Below are positions 1 to 32,000 of a stretch of 32,000 nucleotides of DNA, one piece after another. The position numbers and the translations under genes were made by a program. The notes below the pieces were generated by a model. That model was given only the letters and a program-made list of their open reading frames with translations. It was not told the DNA's origin and searched no databases. This DNA is from Methanopyrus kandleri AV19 (GTDB lineage Archaea; JAADCQ01; Methanopyri; Methanopyrales; Methanopyraceae): positions 510,001 to 542,000 of the forward strand of contig NC_003551.1 of assembly GCF_000007185.1 (NCBI RefSeq). Reading direction: 5' to 3'. Numbering within the stretch: position 1 is the first letter of the stretch; the number at the start of each line of letters is the position of its first letter.

Positions 1-690
1 AAGAAGGTGTTACGCGTGTACGACTGCGGGGCTACCCCTGGAACCGCACGGCGAACCCTGGAGTTAGCGGAGAGATTCGAGGGGTTCGTGTTCTCCACGA
101 TCGGGCTCCATCCCCCACGAGCGCCGAGGATGCAGCAGAGCGTCATCGATGACGTGGTCCGAATTATCCGTGAGCACGCCGACAGGATCGCGGCAATTGG
201 AGAGATAGGTCTTGACTACCACTACGTGAAGGAACCCGGAGAGCGCAGGAGGATGCGAGAGGTCTTCGAGAGGTTCCTGAAGCTCGCGGAAGAGCTCGAC
301 AAGCCGGTAGTGATTCACGCCAGGGATGCGGAAGAGCACGCCCTCGAGGTCCTAGAGGACTACGACGTAGTCGCCATGTTCCACTGCTACGACGGACCGG
401 CCGAGCTCGCCCGGCGTATCGCGGACGCCGGCCACTACGTTTCACTGTCGACGATTCACGTCATTCGTGGACCGAAGGATGAGAGAACGCGGGAACTGCT
501 GGAGACTGTACCGTTGGAAGCGGCACTTACGGAGACGGACAGCCCATACCTGTCACCGGTGCGGGGAGAACGCAACGAGCCTCGGAACGTGTGGAGGGTA
601 ATAGAGTTGCTCGCGCGGGTGAAGGGAGTCCCCGTCGGCGAGGTAGTTGAGACCACGGCGCGTAACGCGCTGGAGTTCTACGATCTATGA
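1..690 (+). CDS. TatD-family metal-dependent hydrolase/DNase; the 5' end probably runs off the window
   Basis: The ORF is open from base 1 in the same frame as the 7..690 ORF. It carries the TatD motifs IGEIGLDYHY, VVIHARDAEE, HCYDG and TETDSPYLSP. Confidence 0.85.
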   Translation, partial: KKVLRVYDCGATPGTARRTLELAERFEGFVFSTIGLHPPRAPRMQQSVIDDVVRIIREHADRIAAIGEIGLDYHYVKEPGERRRMREVFERFLKLAEELDKPVVIHARDAEEHALEVLEDYDVVAMFHCYDGPAELARRIADAGHYVSLSTIHVIRGPKDERTRELLETVPLEAALTETDSPYLSPVRGERNEPRNVWRVIELLARVKGVPVGEVVETTARNALEFYDL

Positions 691-698
691 GGAGAAAA

Positions 699-710
699 TT
701 TTAAATATAA
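699..710 (+). promoter_or_regulatory. Archaeal TATA box (TTTTAAATATAA) for the 5S rRNA gene
   Basis: An AT-rich 12-mer in a GC-rich context lies about 20-25 nt upstream of the predicted 5S 5' end. Confidence 0.7.
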
Positions 711-728
711 CCCACCTAGCGTGCGGTT

Positions 729-855
729 GTGGCGGCGGCCACAGCGGCCGGGGCCACACCCGGGCCACATCTCGAACCCGGAAGTTAAGCCCGGCCGCGT
801 CCCGGGTGGTACTGCGCTCCGAGAGGGCGCGGGAAGCCCGGGATGCCGCCGCCGT
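729..855 (+). rRNA. rrf: 5S ribosomal RNA
   Basis: It contains the conserved archaeal 5S core CCACACCCGGxCxCAUxUCGAACCCGGAAGUUAAGCC and GUACUGCGCUCCGAGAGGGCGCGGGAAGCC. Helix I forms between GGCGGCGGC (731-739) and GCCGCCGCC (845-853). The ends are approximate to within a few nt. Confidence 0.9.
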
Positions 856-868
856 CCCCCAAATTGTT

Positions 869-1126
869 ATGAATCTTAAAACGATGGGGGGCGAGCCGTT
901 GAGGAAAACGAACCTGGCCGCGCTGGTCTCCGCCGTAGCGCTCCTTGGCGCGTTGGTGTTGGCCTTCGCCGGCGGTCCTAGGTGGCCCGTCGGGGTGTTA
1001 GCCCTAATAGTAGGTGGGTTAGACGTTATGATCTCGTTCCGGCGCGGCGGGGACAGGGTCCTCGGCCTGATGGGATTTCTACTGTTGATGGTAGGTATAG
1101 CCGTGCTAACGGGCAGGGTGAGATAG
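869..1126 (+). CDS. Small hydrophobic membrane protein (85 aa, 2-3 predicted TM segments), function unknown
   Basis: The ATG at 869 is in frame with ORF 647..1126, and the upstream part of that ORF overlaps the 5S gene and is discarded. The protein is hydrophobic (LAALVSAVALLGALVLAFAGG, VGVLALIVGGL, LGLMGFLLLMVGIAVL). It ends 1 nt before the amzA start. Confidence 0.5.
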   Translation: MNLKTMGGEPLRKTNLAALVSAVALLGALVLAFAGGPRWPVGVLALIVGGLDVMISFRRGGDRVLGLMGFLLLMVGIAVLTGRVR

Positions 1127-1127
1127 T

Positions 1128-1655
1128 TTGAAGTTGTGCCTGGTGGCGTTTGACGGAAGGATCCCCATGCTCAGCAGTATCGTCGATAGGTTCGAGGAAC
1201 ACGTGTCGGAGTACCTAGGCGAGGTTAAGGTGAAAAAGAAACGCGCGAAACTACCCGAGCATGCGTACTCCAAGGTGAGAGGCCAATACCTAGCGAGGGC
1301 CCTCCTCGATACCCTACGTGGCATGAAAGGGGAGTACGACCGCGTTTTAGGGTTGACCTCGGAGGACCTCTACGCTCCGGGACTCAACTTCGTCTTCGGT
1401 CAAGCTCGATGTCCGGGTAGAGAGGCCGTAGTCTCGGTGGCCCGACTGCTGGATCCGGATCCGGAGTTGTACCTGGAGCGTGTCGTGAAGGAGCTCACGC
1501 ACGAGCTCGGACACACCTTCGGGTTGGGCCACTGCCCGGACCGTAACTGCGTGATGAGCTTCTCGAGTTCACTTCTCGAAGTAGACCGCAAATCACCGAA
1601 CTTCTGTCGAAGATGTACCGAATTACTTCAAAGAAACTTGAAACGCGGAGGTTGA
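1128..1655 (+). CDS. amzA: Archaemetzincin (zinc metalloprotease AmzA)
   Basis: It has the archaemetzincin signature HELGHTFGLGHCPDRNCVMSF followed by CRRC (HExxHxxGxxHC...C...CxxC). It starts at TTG, with GGGTGAG upstream. Confidence 0.9.
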   Translation: MKLCLVAFDGRIPMLSSIVDRFEEHVSEYLGEVKVKKKRAKLPEHAYSKVRGQYLARALLDTLRGMKGEYDRVLGLTSEDLYAPGLNFVFGQARCPGREAVVSVARLLDPDPELYLERVVKELTHELGHTFGLGHCPDRNCVMSFSSSLLEVDRKSPNFCRRCTELLQRNLKRGG

Positions 1656-1705
1656 ACGGGGCCGTAGTCGTGACCATCGAGTACGTAGACAAAGTGGGGC
1701 GCAGA

Positions 1706-2170
1706 GTGGTCGTTCGGAGGGCTAAAAGGTCCGACATCCCGGAAGTTGTGGAGATAGAAGAGCGTGCGTTCCCGAAATCACCGTATCCTACGTACGTCTT
1801 CCTCTATAACCTGAGTAACAATCCGGAGGGGTTCCTGGTGGCTGAAGTTGGGGGTAAGGTGGTAGGATACGTCATCTTCGAGCTCCGACCGTGGCTCGGT
1901 GAGGGCCATATAGTCTCGATCGCCGTACATCCCAACTACCGGCGTACCGGAATCGGCACGATCCTCATGGGAGAGGCCGAGCGCAAGATAGCGGAAGCCG
2001 GATACGAAACCGTCAGACTGGAAGTTAGGGAGTCAAACTTTCCGGCCAGACGTTTCTACGAACGACTGGGTTACAGGGAGGAACGTAGAGAACACGGTTA
2101 CTACTCCGACGGAGAGACTGCCATAATCATGGTAAAGAAGCTGAAATCTCCCATCCAGTATCGACAATGA
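1706..2170 (+). CDS. rimI: GNAT N-acetyltransferase, RimI-like (ribosomal-protein-alanine acetyltransferase)
   Basis: GNAT motifs are present: IVSIAVHPNYRRTGIGTILM and ARRFYERLGY. The longest ORF starts at 1613 and overlaps amzA. The GTG at 1706 gives the typical RimI N-terminus (VVRRAKRSDIPEVVEIE), but the start is uncertain (1613, 1670 or 1706). Confidence 0.8.
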   Translation: MVVRRAKRSDIPEVVEIEERAFPKSPYPTYVFLYNLSNNPEGFLVAEVGGKVVGYVIFELRPWLGEGHIVSIAVHPNYRRTGIGTILMGEAERKIAEAGYETVRLEVRESNFPARRFYERLGYREERREHGYYSDGETAIIMVKKLKSPIQYRQ

Positions 2171-2248
2171 CGTCGTCAAGGCTCTTGGGAGCGGGAGTGC
2201 GGAGTTCGGTGGACCAAAACGTTTTAAACATTATAACGATAGGTCATG

Positions 2249-2322
2249 TGGCCCCGCCGGGATTTGAACCCGGGCTACGGGCTCCGCAGGCCCGCGTCCT
2301 ATCCAGGCTAGACTGCGGGGCC
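2249..2322 (-). tRNA. tRNA-Arg (anticodon GCG); no encoded CCA
   Basis: The reverse complement folds as a cloverleaf. The acceptor stem is GGCCCCG/CGGGGCC, the anticodon stem is CGGGC/GCCCG with loop CUGCGGA, the T arm is CCGGG-UUCAAAU-CCCGG, and the discriminator is A. Confidence 0.9.
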
Positions 2323-2348
2323 TGCTCCCTAGCGAGGAACCCCGCCCA

Positions 2349-2360
2349 GTTTAAAAAACC
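2349..2360. promoter_or_regulatory. AT-rich TATA element (GTTTAAAAAACC), possibly bidirectional
   Basis: Read on the minus strand (GGTTTTTTAAAC) it lies about 27 nt upstream of the tRNA-Arg 5' end. Read on the plus strand it lies about 90 nt upstream of the gltB-like start. Confidence 0.55.
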
Positions 2361-2448
2361 TTATGGGGCGGCGCGATCCCGACCGGTGAACGCTAAAGGT
2401 CCCCTCACACGGTCGACACCCTCACCGGTTTGTGGGGGAACCTCTCGG

Positions 2449-3675
2449 TTGTGGTGGCGCGAATACGTGAAAGAGATACAGCGAAAAGCTGAAACGGGCG
2501 AGTACGCGGTCCGTGGGTTCGGGACGAGCCGTAAAGTGCCGCACTTCGACGATTTGGTCATCCTCCCAGCCCAAGTTTCGCGACCTCCGATCGACAAGTA
2601 TCGGGAGCCGTGCAATACCAAGACAGTCCTCGGCGACCGGTTCGCGGAGAAACCACTGAAGTTGGATACCCCGGTGCTGGTTGGTGCCATGTCTTTCGGG
2701 GCGCTCAGCAAGGAGGCAAAGGTCGCGATCGCCCGTGGAACGGCTATGGTAGGAACCGCCACGAACACCGGTGAGGGGGGCATGTTACCGGAGGAACGGG
2801 AAGAAGCGAAGTGGCTCATCGCCCAGTACGCTTCGGGGCGATTCGGAGTCTCAGCGGAGTACTTGAACGCGGCCGACGCTATCGAGATCAAGATCGGACA
2901 GGGCGCCAAGCCCGGTATGGGAGGCCACCTCATGGGAGAGAAGGTGACGAAGGAGATCGCGGAGATAAGAGGTATCCCAAAGGGTTCGGACGCGCTGTCA
3001 CCGGCCCGTCATATGGACATAGTCGGACCCGAAGACCTGAAGATGAAAATCGAGCAGCTTCGGGAGATCACGGACTGGAAGATCCCGATCATCGTGAAGT
3101 ACAGCCCGGGTCGAGTCAAAGAGGATGTGAAGATCGCAGCCAAGGCCGGGGCCGATATTATAGCAATCGATGGAATGCAAGGCGGTACCGGCGCGTCACC
3201 GGAGATCGCGACCGAGAACGCCGGAATACCCACCATCGCCGCGCTAGTTCAGGCTGTGGAGGCCCTGAACGAGATCGGGATGCGGGACGAAGTCGACATA
3301 ATCATCTCGGGTGGCATCCGCGACGGTGCGGACGTCGCCAAGGCGTTAGCTTTGGGCGCCGACGCTGTCTATGTGTGCACCTCGGTCCTGATCGCCATGG
3401 GATGTACGGCATGCGCTCAGTGCCACTCTGGAAGGTGCCCGGTGGGTATCTGCACGCAGGATCCAGAGCTCCGTAAGAAACTGGATGTGGACGAGGCGGC
3501 GGAACGTGTGGCTAACTACCTGAAGGTGGTAACCGAAGAGTGCAAGATGTTGGCCCAGTTAGCCGGTAAGACGGACGTACACAACCTCGAAAAAGAGGAC
3601 CTTAGAGCGCTCTCGGAGGACGTCGCCCGTATTACCGGCGTGAAGATGGCCGGGTCCGACGTCGAGCTGGCCTAG
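2449..3675 (+). CDS. Glutamate synthase large-subunit domain 2-like protein (FMN-binding, GltB family)
   Basis: Motifs include PLKLDTPVLVGAMSFGALS, IKIGQGAKPGMGGHL, GGTGASP and the C-terminal Cys cluster CTACAQCHSGRCPVGICTQD. The ORF 2167..3675 N-terminus overlaps tRNA-Arg on the antisense strand, so I chose an internal TTG at 2449 (GTG at 2467 is an alternative). Confidence 0.85.
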   Translation: MWWREYVKEIQRKAETGEYAVRGFGTSRKVPHFDDLVILPAQVSRPPIDKYREPCNTKTVLGDRFAEKPLKLDTPVLVGAMSFGALSKEAKVAIARGTAMVGTATNTGEGGMLPEEREEAKWLIAQYASGRFGVSAEYLNAADAIEIKIGQGAKPGMGGHLMGEKVTKEIAEIRGIPKGSDALSPARHMDIVGPEDLKMKIEQLREITDWKIPIIVKYSPGRVKEDVKIAAKAGADIIAIDGMQGGTGASPEIATENAGIPTIAALVQAVEALNEIGMRDEVDIIISGGIRDGADVAKALALGADAVYVCTSVLIAMGCTACAQCHSGRCPVGICTQDPELRKKLDVDEAAERVANYLKVVTEECKMLAQLAGKTDVHNLEKEDLRALSEDVARITGVKMAGSDVELA

Positions 3676-3688
3676 GGGCCTCTCCCCG

Positions 3689-4252
3689 TTGATCCTCATA
3701 ATCGACAACCACGGCCAATACGTGCACCTGATCCGCAAGAACTTCGACTACATGGGTGTCCCCGCCGAGATCATCCCCAACACCACCGACCCCGAAGACG
3801 TCCGCGAGCGTGCGAGCGGTGTGGTGATCAGCGGAGGACCATCCCGTGAGCGGGCGGGTAACTCCCGAGAGATCATCGAGGAACTGACGGGAGAGGTACC
3901 TATACTGGGAATCTGCTTGGGTCACCAGCTCATGGCGGAGGTTTTCGGAGGAAAGGTGGACTGGGCCGCGGGCCGTGAAGAATACGCCAGGACCGAGGTG
4001 GAGATACTGGACCATGAAGGCATCTTCGAAGGCTTACCGGATAAGATCGTGGCTTGGGCCTCGCACCGGGACGAGGTGAAGGAAGTCCCAGATGAGTTCG
4101 TCGTCACGGCCCGCTCCGACAGATGCGAGGTAGAGGCGATGCGTCACGAGGAGTTACCATTATACGGGGTCCAGTTCCACCCCGAGCTGAAGTTCACCGA
4201 GTACGGGCCGGATATACTGAAGAACTTCGCGAAACTATGTGGCGAACTGTAA
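3689..4252 (+). CDS. guaA: GMP synthase (glutamine-hydrolysing) subunit A, class I glutamine amidotransferase
   Basis: Triad motifs ILGICLGHQLM and VQFHPE are present. At 187 aa it fits the archaeal split GuaA subunit A. It starts at TTG. Confidence 0.9.
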   Translation: MILIIDNHGQYVHLIRKNFDYMGVPAEIIPNTTDPEDVRERASGVVISGGPSRERAGNSREIIEELTGEVPILGICLGHQLMAEVFGGKVDWAAGREEYARTEVEILDHEGIFEGLPDKIVAWASHRDEVKEVPDEFVVTARSDRCEVEAMRHEELPLYGVQFHPELKFTEYGPDILKNFAKLCGEL

Positions 4253-4254
4253 AG

Positions 4255-5541
4255 ATGGGGGGTAGCACGACGAAGTTCGGGTTCTTCACCCTCGTAGGTT
4301 ACACGGCGTTACTCCTGTCCTTAGGAGCGATCGTCGCGAGACTGTCCGAAGACAGGGGCCTCCCGGACATACCGTTCTTGCTCCTCCTCGGATTCTTGCT
4401 GGGCCCCATCGCCGGGATCGTACGTCCCGAGTACGCCCAGAAGGCGTTTCCGTTCGTGGGTACGCTAGGACTCATCATCATACTGCTCGACGGTGGATTC
4501 GAGATCGGTATCGACGTCCTGCGTCGCGTAGCCTCTCTCGTGGCGAAGTTAGACTCGATAACCCTACTGATAACGGCCGGGATATCCTCTCTGATATTCA
4601 ACCTCGTGTTCGGGCTGAAACCCTTCAGCCCGATAGGGTTCCTGTACGGCTCGATAACGTGTGCTACCGATCCGGCGACGTTGATCCCCGTATTCTCGAA
4701 GGTGGAGTTGCCTATCAACATTTCGACAGCTTTAATAGCCGAAAGCGTGTTCAACGATCCGCTAGGAGTCGTGCTGACCAAGATGTCACTGTCAGTGATG
4801 GGATTAAGCAGCCACCAGAATCCGATCCTGTTGTTCATCTCGTTAGCCGCAGGAGGAGCCGCCCTAGGCTTAGCCACCGGCGTGGTCCTCGAGCGATTGC
4901 TCGCCAGAGAGCCGTTCGGAGAGTATGTGGTACCCATAACCTTAGGAGCAGCCCTAGCGCTCTGGTACATATGCGAGGAGCTACTCCCTGGGTTGCTTGG
5001 ATACGAGCTGAGCGGATTCATGGCGGTGGCAGTACTTGGGATGTACCTGGGCAACAACTTGATCAAGCACGACTATCTGAAGGACGATCGGACGTTCCTC
5101 AAGGACTTCTTCGAAGAACTTTCCACAGTAGTCCGTATCATGGTGTTCACCCTCCTCGGAGCCTGCGTCAGCATTTCGCTGCTGAAGACGTTCTGGCTCA
5201 AGGGACTAGTATGCGCACTGAGCAACGTCTTCATCGCGCGGCCTGCAGGAGTCATCATCGGAACATACATACCACCGAAGGAGGACTTGAACCTGAAAGA
5301 GCGGATTTACCTGGCGCTCGAAGGACCGCGAGGGGTAGTACCGGCGGCTCTGGTAGGCACGATTTACTCCAAGATAGTATCTAACCCGCACGCGGTACCG
5401 GTAGCGATCGCCAGCGAGATGCCACCTAAGACCTTAGCCAGCGCCATTCTAGTGACCACGTTCCTCACGATATTCATCAGCGTGGTTCTCGAAGCTACAT
5501 GGGCTCAACCGCTGGCGAAGCGTCTTCTGAAGGAGGAGTAA
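4255..5541 (+). CDS. nhaP: NhaP-type Na+(K+)/H+ antiporter (CPA1 family)
   Basis: It is a polytopic membrane protein with the CPA1 motifs CATDPATLIPVF and ESVFNDPLGVV (ND motif). The start is set at ATG 4255 (MGGSTTKFGFF), 2 nt after the guaA stop. The longer ORF from 4123 overlaps guaA. Confidence 0.85.
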   Translation: MGGSTTKFGFFTLVGYTALLLSLGAIVARLSEDRGLPDIPFLLLLGFLLGPIAGIVRPEYAQKAFPFVGTLGLIIILLDGGFEIGIDVLRRVASLVAKLDSITLLITAGISSLIFNLVFGLKPFSPIGFLYGSITCATDPATLIPVFSKVELPINISTALIAESVFNDPLGVVLTKMSLSVMGLSSHQNPILLFISLAAGGAALGLATGVVLERLLAREPFGEYVVPITLGAALALWYICEELLPGLLGYELSGFMAVAVLGMYLGNNLIKHDYLKDDRTFLKDFFEELSTVVRIMVFTLLGACVSISLLKTFWLKGLVCALSNVFIARPAGVIIGTYIPPKEDLNLKERIYLALEGPRGVVPAALVGTIYSKIVSNPHAVPVAIASEMPPKTLASAILVTTFLTIFISVVLEATWAQPLAKRLLKEE

Positions 5542-5542
5542 C

Positions 5543-5600
5543 CCTCCGTCTGAGGAAAACTCGTCATCGCTCGGCAGGGGAGTGACTCTTCATCGGGGGA
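5543..5600 (-). ncRNA. Candidate C/D box sRNA with variant D boxes
   Basis: On the minus strand the order is CCGAUGA (5596-5590), 12 nt, CUGC (5577-5574), 4 nt, CGAUGA (5569-5564), 11 nt, CAGA (5552-5549). The spacing fits the C / 12 / D' / C' / 12 / D architecture, but both D-type boxes are non-canonical. Confidence 0.3.
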
Positions 5601-5606
5601 AAAACT

Positions 5607-6128
5607 TTGCCCGTCGAGAAGCACGTCGAACGAGCCCCGAAGCGACTAGCCATCGCCGTAATCACCGTCAGTACGTCCAAATTCGAGGAAGCGGCGCGCG
5701 GCGAAGAACCCGAGGACACTTCCGGAGATATCCTTGAATCACGGTTCGAGCAGGCGGGCCATGAGACGCGCTACCGAGTGCTGATACCCGACCAGAGGGA
5801 AATGGTGGCCGGAGCTGTCAAGTGGACCGCCAATCGCGTGGACGCTGTCGTGACGACGGGAGGTACCGGACTCACTCCGACAGACGTGACGATCGAAGCC
5901 GTAGGTGAGATCGCGGAAAAGCAGGTGCCTGGCTTCGGAGAACTGTTCCGGAGGAAATCCGAAGAAGACGTCGGCGCTCACTCGATCTTGAGTCGGGCCG
6001 AGATGTTCGTCGTCGACGGCACACCGGTGGCGTGTCTACCGGGGTCGCCGAACGCGGTGAAGTTAGGAGCGGAACTCCTCATCGAGGTGTTACCGCATGT
6101 TGTCGTTCATAGCCGCGGCGACGTTTAG
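5607..6128 (+). CDS. moaB: Molybdenum cofactor biosynthesis protein B (MoaB/MogA family)
   Basis: Motifs TTGGTGLTPTDVT, PGFGELFR and LPGSPNAV are present. It starts at TTG. Confidence 0.9.
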   Translation: MPVEKHVERAPKRLAIAVITVSTSKFEEAARGEEPEDTSGDILESRFEQAGHETRYRVLIPDQREMVAGAVKWTANRVDAVVTTGGTGLTPTDVTIEAVGEIAEKQVPGFGELFRRKSEEDVGAHSILSRAEMFVVDGTPVACLPGSPNAVKLGAELLIEVLPHVVVHSRGDV

Positions 6129-6135
6129 GGGGAAC

Positions 6136-6585
6136 TTACTCCTTCTCTTTGATGATTTTCTCCACCACCCTAACGTTCTCGATGCGGGTGTGTGGGTACT
6201 GCCCCTCTTCGTCCTTCTCAGCGTACTTAACCATGTCCCAGAGCGTGACTAATCCGACCACTAACCCGGTGAGAGCGTCCATTTCGACACCCGTCTTCCC
6301 CTCGGACTTAACTCGTACCGACATCTTCACGCCGTCCTCGAGGACCTCGACGTCGACATCGACGCCAGTGATCTTGATAGGATGACAGTGGGGAACTAAC
6401 TCCGGCGTCTTCTTCACGGCGAGTATGGCGGCTACCTTGGCAACCTCGATAGGATCGCCCTTACCCTGTGGGTGAGATTCACCCGATTTCACCGCGTTCA
6501 CACCGTCCTCGGTCAGCCTGAGGAACCCGCTAGCTTCGGCAATGCGGATCTCCTCTTTCTTCCCGGTGACGTCAACCATCGACAT
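6136..6585 (-). CDS. moaC: Cyclic pyranopterin monophosphate synthase accessory protein MoaC
   Basis: MoaC motifs are present: MVDVTGK, KGDPIEVAKVAAILAVKKT, CHPI and GVEMDALTG. The start is set at ATG 6585, preceded by GGGGGA. GTG at 6606 is the longest alternative. Confidence 0.9.
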   Translation of the reverse strand: MSMVDVTGKKEEIRIAEASGFLRLTEDGVNAVKSGESHPQGKGDPIEVAKVAAILAVKKTPELVPHCHPIKITGVDVDVEVLEDGVKMSVRVKSEGKTGVEMDALTGLVVGLVTLWDMVKYAEKDEEGQYPHTRIENVRVVEKIIKEKE

Positions 6586-6602
6586 CCGTCTTCCCCCAGC
6601 GG

Positions 6603-6661
6603 TCACTCCTAAAGGGGCTCATCACCCACAAGTGGTCGGTACTGCGGGACCCGTTCATCCC
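6603..6661 (-). ncRNA. Candidate C/D box-like sRNA between the 16S 3' end and moaC
   Basis: On the minus strand the order is GGGAUGA (6661-6655), 12 nt, GUAC, 13 nt, GUGAUGA, 12 nt, GUGA (6606-6603). The two box C-type motifs are good, the D-type boxes are degenerate, and there is no terminal stem. Confidence 0.25.
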
Positions 6662-6728
6662 ACCTCGCGTATTGTTACGAAATCCATAACAATATGAGGA
6701 AAGGCGGGAAGTCATCGCCCCCGCGCAA

Positions 6729-6761
6729 GCCCGCCCTCCGGGGCTTTCGTTACCCCGCCGC
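6729..6761 (-). other. 3' half of the 16S rRNA processing stem
   Basis: Bases 6729-6744 are perfectly complementary to 8336-8351 (16 bp) and 6753-6761 to 8319-8327 (9 bp). An 8 x 8 nt internal loop separates the two helices. This is the usual position of the archaeal pre-rRNA bulge-helix-bulge processing site. Confidence 0.8.
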
Positions 6762-6776
6762 ATCATCCCCGCCGCT

Positions 6777-8289
<1,513 letters not shown>

Positions 8290-8318
8290 TAAGTGACGGC
8301 CGCAAGGATTTCGGGTCC

Positions 8319-8351
8319 GCGGCGGGGCTCTCACGGCCCCGGAGGGCGGGC
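8319..8351 (-). other. 5' half of the 16S rRNA processing stem
   Basis: It is complementary to 6729-6761, as described for the 3' half. Confidence 0.8.
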
Positions 8352-8450
8352 TTGCGTCGACCCCGGGGCCCCTGGGGTATGTTCCCCCAGGGGGTTGCCC
8401 GGGGTCCCATCGGGGGCTCCTTCCCGCGGCCATCCCCCTCTGGAACGTGG

Positions 8451-8463
8451 TTATATATTAAAC
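8451..8463. promoter_or_regulatory. Near-palindromic TATA element (TTATATATTAAAC / GTTTAATATATAA), probable 16S promoter, possibly bidirectional
   Basis: This is the only AT-rich island in the 16S upstream region. On the minus strand it would start transcription about 135 nt upstream of the mature 16S 5' end. On the plus strand it lies about 50 nt upstream of the LAGLIDADG ORF ATG at 8513. Confidence 0.65.
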
Positions 8464-8512
8464 TTTCGGGCTTCTCGGATCGCAGACGTGGACCTCTATC
8501 CGGTTAAAGAGA

Positions 8513-8920
8513 ATGACGTTCCTAACCGCGGGGACGCGCTTGGTATCGCTCGATTACATCGCGGGCTTCTTCGACGGTGAGGGATCCGTGGTGGTCCGGT
8601 TCGTGAGGGACGGCCGGTACCGGGCGGGGTACAGGGTCTCCACCAAGGTGGTCTTCGTCCAGAAGGAGCGGGATGTCCTGGAGGAGATCCATGAGACCCT
8701 CGGGATGGGACACCTCTATCGCCGTGGGAGCGACGGCGTGTGGTACCTGGAGATCTACCGACGGGAGGATCTGCGCGAGTTCGTGGAACTGATTGGGAAC
8801 CGGACGATGGTGAAGCGGGACGCGCTCGAGCGGTTGGCGACGGTGTTGGAGCTCCTGGAAGGAGGTGTCCACGGGTCACGGGATGGACTGGAACGGATTC
8901 GCGAGGTCTGGGAGGGGTAG
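8513..8920 (+). CDS. Free-standing LAGLIDADG homing endonuclease-like protein (single-motif, 135 aa)
   Basis: It carries the canonical motif LDYIAGFFDGEGSV near the N-terminus, followed by basic beta-strand-like segments (RYRAGYRVSTKVVFVQKERDVLEEI). It starts at ATG and has host-like GC3-rich codon usage. Confidence 0.8.
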   Translation: MTFLTAGTRLVSLDYIAGFFDGEGSVVVRFVRDGRYRAGYRVSTKVVFVQKERDVLEEIHETLGMGHLYRRGSDGVWYLEIYRREDLREFVELIGNRTMVKRDALERLATVLELLEGGVHGSRDGLERIREVWEG

Positions 8921-9209
8921 GTGGGGTCGGTCAAGGGTGGGTAGGTCATCGGGGCGACCTCCCCTTCGCGGGCACTCCTCATCCCGTCGGTTCGATACCC
9001 TGAACGTCGGCGGATTCCGGTCCCCGTAGGGGTGTCTCGCAACGATCCCGGAGGGGTCGAGCGGGCCGCCTCCGGGTACTGTCACAGGCCTCGGTTAATG
9101 TGGGCCACCGCCTGTGTCGACGCCACGCGACGGGCACTCGAAGGACTCAGATGTGACGCCCGGGTTATCGTTGTAGTTTCCATAACGATCGCCGAGAGGG
9201 TCAGGAGCG

Positions 9210-9244
9210 ACCGGTCAGCACCCTCGGGATTCATCACGGCCGGT
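9210..9244 (-). ncRNA. Candidate K-turn stem-loop (L7Ae-binding type) inside a larger structured non-coding region (8921-9349)
   Basis: The minus strand reads ACCGG-CCGU-GAUGA-AUCCCGAGGGUG-CUGA-CCGGU. A 5-bp terminal stem (ACCGG/CCGGU) closes box C-like GUGAUGA opposite box D CUGA, capped by a short hairpin (AUCC/GGGU). Confidence 0.35.
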
Positions 9245-9349
9245 GGCTCCGTTTGGGGCTAATCCCGCCATCATCCCGGACCCTTTCGGAGGAGGGTCGG
9301 GTGGGCGGATTCCGATCATCCCGTGGCGGTCGCTCCCGTGGCCGTGTCC

Positions 9350-10219
9350 TCATCCTTCCATCTCTTCGAGCTCTTCGAGCAACTTTTCGATGTCGTCGCG
9401 CTCCTCCTCCAGCTCCCCCAGCACCTCGGAGTCTTCGGCGACTTCACGGGCCATGGATTCGGGCATGTTGAGGACGTCGTTAAGGTACTCGTCGACGTCG
9501 CGGATCTCGCCGGCCTTCACGTCGAGGACCTTGTCGCAGTGCACGACGACGGTCCCGTCGTCGAGGATGCTCACCGGTGCCCGGTACTTGGGGAGGTGTG
9601 GAGGCAGGGTACGGATAGGGAGGAGACTGTACACCAGGGCGCCACGGAACTCGTGTACTGCGGTCTCCAGCAGGACGTCGGCGACCTCGGCGTTCGGCGA
9701 TCGTAAAGCGGACTCCGGTAGGGCGCATCCGGCGAGGACCGCGAGGTCGTTCCTCACGGCGGCTACCTTCAGGGTGGAGATTACCTGCAGGAACTTCTCG
9801 TGTTCGCCACGGTGCATCGGGTATATCGAGTCGATCACGACGACGTCGGGGTCGTATTCGGGGACGAGTTCTCGGATCCTGTGGGGCTCGAGGTCCTGGA
9901 TGATCTCGCCTACGGTCCGATGGTAGATACCGGCACGGACGCTGAAGGCGTTGAGGACGACCAGATCGCCTTTCTCGTAGGCTTCGCGGGCTCTCCTATC
10001 GTACTCCTCGGAACGTCGTAGGAACTCGTAGGGCGAGGTGCTGGTGGCGAGGAGGAGTACACGGAAACCGTCCTCCAGGACGTTCCAGACCGCGTTGTCG
10101 AGCAGGGGCTGCCGGGCGGACCCGGGAAGACCCGCGAGTACCGTCACACCACGTCTGGGGAGTCCGCCGCCGATCATCTCGTCGAAACCCGGTATGCGAG
10201 TCTCAATACGGTCGGTCAA
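9350..10219 (-). CDS. KaiC/RecA-superfamily protein with a degenerate Walker A motif (probably an inactive ATPase) and an acidic C-terminal tail
   Basis: The N-terminus RIPGFDEMIGGGLPRRGVTVLAGLPGSARQPL aligns to the KaiC/RadA pattern IPGLDxxLGGGxPxGxxxLxxGxPGxGKT, but GK[TS] is replaced by AR-Q. DVVVIDSI is Walker B-like. The C-terminus is EDSEVLGELEEERDDIEKLLEELEEMEG. Confidence 0.75.
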   Translation of the reverse strand: MTDRIETRIPGFDEMIGGGLPRRGVTVLAGLPGSARQPLLDNAVWNVLEDGFRVLLLATSTSPYEFLRRSEEYDRRAREAYEKGDLVVLNAFSVRAGIYHRTVGEIIQDLEPHRIRELVPEYDPDVVVIDSIYPMHRGEHEKFLQVISTLKVAAVRNDLAVLAGCALPESALRSPNAEVADVLLETAVHEFRGALVYSLLPIRTLPPHLPKYRAPVSILDDGTVVVHCDKVLDVKAGEIRDVDEYLNDVLNMPESMAREVAEDSEVLGELEEERDDIEKLLEELEEMEG

Positions 10220-10772
10220 GGTGGACGCCCTCGAACTTCGGGACGTGGACTTCGTAAAACCCTCGATATGCGGAGTGGTACGATAGGACTCCCAGCTTTT
10301 CGAGACGTGTCCGGAGCCTTCCCTCGAGTCGACGGTACGGCTCGGGATCCGCGTCGAACTCCAGTAAGTGGACCCGATGCGCCCGTCGACAGGTCGGGGA
10401 GCAGGGGACGAACCCCTCGGTTACGACCACCACGTTGTCCGGGTCGTGATCGAACCTGACGTGGCCCTCCAGGAAGTACTCGACGCAGCACTCGGGGTAA
10501 CCCAGGAACCTCCCGACCTCCTCGTCATCTAGCGTGTACACCCCGATCCGCTCCGAAACGTAGGGGTGTAAGGCGGGACGGACGTGGAGACCGCTTTCCT
10601 CCCATAGGACCAGCTCCGTCTCAACGATGTTTATGCATATGTCGAGGTCCATGGGCGTGAGCCGCTGGAGGGCGAACTCCGCGAGGGTTCGTGGTTCGGG
10701 CATGTCACCGGTACCGTCCAAGTGGGAACGTAGGTCTTGAAGGAACGTGAGGACACGCTCGAGCGTGTTCAA
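10203..10772 (-). CDS. Conserved hypothetical protein with GYPECC and CSPTC cysteine motifs (possibly a DUF483-type archaeal family; assignment uncertain)
   Basis: The 189-aa ORF has good coding character. Its 3' end overlaps the start of the downstream KaiC-like gene by 17 nt, which suggests an operon. Motifs are LGYPECCVEYF and FVPCSPTCRRAH. Confidence 0.6.
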   Translation of the reverse strand: MNTLERVLTFLQDLRSHLDGTGDMPEPRTLAEFALQRLTPMDLDICINIVETELVLWEESGLHVRPALHPYVSERIGVYTLDDEEVGRFLGYPECCVEYFLEGHVRFDHDPDNVVVVTEGFVPCSPTCRRAHRVHLLEFDADPEPYRRLEGRLRTRLEKLGVLSYHSAYRGFYEVHVPKFEGVHLDRPY

Positions 10773-10880
10773 CCGGGATCCCCGTGAGGAGCTACTCCGG
10801 AGGTGAGGTTAATCCGATGATCGGACCCCCGGGACCGAGGGGCCGAAGGGATGGGGAGCTAGTCCGGGGGTGAGGGGGTA

Positions 10881-10926
10881 CTCCCGATGATCGTCCTCCA
10901 CGGCCCCCGACCGCCCTCTGAGGGAG
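10881..10926 (+). ncRNA. Candidate short C/D-like RNA or hairpin
   Basis: The sequence reads CUCCC-GAUGA-27 nt-CUGA-GGGAG, with a perfect 5-bp terminal stem flanking the GAUGA and CUGA boxes. There are no C'/D' boxes and no 3-nt bulge, so it is atypical. Confidence 0.3.
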
Positions 10927-10971
10927 CGTTCTAATTATCGTAACGAAAGACAGGTCGAGCCGCACCCGCGA

Positions 10972-11026
10972 ACCGTCGTGATGATCGCGACGTTGTGACG
11001 GGATCGTTATACCGCCGCGCGACGGT
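10972..11026 (+). ncRNA. Candidate C/D box sRNA with variant D boxes
   Basis: The order is ACCG-UC-GUGAUGA (10978-10984), 12 nt, GACG, GGAUCG, 12 nt, GCGA (11019-11022), CGGU. There is a 4-bp terminal stem and exact 12-nt spacers. Box C is canonical; the other boxes are degenerate. Confidence 0.3.
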
Positions 11027-11046
11027 CTGGCGATCGGGGGTCGTTC

Positions 11047-12033
11047 TTGGTCCGGGTACGGTCCGTCTCCAGGATCCACGTGACACTGATCGACTTACAC
11101 GGTGGGTTGGGCCGAGTAGACGGTAGCGTGGGAGTGACGCTGGAGGGCCCTAGGATCGAGCTCGAGGTGGAACCGACGGGGGAAGGGGTCAAGGTCGACG
11201 GAGAAGGAGAGATCGCGGAGAAAGCGGAGCGGGCGGCGCGGAAGGTACTCGATCTGTACGGGATCGAGGGTGGTGTCCGGATCGAGGTGGTGAGGCGGTA
11301 TCCCGAGCACGTTGGCCTCGGTTCCGGTACGCAGGCGACGTTGTCAGCAGCTGTCGGAACGTTGGAGGCACACGGTGTCGAGCACTACGACGTGCGGGAA
11401 CTGGCGGATGCACTGGGTCGAGGTGGGACATCGGGGATCGGTGTGGCGGCGTTCGAGCGGGGCGGGTTCATAGTAGATGGTGGCCACGTCTTCGGCCCGG
11501 GTGGGAAAGAGGAGTTCAAACCGTCGGCGGCGTCTGGCGAGGTCCCTCCGGCACCGGTGATCTCGCGGCTGGAAGTACCGGAGGATTGGCGGTTCGTGCT
11601 CGCGATCCCAGAGGTGGAACGGGGTGCGCACGGGGATAAGGAAGTGAACATCTTCAAGCGGTACTGCCCGGTACCGGCGCGGGAGGTGGGGGAGATCTGC
11701 AGGTGGATACTGATGGTGATGATGCCCGCGGTGGTGGAAGACGACCCTGAGGATTTCGGCAGGGCGGTGGACGCTATTCAGGACTTAGGGTTCAAGCGTG
11801 TGGAGGTGGGTCTACAGCATCCCGTGGTCAGGGAGATGATGGAGGTGGCCCGGAGTGCCGGAGCTTACGGGGCCGGGTTGAGCTCGTTCGGTCCTACCGT
11901 GTACGCGGTGTGCGATTCGCCCTCGGCGCGTGACGTCGCGCAGGAGCTTGAAATGTATATGAGAGAGGAGGGTATCGGCGGGGAGGTAAGCGTTTCCGAA
12001 CCGCGGAACGAGGGTTTCGAGGTGACGGGGTAG
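11047..12033 (+). CDS. mptG: Beta-ribofuranosylaminobenzene 5'-phosphate (RFAP) synthase, methanopterin biosynthesis (GHMP-kinase fold)
   Basis: The N-terminus SRIHVTLIDLHGGLGRVDGSVGVTLE and the motifs HVGLGSGTQATLS and GRGGTSGIGVAAFERGGFIVDGGH are typical of archaeal RFAP synthases (MJ1427 family). It starts at TTG. Confidence 0.8.
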   Translation: MVRVRSVSRIHVTLIDLHGGLGRVDGSVGVTLEGPRIELEVEPTGEGVKVDGEGEIAEKAERAARKVLDLYGIEGGVRIEVVRRYPEHVGLGSGTQATLSAAVGTLEAHGVEHYDVRELADALGRGGTSGIGVAAFERGGFIVDGGHVFGPGGKEEFKPSAASGEVPPAPVISRLEVPEDWRFVLAIPEVERGAHGDKEVNIFKRYCPVPAREVGEICRWILMVMMPAVVEDDPEDFGRAVDAIQDLGFKRVEVGLQHPVVREMMEVARSAGAYGAGLSSFGPTVYAVCDSPSARDVAQELEMYMREEGIGGEVSVSEPRNEGFEVTG

Positions 12034-12044
12034 GGGGGTCACCT

Positions 12045-13307
12045 TTGGGGGTGTACGTGGCCGAGAACTTCACCGGAGTTTACGCGTTCGATGAGGAGGG
12101 GAACCTGATAGACCACGAGCCGTTCCCGAAGGACCCGGACGAGATAGTGGAACGTCTGCTGAAGCGGGAACGTGGTGAGGTGTTGGAAGAGGAAGAGGCG
12201 CTGCTGTCGAGACTGGACGCGGACGTGATCAACTTCGAGGGTACGAAGGCGGACCGGGAGCGGCTCGAGGAGGTGTTCGACGGAGAGCTGGTCGTCGAGT
12301 TCCCGAACGTGGCTGGGGAGGTCCTTCGAGAGCGAGCACGGGAGCTCGCCGTCGAGGTCGGTGTGGTCGACTCCGAGGAGGAGTACTCGGAGCTCGTGTA
12401 CGAGGTCGGCATGAAGCTGTCGAAGGAGAAGGTCCGGGCGACGGTAGAGGAACGGGATCAGATGATCATTCAGGCTATCAACACTATCGACGATATCGAC
12501 AGGATACTGAACATACTCACCGACCGCGTGCGAGAGTGGTACGGAATACACTTCCCCGAGATCAACAAGATCGTGAAGAAGCACGACGATTTCGTGACGT
12601 TGGTGGCCGAGCTGGGGCACCGGAAGAACTTCACTTATGACAACATCAAGGAGGTGCTGCCCGAGTTCCCCGATCATCTGGCCGAGAAGCTCGAGGAGGC
12701 CGCGAAGGACTCGATGGGTGCGGAGATGGACGAGAAGGACTTGGCGGCGGTGCAGCGGATCGCGGAGGTCGCGCGGGAGCTCTACGAGATCAGGCGGAAG
12801 ACTGCGGACTACATCGACGAGTCGATGGACGACGTGGCGCCGAACGTGAAGGCTCTGGTGGGTCCACTGATCGGTGCGAGGTTGATCGCGCTGGCCGGCG
12901 GCTTGAAGGAGATGGCGAAGTTACCCGCGAGCACGATCCAGCTGTTGGGAGCGGAGAAGGCGCTGTTCAGGCACCTGACCAAGGGTACGAAGCCGCCGAA
13001 GCACGGTGTGATCTTCCAGCACCCGCTCATCCACCGGAGCCCGTGGTGGCAGCGCGGTAAGATCGCGAGGGCGCTGGCCGGTAAGCTGGCCATCGCGGCG
13101 CGTATCGACGCTTACTCCGGTGAGTACCGGGGCGACGAGCTGAGGCGACAGCTGGAGCAGCGGGTGAAAGAGATCAAGGAGAAGTACCCGAAGCCCCCGA
13201 AGCGCAAGCGTGGTGGTCGGCCGCCTCGCGGTCGTCGACCGCGTCGGAGGCGTTCACCCCGGAGATCTCGTAGGGATCGCCGGCGCCGCTCACGTCGAAG
13301 GCGGTGA
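12045..13307 (+). CDS. nop5: Nop5 (Nop56/58 homologue), C/D box sRNP core protein, with an unusual Arg-rich C-terminal tail
   Basis: The N-terminus YVAENFTGVYAFDEEGNLI is Nop5-like. The NOP domain carries AGGLKEMAKLPASTIQLLGAEKALFRHL..KPPKHGVIFQHP. The start is TTG 12045 or GTG 12051. Confidence 0.95.
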   Translation: MGVYVAENFTGVYAFDEEGNLIDHEPFPKDPDEIVERLLKRERGEVLEEEEALLSRLDADVINFEGTKADRERLEEVFDGELVVEFPNVAGEVLRERARELAVEVGVVDSEEEYSELVYEVGMKLSKEKVRATVEERDQMIIQAINTIDDIDRILNILTDRVREWYGIHFPEINKIVKKHDDFVTLVAELGHRKNFTYDNIKEVLPEFPDHLAEKLEEAAKDSMGAEMDEKDLAAVQRIAEVARELYEIRRKTADYIDESMDDVAPNVKALVGPLIGARLIALAGGLKEMAKLPASTIQLLGAEKALFRHLTKGTKPPKHGVIFQHPLIHRSPWWQRGKIARALAGKLAIAARIDAYSGEYRGDELRRQLEQRVKEIKEKYPKPPKRKRGGRPPRGRRPRRRRSPRRSRRDRRRRSRRRR

Positions 13308-13354
13308 CTTCATTTCCCCTGAACACAGCAGTTTTTTCGGGGGTGAGTGGGAAA

Positions 13355-14053
13355 ATGGTGGAGATCGAGATCGAACCGCATGAGGAGTTTGAGGGTGTGT
13401 ACTGGGCGATCTTCGAGGACGGTCGGAAGAAGCCCGCGACCGAGAACCTCGTGCCCGGACATCAGGTTTACGGTGAGAGGTTGGTAGAGTACGACGGGAA
13501 GGAGTACCGCGTATGGGAGCCACGGAGGAGCAAGCTCGCCGCCATGATCATGAACGGCATGGAGTACTTCCCGTTCGAGGAGGGTTCGAAGGTACTTTAC
13601 CTGGGTGCGGCGGCCGGAACGACACCGTCACACGTGTCGGACATCATCAAGGAGTCGGGCGTGGAGTACTGCGTCGAGTTCGCCTCGAGGATGATGCAGG
13701 AGCTGATCCCGGTGTGTGAGAAGCGCCCGAACATGATACCCATCCTGGGCGACGCTACGAAGCCGCACGGGTACGCTCCGCTCGTCGAGCAAGTAGACGT
13801 AATCTACCAGGACATCGCTCAGCCGAAACAGGCGGAGGTCGTCGCGGACAACGCCGAGGCGTTCCTGCGTCCCGGAGGGTACGTGATCGTCGCTATTAAG
13901 GCGCGCTCTATCGACGTAACTAAGGAGCCGGAAGAGGTCTTCGAGGACGAGGAGCGCAAGCTCGAGGAGCGTGGCTTCGAGGTGCTAGAAGTCATCGATC
14001 TGGAGCCGTACGAGCGTGATCACGTGGGGATCGTCGCGGAGTACCACGGGTAA
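13355..14053 (+). CDS. flpA: Fibrillarin-like rRNA/tRNA 2'-O-methyltransferase
   Basis: Motifs RVWEPRRSKLAA, VLYLGAAAGTTPSHVSDI, VIYQDIAQP and LRPGGYVIVAIKARSID are present. ATG 13355 is preceded by GGGGTGAG. Confidence 0.95.
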   Translation: MVEIEIEPHEEFEGVYWAIFEDGRKKPATENLVPGHQVYGERLVEYDGKEYRVWEPRRSKLAAMIMNGMEYFPFEEGSKVLYLGAAAGTTPSHVSDIIKESGVEYCVEFASRMMQELIPVCEKRPNMIPILGDATKPHGYAPLVEQVDVIYQDIAQPKQAEVVADNAEAFLRPGGYVIVAIKARSIDVTKEPEEVFEDEERKLEERGFEVLEVIDLEPYERDHVGIVAEYHG

Positions 14054-14110
14054 CCGTGATGAGCGTTTCGCTAGCCGACGCGCGGATGACGAGTTACTCC
14101 CGCTCTGAGC
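14054..14110 (+). ncRNA. Candidate C/D box sRNA immediately downstream of flpA
   Basis: Box C is GUGAUGA (14056-14062), followed by a 12-nt spacer and D'-like CCGA (14075-14078). C'-like GGAUGA (14084-14089) is followed by box D CUGA (14105-14108). The total of about 55 nt is typical of archaeal C/D sRNAs. Confidence 0.5.
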
Positions 14111-14117
14111 TCTTCTC

Positions 14118-14170
14118 CCGATGACTGCATTCACCCCTCCTGAATAAGTGATGAAGCGGTCCCCGGAGAG
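14118..14170 (+). ncRNA. Second candidate C/D box sRNA (terminal D box degenerate)
   Basis: The order is CCGAUGA (14118-14124), then canonical CUGA (14140-14143), AUAA, GUGAUGA (14148-14154), which is the D'/C' arrangement. No canonical CUGA follows; GAGA or AGAG sits at the expected distance. Confidence 0.3.
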
Positions 14171-14302
14171 GAGGGCCCGATGACGAGGCAGCCCCAGCCC
14201 GAGGGATGACGACGGAGAGCCGAGCCGAGGGCGAGAGACTTTAACCGCGAACGTCGATTCACGGACGGCGACAGCCGGTAAGGTGAGTGATGGGGTGCGA
14301 GC

Positions 14303-15274
14303 GTGAACGTTCTAGAAGTTCTGGTCGTCGTCGTACCTTCACTCTACATGGGATGGACCATAGGGGCCGACGACGCCGGTGCGGCCATGGGGTCCGCCGT
14401 CGGAGCAGGTGTCCGCACGATGCGGCAGGCGGTTACACTGATCGCCGTTTTCACGACTATGGGCGCGGTGCTGGAAGGGCACAAGGTGGTCAAGACGCTG
14501 GGAAAGGGAGTCGTACAGGCTCACCTCGACCCTATCGCGGCCGGTGCGACCGTGCTCGTGGCGGCCGCCTGGTACCACCTGGCCGTGATGCTCGGAGTAC
14601 CAGTCTCCACGACACAGGCTACCGTGGGATCCATCGCCGGAGTAGGGTGCGCGCTGGGTCTCCCGGTTAACTGGAGCAAGTTCGGCCAGATCGCCGTCGG
14701 ATGGTTCTTGTCACCGATACTCGCGATGATACCCGCCTATTTCGTTTCTCGACGCTTGCGAGCCGTATTGGAGAAGGGTAAATGGCCGCTCGCCGAGATA
14801 GAGCGAAAGATCGGATGGTTACTCACCATCTCAGGGTGCTACGTCGCCTATACGATAGGAGCGAACAACGCCGCCAACGCCGTGGCGCCGATAGTGATGA
14901 CCGGTCTTCTGGACGTCAGATCGGCCGCTATCGTAGGTGGAATCATGATCGCGGTGGGAGCTCTAACCGCGGGTTCCAAGGTCATCGAGACCGTGGGGAG
15001 GAAGATCACTCGGTTGGACCCCGTAACAGCGTTCTCGGCGGAACTTTCGGCCGCGATAGTCACGCACGGGGCGTCGGAGCTCGGAATCCCCATTTCCATC
15101 AACGAGACGACGGCGGGAGCGGTCATCGGCGTGGGGCTATCCCGAGGGGAACTCAACACCCACACCTTGAAGAAGATATTTACAACGTGGATCGCGAGCC
15201 CTGTGGGCTCGTTCGTAATGTCGTACGCACTCATGCGTCTCTACTTGTCGGTGCGAGGGGCGGCGGTGCCTTGA
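14303..15274 (+). CDS. pit: Inorganic phosphate transporter, PiT family
   Basis: It is a polytopic membrane protein with the duplicated PiT signature (GWTIGADDAGAAMGSAVG and YTIGANNAANAVAPIV). It starts at GTG, with AGGTGA upstream. Confidence 0.9.
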   Translation: MNVLEVLVVVVPSLYMGWTIGADDAGAAMGSAVGAGVRTMRQAVTLIAVFTTMGAVLEGHKVVKTLGKGVVQAHLDPIAAGATVLVAAAWYHLAVMLGVPVSTTQATVGSIAGVGCALGLPVNWSKFGQIAVGWFLSPILAMIPAYFVSRRLRAVLEKGKWPLAEIERKIGWLLTISGCYVAYTIGANNAANAVAPIVMTGLLDVRSAAIVGGIMIAVGALTAGSKVIETVGRKITRLDPVTAFSAELSAAIVTHGASELGIPISINETTAGAVIGVGLSRGELNTHTLKKIFTTWIASPVGSFVMSYALMRLYLSVRGAAVP

Positions 15275-15885
15275 TCTTACGCCCGAGTACGCGACCCGCG
15301 GAGCGCGCACTCGACGCGCTCCTTGAAGAGCTAGACACCATGATTGAAGCCTGTGATCTGCTTTCCGACGTAACGACGATGGAGGAGAGTCCGAAGGAAG
15401 TCGAGGAGCGGCAAGAGTCCCTGAGCGAAGAAGTGGCCGAACTCAAGGACCGTGTAGACGAGGCTATGGAAAGCAGCTCCATGATCCCAGTCGTCAAGGA
15501 AGAGTTGGGCTACATAGCCGAGAACGTGAGGAGAGCCGCCGAGACGTTGCTGAGTTTGGCCTCCCTACTGGTGAGCTTCTACGAGGATTTGGAGGAGGAG
15601 GATCGCGAGAAGCTAGACGAAGTGATCGAAGGTATCGCCAAAATCGCCTCGGGAGTACGTGAATCGGTCGAGTTGTTGAACGAGGACGTACGGAAGGCGG
15701 CGGAGCACGTCGAAAAGATTCGGGACCAGGAAGAGGACGTTCGGTCCCGACTACGCACGCTGATGCTCAAAACCGAGAGGAACGGGCGTCTAGCACCGAT
15801 CGTCCTGGAAATCGAACGGGCGCTCGAAGACATGGACCGAGCCCTTGACGGGGTGAACAGGATTAAAGTGAGGTTCCTCGGGTGA
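15271..15885 (+). CDS. PhoU-like phosphate transport regulator (DUF47 / PiT accessory protein family)
   Basis: It is about 204 aa, acidic and all-helical, and lies directly downstream of PiT, the conserved gene pair for this family. The TTG start overlaps the pit stop (TTGA). Confidence 0.7.
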   Translation: MILRPSTRPAERALDALLEELDTMIEACDLLSDVTTMEESPKEVEERQESLSEEVAELKDRVDEAMESSSMIPVVKEELGYIAENVRRAAETLLSLASLLVSFYEDLEEEDREKLDEVIEGIAKIASGVRESVELLNEDVRKAAEHVEKIRDQEEDVRSRLRTLMLKTERNGRLAPIVLEIERALEDMDRALDGVNRIKVRFLG

Positions 15886-16838
15886 GACCGGTGGAGGTCC
15901 TAGGGAAGCGCTGGGCCCACCCGATCGCCTGCGCTTCCGGGGCTCTCGCCGCCCATCGGCCGGGCATGGAAAATGCCGTTCTACGCGGTGCGGCGGCTAT
16001 TTTCACGAAGACGGTCACTGAATCACCGCGCGAGGGCCATCCAGGACCGGTATTCGTGGATTACCTCGACGAGGGATACGCGCTCAACGCTATGGGTTTA
16101 CCGAACCCCGGCCCGGACAGGATGGTGGTGGAAATCGAAGAGTTCCGGGACGAATTCGACGTACCGGTATACGCGAGCGTGGCGGCCGACGGTCCGGAGG
16201 GTTTCAAGAGGTTGGCACGCGCGTTCTCCGGCGTAGCGGACGGATTGGAACTGAACGTCTCGTGCCCTCACGCGGGCAAGGGGTACGGGGCGGAACTAGG
16301 CTCCGATCCGGAGGCCGTGGCCGAAATCACCGAGGCCGCCGTCCGGGCGTTCGACGGACCGGTGTCCGTGAAATTGACTCCCAACGTGGACCGCGAAACC
16401 TTGCTCGAGGTGGCTGCGGCGGCCATCGATGCGGGAGCGGAGGCACTCACCGCCGTGAACACGCTGGGACCTGGCCTTAGGATCGACCTGAGGACCGCCA
16501 GCCCCGTCCTAGGAGCCGGGGTAGGTGGACTGTCGGGCCCCGCGCTCAAACCCATCGCGCTCCGCGTCGTGGCGGACTTAGCGCTGGAGTTCGGGGAGGA
16601 AGTGGAGATCATAGGAGTCGGTGGGATCCGGAACGGGGAAGACGTCGTCGAGTTCCTGTTCGCCGGTGCCAAGGCGGTGCAGGTCGCCACGGCGGCTCGA
16701 GAGAAAGACTTCGGAGATATCGCGATGGAAACCTCCCACATTCTCAAGGAACTCGGATACGATGGACCCGAAGAGGCGATCGGAGCTGCCCTTCCTGAGT
16801 ACCGGGAGAGGCTGCGCCGATTGGGGTGGTGTCAGTGA
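15882..16838 (+). CDS. pyrD: Dihydroorotate dehydrogenase, catalytic subunit (class 1B type)
   Basis: Motifs NAMGLPNPG, LELNVSCPH, VKLTPNV, TAVNT, GGLSGPALKPIALR and IGVGGI are present. The GTG start overlaps the upstream stop (GTGA). Confidence 0.92.
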   Translation: MRPVEVLGKRWAHPIACASGALAAHRPGMENAVLRGAAAIFTKTVTESPREGHPGPVFVDYLDEGYALNAMGLPNPGPDRMVVEIEEFRDEFDVPVYASVAADGPEGFKRLARAFSGVADGLELNVSCPHAGKGYGAELGSDPEAVAEITEAAVRAFDGPVSVKLTPNVDRETLLEVAAAAIDAGAEALTAVNTLGPGLRIDLRTASPVLGAGVGGLSGPALKPIALRVVADLALEFGEEVEIIGVGGIRNGEDVVEFLFAGAKAVQVATAAREKDFGDIAMETSHILKELGYDGPEEAIGAALPEYRERLRRLGWCQ

Positions 16839-17614
16839 AGCCAATACCGGCGGAGGTCGTGGAGAACAGGGAAGAATGTGAGCGGACGATCGTGCTCAGG
16901 CTACGGCCGGAGAGGCCGATACGTTGGGAACCCGGACAATTCCTGATGCTCGGGATCTCCGGAGTCGACGAGAAGCCAATGGCGTTCTCAGGAGGAGACG
17001 ACCGGGAGTTCGAACTCACCATCGAGATCGTAGGCCCATTCACGGAGCGTTGCGCCGACCTCGAGCCGGGGGACGTGGTCTGGGTACGGGGACCGTACGG
17101 GAAACCGTTCGAGGTGAGAGGTTCGAGGGCAGTGGTAGTTGCCGGAGGAACCGGGGTAGCACCACTGGTTCCGCTCGTTGAAAGGCTACGTCGAGCGCGC
17201 GTCCACGTTACCTCGGTACTAGGAGGCCCACACGCGGACCGCCTCCCTAGGAAGGATGATCTGGAAAAGTTGTCCGACGAGCTGTACGTCACCACGGAGG
17301 ACGGTAGCGAGGGGCGTAAAGGATTTCCTACGGACGTCCTTGAAGAACTCGTCGAAAAGGAATGTCCGGATGTAGTGTACGCGTGCGGTCCCGAAGGGAT
17401 GCTGGTCCGGGTTGCCGAGATAGCACGAGAGCACGATGTCCCTTGCCAGGTCAGCGTCGTCCGGTACGTGAAATGTGGCGAAGGAATCTGCGGCTCGTGC
17501 GCCTTAGGGAAGGGGCTACTAGTGTGCCGCGACGGTCCGGTGTTTTGGACGGAGGAGTTGGAAGGTACGGAGTTCGGAGGGGTCAGACGTGACGTCACGG
17601 GAAAGCCTGAGTGA
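16826..17614 (+). CDS. pyrK: Dihydroorotate dehydrogenase electron-transfer subunit (FAD/[2Fe-2S])
   Basis: It has a ferredoxin-reductase-like fold (PGQFLML, VVAGGTGVAPL) and the C-terminal cluster motif KCGEGICGSCAL. It overlaps pyrD by 13 nt. Confidence 0.9.
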   Translation: MVSVKPIPAEVVENREECERTIVLRLRPERPIRWEPGQFLMLGISGVDEKPMAFSGGDDREFELTIEIVGPFTERCADLEPGDVVWVRGPYGKPFEVRGSRAVVVAGGTGVAPLVPLVERLRRARVHVTSVLGGPHADRLPRKDDLEKLSDELYVTTEDGSEGRKGFPTDVLEELVEKECPDVVYACGPEGMLVRVAEIAREHDVPCQVSVVRYVKCGEGICGSCALGKGLLVCRDGPVFWTEELEGTEFGGVRRDVTGKPE

Positions 17615-18335
17615 CGTCGCGTTCGTGCTACCGGCGCACAACGAGGAGGGAGCGGTGGGAAAAGTCGTACGCGAGATTCGGAGGATGTACCCCGATGCGC
17701 TGATAATAGTGGTGGACAACGCGTCTTCGGATCGCACTGCCGAAGAGGCGGAGAAGGCCGGGGCCCTAGTCGTTAGAGAACCGGTCAAAGGTCTGGGAAA
17801 GGCCATCAAGGCGGGGATTCAGTGTGCACTTGAACACGGCGCTCGTATCATCCTCCGAACGGATTCCGACGGGGAGTTCGATCCGAATTGTTTCGCCGAA
17901 CTGATTGAAGCCGCGGATGATTACGACCTGGTGATAGGCAACAGGTTCTCAGAGGGTAGACCGGAGAACGTGCCGCTTTCTCACTACCTTTTCAATATGA
18001 TACTGATAACACTCTTCTGGCTGTTTTATGGAAAGATCTTGGACGTCACGTGCGGGTGCCGCGTGTTCTCCAGGGAACTCGCGAGAGAGATCCTGAAACG
18101 GGACGTAGACGACGGTCCCGCGTTCGACGCCGACACCACTTCCCTTGCGGTATCTTTAGGGTACTCGGTCAAATCCGTCGATGTAAGGCTACGTGGTAGG
18201 ATATCCGGACAGAGGAAAGTAGCCCCCACGGTGATCGGTAAGGTCCTTGTCGGACTCAGGATACTGTTCAGGGTAGCTGTGAATAGGCTTCGATGGCGGT
18301 GCGAAACGCCTTCGACTTTGAGTAGGGGACAATAG
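17589..18335 (+). CDS. Family 2 glycosyltransferase (dolichyl-phosphate sugar transferase-like)
   Basis: The N-terminal GT-A motif is VLPAHNEEGAVGKVV...IIVVDNASSDRT, with a DxD-like RTDSDGE. The start overlaps pyrK by 26 nt, so its exact position is uncertain. Confidence 0.85.
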   Translation: MTSRESLSDVAFVLPAHNEEGAVGKVVREIRRMYPDALIIVVDNASSDRTAEEAEKAGALVVREPVKGLGKAIKAGIQCALEHGARIILRTDSDGEFDPNCFAELIEAADDYDLVIGNRFSEGRPENVPLSHYLFNMILITLFWLFYGKILDVTCGCRVFSRELAREILKRDVDDGPAFDADTTSLAVSLGYSVKSVDVRLRGRISGQRKVAPTVIGKVLVGLRILFRVAVNRLRWRCETPSTLSRGQ

Positions 18336-18347
18336 CGCCACCCGGGT

Positions 18348-18358
18348 AGTTATAAGTT
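18348..18358 (+). promoter_or_regulatory. Possible TATA box (AGTTATAAGTT) upstream of fen
   Basis: It is an AT-rich element about 35 nt upstream of the fen TTG start. GGAGGGG lies at 18377-18383. Confidence 0.4.
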
Positions 18359-18388
18359 CGATCCACAGGGGTTCCTGGAGGGGACAAT

Positions 18389-19435
18389 TTGGGACTAGCT
18401 GAACTCCGAGAACTGATCGAACCCGAAGAGACGGACCTGAGAGCCCTCGCCGGTCGGGAGATCGCTATCGACGCGTTCAACGCCCTGTATCAATTCCTGA
18501 CCACGATCATGAAGGACGGACGACCTCTCATGGACTCGAGGGGCAGGATTACCAGCCACTTAAATGGCCTCCTGTATAGGACCGTGAACTTGGTCGAAGA
18601 GGGTATCAAGCCGGTATACGTGTTCGATGGTGAGCCCCCGGACCTGAAGCGTGAAACGCTGGAGCGTCGACGGGAACGGAAGGAGGAGGCGATGGAGAAA
18701 CTGAGGCGGGCCAAAACGAAGGAGGAGCGGGAGAAGTACGCCCGACAAGTCGCCAGACTCGACGAGTCGTTGGTGGAAGACGCGAAGAGGCTGTTGGATC
18801 TCATGGGCATCCCGTGGGTACAGGCCCCCTCGGAAGGAGAGGCGCAGTGCGCGTATATGGCGAGGTGCGGGGACGTATGGGCGACAGGCAGCCAAGACTA
18901 CGACTCGCTGCTTTTCGGCAGCCCCAGGTTGGTTCGCAACATCACGATAGTCGGAAAGCGGAAGCATCCACACACCGGCGAGATCATAGAGGTCAAGCCC
19001 GAGATCATGAGGTTGGAGGACGTGCTCGACCAGCTGGGATTGGAATCGAGGGAGCAGCTGGTGGACCTAGCGATCCTTTTGGGCACGGACTACAACCCGG
19101 ATGGAGTACCCGGGATTGGTCCGAAGCGCGCGCTGCAGTTGATCAGGAAGTACGGGTCGCTAGACGAGCTTAAGGACACCGACATCTGGCCTAAGATCGA
19201 GCGGCACCTGCCGGTGGAACCGGAGAAGCTCAGAAGGCTCTTCCTCGAGCCGGAAGTTACGGACGACTACGAGCTAGACTGGGACGAACCCGACGAAGAG
19301 GGACTGGTCGAGTTCCTGGTTGAGGAGCGTGATTTCTCCGAGGATCGAGTCCGCCGCGCCGTCGAGCGTCTGAAGGAGGCACTTCAGGAGTTGCGGAAGG
19401 GCGGTCGCCAAGAGACCCTGGACGCGTTCTTCTGA
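18389..19435 (+). CDS. fen: Flap endonuclease 1 (FEN-1)
   Basis: Motifs [51 protein letters not shown] and GTDYNP are present, with a C-terminal PIP-like LDAFF. It starts at TTG. Confidence 0.95.
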
Positions 19436-19502
19436 CCCGAGATTCCAGGCGGCGTCGATGGAGCTCAGGGGTGGATCTCCGAACGCTCAGCTCGAGGTTT
19501 GT

Positions 19503-20324
19503 TCAGAAACCCCCGAGCACACCGAGTGGAGGCACCCCTGGGGGTCCGAAGGTCAGGTATCCTATCACCATCCCGTAAACTAGCAACAGCCCGATGTCCG
19601 CGAGTAAGTTGACTGTAGAGAGCAGCGACCCGGAACGAAGTCCGGTGATCGCGACCGTCACTGGCCCGCAACTCCTCAGCAGTCTTCCTACGTACGCTAA
19701 GGCCGCGCCGGTTACGGCGAGGGAGTAAGCGTGTGCGTAGTCGAGCACCCCGGATCGAAGCATCGTCCCGACCGCCGCGCATCCGGCCACCGGGTTAGCC
19801 AGGAATGTCATGGGCACGACGTACCCACCTAATCCGCGTAGGTAAGATGATAGGATAATCCCCAACAGAGCCCCGGGCACTAGGTAAGCGGCGATACGGC
19901 CGACGGTGCGAGTCGCTTCGTTGAGGGCGTCCCGAAGGCTCCCGTGTGTGGGGAGTTGTGCACGTACCCGACGGAGGAGAAGTCCGCCGACGATGGTCTC
20001 GGTAGCGTCCACGAGGGCTAGCGTTAGAGCGTACGGCCCACCCACCGTCGACCCCAGCAACGTTAACGCGTTCACACACGCTGTAGCGGTGTAAGTGGCG
20101 GAGTTAAACGAAACCTTGGCGATGAGGAGCTCGCGTCCCTTGAGACCCATCTCTCGGGCCGTCGTCAACGCCGCGTGGGGATGAATCAAACCAACGACAA
20201 CGAGCGGTACGGCACGACATCGGATTTTTTCGGACGCGAGCGCTCCGAGCAAGTGTAACCCGAACACGCTGACACCGATAACCAGCAGCGCCTCAAGCAC
20301 GAACTCGGCCACTTCAGCGATCAA
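19503..20324 (-). CDS. Integral membrane protein, function unknown
   Basis: The 273-aa ORF has at least 7 hydrophobic segments. The TTG start is preceded by GGGGGA. I recognise no family motif. Confidence 0.6.
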   Translation of the reverse strand: MIAEVAEFVLEALLVIGVSVFGLHLLGALASEKIRCRAVPLVVVGLIHPHAALTTAREMGLKGRELLIAKVSFNSATYTATACVNALTLLGSTVGGPYALTLALVDATETIVGGLLLRRVRAQLPTHGSLRDALNEATRTVGRIAAYLVPGALLGIILSSYLRGLGGYVVPMTFLANPVAGCAAVGTMLRSGVLDYAHAYSLAVTGAALAYVGRLLRSCGPVTVAITGLRSGSLLSTVNLLADIGLLLVYGMVIGYLTFGPPGVPPLGVLGGF

Positions 20325-20381
20325 CCGGTTTCCCCCGAGGACTTTAACGGCGGAGACGGTGCGTGGTACCGGGGCGTCACG

Positions 20382-21287
20382 TTGGGTTCGCTGGAGACGG
20401 AGCCCGTATCGTTATCTCTCAAGCGGCCGTTCCGGATATCGGGCCGGGAAGTTAGACGAGTGCGGGGTTATTGGTGCACGTGCGTCATCGAGGGCAACTC
20501 CGGGAGAGGATTCGGACTCCGTCGCGGTATCGCCGAGGAGATGGCGACACTGGACGCCGTAGCTAGGAGGTATGACGAGCCACTGTGCAGGGTCTGGGGA
20601 AGGGAGCCGGCCTCGATCGAGTCGTTCGCCACCGTGGATCTGGTGGGCGCAGAGCAGGCCGAGAAGCTCGCGCGACGTTACTACCTCAGAGGGTATCGGA
20701 AACTGAAGGTGAAGGTGGGCGGAGATGACCTGAAGCGGGATCTGGAGCGTGTCGAGGCCTGCGTGAAGTCCGCCGAGTTCGACGCCCTCATACTGGACGG
20801 AAACGAGGGACTGACGGTCGAAGAAGTATTCCGGTTGCTAGATTTCCTGGACTTCGACGGTGACGTGTACCTCGAACATCCGACACCACCCGATAGCCTG
20901 GAAGAAGTGTGCGAATCTTGCGAGGCACCCGTGATCGTGGATGTAATGGATTTGGGAGCCCGATCCATCGACGACGTCCTCGACGTCGCGGAACCCTGCG
21001 ATATCGTGAACATCAAGACACAGGAGGTAGGATTCGTCGGTGGTTTGAGGTTAGCCCGAGACGCCCGGGAAGAGGGTTTCAAAGTGATGGTAGGATGTGC
21101 CGTCGAGAGCTTCTCTTCCATATCTGCCGCCGCTCACTTAGCCGCCGCCGTGGAGGCCGACTTATGCGACCTCGATGGCCACCTGTTCCTGGACGAGGAT
21201 GTCGTGAGCAACCCCGGATACGCACCCGTGATGGTCACCGAGGGTCCCGGATGGGAAGTCCGCGTGGAGCGGCCTAAGCCCGCGTAA
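20382..21287 (+). CDS. Enolase-superfamily enzyme, MR/MLE subgroup (dipeptide epimerase / N-acyl-amino-acid racemase-like)
   Basis: The KxK motif is YRKLKVKVG. Metal-ligand positions are LILDGNEG, YLEHP and VIVDV. Also present are DIVNIKTQEVG and the C-terminal CDLDG. Confidence 0.8.
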   Translation: MGSLETEPVSLSLKRPFRISGREVRRVRGYWCTCVIEGNSGRGFGLRRGIAEEMATLDAVARRYDEPLCRVWGREPASIESFATVDLVGAEQAEKLARRYYLRGYRKLKVKVGGDDLKRDLERVEACVKSAEFDALILDGNEGLTVEEVFRLLDFLDFDGDVYLEHPTPPDSLEEVCESCEAPVIVDVMDLGARSIDDVLDVAEPCDIVNIKTQEVGFVGGLRLARDAREEGFKVMVGCAVESFSSISAAAHLAAAVEADLCDLDGHLFLDEDVVSNPGYAPVMVTEGPGWEVRVERPKPA

Positions 21288-21404
21288 TAGGACATGAGCT
21301 GATGGCTGGAGGTCGTTAGGACACTCCACTCCCTTAACGACTCACTCTTCGACACTTTAACTCGATAACCGTCGAGTGGGGGTAATCATCGAAGTGGAAA
21401 ACTC

Positions 21405-22460
21405 GTGACGGGAGGTGGTTCGTTGGAGTTACCGCATAAGCCCGGGACGCCCGCGATCATACTGTGTCACGGGGCGTTCGACGAACCTCATGGGAAGACA
21501 GCACACGGACTGCTCCGGTTCGGACGCATTTACGACATCGTCGCCGTGATAGACCGCGAGCTGGCCGGGAAGACCGCACAGGATGTGGATCCGGATTTCC
21601 CACCGGTGCCGATACTGCGGTCGGTGAGTGAGGCCTTAGAGGAGCTGGATCCGGAAGTGCTGCTGATCGGGGCGGCGCCGCCCGGTGGGAAGTTAACCCC
21701 GGAGTGGAAAGAGGAAATCATCGAAGCTGTCCAAGCGGGCCTGGATGTGGTGAGCGGGCTCCACGAGTTCCTCTCGAAGGATCCGGACATCAGCGAGGCG
21801 GCCGAAGAATCAGGCTCACGGCTGATAGACGTGAGGAAGCCTCGGAAGGAGTTGTTCCGAGTTGCGGACGGGTCGGCCAGGGACGTGGACGCCACGGTAG
21901 TGCTCACGGCGGGGACGGATTGCGCTGTGGGTAAGATGTCGGCGGCTATCGAGCTCGTGGAGCGTCTGAGGGAAGAGGGAGTAGAGGCCGCGTTCTTGGC
22001 GACAGGCCAGACCAGCATCATGATCGGGGCGGAAGACGGTGTCGTGGTGGATCGTATGCCCGGGGACTTCATGGCGGGGGCCATAGAGGAGCTGGTCGTC
22101 CGCCTGGCCGAGGACCATGAGATCGTCGTAGTAGAGGGACAGGGTGCGTTAAGCCACCCGGCGTATTCCGGGGTTACACTGGCTATCCTGCACGGCGCCT
22201 GGCCCGACGCCGTGGTGTTGGTGCACGACCCGGTTAGGGAGGTGCGGGATGGGTTCCCGAGGTTCCGAGTCCCCGACCCGCGCACCGAGGTGACGCTGAT
22301 CGAGTCGTTAAGCGCGGCGGAAATAGTCTCGGTAGTTTTACGCACGTGGGACGAGAGGCTCGCGGAGAAGTTATCGTCCGAAGGATACCTGGTAGAACGT
22401 CTAGGCGACCTCAGAAGGACGGTAGATAGGGTTTTAGAGATTCACCGGATGGGGCGCTGA
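21405..22460 (+). CDS. DUF1611-family protein (P-loop-like domain; the family has been linked to DgcN-type N-acetyltransferases)
   Basis: Characteristic DUF1611 blocks are present: AIILCHGAFDEPHGKTAHGLLR, GTDCAVGKMS, LATGQTSIMIG, DRMPGDFMAGAIE and VEGQGALSHPAYSGVTLAILHG. It starts at GTG. Confidence 0.8.
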   Translation: MTGGGSLELPHKPGTPAIILCHGAFDEPHGKTAHGLLRFGRIYDIVAVIDRELAGKTAQDVDPDFPPVPILRSVSEALEELDPEVLLIGAAPPGGKLTPEWKEEIIEAVQAGLDVVSGLHEFLSKDPDISEAAEESGSRLIDVRKPRKELFRVADGSARDVDATVVLTAGTDCAVGKMSAAIELVERLREEGVEAAFLATGQTSIMIGAEDGVVVDRMPGDFMAGAIEELVVRLAEDHEIVVVEGQGALSHPAYSGVTLAILHGAWPDAVVLVHDPVREVRDGFPRFRVPDPRTEVTLIESLSAAEIVSVVLRTWDERLAEKLSSEGYLVERLGDLRRTVDRVLEIHRMGR

Positions 22461-22843
22461 GTCACCTTCCTGAGCGAGGAGTAGATACCGTAAGTGAGGT
22501 CGACGACACCGAGGGCGGCGATAGTCTCACCCTCGTCCTTGATGGGTACAACTACGACCGGCGTTCCCTCGTAAGGTCCCGATTCCGGCACCTTCCTGAT
22601 CACCTCACCTTTCTCGAGCACTTCCTCCAGAACTGGACCCGTGTACTCGTCGTCGATAACCTCACCGTCCTCGATTCTGACCCCAGGGTTATCCCGGGTT
22701 CGCATGGTCACGGGCAGGCGATTGACCAGCTCATGAACTGCCATCGCAAGCGGTAGGATATCTTCGGCGGTCGAGTCGGGTCTAATTCTCATCACGACTG
22801 CCCCGGTTCTCCAGTGGAGCGGATACTTTAACGGAGTTCTCAT
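22442..22843 (-). CDS. Conserved hypothetical protein (small, soluble; methanogen-type family, not confidently assignable)
   Basis: It is a 133-aa ORF with good coding character. An alternative start at ATG 22792 is preceded by GGGGCAG. It overlaps the 3' end of the DUF1611 gene by 19 nt (convergent). Confidence 0.55.
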   Translation of the reverse strand: MRTPLKYPLHWRTGAVVMRIRPDSTAEDILPLAMAVHELVNRLPVTMRTRDNPGVRIEDGEVIDDEYTGPVLEEVLEKGEVIRKVPESGPYEGTPVVVVPIKDEGETIAALGVVDLTYGIYSSLRKVTQRPIR

Positions 22844-22865
22844 CGGGACGTTCGGTGGGGATCAC

Positions 22866-23444
22866 TTGAAGCCGAAGTGCTATCGGTGCCCTTCACCCGG
22901 AGACACATGTGATCGCTGCGGGCTCGCCGACGGGGATCAGATGGAGCGAACCGTGGAATCGTACCGACGGGACGAACTGTTCCGAAGCGCCTCGGAGATA
23001 GAGGTAGAAGGGTACATGGAATGGACGCGGGTCGAGGAGATCGCGGAACTGTGCGAGAGGATGGTGTGGAAAAGCGTCGGAGTAGCGTTTTGCGTGGGGT
23101 TAGCCGAAGAGGCCAGGGCGCTATGTGAGTTCCTGGAGGGGCGGGGCTTAGAAGTGTACTCAGTCTGCTGCAAAGTCGGAGGGGTACCGAAGTCGAAACT
23201 GAGTCTACTGGAGCTGAAACCGGGAGATAAAGTCTGCAACCCGCGGCTGCAGGCACGATTACTGAACGAAATCGGCACGGATCTGAACGTGCTCGTCGGA
23301 TTATGCGTGGGTCACGATATCATCTTCATCGAGGAGTCGGAGGCTCCCGTGACCGTCGCGGTGGTGAAGGACCGGAGGCTGGCCCACTGTCCAGCCTTAG
23401 CCCTCACGAACCGGTATTACAGGAGAAAGCTCGGGTTGGAGTGA
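22866..23444 (+). CDS. DUF1847-family Cys-rich metal-binding protein
   Basis: It has an N-terminal Cys cluster (KCYRCPSPGDTCDRCG) plus conserved blocks GVAFCVGLAEEA, VCCKVGG, CNP and LNVLVGLCVGHDIIFIEESEAPVTVAVVKDRRLAHCP. Confidence 0.7.
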   Translation: MKPKCYRCPSPGDTCDRCGLADGDQMERTVESYRRDELFRSASEIEVEGYMEWTRVEEIAELCERMVWKSVGVAFCVGLAEEARALCEFLEGRGLEVYSVCCKVGGVPKSKLSLLELKPGDKVCNPRLQARLLNEIGTDLNVLVGLCVGHDIIFIEESEAPVTVAVVKDRRLAHCPALALTNRYYRRKLGLE

Positions 23445-23450
23445 AAAAAA

Positions 23451-24368
23451 TCAGGCGAGGCCGAGCTTCTCGAGTACGGGCGTGCAGTCGATCTCGTGCG
23501 TCTCGAGGGCGAGCTCCTCCGGGTCCATTCCGAACGCCAGACCGGCCAGCTGGCAGTAGTGGAACACCGGTAGCTTCTTCGGTGGGAGCTTCTCGAAGTG
23601 CTCCTTCATCTCGATCTGTCCACGGTCGAACTGTAGGTGGCAGAACGGACAGACGTTGGTAGTGCAGTCGGCACCGGCTTCGAGCATGTTGAAGATCTTC
23701 TCGCGGGTGAAGTGAAGTGACACCTTGAGTTCCCTGGACCTCACACCACCTCCCGCACCGCAGCACATGATCTTGTCCTTGTAGTCGACGGACTCCGCCC
23801 CTAGGGCCTCGACGAGCTCGTCGAGCGTCCTCGGGTCCTCGACCGAACCTGGGAACCCGGTCACCTCCGACGGCTTCAGCAGGTGGCAACCGTAGTGAAC
23901 CGCTACCTTCAGCGGCTCACCGTCGGTCTTCTCGAGCGGCCTCTCGACCTTCTCCTTGATCTTTTTGACACCTACCTCCTCGTAAAGGAAGGTGTTCACG
24001 TGGTAGACCTTGACCTTACCCTTGTACTCCCTGTCGATCTCGGCGAGCTTTTCGTTCACGAACTCGCGCAGTTCCGGGTTCTCCTGCAACAGGTGGTTGG
24101 CTTCGTTCAGGGATCCGAAGCAACCGTTACAGACCGTCAGAATGTCGTATCCTTTCTCCTCGGCTATCGACAGGTTGCGGGCTGCGATCGTAACCCACGT
24201 CTTGAGGTCGAAGGACCCGAACACTCCGGGCGCCGGACAGCAGGAGGCACCGTCCATGTCGACGAGCTCGTATCCTAGTTCCTCGAAGACTAAACGCGTG
24301 GCCTTCTCGATGCCCGGATACCTGTTCGGCATGATACAACCAAGGAAGAAGCAGAGCTTCTTGGCCAA
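23451..24368 (-). CDS. hdrB: Heterodisulfide reductase subunit B (CoB-CoM heterodisulfide reductase)
   Basis: The N-terminus [15 protein letters not shown] is typical, and there are two CCG-type motifs (ASCCPAPG and IMCCGAGGG). It lies directly downstream of hdrC. Confidence 0.95.
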
Positions 24369-24380
24369 GGGTCAACCCCC

Positions 24381-25016
24381 TTAGTCGACCAGATCACCCT
24401 CCTCCCAATCGTACCCGATCAGTTTGTCGAACTCGTTGATCTTGACCAGCTTCTGGACCTCTTCGAGAGCTTCCTCATACCGATGTGTCGTCGGTGGTAC
24501 TTCGTCGAGGCCGATGTTCTTCCTCACCTCGCGGATCTCATCGTTGATCGGTACGGCGTGCCCGGTCTTTATCACGAACATAGCCACCATCCTGTGAGCC
24601 TTGGCCATGTACCCCTTCTTGGCCGCGAGGTTCCGGGCGGCTTTAACGGCGTCTACGATCTTCACACCACGTGGGCAGCGTTCGTAGCACGTGTAGCATG
24701 TGGTGCACATCCACAGCTCGTCGCTCTTGATCACTTCGTCGACGAGTCCTAACTGGAGCTTCCGCATGATCAGTCGGGTGCGGTAGGAGGTTCGTCGTCC
24801 GCTGGGGCACGAGCCCGTGCATGTACCGCACTGGTAGCACGCCTGGACCGACAGTACCTCTTCCTCCTCGAACACGGGCTCGACGAGCTCGCTCAGTTCT
24901 TCTAGGAAGTCCGGGTTGAGATCCTCCTCACGGATGACGGTATCTCGTGGCTCGACCAACGCGCGGCCCTGAAGGGTTCCGCCCAGAAGAACCTTTTTAC
25001 GATACCCACCCGGCAC
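24381..25016 (-). CDS. hdrC: Heterodisulfide reductase subunit C
   Basis: It has two ferredoxin-type motifs, CYQCGTCTGSCP and CTTCYTCYERCP. It starts at GTG. Confidence 0.93.
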   Translation of the reverse strand: MPGGYRKKVLLGGTLQGRALVEPRDTVIREEDLNPDFLEELSELVEPVFEEEEVLSVQACYQCGTCTGSCPSGRRTSYRTRLIMRKLQLGLVDEVIKSDELWMCTTCYTCYERCPRGVKIVDAVKAARNLAAKKGYMAKAHRMVAMFVIKTGHAVPINDEIREVRKNIGLDEVPPTTHRYEEALEEVQKLVKINEFDKLIGYDWEEGDLVD

Positions 25017-25059
25017 CGCGTGTAGGTACGCTCAACGTCAACCTGCGGGGAACGGCTCC

Positions 25060-25818
25060 GTGAGGTTAGACGTCGACGTGGCGATCAGGGTGAACGGAGT
25101 ACTCCTAACCCCCGAGGAGCTCGAGTTGCTGCTCAAGTTGTCGGAACACGGATCGATGTCCAAAGTGGCGGAGGAGAAGGGTGTGACACGGTCCGCGGTA
25201 CACAAACGGATCAGGAATCTCGAGGAACGTCTCGGGTGCCGACTGGTTGAGTCGAGTCCTCTCGGATCCTATCTCACGGAGCACGGACGCAGGATAGTGA
25301 TCAAGTACGTGAACGCCAAGGCTAGACTCTCAAGAACGGAAACCACGGTAGCGTGTTCTGAGACCGTAATAGAAGACGTCCTAGCCGCTCTAGGTAGAGA
25401 ACACGATGTCGACGTTATCGTGCCGCCTCACGAGAAAATGAGACGTGTGGAGGCGGACGTGGTGGTCCCAGACGATCCCGTGATAGTCTTCGACCGCTCC
25501 GATGAGGCCGTCGGCGAACCGGTCGTCGTCAGGCGAACGCGGCTGGTACGGGTCGGTGACGGAAGTGGGTTCGTCGAGGTGCCCGGGAGCGCGCAGCGGA
25601 TATACCTCACAGATCTCCGCAACAGGGAGGAGATAAGGCCGAAAATGCGCGTAAGCTATTACGCCTCGGCCCTCGAGGCTGTTCGGGACGGAGGAATGTG
25701 GACCGTGGTACCCGAGGAGCTGGCCCCCGAGGGTGACGATCCCGGTCCTCACTACACCGTGATGGCGTTACCACTCACCCGAGACGGGGAGGACCTCCTC
25801 GATGTTCTGGAAGGCTAG
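25060..25818 (+). CDS. HTH transcriptional regulator with a ModE-N/LysR-type helix-turn-helix domain and an uncharacterised C-terminal domain
   Basis: The N-terminal segment LLLKLSEHGSMSKVAEEKGVTRSAVHKRIRNLEERLGCRLVES...LTEHG matches the ModE N-terminal HTH pattern (GSIsxAAxxxgxSYxxAWxxIxxxN...LV). It is divergent from hdrCB across a 43-nt spacer. Confidence 0.7.
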   Translation: MRLDVDVAIRVNGVLLTPEELELLLKLSEHGSMSKVAEEKGVTRSAVHKRIRNLEERLGCRLVESSPLGSYLTEHGRRIVIKYVNAKARLSRTETTVACSETVIEDVLAALGREHDVDVIVPPHEKMRRVEADVVVPDDPVIVFDRSDEAVGEPVVVRRTRLVRVGDGSGFVEVPGSAQRIYLTDLRNREEIRPKMRVSYYASALEAVRDGGMWTVVPEELAPEGDDPGPHYTVMALPLTRDGEDLLDVLEG

Positions 25819-26137
25819 CCTCGTAGGTCTCGTGACATTGTGCGCGGTTTTGGCGGCCGCAGGATGTCAGGAAATGAGAGCGCCGCCGATCGATCAGCCG
25901 CAAGGGCCGCCGAAGGTATCTGAAACCGGCGGTCAACCGGCACCCGCAGGACCATCCGGTCCCGGTTCAGGTGCTCCTGGAGCACCACAACCTTCCTCTT
26001 GGCAGACGTTCACGAGCCCGCTGTACTCCGTACAGTGGGCCACATCCGAGCTACCTTGGTTCCCCATAGGTCTCATAGTAGCGATAGCGATAGGATACTA
26101 TGTGGGGTACCGAAAAGGGCCGTCACCGTGGGAATAA
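25802..26137 (+). CDS. Small secreted or lipoprotein-like protein with a C-terminal TM anchor, function unknown
   Basis: It has a signal peptide with a lipobox-like LAAAGC, a Pro/Gly-rich linker, and a C-terminal hydrophobic segment (WFPIGLIVAIAIGYYVGY). It overlaps the upstream regulator gene by 17 nt. Confidence 0.5.
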   Translation: MFWKASLVGLVTLCAVLAAAGCQEMRAPPIDQPQGPPKVSETGGQPAPAGPSGPGSGAPGAPQPSSWQTFTSPLYSVQWATSELPWFPIGLIVAIAIGYYVGYRKGPSPWE

Positions 26138-26145
26138 CGCGGACA

Positions 26146-26853
26146 CTACGGGATCTCGGTCACTGAGTGACCCACCACGACGAACGCCTTCGTAGACATC
26201 GCCACTATCAGGCACTCATCCGGGACCTTCGCGTAAGCACGCGAACCGTTGCATCCGAGCGTGAAGTTAATGCCGCCTTCCTTCATGATCTTGCCCACTC
26301 CATCCCCGCACAGGGACTGGATGCCGGAGAAATCGGAGTACACCCTACCACCTTCCGGGTACAGGTACGCCTGGGCTATTTTCATAGCCTCCTTCGGTTT
26401 GCATACCACTAGGATGACGTCCGGTACCACTTCGACGCCGGTGGCCTTCTCGTAGGTGATCGCCTCGAACACGCCCTCCCCGTCGAAGGCCTTCGGTACC
26501 AGCTCGACCGTGCGTTTGGAAGCCGAGAGTGTAGCGTGCTGCCCGAGTCCCTCGTAGTAGAACTTACCCGTCCGCACGGGATCCGGGATGTCGTCGAGTC
26601 CTATGGCGGCAGACCCGCCCTTGCACGCCTGCTCCTCCGGGGTCGCGTAGATATTGTCCATCTCACCACGAGCCACCGTCATCACGAACTCGCAATGACG
26701 GCACTCCTCCCCCACCCGCTCGTAGTCGTCAGGAACGTCTCCCTCGCTGAGATACAGCTTCATTGCCACGGGATACAAGTCGAGGTCTAGGGTCTCCATG
26801 AGTGATTCGGCGGCCTCGCGGATCCTCTCGGGTTCCTCGACGCAGATGGGCAT
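26146..26853 (-). CDS. DUF169-family protein (COG2043-like)
   Basis: Blocks characteristic of DUF169 are present (YPVAMKLY, CKGGSAAIGL, ILVVCKPKEAMKIAQAY, SLCGD, TLGCNGSR). The start is set at ATG 26853, preceded by GGGGGCGG. The longest ORF reaches GTG at 26901. Confidence 0.7.
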   Translation of the reverse strand: MPICVEEPERIREAAESLMETLDLDLYPVAMKLYLSEGDVPDDYERVGEECRHCEFVMTVARGEMDNIYATPEEQACKGGSAAIGLDDIPDPVRTGKFYYEGLGQHATLSASKRTVELVPKAFDGEGVFEAITYEKATGVEVVPDVILVVCKPKEAMKIAQAYLYPEGGRVYSDFSGIQSLCGDGVGKIMKEGGINFTLGCNGSRAYAKVPDECLIVAMSTKAFVVVGHSVTEIP

Positions 26854-26907
26854 GAGTCCGCCCCCAGATCGTTTGTTCTCGGTCGTTCGACTATCGAGCA
26901 CTTACAC

Positions 26908-26935
26908 GTATTAAAAGTTACGAATCATAATTCAC
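26908..26935. promoter_or_regulatory. AT-rich divergent promoter region (GTATTAAAAGTTACGAATCATAATTCAC)
   Basis: This is the only AT-rich stretch between the divergent DUF169 gene and the wHTH regulator gene. It holds TATA-like ATTAAAAGTT on the plus strand and GAATTATGATT on the minus strand. Confidence 0.5.
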
Positions 26936-26955
26936 TGGTAAATGGGGGTGGACGA

Positions 26956-27345
26956 TTGAGACCCTTCTTGAGGCCCATCGTGGTGGAACTGGTCCAGGGG
27001 ACGGCCGAGCTCCGACCGGAACGCGTGCTCTCGTGTGTTTTCGGTATCAAGGAAGACGAGGCGGAGCTGTACTTAAAACTGCTCGAAAACTCGGAGGAAG
27101 CACCCTTCACCGTCGAGGATGTAGCCGAGATCATCAACAGGAGCAGGAGCACGGCTCAGAAGATGTTACAAAGCCTCGTCCGGGTAGGGATGGTAGAGCG
27201 GGAGCGCGAGACGTTACCCGGAGGCGGTAGACGTTATTTGTACCGCCCCGCACCATGGGAGAAAGTAAAAGAACTCGGGCTCGAGAACCTCAGGATAGTC
27301 TGTGAGGAGATCGAGAGGTGGTTTCGGGAGTTCACACCGCACTGA
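26956..27345 (+). CDS. Winged-helix transcriptional regulator (TrmB/MarR-like)
   Basis: The segment [46 protein letters not shown]...RRYLYRP has the wHTH pattern of helix-turn-helix followed by a beta-wing. It starts at TTG. Confidence 0.7.
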
Positions 27346-27358
27346 GGGGGAAGACGAG

Positions 27359-27568
27359 ATGTCCGAGGAGAGGAGACCGTTCAAAGCCGAGAAAGTCGAG
27401 ACTAGGGACGGGGAGATACTCCTCAGATGCCCACGCTGCGATGCGTTGTTCCGCGACCAGAAGTCGTACTCTAGGCACGTGAACAAGTCCCATTTGTACA
27501 AGAAGAACCGCCCGAAGCGGATACTCAAGAAGATGAAGCGTCGCGGGGACGTGTTAGTTCAGGATTGA
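27359..27568 (+). CDS. Small C2H2 zinc-finger protein (69 aa) with a basic C-terminal tail
   Basis: [22 protein letters not shown] fits C-x2-C-x3-F-x5-(L/Y)-x2-H-x4-H exactly. ATG 27359 is preceded by GAGGGGGA. It lies 13 nt downstream of the wHTH gene. Confidence 0.7.
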
Positions 27569-27646
27569 CGCCAACCTGTGGATGGGGAACAGGCTGAGCG
27601 CCGAGGCCTCGGGCCCGTGACGAGAGAACCCGGAGCCGACTACATG

Positions 27647-28099
27647 CTACACACGTAACTCACCACGCTTCCACAGCTCGATCACGCGCTTCACGATCTT
27701 TATGGTACTGTCCAACGGGCACCGTTCGTACTTCTCGATCCGACGAACCTCGCAATCAACACCGGCGCGTTCAGCCCAACGTTCGACTTCCTTCTCATCG
27801 ATGTCCTGATCGGGTCCCAGAACGACGACATCCGGTTTCACCGTCTTCAGGGTGATGGAGAAGTCCCGTGGATGGCCTAAGATCGCTCGATCAACGGGTT
27901 TCAGCGCCGAAACCATCCGTACACGCTGTTCCTCCGGCACGATCGGGGTCCTCTTCAGGCGTCGCACGGTTTCGTCTCGGGCGACCACAACCACGAGCTC
28001 GCCGTTCTTTCCGGCTATTTTCCTGGCTTCCTCGAGGAACGCGACGTGTCCGGGGTGAAGGATATCGAACACACCTCCCGCCAGCACGCGCTTACCCAC
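27647..28099 (-). CDS. ribL: Archaeal FAD synthase (FMN adenylyltransferase, cytidylyltransferase fold), RibL
   Basis: VLAGGVFDILHPGHVAFLEEA...VVVVARDETV...PIVPEEQRVRMVSALKPVDRAILG closely matches the RibL (MJ1179) pattern. It is 150 aa and starts at GTG. Confidence 0.9.
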   Translation of the reverse strand: MGKRVLAGGVFDILHPGHVAFLEEARKIAGKNGELVVVVARDETVRRLKRTPIVPEEQRVRMVSALKPVDRAILGHPRDFSITLKTVKPDVVVLGPDQDIDEKEVERWAERAGVDCEVRRIEKYERCPLDSTIKIVKRVIELWKRGELRV

Positions 28100-28177
28100 G
28101 TGAACGCTCCCCCGAGTGTGACCGAAGTTTGATTAACCCCGAACTACCGGGTGTCTTGACGGCGCGGGGTGTTAGTA

Positions 28178-28615
28178 TTGGCCCGGGTGTTCATTCACCC
28201 GCCTAACAGTCTGATTCTCCACGATCTGGTCGAGAGGTTCGGGCACGAGCCACTCTCACTGCCGAAAGAGATAAGCAAACGAGTGCGAGACCCAGAGATC
28301 GACTCACCCCCGATGAACGTAACCCCTCAGGACGCGAAGCGAGGTCTGAAGTACGCGGCCGTGGAGGTCCCTTCGGGTGTCAGGGGCAGGCTGGCCCTGA
28401 TCGGTCCACTCATAGAGAAGGCCGACGCCGCCATCGTAGTCACAGGCATCGAGGACTTCTCCTTCGGCTGCCTAGGCTGCGACAGAACGAACGAGTTCGT
28501 GACGTACCTAGTTCGACGCCAAGGCATACCGGTGCTGGAGCTGGAGTACCCGAAATCGGAGGAAGAAGCGAAAGCGTTCGTCCGTGAAATCCGAGACTTC
28601 TTGGAGTCGTTGTAG
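28178..28615 (+). CDS. Methanogenesis marker protein 5 (Mmp5)
   Basis: The N-terminus (A)RVFIHPPNSLILHDLVERFGHEPL matches the marker-5 family start (IFIYPPNSLIL.DLVER.GH.PL). It is about 146 aa. The start is ambiguous (GTG 28169, TTG 28178 or GTG 28187). Confidence 0.8.
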   Translation: MARVFIHPPNSLILHDLVERFGHEPLSLPKEISKRVRDPEIDSPPMNVTPQDAKRGLKYAAVEVPSGVRGRLALIGPLIEKADAAIVVTGIEDFSFGCLGCDRTNEFVTYLVRRQGIPVLELEYPKSEEEAKAFVREIRDFLESL

Positions 28616-28627
28616 GGGTGGTCCCGT

Positions 28628-29851
28628 TTGGCCGTCCAGATCGCTCAGCTCTCGTGTGGCACGGAGTATAGCGGTGTCCAACCCGAGATAGAGCGTGCGG
28701 CCGAACGAGTCGGGGCCGAGATCGTACTCCCCGAGGTAGACATCGATATTGTAGAGGAAGCCTGCGAGGAGGTCGGGTACACTCCGAAGAGTGCGAACCT
28801 GAAAGTCCTTCTCGCCCGCGCTTACGCGCTGGCCAACGGATACGCGGAGGCCGACGCCGCGATCATCCTGACGTGCTTCAGGTGCGCCGAGGGAGCTCTC
28901 GTGCGTAGCGAGGCCCGACGGTACCTTCAGGAGAACACGGATCTCCCAGTCGTCACCTACTCGTTCACTGAGGACCTCGACGCCAGCGAGTTACTCACGC
29001 GGATGGAGGCACTAGTCACGATAGTGGAGCGGAAGGGGCTACTGGCCCGGAAGAGGCAGGAGGGACTCACCCTCGGTATCGACTCCGGTTCCACCACCAC
29101 GAAGGCCGTGGTGATGGAGGACGACGAGGTGATCGGAACCGGATGGGTACGGACCACGAAGGTGGTCGAATCCGCGGAAAAGGCCGTAGAAAGAGCGTTA
29201 GAAGAGGCCGGGTACGAGCTCGACGACATCGAGGCGATAGGCGTGACCGGGTACGGTAGGTACACCCTCGGCCGCCACTTCGACGCTGACCTGGTGCAAG
29301 AGGAGCTCACGGTTAACTCCAAGGGAACGGTGTACCTGGGTGACAAGCAGGAGGGCGGCGCGACCGTGATCGACGTCGGCGGGATGGACAACAAGGCGAT
29401 CACCGTTTGGGACGGGATTCCGGATAACTTCACGATGGGCGGCGTGTGCGCGGGAGCGTCGGGTCGCTTCCTCGAGGTGGCCGCGGACCGTATCGGCGTG
29501 GACCTGGACAAGTTCGGTAAGCTCGCGCTAGAGGGAGATCCCGAAGCCGTGCGTCTGGACAGTTACTGCATCGTGTTCGGGATCCAGGACCTGGTGACCG
29601 CGTTGGCTGAGGGTGCGGATCCCGAGGACGCCGCCGCTGCCGCATGTCGGAGCGTCGCCGAACAGATCTACGAGCAGCAGCTCCAAGAGATCGACATCCG
29701 AGAGCCGGTGTTCTTCGTGGGAGGAACCTCGCTGGTCGACGGCATGGTGAAGGCCTTAGAGGACGTGATCGGCGTCGAAGTAGTCGTGCCCGAATATCCC
29801 CAGTACATCGGGGCCGTCGGTGCCGCCCTCCTGGCCTCCAACTACGTGTGA
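28628..29851 (+). CDS. Methanogenesis marker protein 15 (Mmp15; BadF/BcrA/HgdC-type ATPase domain)
   Basis: The N-terminus [14 protein letters not shown] is followed by an acetate/sugar-kinase-type ATPase domain ([34 protein letters not shown]). It is 407 aa and starts at TTG, 12 nt after mmp5. Confidence 0.85.
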
Positions 29852-29863
29852 GGGGATCCGACG

Positions 29864-30490
29864 GTGTACGAGCACAGGGGAAAGAGGATCCTCGTAAGAG
29901 CGTCCGAAAAGGAGGCGGCCGAGCTGTACTACGACATCACTAGGCACGCGGCCACGGACCTGGGACTGGCGAGAACGATCACCGCGGCCGTGTTCCACCT
30001 AGACATCGAGGCCCCGCTCTACGCCGCCGCGGTGCGAACGCGTCCCATGCTCAGGCCGGTGACGCTGGGGAAGGTCTCGCACCTCGAGCTCGACGATGAG
30101 GAGGGTACTCTCAAGGTATCGGTCGCCGTGGAGCGCTACTTCCCCGATGTGATCCGAACGTTACAGAGTGTATTCGGAGAGGATCGCGTCCGGCACGAAG
30201 AGCGCCTCGAGATTACGATCGAGCCACCCGAGGGGATGAGTCCCGAACATCTCGAGAAACTCGAAGAGCTCGTCGTCCACGATCCTCGGAAGAAGCTCGC
30301 CCACAGGGTGTACGATTTCATCGAGCGGGTACGGCCAGAGGGGTTCCGAGTGGCCCGATACGCGCGCTTCGATCAGGACTTCCTATACCTGGCCAGCGAA
30401 GGCACGCTCGAGGACGAGTGGACCGACTTACTCTTCGAGCTGCCGGGAGAGCTAGATCGTGTCGGAGAGCGCCGGGGGCCGAGTGAGTGA
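29864..30490 (+). CDS. Methanogenesis marker protein 17-like (Mmp17)
   Basis: It is a 208-aa soluble protein in the position between mmp15 and mmp7 that Mmp17 usually occupies. The assignment rests on size, context and my general recollection of the family, not on a diagnostic motif. Confidence 0.6.
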   Translation: MYEHRGKRILVRASEKEAAELYYDITRHAATDLGLARTITAAVFHLDIEAPLYAAAVRTRPMLRPVTLGKVSHLELDDEEGTLKVSVAVERYFPDVIRTLQSVFGEDRVRHEERLEITIEPPEGMSPEHLEKLEELVVHDPRKKLAHRVYDFIERVRPEGFRVARYARFDQDFLYLASEGTLEDEWTDLLFELPGELDRVGERRGPSE

Positions 30491-31335
30491 GAGGACCGTG
30501 TCCGAACGATCACCCGTGTTACGTCGGGGAGCACGGGAAATTCGTGAAGGTGCACCTACCCGTGGGCGGACGGTGTAACATCCACTGCCGTTTCTGCGAA
30601 TCCGGACTCGAGCACGAGGGAGTACGGGTGGATTATCCCGGACGTGCCGTCCGCACGATCACCGGAGACGAGGCTAGGACGGCCCTCAAAAGGGTAAAAG
30701 AGCACTGCGGACGCGTCGACGTCGTCGGAATCGCCGGACCCGGCGACCCACTGGCGAACTGGGAGGACGTGAAGGAGACCTTCGACGTCGTCGCCGAAAC
30801 GGTACCGGAGGCGAAACGCTGCCTGTCCACCAACGGCGTGTGGTTACCCGATTTGATCGACGAGGTGACGGAGCTCGTGCACTCGGTGACGATCACCGTC
30901 AACGCGCTGGACCCCGAGATCGCGGCCGATATCTACGATCGAGCACTGACACCCGAAGGCGAGGTGTTGACCGGGAAGGAGGCCGCCCGATGGATCGTCG
31001 AGAGGCAGGAAGGGGCCATGGACGCGCTGAAGAAGGAGCGCTACATACTCAAGAAGGTCAACTTCGTGCTCGTCCCCGGTGTGAACGAAGACGAGGTCGA
31101 ACGCGTCGCGGAGCGCGCCGCCGACGCAGGGTTTCACGCCATGAACGTGATCCCCCTCATCCCGGGCGGCGACATGAAGGACCACCGACCGCCGACGTGC
31201 CGGGAGCTCTCGAGGGCGCGGGACCGGGCTGAGAAGTACATCACCGTGATGCGCCGATGCATGCAGTGTCGCGCCGACGTGATCCACTGCCGCGGCAGAC
31301 CCCGGCTGATCTGGGAGCTGCTAGAAGAGGACTGA
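30487..31335 (+). CDS. nifB: NifB-family radical SAM protein (stand-alone SAM domain, 282 aa)
   Basis: NifB-specific motifs are present. HPCY is at nt 30511-30522. The radical-SAM motif CNIHCRFC is at 30574-30597, preceded by VHLPVGGR. Also present are VGIAGPGDPLAN, CLSTNG, VTITVNALDPEI and KVNFVLVPGVNE. The C-terminal CMQCRAD is at 31258-31278. The GTG start overlaps the mmp17 stop (GTGA). Confidence 0.85.
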   Translation: MRGPCPNDHPCYVGEHGKFVKVHLPVGGRCNIHCRFCESGLEHEGVRVDYPGRAVRTITGDEARTALKRVKEHCGRVDVVGIAGPGDPLANWEDVKETFDVVAETVPEAKRCLSTNGVWLPDLIDEVTELVHSVTITVNALDPEIAADIYDRALTPEGEVLTGKEAARWIVERQEGAMDALKKERYILKKVNFVLVPGVNEDEVERVAERAADAGFHAMNVIPLIPGGDMKDHRPPTCRELSRARDRAEKYITVMRRCMQCRADVIHCRGRPRLIWELLEED

Positions 31336-31354
31336 CCCCCTGGGGGTCGCGAGC

Positions 31355-32000
31355 GTGTTCGAAACCGTGATCTACGAAGGGGGCGTGTACAAGGCCGACG
31401 AGATGCGCGACCTGGTCGAGGACCTCGGCGGGTTCGTCCTGTCCGAGCACCAGATGCAGCTGGAGGTCCACATGGTTCTAGCCGTACCCGTCGACGACCT
31501 GGACGTCATAGAGCGGAAAGCGGAGGAGCTCCTCGGAGAGATAAGGAGGATGCCGCTGGCCGGTACCGAGATCGCGGTCGTGGGGATGAGCCTGGCCCGT
31601 CATCACATGCCACATCCCGTGTGTGACATCGCCGAGTACCTCAGGCGTCACGGCGCCAAGTCCAACGTGATCGGCTTGGCCAGAGGTTACGGACGCGAGC
31701 TGGCCCAGCTGCGCACCCGGGAGAAACGTCTCCTTGAAGAACACGACCTGGTGATCTTCGTCGTAGGGAACTTCAAAGATTGCATCGAGAAGTACAAGCT
31801 GCCGCTGGTCCGACGGATAGAACGCGTGCCGGTCGTCGTGGTGGGAGGTCCGGAGGAGATCGACGCCGACGACGTGGTGTACGTGGGAGGAATAGGTAGA
31901 AAGCCGTACCGGTTCAGGAAGGGTCGCGAGATCACGAAGCTCGACGAGATCGTCGACGTCGTCTCGAAGATCATCGAGGAGCGACGACAGGAGCTGGCTG
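31355..32000 (+). CDS. Methanogenesis marker protein 7 (Mmp7), 3'-truncated by the window edge
   Basis: An open frame runs from GTG 31355 (GGGGG is 8 nt upstream) to the window end. It is absent from the ORF track because it has no stop. The translation VFETVIYEGGVYKADEMRDLVEDLGGFVLSEHQ...VVGMSLARHHMPHPVCDI...VVVVGGPE resembles the marker-7 family N-terminal half. Confidence 0.7.
   Translation, partial: MFETVIYEGGVYKADEMRDLVEDLGGFVLSEHQMQLEVHMVLAVPVDDLDVIERKAEELLGEIRRMPLAGTEIAVVGMSLARHHMPHPVCDIAEYLRRHGAKSNVIGLARGYGRELAQLRTREKRLLEEHDLVIFVVGNFKDCIEKYKLPLVRRIERVPVVVVGGPEEIDADDVVYVGGIGRKPYRFRKGREITKLDEIVDVVSKIIEERRQELA

Follow-up and report, generated by a model that had tools for sequence, protein, structure and literature searches.

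The window analysed here is a 32,000-nt stretch of the Methanopyrus kandleri AV19 genome (NC_003551.1, positions 510,001 to 542,000), and all coordinates below refer to it unless stated otherwise. Within this window, a gap of ~430 nt (8921-9349) separates two convergent open reading frames: a single-domain LAGLIDADG ORF on the plus strand (8513-8920; Pfam E=9e-11) and a RAD55/KaiC-like ATPase ORF on the minus strand (9350-10219; Pfam E=1.4e-15). Rfam places three stable-RNA genes nearby, namely the archaeal 16S rRNA (6776-8289, minus strand), a tRNA (2249-2322, minus strand) and the 5S rRNA (731-854, plus strand). The gap has a G+C content of 66%, compared with 61% for the window. No ORF inside it has Pfam support, in agreement with an earlier sequence-only reading that had found no convincing ORF there. 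Genes for Nop5 and fibrillarin also lie in the window, ~3 kb beyond the region, which we note as context and not as evidence for sRNA function.

The sequence-only reading had further described the region as lying upstream of the 16S gene. It does so on the same strand, at a distance of 632-1060 nt from the 16S 5′ end, but beyond a promoter-like element and the leader/trailer stem of that gene. The promoter-like element, AAAGTTTAATATATA (8466-8452, minus strand), precedes 16S and closely resembles the element preceding the window's 5S gene, with the tRNA upstream element being a looser match. The 16S leader, from 8427, forms 57 base pairs with the 16S trailer as a processing stem. From the positions of this promoter-like element and of the leader stem, we conclude that 8921-9349 is outside the 16S primary transcript.

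The same reading had stressed several features of the region, all of which are present in the sequence. These comprise perfect helices at 9047-9054/9069-9076, 9083-9089/9110-9116 and 9192-9201/9220-9228, a hairpin at 9167-9189, a 10-nt complementarity between 9204-9213 and 9327-9336 that was taken as pseudoknot-like pairing, and an 11-nt direct repeat, GGCGGATTCCG, at 9009-9019 and 9304-9314. The minus strand also carries five GAUGA motifs, with none on the plus strand, and an ACCGG...GUGAUGA...CUGA-CCGGU unit at 9210-9244. Against 1000 dinucleotide-preserving shuffles, the minus-strand GAUGA motifs are the sole feature beyond chance (5 observed vs 1.03 expected, P~0.001). The longest direct repeat (at least 11 nt, P=0.07), the longest inverted repeat (at least 10 nt, P=0.18), the local perfect helix (at least 8 bp, P=0.29) and the count of 7-mer hairpin seeds (P=0.14) are all matched by shuffled sequences at appreciable frequency. 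What had been called dense secondary structure is the chance expectation at this G+C content; the plus-strand helices and the pseudoknot-like pairing are at chance level and unconserved.

The strand-biased GAUGA motifs belong to known genes. Su, Tripp & Randau (2013, NAR 41:6250, PMC3695527) list RNA-seq-defined C/D box sRNAs 38, 39 and 40 of M. kandleri AV19 in their Table S1, all three also marked there as circular. We searched this table with four minus-strand substrings of the region and placed the sRNAs by full-length matching, which gave exact matches for all three sequences and set the offset between AV19 genome and window coordinates at 510000. On the minus strand, sRNA 38 (65 nt; genome position 518923; 7600 reads) occupies 8923-8987, sRNA 39 (77 nt; genome position 519204; 4100 reads) occupies 9204-9280 and sRNA 40 (69 nt; genome position 519290; 7500 reads) occupies 9290-9358 (PMC3695527), so that the order of transcription is sRNA 40, sRNA 39, sRNA 38. 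The proposal of an unannotated structured RNA therefore stands insofar as it allowed for several minus-strand sRNAs bearing K-turn motifs, but these RNAs are not new, as they are entries of that table. We are confident that the region consists of these three published C/D box sRNAs, a single copy of a palindrome that is also published, and a spacer that is not conserved. The cluster is already known and is ordinary biology. Of its five GAUGA motifs, two are C boxes (sRNAs 38 and 39) and three are C′ boxes (one per sRNA); the C box of sRNA 40 is located at the region's edge. The apparent K-turn hairpin at 9210-9244 is the C′/D half of sRNA 39, in which the C′ box is followed by the 12-nt D guide, the D box and the 3′ stem.

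C/D and C′/D′ boxes form K-turns that are bound by L7Ae, Nop5 and fibrillarin. A guide of ~12 nt upstream of the D or D′ box pairs with the target RNA, and fibrillarin 2′-O-methylates the nucleotide opposite the fifth guide residue, counted upstream from the box. All elements of this architecture can be assigned on the minus strand. sRNA 40 has its C box, GAUGAGGA, at 9354-9347, followed by a D′ guide (9346-9334), a D′ box GCGA (9333-9330), a C′ box GAUGAUCG (9320-9313), a D guide (9312-9301) and a D box CCGA (9300-9297). In sRNA 39, a 5′ stem CCGG (9279-9276) precedes the C box (9275-9268); the D′ guide pairs through 9266-9254 and is followed by a D′ box CGGA (9251-9248), a C′ box GUGAUGA (9237-9231), a D guide (9230-9219), a D box CUGA (9218-9215) and a 3′ stem CCGG (9214-9211). 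sRNA 38 has the same C box as sRNA 40, GAUGAGGA (8983-8976), and carries a D′ guide (8975-8964), a D′ box GGGA (8963-8960), a C′ box GAUGACCU (8950-8943), a D guide (8942-8931) and a D box CCGA (8930-8927).

The paired C and D boxes read AUGAGGA/CCGA in sRNA 38, AUGAUGG/CUGA in sRNA 39 and AUGAGGA/CCGA in sRNA 40, so that each molecule carries the box pair of a C/D box sRNA. Internal D′/C′ boxes with ~12-nt guides are present in all three, and the D guides are exactly 12 nt. There is some departure from the canonical form: the C′ boxes of sRNA 38 (GAUGACCU) and sRNA 40 (GAUGAUCG) are degenerate, as are the D′ boxes, and sRNA 39 has a long D′ spacer of 16 nt. As read from the sequence, sRNA 39 has a CCGG/CCGG terminal stem and sRNAs 38 and 40 have only ~2 possible pairs each; the circularisation reported in Table S1 (PMC3695527) could replace a terminal stem. 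The three sRNAs would bind L7Ae, Nop5 and fibrillarin and direct 2′-O-methylation, of rRNA and probably also of tRNA.

An Rfam scan, which the sequence-only reading had named as a check, reached no family over the region at gathering thresholds, as expected because the archaeal C/D families of Rfam are lineage-specific. In E-value mode, sub-threshold matches to C/D families did appear on two of the sRNAs, with sR7 (RF01310) at 9213-9278 on sRNA 39 and sR36 (RF01124) together with sR15 (RF01146) at 8925-8986 on sRNA 38, all on the minus strand. These matches are weak, at 13-17 bits against gathering scores of 37-55 bits.

To follow the cluster through the genus, we used homologues of the KaiC-like protein and recovered 12 distinct versions of the locus, from Methanopyrus sp. 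KOL6, SNP6, several genome bins and metagenome contigs, the last with a KaiC-like protein only 52% identical. Loci with the identical KaiC-like protein (L005-L008) are 100% identical across the region and gave no comparative information. A scan of genome contigs with the KaiC-like protein returned no Methanopyrus locus and only distant paralogues, and an 18-nt sRNA 39 pattern gave 120 chance matches on metagenome contigs, none of them homologous. sRNAs 40 and 39 occur in 12/12 versions, and sRNA 38 in all except L010. Across the 12 Methanopyrus sequences, identity to AV19 is 76-100% in the sRNA segments and 14-70% in the spacer. Boxes and guides are better conserved among relatives than their flanks, the pattern expected of C/D box sRNAs, and those of sRNA 40 are nearly invariant in the 12 sequences. 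The C and D boxes either stay invariant between lineages or differ at nothing but the N of CNGA. Variation in D and D′ boxes is confined to CCGA/CUGA and CGGA/UUGA/CUGA (CNGA/YNGA), and the boxes keep their positions; the D box of sRNA 38, for example, alternates between CCGA and CUGA without moving.

We scanned the guides for complementarity to the window's 16S and 5S rRNAs and to 35 tRNAs; 23S rRNA is not in the window. Both guides of sRNA 39 match 16S rRNA. Its D′ guide pairs with 16S 150-162 (8128-8140, minus strand) through 13/13 Watson-Crick pairs, 10 of which lie inside the 12-nt guide, and its D guide pairs with 16S 118-129 (8161-8172, minus strand) over 11 bp (10 Watson-Crick and 1 G-U). 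Applying the fifth-nucleotide rule to the D′ box CGGA and the D box CUGA places the predicted methylation sites at G152 (8138) and C122 (8168), respectively, making sRNA 39 a predicted double guide for these two nucleotides. Relatives in which that 16S stretch was recovered all carry the same target sequences. The guide cores of sRNA 39 are kept as well, with one internal D′-guide mismatch in KOL6 and SNP6.

This assignment departs from the published one. Table S1 (PMC3695527) prints 16S-122/152 in the row of sRNA 40 and 16S-523 for sRNA 39, whereas our scan assigns 16S-122/152 to sRNA 39. The 16S-523 entry corresponds to a weak match of a spacer of sRNA 40 that is neither a guide nor conserved. 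As 16S-122/152 fits sRNA 39 and 16S-523 fits the sRNA 40 spacer, the target columns of these two rows appear to have been swapped, which we consider probable on sequence grounds. For sRNA 40, we found a match additional to those in Table S1: its D′ guide, ACGGCCACGGGA, forms a perfect 12-bp Watson-Crick match with both tRNA-Leu(UAG) and tRNA-Leu(GAG), whose sequences were taken from the same table (PMC3695527). The 11-nt core of this guide, ACGGCCACGGG, is identical in every lineage examined. tRNA-Leu(UAG/GAG) is a predicted target of sRNA 40, with the G at linear position 46 as the predicted methylation site. Neither guide of sRNA 38 nor the D guide of sRNA 40 has a target among 16S, 5S and the 35 tRNAs; for sRNA 38, Table S1 (PMC3695527) predicts 23S-2742 and 23S-2339. 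The probable row swap and the conserved 12-bp tRNA-Leu match could be a useful by-product of this analysis.

The arrangement of the cluster also suggests how it may be expressed. The RAD55/KaiC-like ORF has a UGA stop codon (9350-9352, minus strand) that falls within the sRNA 40 C box; sRNA 39 begins 9 nt after sRNA 40. No promoter of their own is evident for sRNAs 40 and 39, nor is a TATA-like element apparent ahead of sRNA 38. In the part of PMC7994747 that cites Tripp et al. 2017, ~25% of archaeal C/D genes are described as overlapping the 3′ end of an upstream ORF, nearly half of these overlapping genes as containing that ORF's stop codon in their C box, and most C/D genes as promoterless and cut from longer transcripts. 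Judging from position, sRNAs 40 and 39 are probably made from the 3′ part of the KaiC-like gene transcript, and the precursor would then be trimmed back to the protein-protected K-turns. As no TATA-like element was seen upstream of it, sRNA 38 may depend on read-through.

Outside the sRNAs, one element of the region is conserved. This is the AU-rich hairpin at 9167-9189, a 23-bp palindrome (ATCGTTATGGAAACTACAACGAT in the minus-strand reading) situated 15 nt past the 3′ end of sRNA 39. Its core is kept in 6/7 distinct lineage sequences and is degenerate in L010; covariation in the hairpin is not significant among these 7 sequences. A palindrome of this kind, CGTTA(N)9TAACG, has been described ~10 bp downstream of roughly half of the M. 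kandleri tRNA genes (BMC Genomics 2017, 18:27, PMC5217627), where it was considered seemingly specific to M. kandleri and speculated to be a signal for tRNA 3′ maturation. Positions 9169-9187 match the published pattern with 1 mismatch, and an extended form, ATCGTT-N11-AACGAT, with 0 mismatches.

Allowing up to 2 mismatches, we found 5 occurrences of the extended form in the window, where 1.08 would be expected; 1/100 shuffles reached this number. All 5 matches lie directly downstream of a stable-RNA gene and on that gene's strand. Besides the copy after sRNA 39, these are 863-885 after the 5S rRNA and 2218-2240 after tRNA-Arg, each 9 nt from the RNA 3′ end, 6671-6693 after the 16S leader/trailer stem, ~10 nt past the end of the stem, and a weaker match, 10925-10947, at the 3′ end of sRNA 42. 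Only ~3-4% of the window belongs to the 100-nt stretches that follow stable-RNA 3′ ends, and we estimate that such placement is very unlikely to arise by chance. KOL6, SNP6, L013 and L135 retain the 16S copy. Furthermore, the published sequence of H/ACA sRNA 5 ends in ...ACAATCGTTACTTCTTC, that is, inside such a palindrome motif. The 5S and 16S copies form extended, GC-clamped hairpins (z=-4.0 and -3.9), and the folding of the sRNA 39 copy is unexceptional (z=-1.0 and -1.6).

The copies after 5S, the 16S stem, sRNA 42 and H/ACA sRNA 5 argue against a tRNA-specific role, such as a signal for a 3′-maturation enzyme, and for a more general one at stable-RNA 3′ ends, and the published definition, tied to a position downstream of tRNA genes, appears too narrow. 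We tentatively propose, with slightly more reserve than conviction, that the palindrome is a Methanopyrus-wide signal that ends or punctuates the transcription units of every stable-RNA class (tRNA, 5S rRNA, 16S rRNA, C/D sRNAs and H/ACA sRNAs). This Methanopyrus-specific element most likely marks RNA 3′-end formation, by termination or cleavage, and could act either as an RNA hairpin or as the site of a dimeric DNA-bound roadblock. If it were an efficient terminator, sRNA 38 would require read-through or a separate promoter. Two other roles were considered. A promoter function was rejected as a lead idea, the palindrome being unlike the promoter-like elements of the 16S, 5S and tRNA genes (e.g. 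AAAnTTTAAATATAACC), and a role as recognition site for the LAGLIDADG protein was judged unlikely, with the motif following unrelated RNA genes. Should the general role hold, a hyperthermophile without an oligo-T tract after such genes would be using a dedicated palindrome for its stable-RNA 3′ ends, and work on the function of the palindrome would turn away from the maturation of tRNA 3′ ends and towards termination or processing in general.

The remaining ~180 nt would be fast-evolving spacer. This sequence (8988-9166, minus strand) contains the 9047-9076 and 9083-9116 helices and is common only to AV19 and its closest relative, L013. The L011 lineage lacks it, and in KOL6, SNP6, L010, L134 and L138 it cannot be aligned. 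The distance between sRNAs 39 and 38 ranges over 44-315 nt (or longer where sRNA 38 could not be located), with 44 nt in the L011 lineage, 102 nt in L134, 166 nt in L138, 171 nt in L013, 226 nt in AV19, 298 nt in KOL6 and 315 nt in SNP6. We asked whether the spacer might nonetheless encode one more non-coding RNA with a defined structure, for instance a regulatory sRNA or a guide of the H/ACA type. A gap of 179 nt is long for this compact genome, and its two perfect 7-8-bp helices are unchanged in L013 with differing loops. However, Table S1 (PMC3695527) lists no small RNA in the spacer, none of its six H/ACA RNAs maps there, and Rfam gives no match. The sRNA-free 216 nt fold like their shuffles (z=-0.29 on the minus strand and -0.26 on the plus strand), and even the closest lineage has indels within the spacer. 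An H/ACA reading of the helices was rejected, as they are simple 7-8-bp stems with 14-20-nt loops and have no pocket, GA-type K-turn or ACA layout. With no K-turn or ACA architecture and no evidence of function found for 8988-9166, we regard an additional RNA gene here as very improbable.

One copy of the 11-nt repeat falls in the D guide of sRNA 40, which is conserved. The second copy extends beyond the repeat, matching 9304-9330 over 27 nt at 81% identity (17 nt at 88%), and belongs to a segment at 9006-9033 (minus strand) that, from this resemblance, is probably a decayed partial duplicate of the C′-to-D-guide part of sRNA 40 in which the C′ box has been lost. In L013, a deletion removes this second 11-mer copy together with ~14 nt 5′ of it (minus strand).

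This bears on the proposal that the region is the remnant of a mobile element associated with the LAGLIDADG homing-endonuclease gene, with the 11-nt repeat as its target-site duplication. The repeat does bracket ~295 nt, and the LAGLIDADG ORF is polymorphic, being intact in some lineages, a remnant in KOL6 and SNP6 and absent in L134, L138 and L010. The sRNAs, however, are found in lineages with and without the LAGLIDADG gene, and the repeat is only marginally beyond chance, with one copy in a conserved guide and the other missing in the closest relative. Self-BLAST against the 32-kb window found no second copy of the spacer. None of the hallmarks of a mobile element (terminal repeats or target duplication, multiple copies, co-occurrence with the endonuclease) was observed, and we give this origin even less credence than an additional spacer RNA.

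Least probable of all are two further readings. A single long multi-K-turn L7Ae-binding RNA spanning the whole 430 nt, as the sequence-only reading had offered, would accommodate five GAUGA motifs on one strand and the many possible helices, but RNA-seq resolves three separate RNAs of 65-77 nt with their own ends and circular junctions (PMC3695527), the sequence intervening between them is unconserved in both content and length, and the fold is no better than that of shuffles. The long-range 10-nt complementarity, which connects the D′-to-C′ spacer of sRNA 40 with the 3′ tail of sRNA 39, is down to 3-7 nt in relatives, and no compensatory changes accompany this loss. The plus-strand helices, the pseudoknot, the direct repeat and the link to a mobile element are products of chance or decay. 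A role for the region in pre-rRNA processing, as a section of the 16S rRNA leader, is no more credible, as its same-strand position upstream of 16S is offset by the intervening promoter-like element with its close match to the 5S element, by a leader/trailer stem that begins ~500 nt downstream of the region, and by the antisense LAGLIDADG ORF in between.

Together, these findings identify a cluster of three C/D box sRNAs followed, after sRNA 39, by a palindrome and a fast-evolving spacer. As a rediscovery of three guide RNAs that are absent from Rfam-based annotation, this puts little at stake; it does indicate that C/D clusters are detectable from sequence alone via strand-biased GAUGA motifs.

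Compared with the sRNAs 38-40 of Su et al. (PMC3695527), the sequences at this locus are identical and nothing essential differs: they have in common the organism-typical C box GAUGANGA, the D box CNGA, double guides and a length of 65-77 nt, as well as circular forms and complementarity to rRNA and tRNA. The sR36, sR15 and sR7 families of Rfam are weakly alike to sRNAs 38 and 39 in their box pattern and unrelated in their guides, and the two sRNAs are therefore not members of these families. Like the ORF-overlapping C/D genes of Tripp et al. 2017, in the account that PMC7994747 gives of them, sRNA 40 holds the stop codon of its upstream gene, here the KaiC-like ORF, in its C box; in contrast to the pattern described there, co-transcription at this locus is suggested by position only. 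Finally, the palindrome at 9167-9189 shares with that of PMC5217627 its 23-bp palindromic layout, its AT-rich centre and its location 9-15 nt after a stable RNA, but differs from the published definition in that the RNA it follows is a C/D box sRNA rather than a tRNA.

In Table S1 of Su et al. 2013 (PMC3695527), the RNA-seq-defined list from which the C/D box sRNAs of this cluster are numbered, sRNA 40 is the entry credited with 16S-122 and 16S-152 as predicted targets. Across window positions 9204-9358, which span sRNAs 39 and 40, we found that the complementarity to 16S-122 and 16S-152 resides in the sequence tabulated as sRNA 39; the entries in the target columns appear to have been exchanged between these two rows. 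The D' guide of sRNA 40 (9334-9345) forms a perfect 12-bp Watson-Crick match with both tRNA-Leu(UAG) and tRNA-Leu(GAG), a match missing from Table S1. The matched site, UCCCGUGGCCGU, lies at the junction of the anticodon stem and the variable arm, and an 11-nt core of this guide is identical across all lineages.

Between sRNAs 40 and 39, the linker (9281-9289 plus flanks; columns 108-150 of alignment A1, which compares the Methanopyrus versions of the locus) carries a core, CCGAAAGG, that is kept in kandleri-like sequences, in the homologous locus L010 and in the L011 lineage, and is not kept in strains KOL6 and SNP6. In the L011 lineage the linker is ~28 nt longer, and in L138 ~10 nt longer. 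C/D guide genes are unusually abundant in the window, near the Nop5 and fibrillarin genes: further published small RNAs, comprising C/D sRNAs 41-42, 43-45, 46 and 37 together with one small RNA upstream of Nop5, occupy 10778-10932, 12011-12108, 14051-14237, 27577-27642 and 5532-5598.

A free-standing, single-domain LAGLIDADG ORF with the motif IAGFFDGEGS (8513-8920, plus strand) separates the sRNA cluster from the 16S promoter. This ORF is 83% identical in a lineage whose KaiC-like neighbour shows only 52% identity. It is reduced to a remnant in KOL6 and SNP6 and, among the loci compared, is absent from L134, L138 and L010.

On the other side of this ORF, the 16S leader and trailer (8299-8427 and 6704-6775, minus strand) are predicted to form a 57-bp processing stem, within which CGCAAGCCCGCCCTCCGGGG and CCCCGGAGGGCGGGCTTGCG are perfectly complementary over 20 nt. 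No 23S gene is linked to the 16S gene within the 32-kb window.

Directly 3' of this stem, as of 5S rRNA, tRNA-Arg and C/D sRNA 42 in the window, lie 23-bp AT-rich palindromes of the form ATYGTT-N11-AACRAT, with copies at 863-885, 2218-2240, 6671-6693 and 10925-10947, in addition to the one at 9167-9189 that follows sRNA 39. The palindrome 3' of the 16S gene is kept in other Methanopyrus lineages; copies in other loci lie at 7419-7441 in L009, 6433-6455 in L137, 7354-7376 and 7513-7535 in L013, and 6315-6337 and 6473-6495 in L135. In L013 and L135 the second palindrome follows ~160 nt beyond the first. Immediately past the 16S-downstream palindrome, C-box-like sequences lie in AV19 (GGGAUGAACGG..., ~6600-6670, minus strand) and in L013 7377-7512 and L135 6338-6472 (GGGCGUGAUGA...). 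These may represent extra C/D-like sRNAs absent from Table S1. The palindrome itself was reported earlier as a 'tRNA-downstream' motif (PMC5217627), and our data now extend it to stable-RNA genes in general.

Follow-up and report, generated by a model that had tools for sequence, protein, structure and literature searches.

Three box C/D guide RNAs with predicted rRNA targets, probably 3'-tail products of the nop5-flpA genes of Methanopyrus kandleri

Introduction

Positions 14051-14237 of the window, by which we mean the whole 32-kb stretch of Methanopyrus kandleri AV19 DNA that was analyzed, encode three box C/D guide RNAs that are probably products of the 3' tail of nop5-flpA and that have predicted targets in rRNA, a reading in which we have very high confidence. 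The three units, each marked by a pair of GAUGA motifs, are the M. kandleri C/D box sRNAs sR43, sR44, and sR45. These are already known, the RNAs having been described experimentally in 2013 and their targets predicted in 2015, and a cluster of this kind is an ordinary feature for a hyperthermophilic archaeon with 126 C/D genes. Of the two readings that the original prediction drew from the letters of the DNA, the first, in which nop5-flpA is followed by several C/D guide RNAs in tandem, is therefore borne out by the published RNAs, by the conservation of the boxes and guides, and by complementarity to rRNA; guide-RNA genes were recognized correctly from raw sequence, and the meaning of the case beyond that confirmation is small.

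The Motif Array and the Published RNAs

The array consists, as had been described, of six plus-strand GATGA motifs (14058, 14085, 14120, 14150, 14179, and 14205), four of which read GATGAC(G/T), together with CTGA at 14105 and 14140; the flpA stop codon is TAA at 14051-14053, and the first C box begins 2 nt after it. The number of GATGA motifs expected by chance had been put at about 0.1, which is about right: recomputed, the figure is ~0.15 per 172 nt (0.14 from base composition, 0.17 from the window's own plus-strand rate). The Poisson probability of at least six in 172 nt is 3e-8, or ~1e-5 when corrected for all windows, and the maximum in any 172-nt stretch of 300 shuffled sequences was 4. 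The window as a whole holds 96 GATGA against 62 expected, and much of this excess comes from seven further published C/D sRNAs (sR37-42 and sR46, Table 1), with which 10 of the 126 C/D sRNAs of the genome fall within 1.9% of its length; the printed sequence of one of them, sR42, has no exact match in the window.

Stable small RNAs from this spacer, which the original prediction had called for, are found in the literature, since Su, Tripp, and Randau (2013, NAR 41:6250; PMC3695527, Table S1) detected sRNAs 43, 44, and 45 by RNA-seq at genome positions 524051, 524115, and 524175, with read coverages of 64100, 26800, and 63400, respectively, and with circular forms of sR43 and sR45, none being seen for sR44. 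The published sequences match the window base for base at 14051-14114, 14116-14177, and 14175-14237, and the same RNAs appear as MKAsR43-45 in Dennis et al. (2015, BMC Genomics 16:632). The tRNA-Arg of genome positions 512322-512249 falls at 2322-2249 here, which places the window at 510001-542000 of NC_003551. In the whole window, Rfam at its gathering threshold reports only the 16S rRNA, the 5S rRNA, and one tRNA, and no C/D match; a permissive scan of 13900-14400 returns archaeal C/D box families exclusively, all on the plus strand, the best match being Pyrococcus sR39 (RF01122) at 14049-14110 with 27.5 bits (E=6.6e-5 in a 501-nt search), below the gathering score of 50 for that family.

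Anatomy of the Three Units

The layout given for M. kandleri in the published table has a C box of the form (GA)TGATGA and a D box CNGA (PMC3695527). With NUGANGA taken as the C box and CNGA as the D box, both guides of the first and third units become exactly 12 nt long, and this sets the register of the boxes: the GAUGA positions of the original prediction stand, but the working box in the third unit, and the C' box of the first, is AUGACGA, shifted by 1 nt. A GAUGA at these places is the last bulge nucleotide followed by the first four bases of the AUGACGA box, which explains the form GAUGAC(G/U) of four motifs, and the recognition of NUGANGA as the working M. kandleri C box, which accounts for those motifs, is a small addition of the present analysis. 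The third unit, which had been credited with the GAUGA pair only, carries CCGA boxes, a form of the CNGA of the published layout, at both the D' and the D position, and the D'-AUAA-C' core of the second unit has CTGA and GTGATGA on either side of the loop ATAA (Table 1).

Table 1. Positions of the RNAs, their boxes and guides, and the neighboring genes in the window
Feature	Coordinates	Strand	Evidence
5S rRNA, lone, ~6 kb from 16S	731-854	+	Rfam
tRNA-Arg	2322-2249 (genome 512322-512249)		Rfam and published table
sR37	5532-5598	-	published
16S rRNA, complete archaeal	6776-8289	-	Rfam
sR38	8923-8987	-	published
sR39 (M. kandleri)	9204-9280	-	published
sR40	9290-9358	-	published
sR41	10778-10845	+	published
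sR42	~10852	+	published
nop5	12045-13307	+	Pfam Nop E=3.5e-75, Nop5 N-terminal domain E=5.6e-22
flpA (fibrillarin)	13304-14053	+	Pfam Fibrillarin E=1.8e-103
sR43	14051-14114	+	published sRNA, strict 12-nt-spacer pattern, weak Rfam sR39 match
sR43 boxes	C GTGATGA 14056-62; D' CCGA 14075-78; C' ATGACGA 14086-92; D CTGA 14105-08	+
sR43 guides	D' 14063-74; D 14093-14104	+
sR44	14116-14177	+	exact match to published sRNA
sR44 boxes	C CCGATGA 14118-24; D' CTGA 14140-43; C' GTGATGA 14148-54; D probably GAGA 14166-69	+
sR44 guides	D' spacer 14125-39 (15 nt); D 14155-65	+
sR45	14175-14237	+	published sRNA; strict pattern in window and four relatives
sR45 boxes	C ATGACGA 14180-86; D' CCGA 14199-14202; C' ATGACGA 14206-12; D CCGA 14225-28	+
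sR45 guides	D' 14187-98; D 14213-24	+
AV19-specific 56-nt stretch, sR45 to transporter	14233-14288	+	absent from L001-L004
PiT-family phosphate transporter	14303-15274	+	Pfam PHO4 E=7.5e-65
sR46	27577-27642	+	published

A strict pattern (NUGANGA, 11-13 nt, (C/U)NGA, loop, NUGANGA, 11-13 nt, CNGA) recovers sR43 and sR45, each with guides of 12 and 12 nt, not only in the window but also in each of the four Methanopyri relatives described below. The boxes of a terminal kink-turn are present in sR43 (GUGAUGA/CUGA) and sR45 (AUGACGA/CCGA), as well as in sR44, where CCGAUGA is matched with a degenerate GAGA; the internal D'/C' arrangement of a K-loop is likewise present in all three, with a 7-nt loop in sR43, AUAA in sR44, and GGG in sR45. 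The terminal stem of sR45, in which GCCC at 14175-78 pairs with GGGC at 14229-32, is placed correctly for a kink-turn. The atypical member is sR44, with its 15-nt C-to-D' spacer, its poorly conserved D box, and the lack of circular reads, so that guide spacers of about 12 nt, found in sR43 and sR45, are only partly found there (15 and ~11 nt). The units are tightly packed, with 1 nt between sR43 and sR44 and with the last 3 nt of sR44 shared by sR45.

Conservation in the Methanopyri

A protein scan of reference genomes with fibrillarin returned four Methanopyri genomes (L001-L004) with ~90% protein identity, and when the DNA 3' of flpA is aligned, it resolves into three strongly conserved blocks with variable spacers between them. 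Conservation in relatives, on which the original prediction had been staked, is clear: identity across the five genomes (AV19 and L001-L004) is 89-100% in boxes and guides, 0-79% in loops, and 42% in the sR43/sR44 spacer, while in the flpA codons of the same genomes third positions are 70% identical versus 98.7% at positions 1 and 2. The D guide of sR45 is invariant at 12 of 12 positions. The guides of sR44 are also conserved, its loop and D-box region being variable, with GAGA as the D box in AV19, GUGA or UAGA in relatives, and none that is clear in L001. The ortholog of sR43 in L001 (2418-2474) has GUGAGGA as its C box and CCGA as its D box in place of the GUGAUGA and CUGA of the other genomes, a paired change that turns the U-U of the kink-turn into G-C and thus lends support to the kink-turn.

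The order GHMP kinase, nop5, flpA, sRNAs, transporter is the same in L001 and L002. Across the Methanopyri the order nop5-flpA-sR43-sR44-sR45-phosphate transporter is constant, and the differences lie in the promoter and spacer sequences that separate one unit from the next. The strict pattern also flags further candidate sRNA genes in the relatives (L002 14247-14302, L003 8340-8394, L004 4132-4187, and, on the minus strand, L001 7611-7664), those of L002-L004 lying ~3.4 kb downstream of the cluster; an example reads ATGAGGA GCGCCCTCGGTC CTGA ... ATGACGA GGGCGGACTTAC CCGA, and no counterpart was flagged by the strict pattern in the window.

Predicted rRNA Targets

Two sets of target predictions have been published. 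Su et al. 2013 assigned the D guide of sR43 to 23S-2103, the D guide of sR45 to 23S-2708 and its D' guide to 16S-809, and no target to sR44 (PMC3695527). Dennis et al. 2015, who use alignment numbering, list 23S G2173 and C2200 for sR43. For sR44 and sR45 their table has two rows each: the first rows name 23S G1004 and 23S G2783, respectively, and the second rows 16S G692 and G668 for sR44 (as interpreted here, the table being garbled) and G2564 and G2520 for sR45. The two sources thus differ on the target of the sR45 D' guide, which Su et al. place at 16S-809.

Our own search covered the 16S gene of the window and three M. kandleri 23S stretches (500 nt in total) from the supplementary alignment of Dennis et al. 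The spacer complementarity under the fifth-position rule that the original prediction had proposed to look for is present, the guides pairing with 23S or 16S rRNA where Dennis et al. 2015 had predicted. Five of the six form paired runs of 9-12 bases, and the fifth position is a Watson-Crick pair. The D guide of sR43 pairs with 23S GGCGGGGGUAAC at column 2173 (10 Watson-Crick and 2 G-U pairs) and its D' guide with 23S GUAGCGAAAUGC at column 2200 (11 contiguous pairs). The two guides of sR44 find 16S G663 (D') and G687 (D), both in native numbering and each with 9 contiguous pairs; these nucleotides are 24 nt apart and are G668 and G692 in alignment numbering. The D guide of sR45 pairs with 23S GUCGGCUCUCCC at column 2783 over 10 contiguous pairs. 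Its D' guide fits 23S column 2520 or 16S G809 about equally well, with 8 contiguous pairs only and 10 of 12 positions paired. When guides were shuffled, matches for both guides within 60 nt arose in none of 500 trials with sR43 and in 4 of 500 with sR44, and a single-guide match in 16S, such as that of the sR45 D' guide, is not significant, 237 of 500 shuffles giving one.

Counting alignment rows gives G1907, C1934, and G2509 as the E. coli equivalents of columns 2173, 2200, and 2783, and column 2520 we take to be E. coli G2251 in the P loop. The predicted targets of sR43 are accordingly the equivalents of 23S G1907 and C1934, around helix 69-71; those predicted for sR44 are 16S G663 and G687; the D guide of sR45 is predicted to act on the 23S G2509 equivalent near the peptidyl-transferase centre; and the predicted target of its D' guide is ambiguous between the P-loop G2251 equivalent and 16S G809.

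Relation to the sR39 Family

Pyrococcus sR39 (RF01122) is a double guide, and it has both of its 12-nt guides (D' ..UUUCGCUAG and D UAC(C/U)C(U/C)CGC) in common with sR43, so that the same two 23S sites are to be expected for both RNAs and an sR39-like function would follow despite the sub-threshold score; sR43 differs from the Pyrococcus RNA in its D' box CCGA, its C' box AUGACGA, and its longer loop. A metagenome scan with the sR43 D' guide returned 91 stretches, and 27 non-Methanopyri loci encode an RNA of the sR39 type in which both guides are present and the spacers measure 12 nt. None of the 20 such loci with at least 900 nt of upstream sequence has fibrillarin or Nop5 upstream of the RNA, and flpA/nop5 precede it only in two Methanopyri contigs, L059 and L071. 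An ancient linkage to flpA, which we had entertained, is rejected on the strength of these 20 informative loci, which lack flpA and nop5, and the linkage of sR43 to flpA is specific to the Methanopyri lineage. From the opposite direction, the flpA loci of five distant archaea (L005-L009) yielded no C/D RNA with Rfam at E<=0.05 and the strict pattern, a combination that is insensitive to divergent sRNAs. We therefore see sR43 as a member of a widespread double-guide family of the sR39 type that is unlinked to flpA outside the Methanopyri.

Ten metagenomic loci (L011, L015, L046, L051, L055, L057, L061, L065, L077, and L094) have the D' guide AAUUUCGCUAG as in sR43 together with another D guide, (U/G)CCCUGCCGUUA, from which it appears that the guide for the C1934 equivalent is combined with various partners across lineages.

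Genomic Context and Proposed Maturation

Within the window the cluster stands between flpA and a phosphate transporter gene (Table 1). The start codon of nop5 may be a GTG a few codons downstream of the one tabulated. Codons 14-20 of this gene hold a C-box-like GAUGAGGA, 7 nt, and then CUGA (GATGAGGA...CTGA in the DNA, 12090-12107), which resembles a small kink-turn hairpin; as a candidate kink-turn at the 5' end of nop5 this C/D-like pair was rejected, for it is not conserved in L001, where CUGA is absent, and the likeness probably stems from the conservation of the FDEEG peptide. The 23S rRNA gene has no Rfam match at the gathering threshold in the 32 kb, and the 16S, 23S, and 5S rRNA genes appear to be unlinked here.

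The relatives differ from AV19 on either side of sR44 and sR45. Between sR43 and sR44, L002-L004 have TTTTTATA or TTTTTATT, the T-rich stretch TTTTTAT(A/T) lying at ~10775-10800 in L002, ~4872-4895 in L003, and ~660-685 in L004, and AV19 has no T-rich spacer at the corresponding place (window 14109-14117). Beyond sR45, the GTG start of the transporter follows after ~20 nt in L001-L004, and AV19 has its 56-nt stretch, within which TTTAAC at 14240-45 could be a box A promoter, the described box A motif being TTTAAA (PMC3695527). The loss of the T-rich spacer and the gain of the 56-nt insertion in AV19 suggest that transcription units have been rewired within the class; on these elements we infer that sR44 and sR45 would form the leader of the transporter in the relatives and the tail of flpA in AV19.

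In the course of events that we propose for AV19, the transcript of nop5-flpA would carry the three units as its 3' tail. Within each of them C and D would fold as a kink-turn and C' and D' as a K-loop, structures to which L7Ae would bind, Nop5 and fibrillarin joining afterwards; the assembled particle would then shield a body of ~60 nt while the flanks are trimmed, and sR43 and sR45 would in addition be ligated to circles. In the mature particle the guide would pair with rRNA, and fibrillarin is predicted to methylate the 2'-OH of the nucleotide that is paired five positions upstream of D or D'.

Transcription and Alternative Explanations

That sR43-45 are co-transcribed with nop5-flpA is likely, and we infer it from three circumstances taken together, namely the published 5' end of sR43, which coincides with the T of TAA, the stop codon of flpA, the absence of an A/T-rich element between flpA and sR43 in the five genomes and from the last 40 bp of flpA, and the known precedent of other archaeal C/D genes, ~25% of which extend into the 3' end of the gene before them, stop codon included, and whose clusters of two or three members are regarded as polycistronic (PMC7994747). 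It may instead be that the sRNA genes are transcribed alone or with the downstream transporter, their closeness to flpA being an accident of a compact genome, and the relatives offer some encouragement, inasmuch as the T-rich elements of L002-L004 may serve as a terminator or a TATA box or in both ways, and the short distance from sR45 to the transporter start suggests a sR44-sR45-transporter unit there; C/D genes are, moreover, dense in this part of the genome. We nevertheless hold this to be rather unlikely for AV19, where no T-rich spacer separates sR43 from sR44, which are almost contiguous, where sR43 begins on the flpA stop codon and so leaves no room for a promoter, and where the end of flpA supplies no A/T-rich element in its place; besides, only ~20% of archaeal C/D genes have a TATA-like motif of their own (PMC7994747). 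Scarcely credible, by comparison, is the idea that the region is protein-coding or a tandem DNA repeat, with the motif spacing as a by-product: two minus-strand ORFs of 49 and 43 aa (13985-14134 and 14131-14262) do overlap it, but conservation tracks the boxes and guides rather than codons, the variable insertions of ~30 and ~60 nt in the relatives fall exactly in the spacers, the abundant species are plus-strand RNAs, and Tandem Repeats Finder finds nothing, so that the units are neither a DNA tandem repeat nor recent duplicates.

A different kind of alternative, which the original prediction had itself put forward, accepts the kink-turns but takes them to be mainly an L7Ae-binding 3' UTR that feeds back on the nop5-flpA mRNA, the guide role being secondary or absent. 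The RNAs do stand directly behind the genes of two partner proteins in all Methanopyri genomes examined, and in Sulfolobus L7Ae regulates the l7ae and nop5-fibrillarin mRNAs through kink-turns; the known regulatory kink-turns, however, lie in the 5' UTR or in the first 125 nt, where they block translation (PMC5539422), and all motifs of the present array come after the flpA stop codon. The guides too, and not the boxes alone, are strongly constrained and pair with rRNA, and the RNAs build up in quantity as discrete molecules, some of them circular; this constraint and the abundance of the free RNAs mark guide function as the primary role. An sR39-type guide RNA, furthermore, sits away from flpA in the 20 informative non-Methanopyri loci, and Rfam and the strict pattern, insensitive as they are to divergent sRNAs, showed no C/D RNA in the five other archaeal flpA loci, downstream of flpA included. 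We know of no comparable L7Ae regulation for a 3' UTR. Feedback through the 3' UTR is thus not needed to explain the data, and as the main role of the cluster we find it very unlikely. A related reading would have the three abundant guide RNAs at the 3' end couple the supply of guides to that of the enzyme in the Methanopyri, the assembly and excision of the sRNPs setting the lifetime of the flpA mRNA, and the different wiring in the relatives would then suggest that such a link can come and go quickly; this is a speculation to which we would attach little weight.

Comparison with Known Systems

The closest comparison is with the M. kandleri sRNAs 43-45 themselves (Su 2013; Dennis 2015), with which the cluster is identical in sequences, strand, coordinates, layout, and predicted targets. 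What is added here is the comparison with other Methanopyri genomes; the available text of those two studies carries no remark on the placement of the RNAs behind nop5-flpA. Among archaeal C/D genes that overlap the 3' end of another gene or are polycistronic, as far as the work of Tripp et al. 2017 is reported in PMC7994747, the arrangement is a familiar one, three genes in a row that likewise have no promoter of their own, and it differs from the 3'-overlapping genes reported there in that the host gene encodes the methyltransferase of the same particle.

The remaining parallel is with the L7Ae-responsive kink-turns of the l7ae and nop5-fibrillarin mRNAs (Daume 2017 mBio; Huang, Ashraf, and Lilley 2019 RNA), which are likewise carried on the transcript of an sRNP protein. 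Should placement in the 3' UTR prove to affect nop5-flpA expression, the known L7Ae circuit would be extended, and the coupling of guide to enzyme supply, if true, would parallel at the 3' end the L7Ae feedback that is known from the 5' end. The elements themselves are nonetheless of different kinds: the L7Ae-responsive mRNA elements are single kink-turns at the 5' end, whereas those of M. kandleri are complete guide RNAs that lie behind the stop codon and are released as stable species.

Follow-up and report, generated by a model that had tools for sequence, protein, structure and literature searches.

A divergent nifB gene between mmp17 and mmp7 of Methanopyrus kandleri and its likely role in MCR activation

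The methanogenesis marker block and its layout

Five plus-strand genes occupy positions 28169-32000 of the window (the whole 32-kb stretch of Methanopyrus kandleri DNA that was analysed): mmp5, mmp15, mmp17, a nifB homologue (282 aa) and mmp7. They are separated by gaps of 12, 12, -4 (GTGA) and 19 nt, and both the ORFs and the junctions match exactly those given in an earlier note on this DNA. The features are as follows.

28128..28136, + strand: TATA-like element TTTGATTAA, candidate operon promoter, from A/T content and conservation
28169..28615, + strand: mmp5 (methanogenesis marker 5, DUF2112), 148 aa
28615..28624, + strand: SD-like GGGGTGGTCC, 3 nt 5' of the mmp15 TTG start
28628..29851, + strand: mmp15, 407 aa, N-terminal Cys-rich domain plus BcrAD/BadFG-type ATPase
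29850..29859, + strand: SD-like GAGGGGATCC, 5' of the mmp17 GTG start
29864..30490, + strand: mmp17 (DUF2113), MCR activation complex subunit, 208 aa
30487..31335, + strand: nifB homologue, stand-alone, without NifX domain, 282 aa, its start overlapping the mmp17 stop (GTGA)
31342..31347, + strand: SD-like GGGGGT, 7 nt 5' of the mmp7 GTG start
31355..32000, + strand: mmp7 (McrC family), first 215 codons, no stop inside the window

Mmp5, Mmp15 and Mmp17 all pass their equivalog models above cutoff. Mmp5 reaches 248.6 bits with TIGR03271 (NCBIfam cutoff 140) and 224 bits with PF09885, and no homologue of it was found in the PDB. Its real start is probably the in-frame TTG at 28178, the GTG at 28169 being too early: alignment with relatives supports the later codon, which is preceded by GGGGTG and gives a protein of 145 aa, as in the relative L090. 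Mmp15 (TIGR03286, 772.9 bits, cutoff 456; PF01869, 244.8 bits) is 63-68% identical across methanogen orders, and its ATPase part belongs to the 2-hydroxyacyl-CoA dehydratase activator family, with PDB relatives 4eht, 9gai and 1hux. [quoted passage not shown] Mmp7 is incomplete because the window ends within it, relatives encoding 298-313 aa; with 215 of ~300 residues present it scores 346.3 bits against the TIGR03274 cutoff of 349.15, and it matches 8s7v_H with an E-value of 1e-63. The genes atwA (A2), mmp3 and mmp6 were found neither in the 32-kb window nor 3' of mmp7 in Methanopyrales relatives.

All five genes are probably carried on one transcript that starts behind the TATA-like element at 28128. 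This is suggested by the presence of a single such site, located 5' of mmp5 and conserved in relatives, together with the internal SD-like sites and the short gaps. From 28000 to 32000, TTTGATTAA is the sole 9-mer with at least eight A/T, and AGTTTGAT(T)A is kept 5' of mmp5 both in L090 and in L081, which is more distant. GGGGTGGTCC is complementary to the 16S rRNA 3' end GGAUCACCUCC, itself encoded within the same window; complementarity of this kind 5' of the internal starts is strong for mmp15 and mmp17 and weaker for nifB and mmp7. Elsewhere in the window other -4 overlaps occur, for example 1613-2170 with 2167-3675, and other tight pairs encode functional partners (Nop5-fibrillarin; two dihydroorotate dehydrogenase subunits).

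A genuine but divergent NifB

Sequence match, ligand set and predicted fold all identify the fourth protein as a true NifB, albeit a divergent one. Its best NCBIfam family is TIGR01290 (NifB), with 221 bits, followed by MoaA with 43 bits, and it matches solved NifB with an E-value of 3e-59. Its score falls below the curated TIGR01290 cutoff of 343.65 bits, but this threshold was set with NifB-NifX fusions, and the NifB core of M. thermautotrophicus, whose structure is solved, likewise falls under it at 303 bits.

The three motifs reported in the earlier note are all found in this protein: an N-terminal HPCY (H9-P10-C11-Y12), the radical-SAM CX3CX2C (C30-x3-C34-x2-C37) and a C-terminal CxxCRAD (C258-M-Q-C261-R-A-D). 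The radical-SAM cluster ligands C30, C34 and C37 are invariant in alignments of 16 and 73 sequences. The strictly conserved K-cluster ligands of NifB are C18, H31, C115, C260 and C263 in the numbering of PMC8179604, and the alignment places all five equivalents at C11, H23, C112, C258 and C261. The semi-conserved H24 (PMC8179604 numbering) is matched by H16, and the AGPGD, TxTxN and CxxCRAD motifs are retained. An AlphaFold2 model (pLDDT 92.1, pTM 0.90) has the NifB fold, with a radical-SAM core shaped as a partial beta-barrel, cluster-binding stretches at both termini and a C-terminal beta-hairpin. Foldseek aligns 268 columns of it to 7bi7 with an E-value of 7e-29, an rmsd of 2.0-2.1 A and a TM score of 0.86-0.90, against 0.60 for the next radical-SAM family.

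Of the NifBs examined, that of Methanopyrales diverges most in sequence. It has the lowest TIGR01290 score of the homologues tested (221 bits against 275-450; other stand-alone archaeal NifBs score 275-306 bits and P0009 scores 368), and the Methanopyrales clade forms a long isolated branch in an NJ tree. None of the five Methanopyrales sequences has a flexible-loop Cys between C37 and P51 (residues 38-50), the residue corresponding to C52 in PMC8179604 numbering and to C63 of MaNifB. Their loop, ESGLEH[ED]G..., is three residues longer and has a conserved E-H-[E/D], and E42, H43 and E44 are possible substitutes for the loop Cys-Glu, alignment inside the loop being ambiguous. Further lineage-specific residues are C74 and H267-C268, the tail reading CRADV[ILV]HC.

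Together, the low score, the altered loop, the lineage-specific residues and the isolated branch would suit a radical-SAM enzyme that descends from NifB but has lost canonical L-cluster synthesis, and that might make another Fe-S species or act on another target in MCR activation. Replacement of C52 and E53 abolished NifB-co synthesis in the characterised M. thermoacetophila NifB (PMC8179604), which also points in this direction. However, the loop Cys is missing in 24 of 155 NifB homologues, including the mmp-linked Methanobrevibacter NifB, and is therefore not universally required. The Methanopyrales protein moreover keeps every strictly conserved K-cluster and radical-SAM ligand, the three further motifs and the NifB fold down to its C-terminal beta-hairpin, and Mmp7, its expected client, retains the L-cluster ligands. 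We consider such a derived enzyme unlikely.

Gene order and the proposed client of NifB

Table S1 of Saini et al. lists M. kandleri (assembly GCA_013329715.1) as having NifB and as lacking NifD, NifK and NifX. The genome-wide absence of nitrogenase is taken from this literature table on a different M. kandleri assembly, and the negative calls in its row are imperfect, since CfbD is also scored absent there. We found no nif structural or regulatory genes in the 32-kb window, and the earlier note's statement that Methanopyrus has no nitrogenase structural genes agrees with both results. Homologues of similar identity (~40%) do lie inside true nifH-nifD-nifK clusters, as would suit an ordinary nitrogenase NifB serving nitrogen fixation, but the NifD- and NifK-negative scoring, the window free of nif genes and the embedding of this gene among methanogenesis markers instead make that role most improbable.

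A more plausible client is encoded next door. As the earlier note had mentioned, L-cluster-like [8Fe-9S-C] clusters have been described in the MCR activation complex, although the structure's authors state that the carbide "requires further experimental validation" (PMC12176620). One of these clusters, FeSIII, sits at the Mmp7/Mmp17 interface, where H84 and C143 of Mmp7 hold it and C90 lies near it (PMC12176620). In M. kandleri Mmp7, H84, C90 and C143 occupy the same positions as in 8s7v_H in an ungapped alignment, and they are invariant in the 36 sequences aligned.

We think it likely that the block represents the "MCR activation operon" in its Methanopyrus form, with its NifB building L-clusters for the MCR activation complex. 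By homology, C30/C34/C37 would carry the SAM-cleaving [4Fe-4S] cluster, and two substrate [4Fe-4S] clusters would be bound as K1 on C11, H23 and C112 and as K2 on C258 and C261. A SAM methyl group would be transferred to the substrate clusters and turned into carbide, and the fused cubes would yield an [8Fe-9S-C] L-type cluster. M. kandleri has neither NifDK nor NifEN to receive it, and the presumed recipients are the L-cluster sites of the complex: H84/C143 of Mmp7 at the Mmp7/Mmp17 interface and the two McrC sites. Electrons for the reduction of F430 to Ni(I) pass along the L-clusters there. Both L-cluster synthesis by M. kandleri NifB and delivery to Mmp7/McrC are inferred steps.

The same five-gene block is present in four other Methanopyrales assemblies, with mmp17/nifB junctions of -17, -4, -4 and 0 nt. 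Since it is kept although NifB identity is only 72-86% and the genes 3' of mmp7 differ, the linkage is not due to chance. Among 66 informative Mmp15-anchored loci, nifB lies directly 3' of mmp17 in 36, all from Methanobacteriales, whose mmp-linked NifBs are 71-77% identical to that of M. thermautotrophicus. In the other 30 (Methanomassiliicoccales, Methanofastidiosa and Methanosarcinales) mmp7 follows mmp17. No nifB was found near mmp genes in those 30 loci or in Methanococcales loci. The nifB/mmp linkage that the earlier note had suggested surveying thus holds in Methanopyrales and Methanobacteriales but not in these four groups, and is therefore lineage-restricted; across the loci surveyed, only Methanopyrales have both neighbours together, as mmp17-nifB-mmp7. 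In a Bathyarchaeota-labelled MAG, nifB lies ~4 kb from mcrB/mcrG, an independent hint of a link between NifB and MCR.

Could the adjacency reflect mere genome compaction, with NifB sharing a transcript with the mmp genes and serving an unrelated client? M. kandleri packs its genes tightly, the GTGA junction is not the only -4 overlap in the window, and most other methanogen orders have nifB unlinked to mmp genes. Against this, nifB stays between mmp17 and mmp7 even where NifB identity has fallen to 72% and the downstream flanks are reshuffled, the mmp17-nifB adjacency recurs in the 36 Methanobacteriales loci, other tight pairs in the window are of functional partners, and for a genome scored without NifDK no alternative L-cluster client is known as a candidate. 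Compaction by itself is quite an unlikely explanation.

A NifB maturase for the Mmp/MCR activation machinery, as the earlier note had proposed, remains the best-supported reading, though its function is inferred and the idea is already published: Ramirez-Amador et al. (Nature 2025) suggested that the clusters come from NifB and pointed out that in M. marburgensis the mmp cluster is followed by nifB. Saini et al. (2023) showed that all methanogens have NifB and depend on it, and nifB could not be deleted in M. acetivorans. What is new here is the gene order mmp17-nifB-mmp7 and the set of sequence features peculiar to Methanopyrales. More speculatively, Methanopyrales may have kept an ancestral single-operon order with nifB between mmp17 and mmp7 and, at the same time, a carrier-independent L-cluster synthase, a combination that we regard as doubtful. 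The second element is suggested by the genome being scored without NifX, the missing loop Cys and the extra His-Cys after CRAD. If the order were ancestral, the Methanobacteriales mmp17-nifB and the mmp17-mmp7 of the other lineages surveyed would each be one loss or translocation away; if the synthase were carrier-independent, its product could be handed straight to the Mmp7/Mmp17 interface site during translation of the neighbouring genes.

Comparison with known systems

M. thermautotrophicus NifB (7BI7, 7JMA, 7JMB) is, like that of Methanopyrus, a stand-alone radical-SAM NifB without NifX domain, and it shares the HPC, His, CX3CX2C, Cys112-equivalent and CxxCRAD ligands as well as the "PTC" Cys. 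It is reported to be competent for L-cluster synthesis (PMC13474568). Since the same paper describes M. thermautotrophicus as a diazotroph, the enzyme may have two clients in that organism. The two proteins are just 41.5% identical; Methanopyrus has the longer loop ...LEHEG... in place of the loop Cys-Glu, and the CRADV[ILV]HC tail of Methanopyrales contrasts with CRADAxGxPG in M. thermautotrophicus and Methanobacteriales. In Methanobacteriales, as in Methanopyrus, nifB comes right after mmp17 in an mmp5-mmp15-mmp17 cluster, M. marburgensis included (PMC12176620), but there the cluster opens with mmp2-mmp3-mmp6 and ends with nifB, with no mmp7 within 10 kb.

The MCR activation operon of Methanosarcina acetivorans encodes Mmp5, Mmp6, Mmp17, Mmp7, Mmp3, Mmp15 and A2; RT-PCR showed its co-transcription, and its genes proved refractory to deletion (bioRxiv 10.64898/2026.03.18.712670). 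It has mmp5, mmp15, mmp17 and mmp7 in common with the Methanopyrus block, which lacks mmp3, mmp6 and atwA (A2) and contains nifB. In the Methanosarcinales-type loci surveyed, mmp7 directly follows mmp17 with no nifB within 10 kb. The MCR activation complex solved from Methanococcus maripaludis (8S7V, 8S7X, 9H1L) has Mmp7 and Mmp17 among its subunits, and the Mmp7 ligands are conserved. The solved complex contains no Mmp5, Mmp15 or NifB, and unlike in the Methanopyrus block, the M. maripaludis genes are dispersed over the genome.

The closest sequence outside Methanopyrales (44% identity) is P0005, the NifB of a nitrogenase-like (NFL) gene cluster. Like Methanopyrales NifB it has no loop Cys, but its Cys after CRAD comes two residues on, against four in Methanopyrales, and its client and gene context differ. 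Next to P0005 are genes for a methionine-type ABC transporter and for NifX-, NifH- and NifD-like proteins, a gene content that resembles the methylthio-alkane reductase clusters of PMC12552129, and P0005 represents another non-nitrogenase use of NifB.

The nifB homologue among its mmp neighbours

The earlier note had placed a NifB-type gene among mmp5, mmp15, mmp17 and mmp7. Pfam and NCBIfam profiles gave the five genes these same identities, and both the ORF calls and the sequence agree with its account of five plus-strand ORFs with gaps of 12, 12, -4 (a GTGA overlap) and 19 nt.

Five-gene block of M. kandleri (window positions)
28169-28615, plus strand: mmp5 (methanogenesis marker 5), 148 aa; DUF2112, TIGR03271, 248.6 bits
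28628-29851, plus strand: mmp15 (marker 15), 407 aa; BcrAD/BadFG ATPase, TIGR03286, 772.9 bits
29864-30490, plus strand: mmp17 (marker 17), 208 aa; DUF2113, TIGR03291, 246.3 bits
30487-31335, plus strand: nifB homologue (radical-SAM), 282 aa; best family NifB, TIGR01290, 221 bits
31355 to window end, plus strand: mmp7 (marker 7), 215 codons without a stop; McrC family, TIGR03274, 346.3 bits for the truncated product

The start of mmp5 is probably the TTG at 28178, not the codon at 28169, giving a product of 145 aa; this TTG is preceded by GGGGTG, and relatives start at an aligned TTG with products of 145-147 aa. The sole strongly AT-rich 9-mer in 28000-32000, TTTGATTAA at 28128, is kept upstream of mmp5 in two other loci (L090 and L081). 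The 16S rRNA gene of the window ends in GGAUCACCUCC, and anti-16S-like sequences stand ahead of the internal starts: GGGGTGGTCC before mmp15, GAGGGGATCC before mmp17, and the G-rich GGGGG before nifB and GGGGGT before mmp7. These promoter-like and Shine-Dalgarno-like signals fit a single transcript, on which nifB would be translationally coupled to mmp17. Bacterial models, which are uninformative for an archaeon, gave no promoters in a scan of the window and a single terminator-like site, which lies on the minus strand and not within the cluster.

NifB is by far the best family for the fourth product (221 bits vs 43 bits for the second, MoaA). Searched against the PDB with phmmer, it matched M. 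thermautotrophicus NifB (7BI7, 7JMA, 7JMB) over residues 8-271 (E 3e-59) and Methanothrix NifB (6Y1X; E 3e-48). Its AlphaFold2 model (pLDDT 92.1, pTM 0.90) superposed on 7BI7 with a TM of 0.86-0.90 and an rmsd of 2.0-2.1 Å; the next radical-SAM family, pyruvate formate-lyase activase, reached a TM of 0.60. The strictly conserved ligands of the K clusters, the substrate [4Fe-4S] clusters of NifB, are C18, H31, C115, C260 and C263, plus the radical-SAM cysteines (Jenner et al., PMC8179604). All have equivalents here: C11 (in HPCY), H23, C112, C258 and C261 (in CMQCRAD), with C30, C34 and C37 as radical-SAM cysteines. Using ligand assignments from PMC8179604, PMC6053413 and PMC7145814, we found these positions invariant or nearly so across two alignments (16 and 73 homologues). 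The 221 bits lie below the TIGR01290 cutoff of 343.65 bits. This should not disqualify the protein as a NifB, because the core of the solved M. thermautotrophicus NifB (303 bits) likewise falls under the cutoff and stand-alone proteins cover only the first ~280-290 of the model's 441 positions.

The 32-kb window holds no mmp3, mmp6, atwA or other nif genes, and its other 28 kb consists of housekeeping and RNA genes only. Upstream of the operon (22866-25016) lie a DUF1847 gene on the plus strand and a heterodisulfide-reductase-like minus-strand pair, encoding a CCG-domain protein (23451-24368) and a 4Fe-4S dicluster protein (24381-25016); next to these come a LysR-type HTH regulator, DUF169, TrmB and cytidylyltransferase genes. 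L081 shares much of this gene neighbourhood. The complete archaeal 16S rRNA gene (6776-8289, minus strand, 1463 bits) is directly followed by moaC (6136-6606, minus strand) and has no adjacent 23S rRNA gene; the 5S rRNA gene (731-854, plus strand) is ~6 kb away on the opposite strand, and the rRNA genes of the M. kandleri genome appear unlinked. Mechanical ORFs at 647-1126 and 7612-8292 are artefacts overlapping the 5S and 16S genes. Another, 2167-3675, contains tRNA-Arg(GCG) (2248-2322, minus strand) in its 5' part and its glutamate-synthase domain starts no earlier than residue 124; the real gene start is therefore downstream of the tRNA.

Gene order across methanogens

The same order (DUF2112, BcrAD, DUF2113, radical-SAM, MCR_C) was found in all four further Methanopyrales assemblies, whose NifB proteins show 86, 73, 72 and 71% identity by alignment. 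Their mmp17/nifB junctions measure -4, -17, 0 and -4 nt, and their nifB/mmp7 junctions 30, 4, -1 and 3 nt. Upstream neighbours of the block are shared and downstream neighbours vary; therefore, the unit ends at mmp7.

We surveyed 80 loci anchored on the highly conserved Mmp15 (one genome per species, 10-kb flanks, phmmer with the window proteins); a word-indexed protein search with Mmp17 had given only eight Methanopyrales relatives. The survey took in no Methanopyrus locus, the Methanopyrales blocks having been found via contigs that encode close homologues. The order mmp5-mmp15-mmp17-nifB occurs in 36 of the 80 loci, all from Methanobacteriales, and mmp5-mmp15-mmp17-mmp7 without nifB in 30, from Methanomassiliicoccales, Methanofastidiosa, Methanosarcinales and Methanoperedens. 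Seven loci have neither nifB nor mmp7 (six Methanococcales and L058), and seven are truncated downstream. None of the 80 Mmp15-anchored loci carries nifB and mmp7 together within the 10-kb flanks; the Methanopyrus order combines both of the common ones. In Methanobacterium the locus reads mmp2-mmp3-mmp6-(125-aa ORF)-mmp5-mmp15-mmp17-nifB. The mmp-linked NifB of Methanobacteriales shows 71-77% identity with the solved protein from M. thermautotrophicus, and is thus an orthologue of an enzyme reported competent for synthesis of the L-cluster, [8Fe-9S-C] (PMC13474568).

Several loci deserve separate mention. The 125-aa ORF of the Methanobacterium cluster (L009, 9088-9465) has no NCBIfam match. 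L058, from an uncultured Methanobacteriaceae, has tandem mmp15 copies (9980-12184; 561 and 410 bits), the second of which occupies the usual place of mmp17 and runs up to the contig end. L048 (9528-12718), labelled 'Eggerthellaceae bacterium', holds a complete mmp5-mmp15-mmp17-mmp7 cluster and almost certainly represents archaeal (Methanomassiliicoccales-like) DNA that was binned wrongly. The Bathyarchaeota-labelled L085 (1-12867; GCA_052246975.1) has nifB ~4 kb away from mcrB/mcrG, with DUF2117, DUF2124, a gene resembling AIR synthase and a further radical-SAM gene as neighbours. Here, independently and outside the Euryarchaeota, nifB is linked for a second time to genes related to methyl-coenzyme M reductase (MCR).

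Peculiarities of the Methanopyrales NifB

With 221 bits, the window protein is the most divergent NifB among those scored; other stand-alone archaeal NifBs reached 275-306 bits, and P0009, another homologue, and a NifB-NifX fusion 368-450. The flexible loop following the radical-SAM motif has no cysteine in any of the five Methanopyrales sequences, where its sequence is ESGLEH[ED]G... and it exceeds the usual length by three residues. All five also have V-[ILV]-H-C after CxxCRAD, instead of the usual A-x-G-x-P-G, and share an additional conserved Cys74. In characterised NifB, the Cys-Glu pair of this loop caps the radical-SAM cluster and the K1 cluster, and its replacement abolished NifB-co synthesis (PMC8179604); the Methanopyrales protein therefore lacks a feature that defines characterised NifB. 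Loop residues 41-50 have a pLDDT of 61, the lowest confidence in the model interior, which would fit a mobile element.

Loss of the loop cysteine is not unique to Methanopyrales, as 24 of 155 homologues, the mmp-linked Methanobrevibacter NifB among them, are without it, nor does it mark non-diazotrophs: among Methanobrevibacter loci, L041 keeps the cysteine and L075 and L076 do not. Six of these 24 have a cysteine two residues past CRAD (CRADACG) instead, and the pattern suggests alternative ligand arrangements within the NifB family. We also rejected Cys264 of MaNifB as a required K2 ligand, as it is not conserved in solved NifBs (PMC8179604); in our alignment its position alternates with a 'PTC' cysteine, which the window protein has.

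The Methanopyrales form a long branch in a neighbour-joining tree of 157 NifB sequences, roughly equidistant from all others (mean BLOSUM distance 0.635 to the Methanobacteriales group as well as to the remaining sequences); M. thermautotrophicus NifB comes closest (0.579). Midpoint rooting puts the clade at the root, and no sister group can be claimed from this tree. The closest NifB outside Methanopyrales, P0005 (44% identity; L083, 2529-6819), is without the loop cysteine and has a cysteine two residues after CRAD. It lies beside genes for NifX-, NifH- and NifD-like proteins and for an ABC transporter of the methionine type, a gene content that resembles methylthio-alkane-reductase clusters.

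NifB and the MCR activation machinery

The window Mmp7 aligned without gaps over residues 1-102 to chain H of the M. maripaludis activation complex (8S7V, 9H1L; E 1e-63), and Mmp17 matched chain G. H84, C90 and C143 are kept in this Mmp7 and invariant in 36 Mmp7 sequences. In the complex, C143 and H84 ligate FeSIII 'at the interface of Mmp7 and Mmp17', and C90 of Mmp7 approaches FeSII (PMC12176620). Therefore, nifB sits between the genes of the proteins that sandwich one of three [8Fe-9S-C]-like clusters.

M. kandleri (GCA_013329715.1) is scored as having NifB and lacking NifD, NifK, NifX-1 and NifX-2 (Saini et al., 2023, Table S1); the negative calls in this row are imperfect, because it also lists CfbD as absent. 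NifB was present in 245 of 245 methanogen proteomes examined and nitrogenase in only ~67%, and attempts to delete nifB in M. acetivorans failed (Saini et al., 2023). A NifB homologue was already among the methanogen-specific genes of Kaster et al. (2011), and the L-cluster-like centres were found by Ramirez-Amador et al. (2025), who proposed NifB as their source and pointed out that nifB comes after the mmp cluster in M. marburgensis. A 2026 review restates the latter's points and states that no NifB of a non-diazotrophic methanogen is characterised (PMC13474568). The term 'MCR activation operon' appears in a 2026 preprint, in which RT-PCR proved the genes of M. acetivorans to be co-transcribed (bioRxiv 10.64898/2026.03.18.712670).

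Taken with these reports, the best-supported reading, and one we consider likely, is that the NifB homologue is a cluster maturase for the Mmp/MCR activation machinery, as the earlier note had proposed. Earlier publications already contain the idea of NifB serving MCR, its universality and essentiality among methanogens, and the linkage of nifB to mmp genes in Methanothermobacter; the locus corroborates these findings and is not a discovery. New are the Methanopyrales-specific mmp17-nifB-mmp7 order, the counts of loci with each of the two partial orders, the conservation of Mmp7 ligands beside nifB, and the peculiarities of Methanopyrales NifB; our literature search found the Methanopyrus arrangement and the loop-cysteine loss in no paper.

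The identity of the builder of the nitrogenase-like clusters that switch on MCR bears on both methane biology and the origin of nitrogenase. The Methanopyrus locus, with nifB apparently coupled to mmp17 and then followed by mmp7, is the tightest genomic link in our survey, and sits in an organism scored nitrogenase-free. M. kandleri NifB is also a subject for experiments, with the MCR machinery as its only plausible client. Mmp15 and Mmp5 are not among the subunits of the solved activation complex; the ATPase domain of Mmp15 is similar to the activators that inject electrons, driven by ATP, into 2-hydroxyacyl-CoA dehydratases and benzoyl-CoA reductases.
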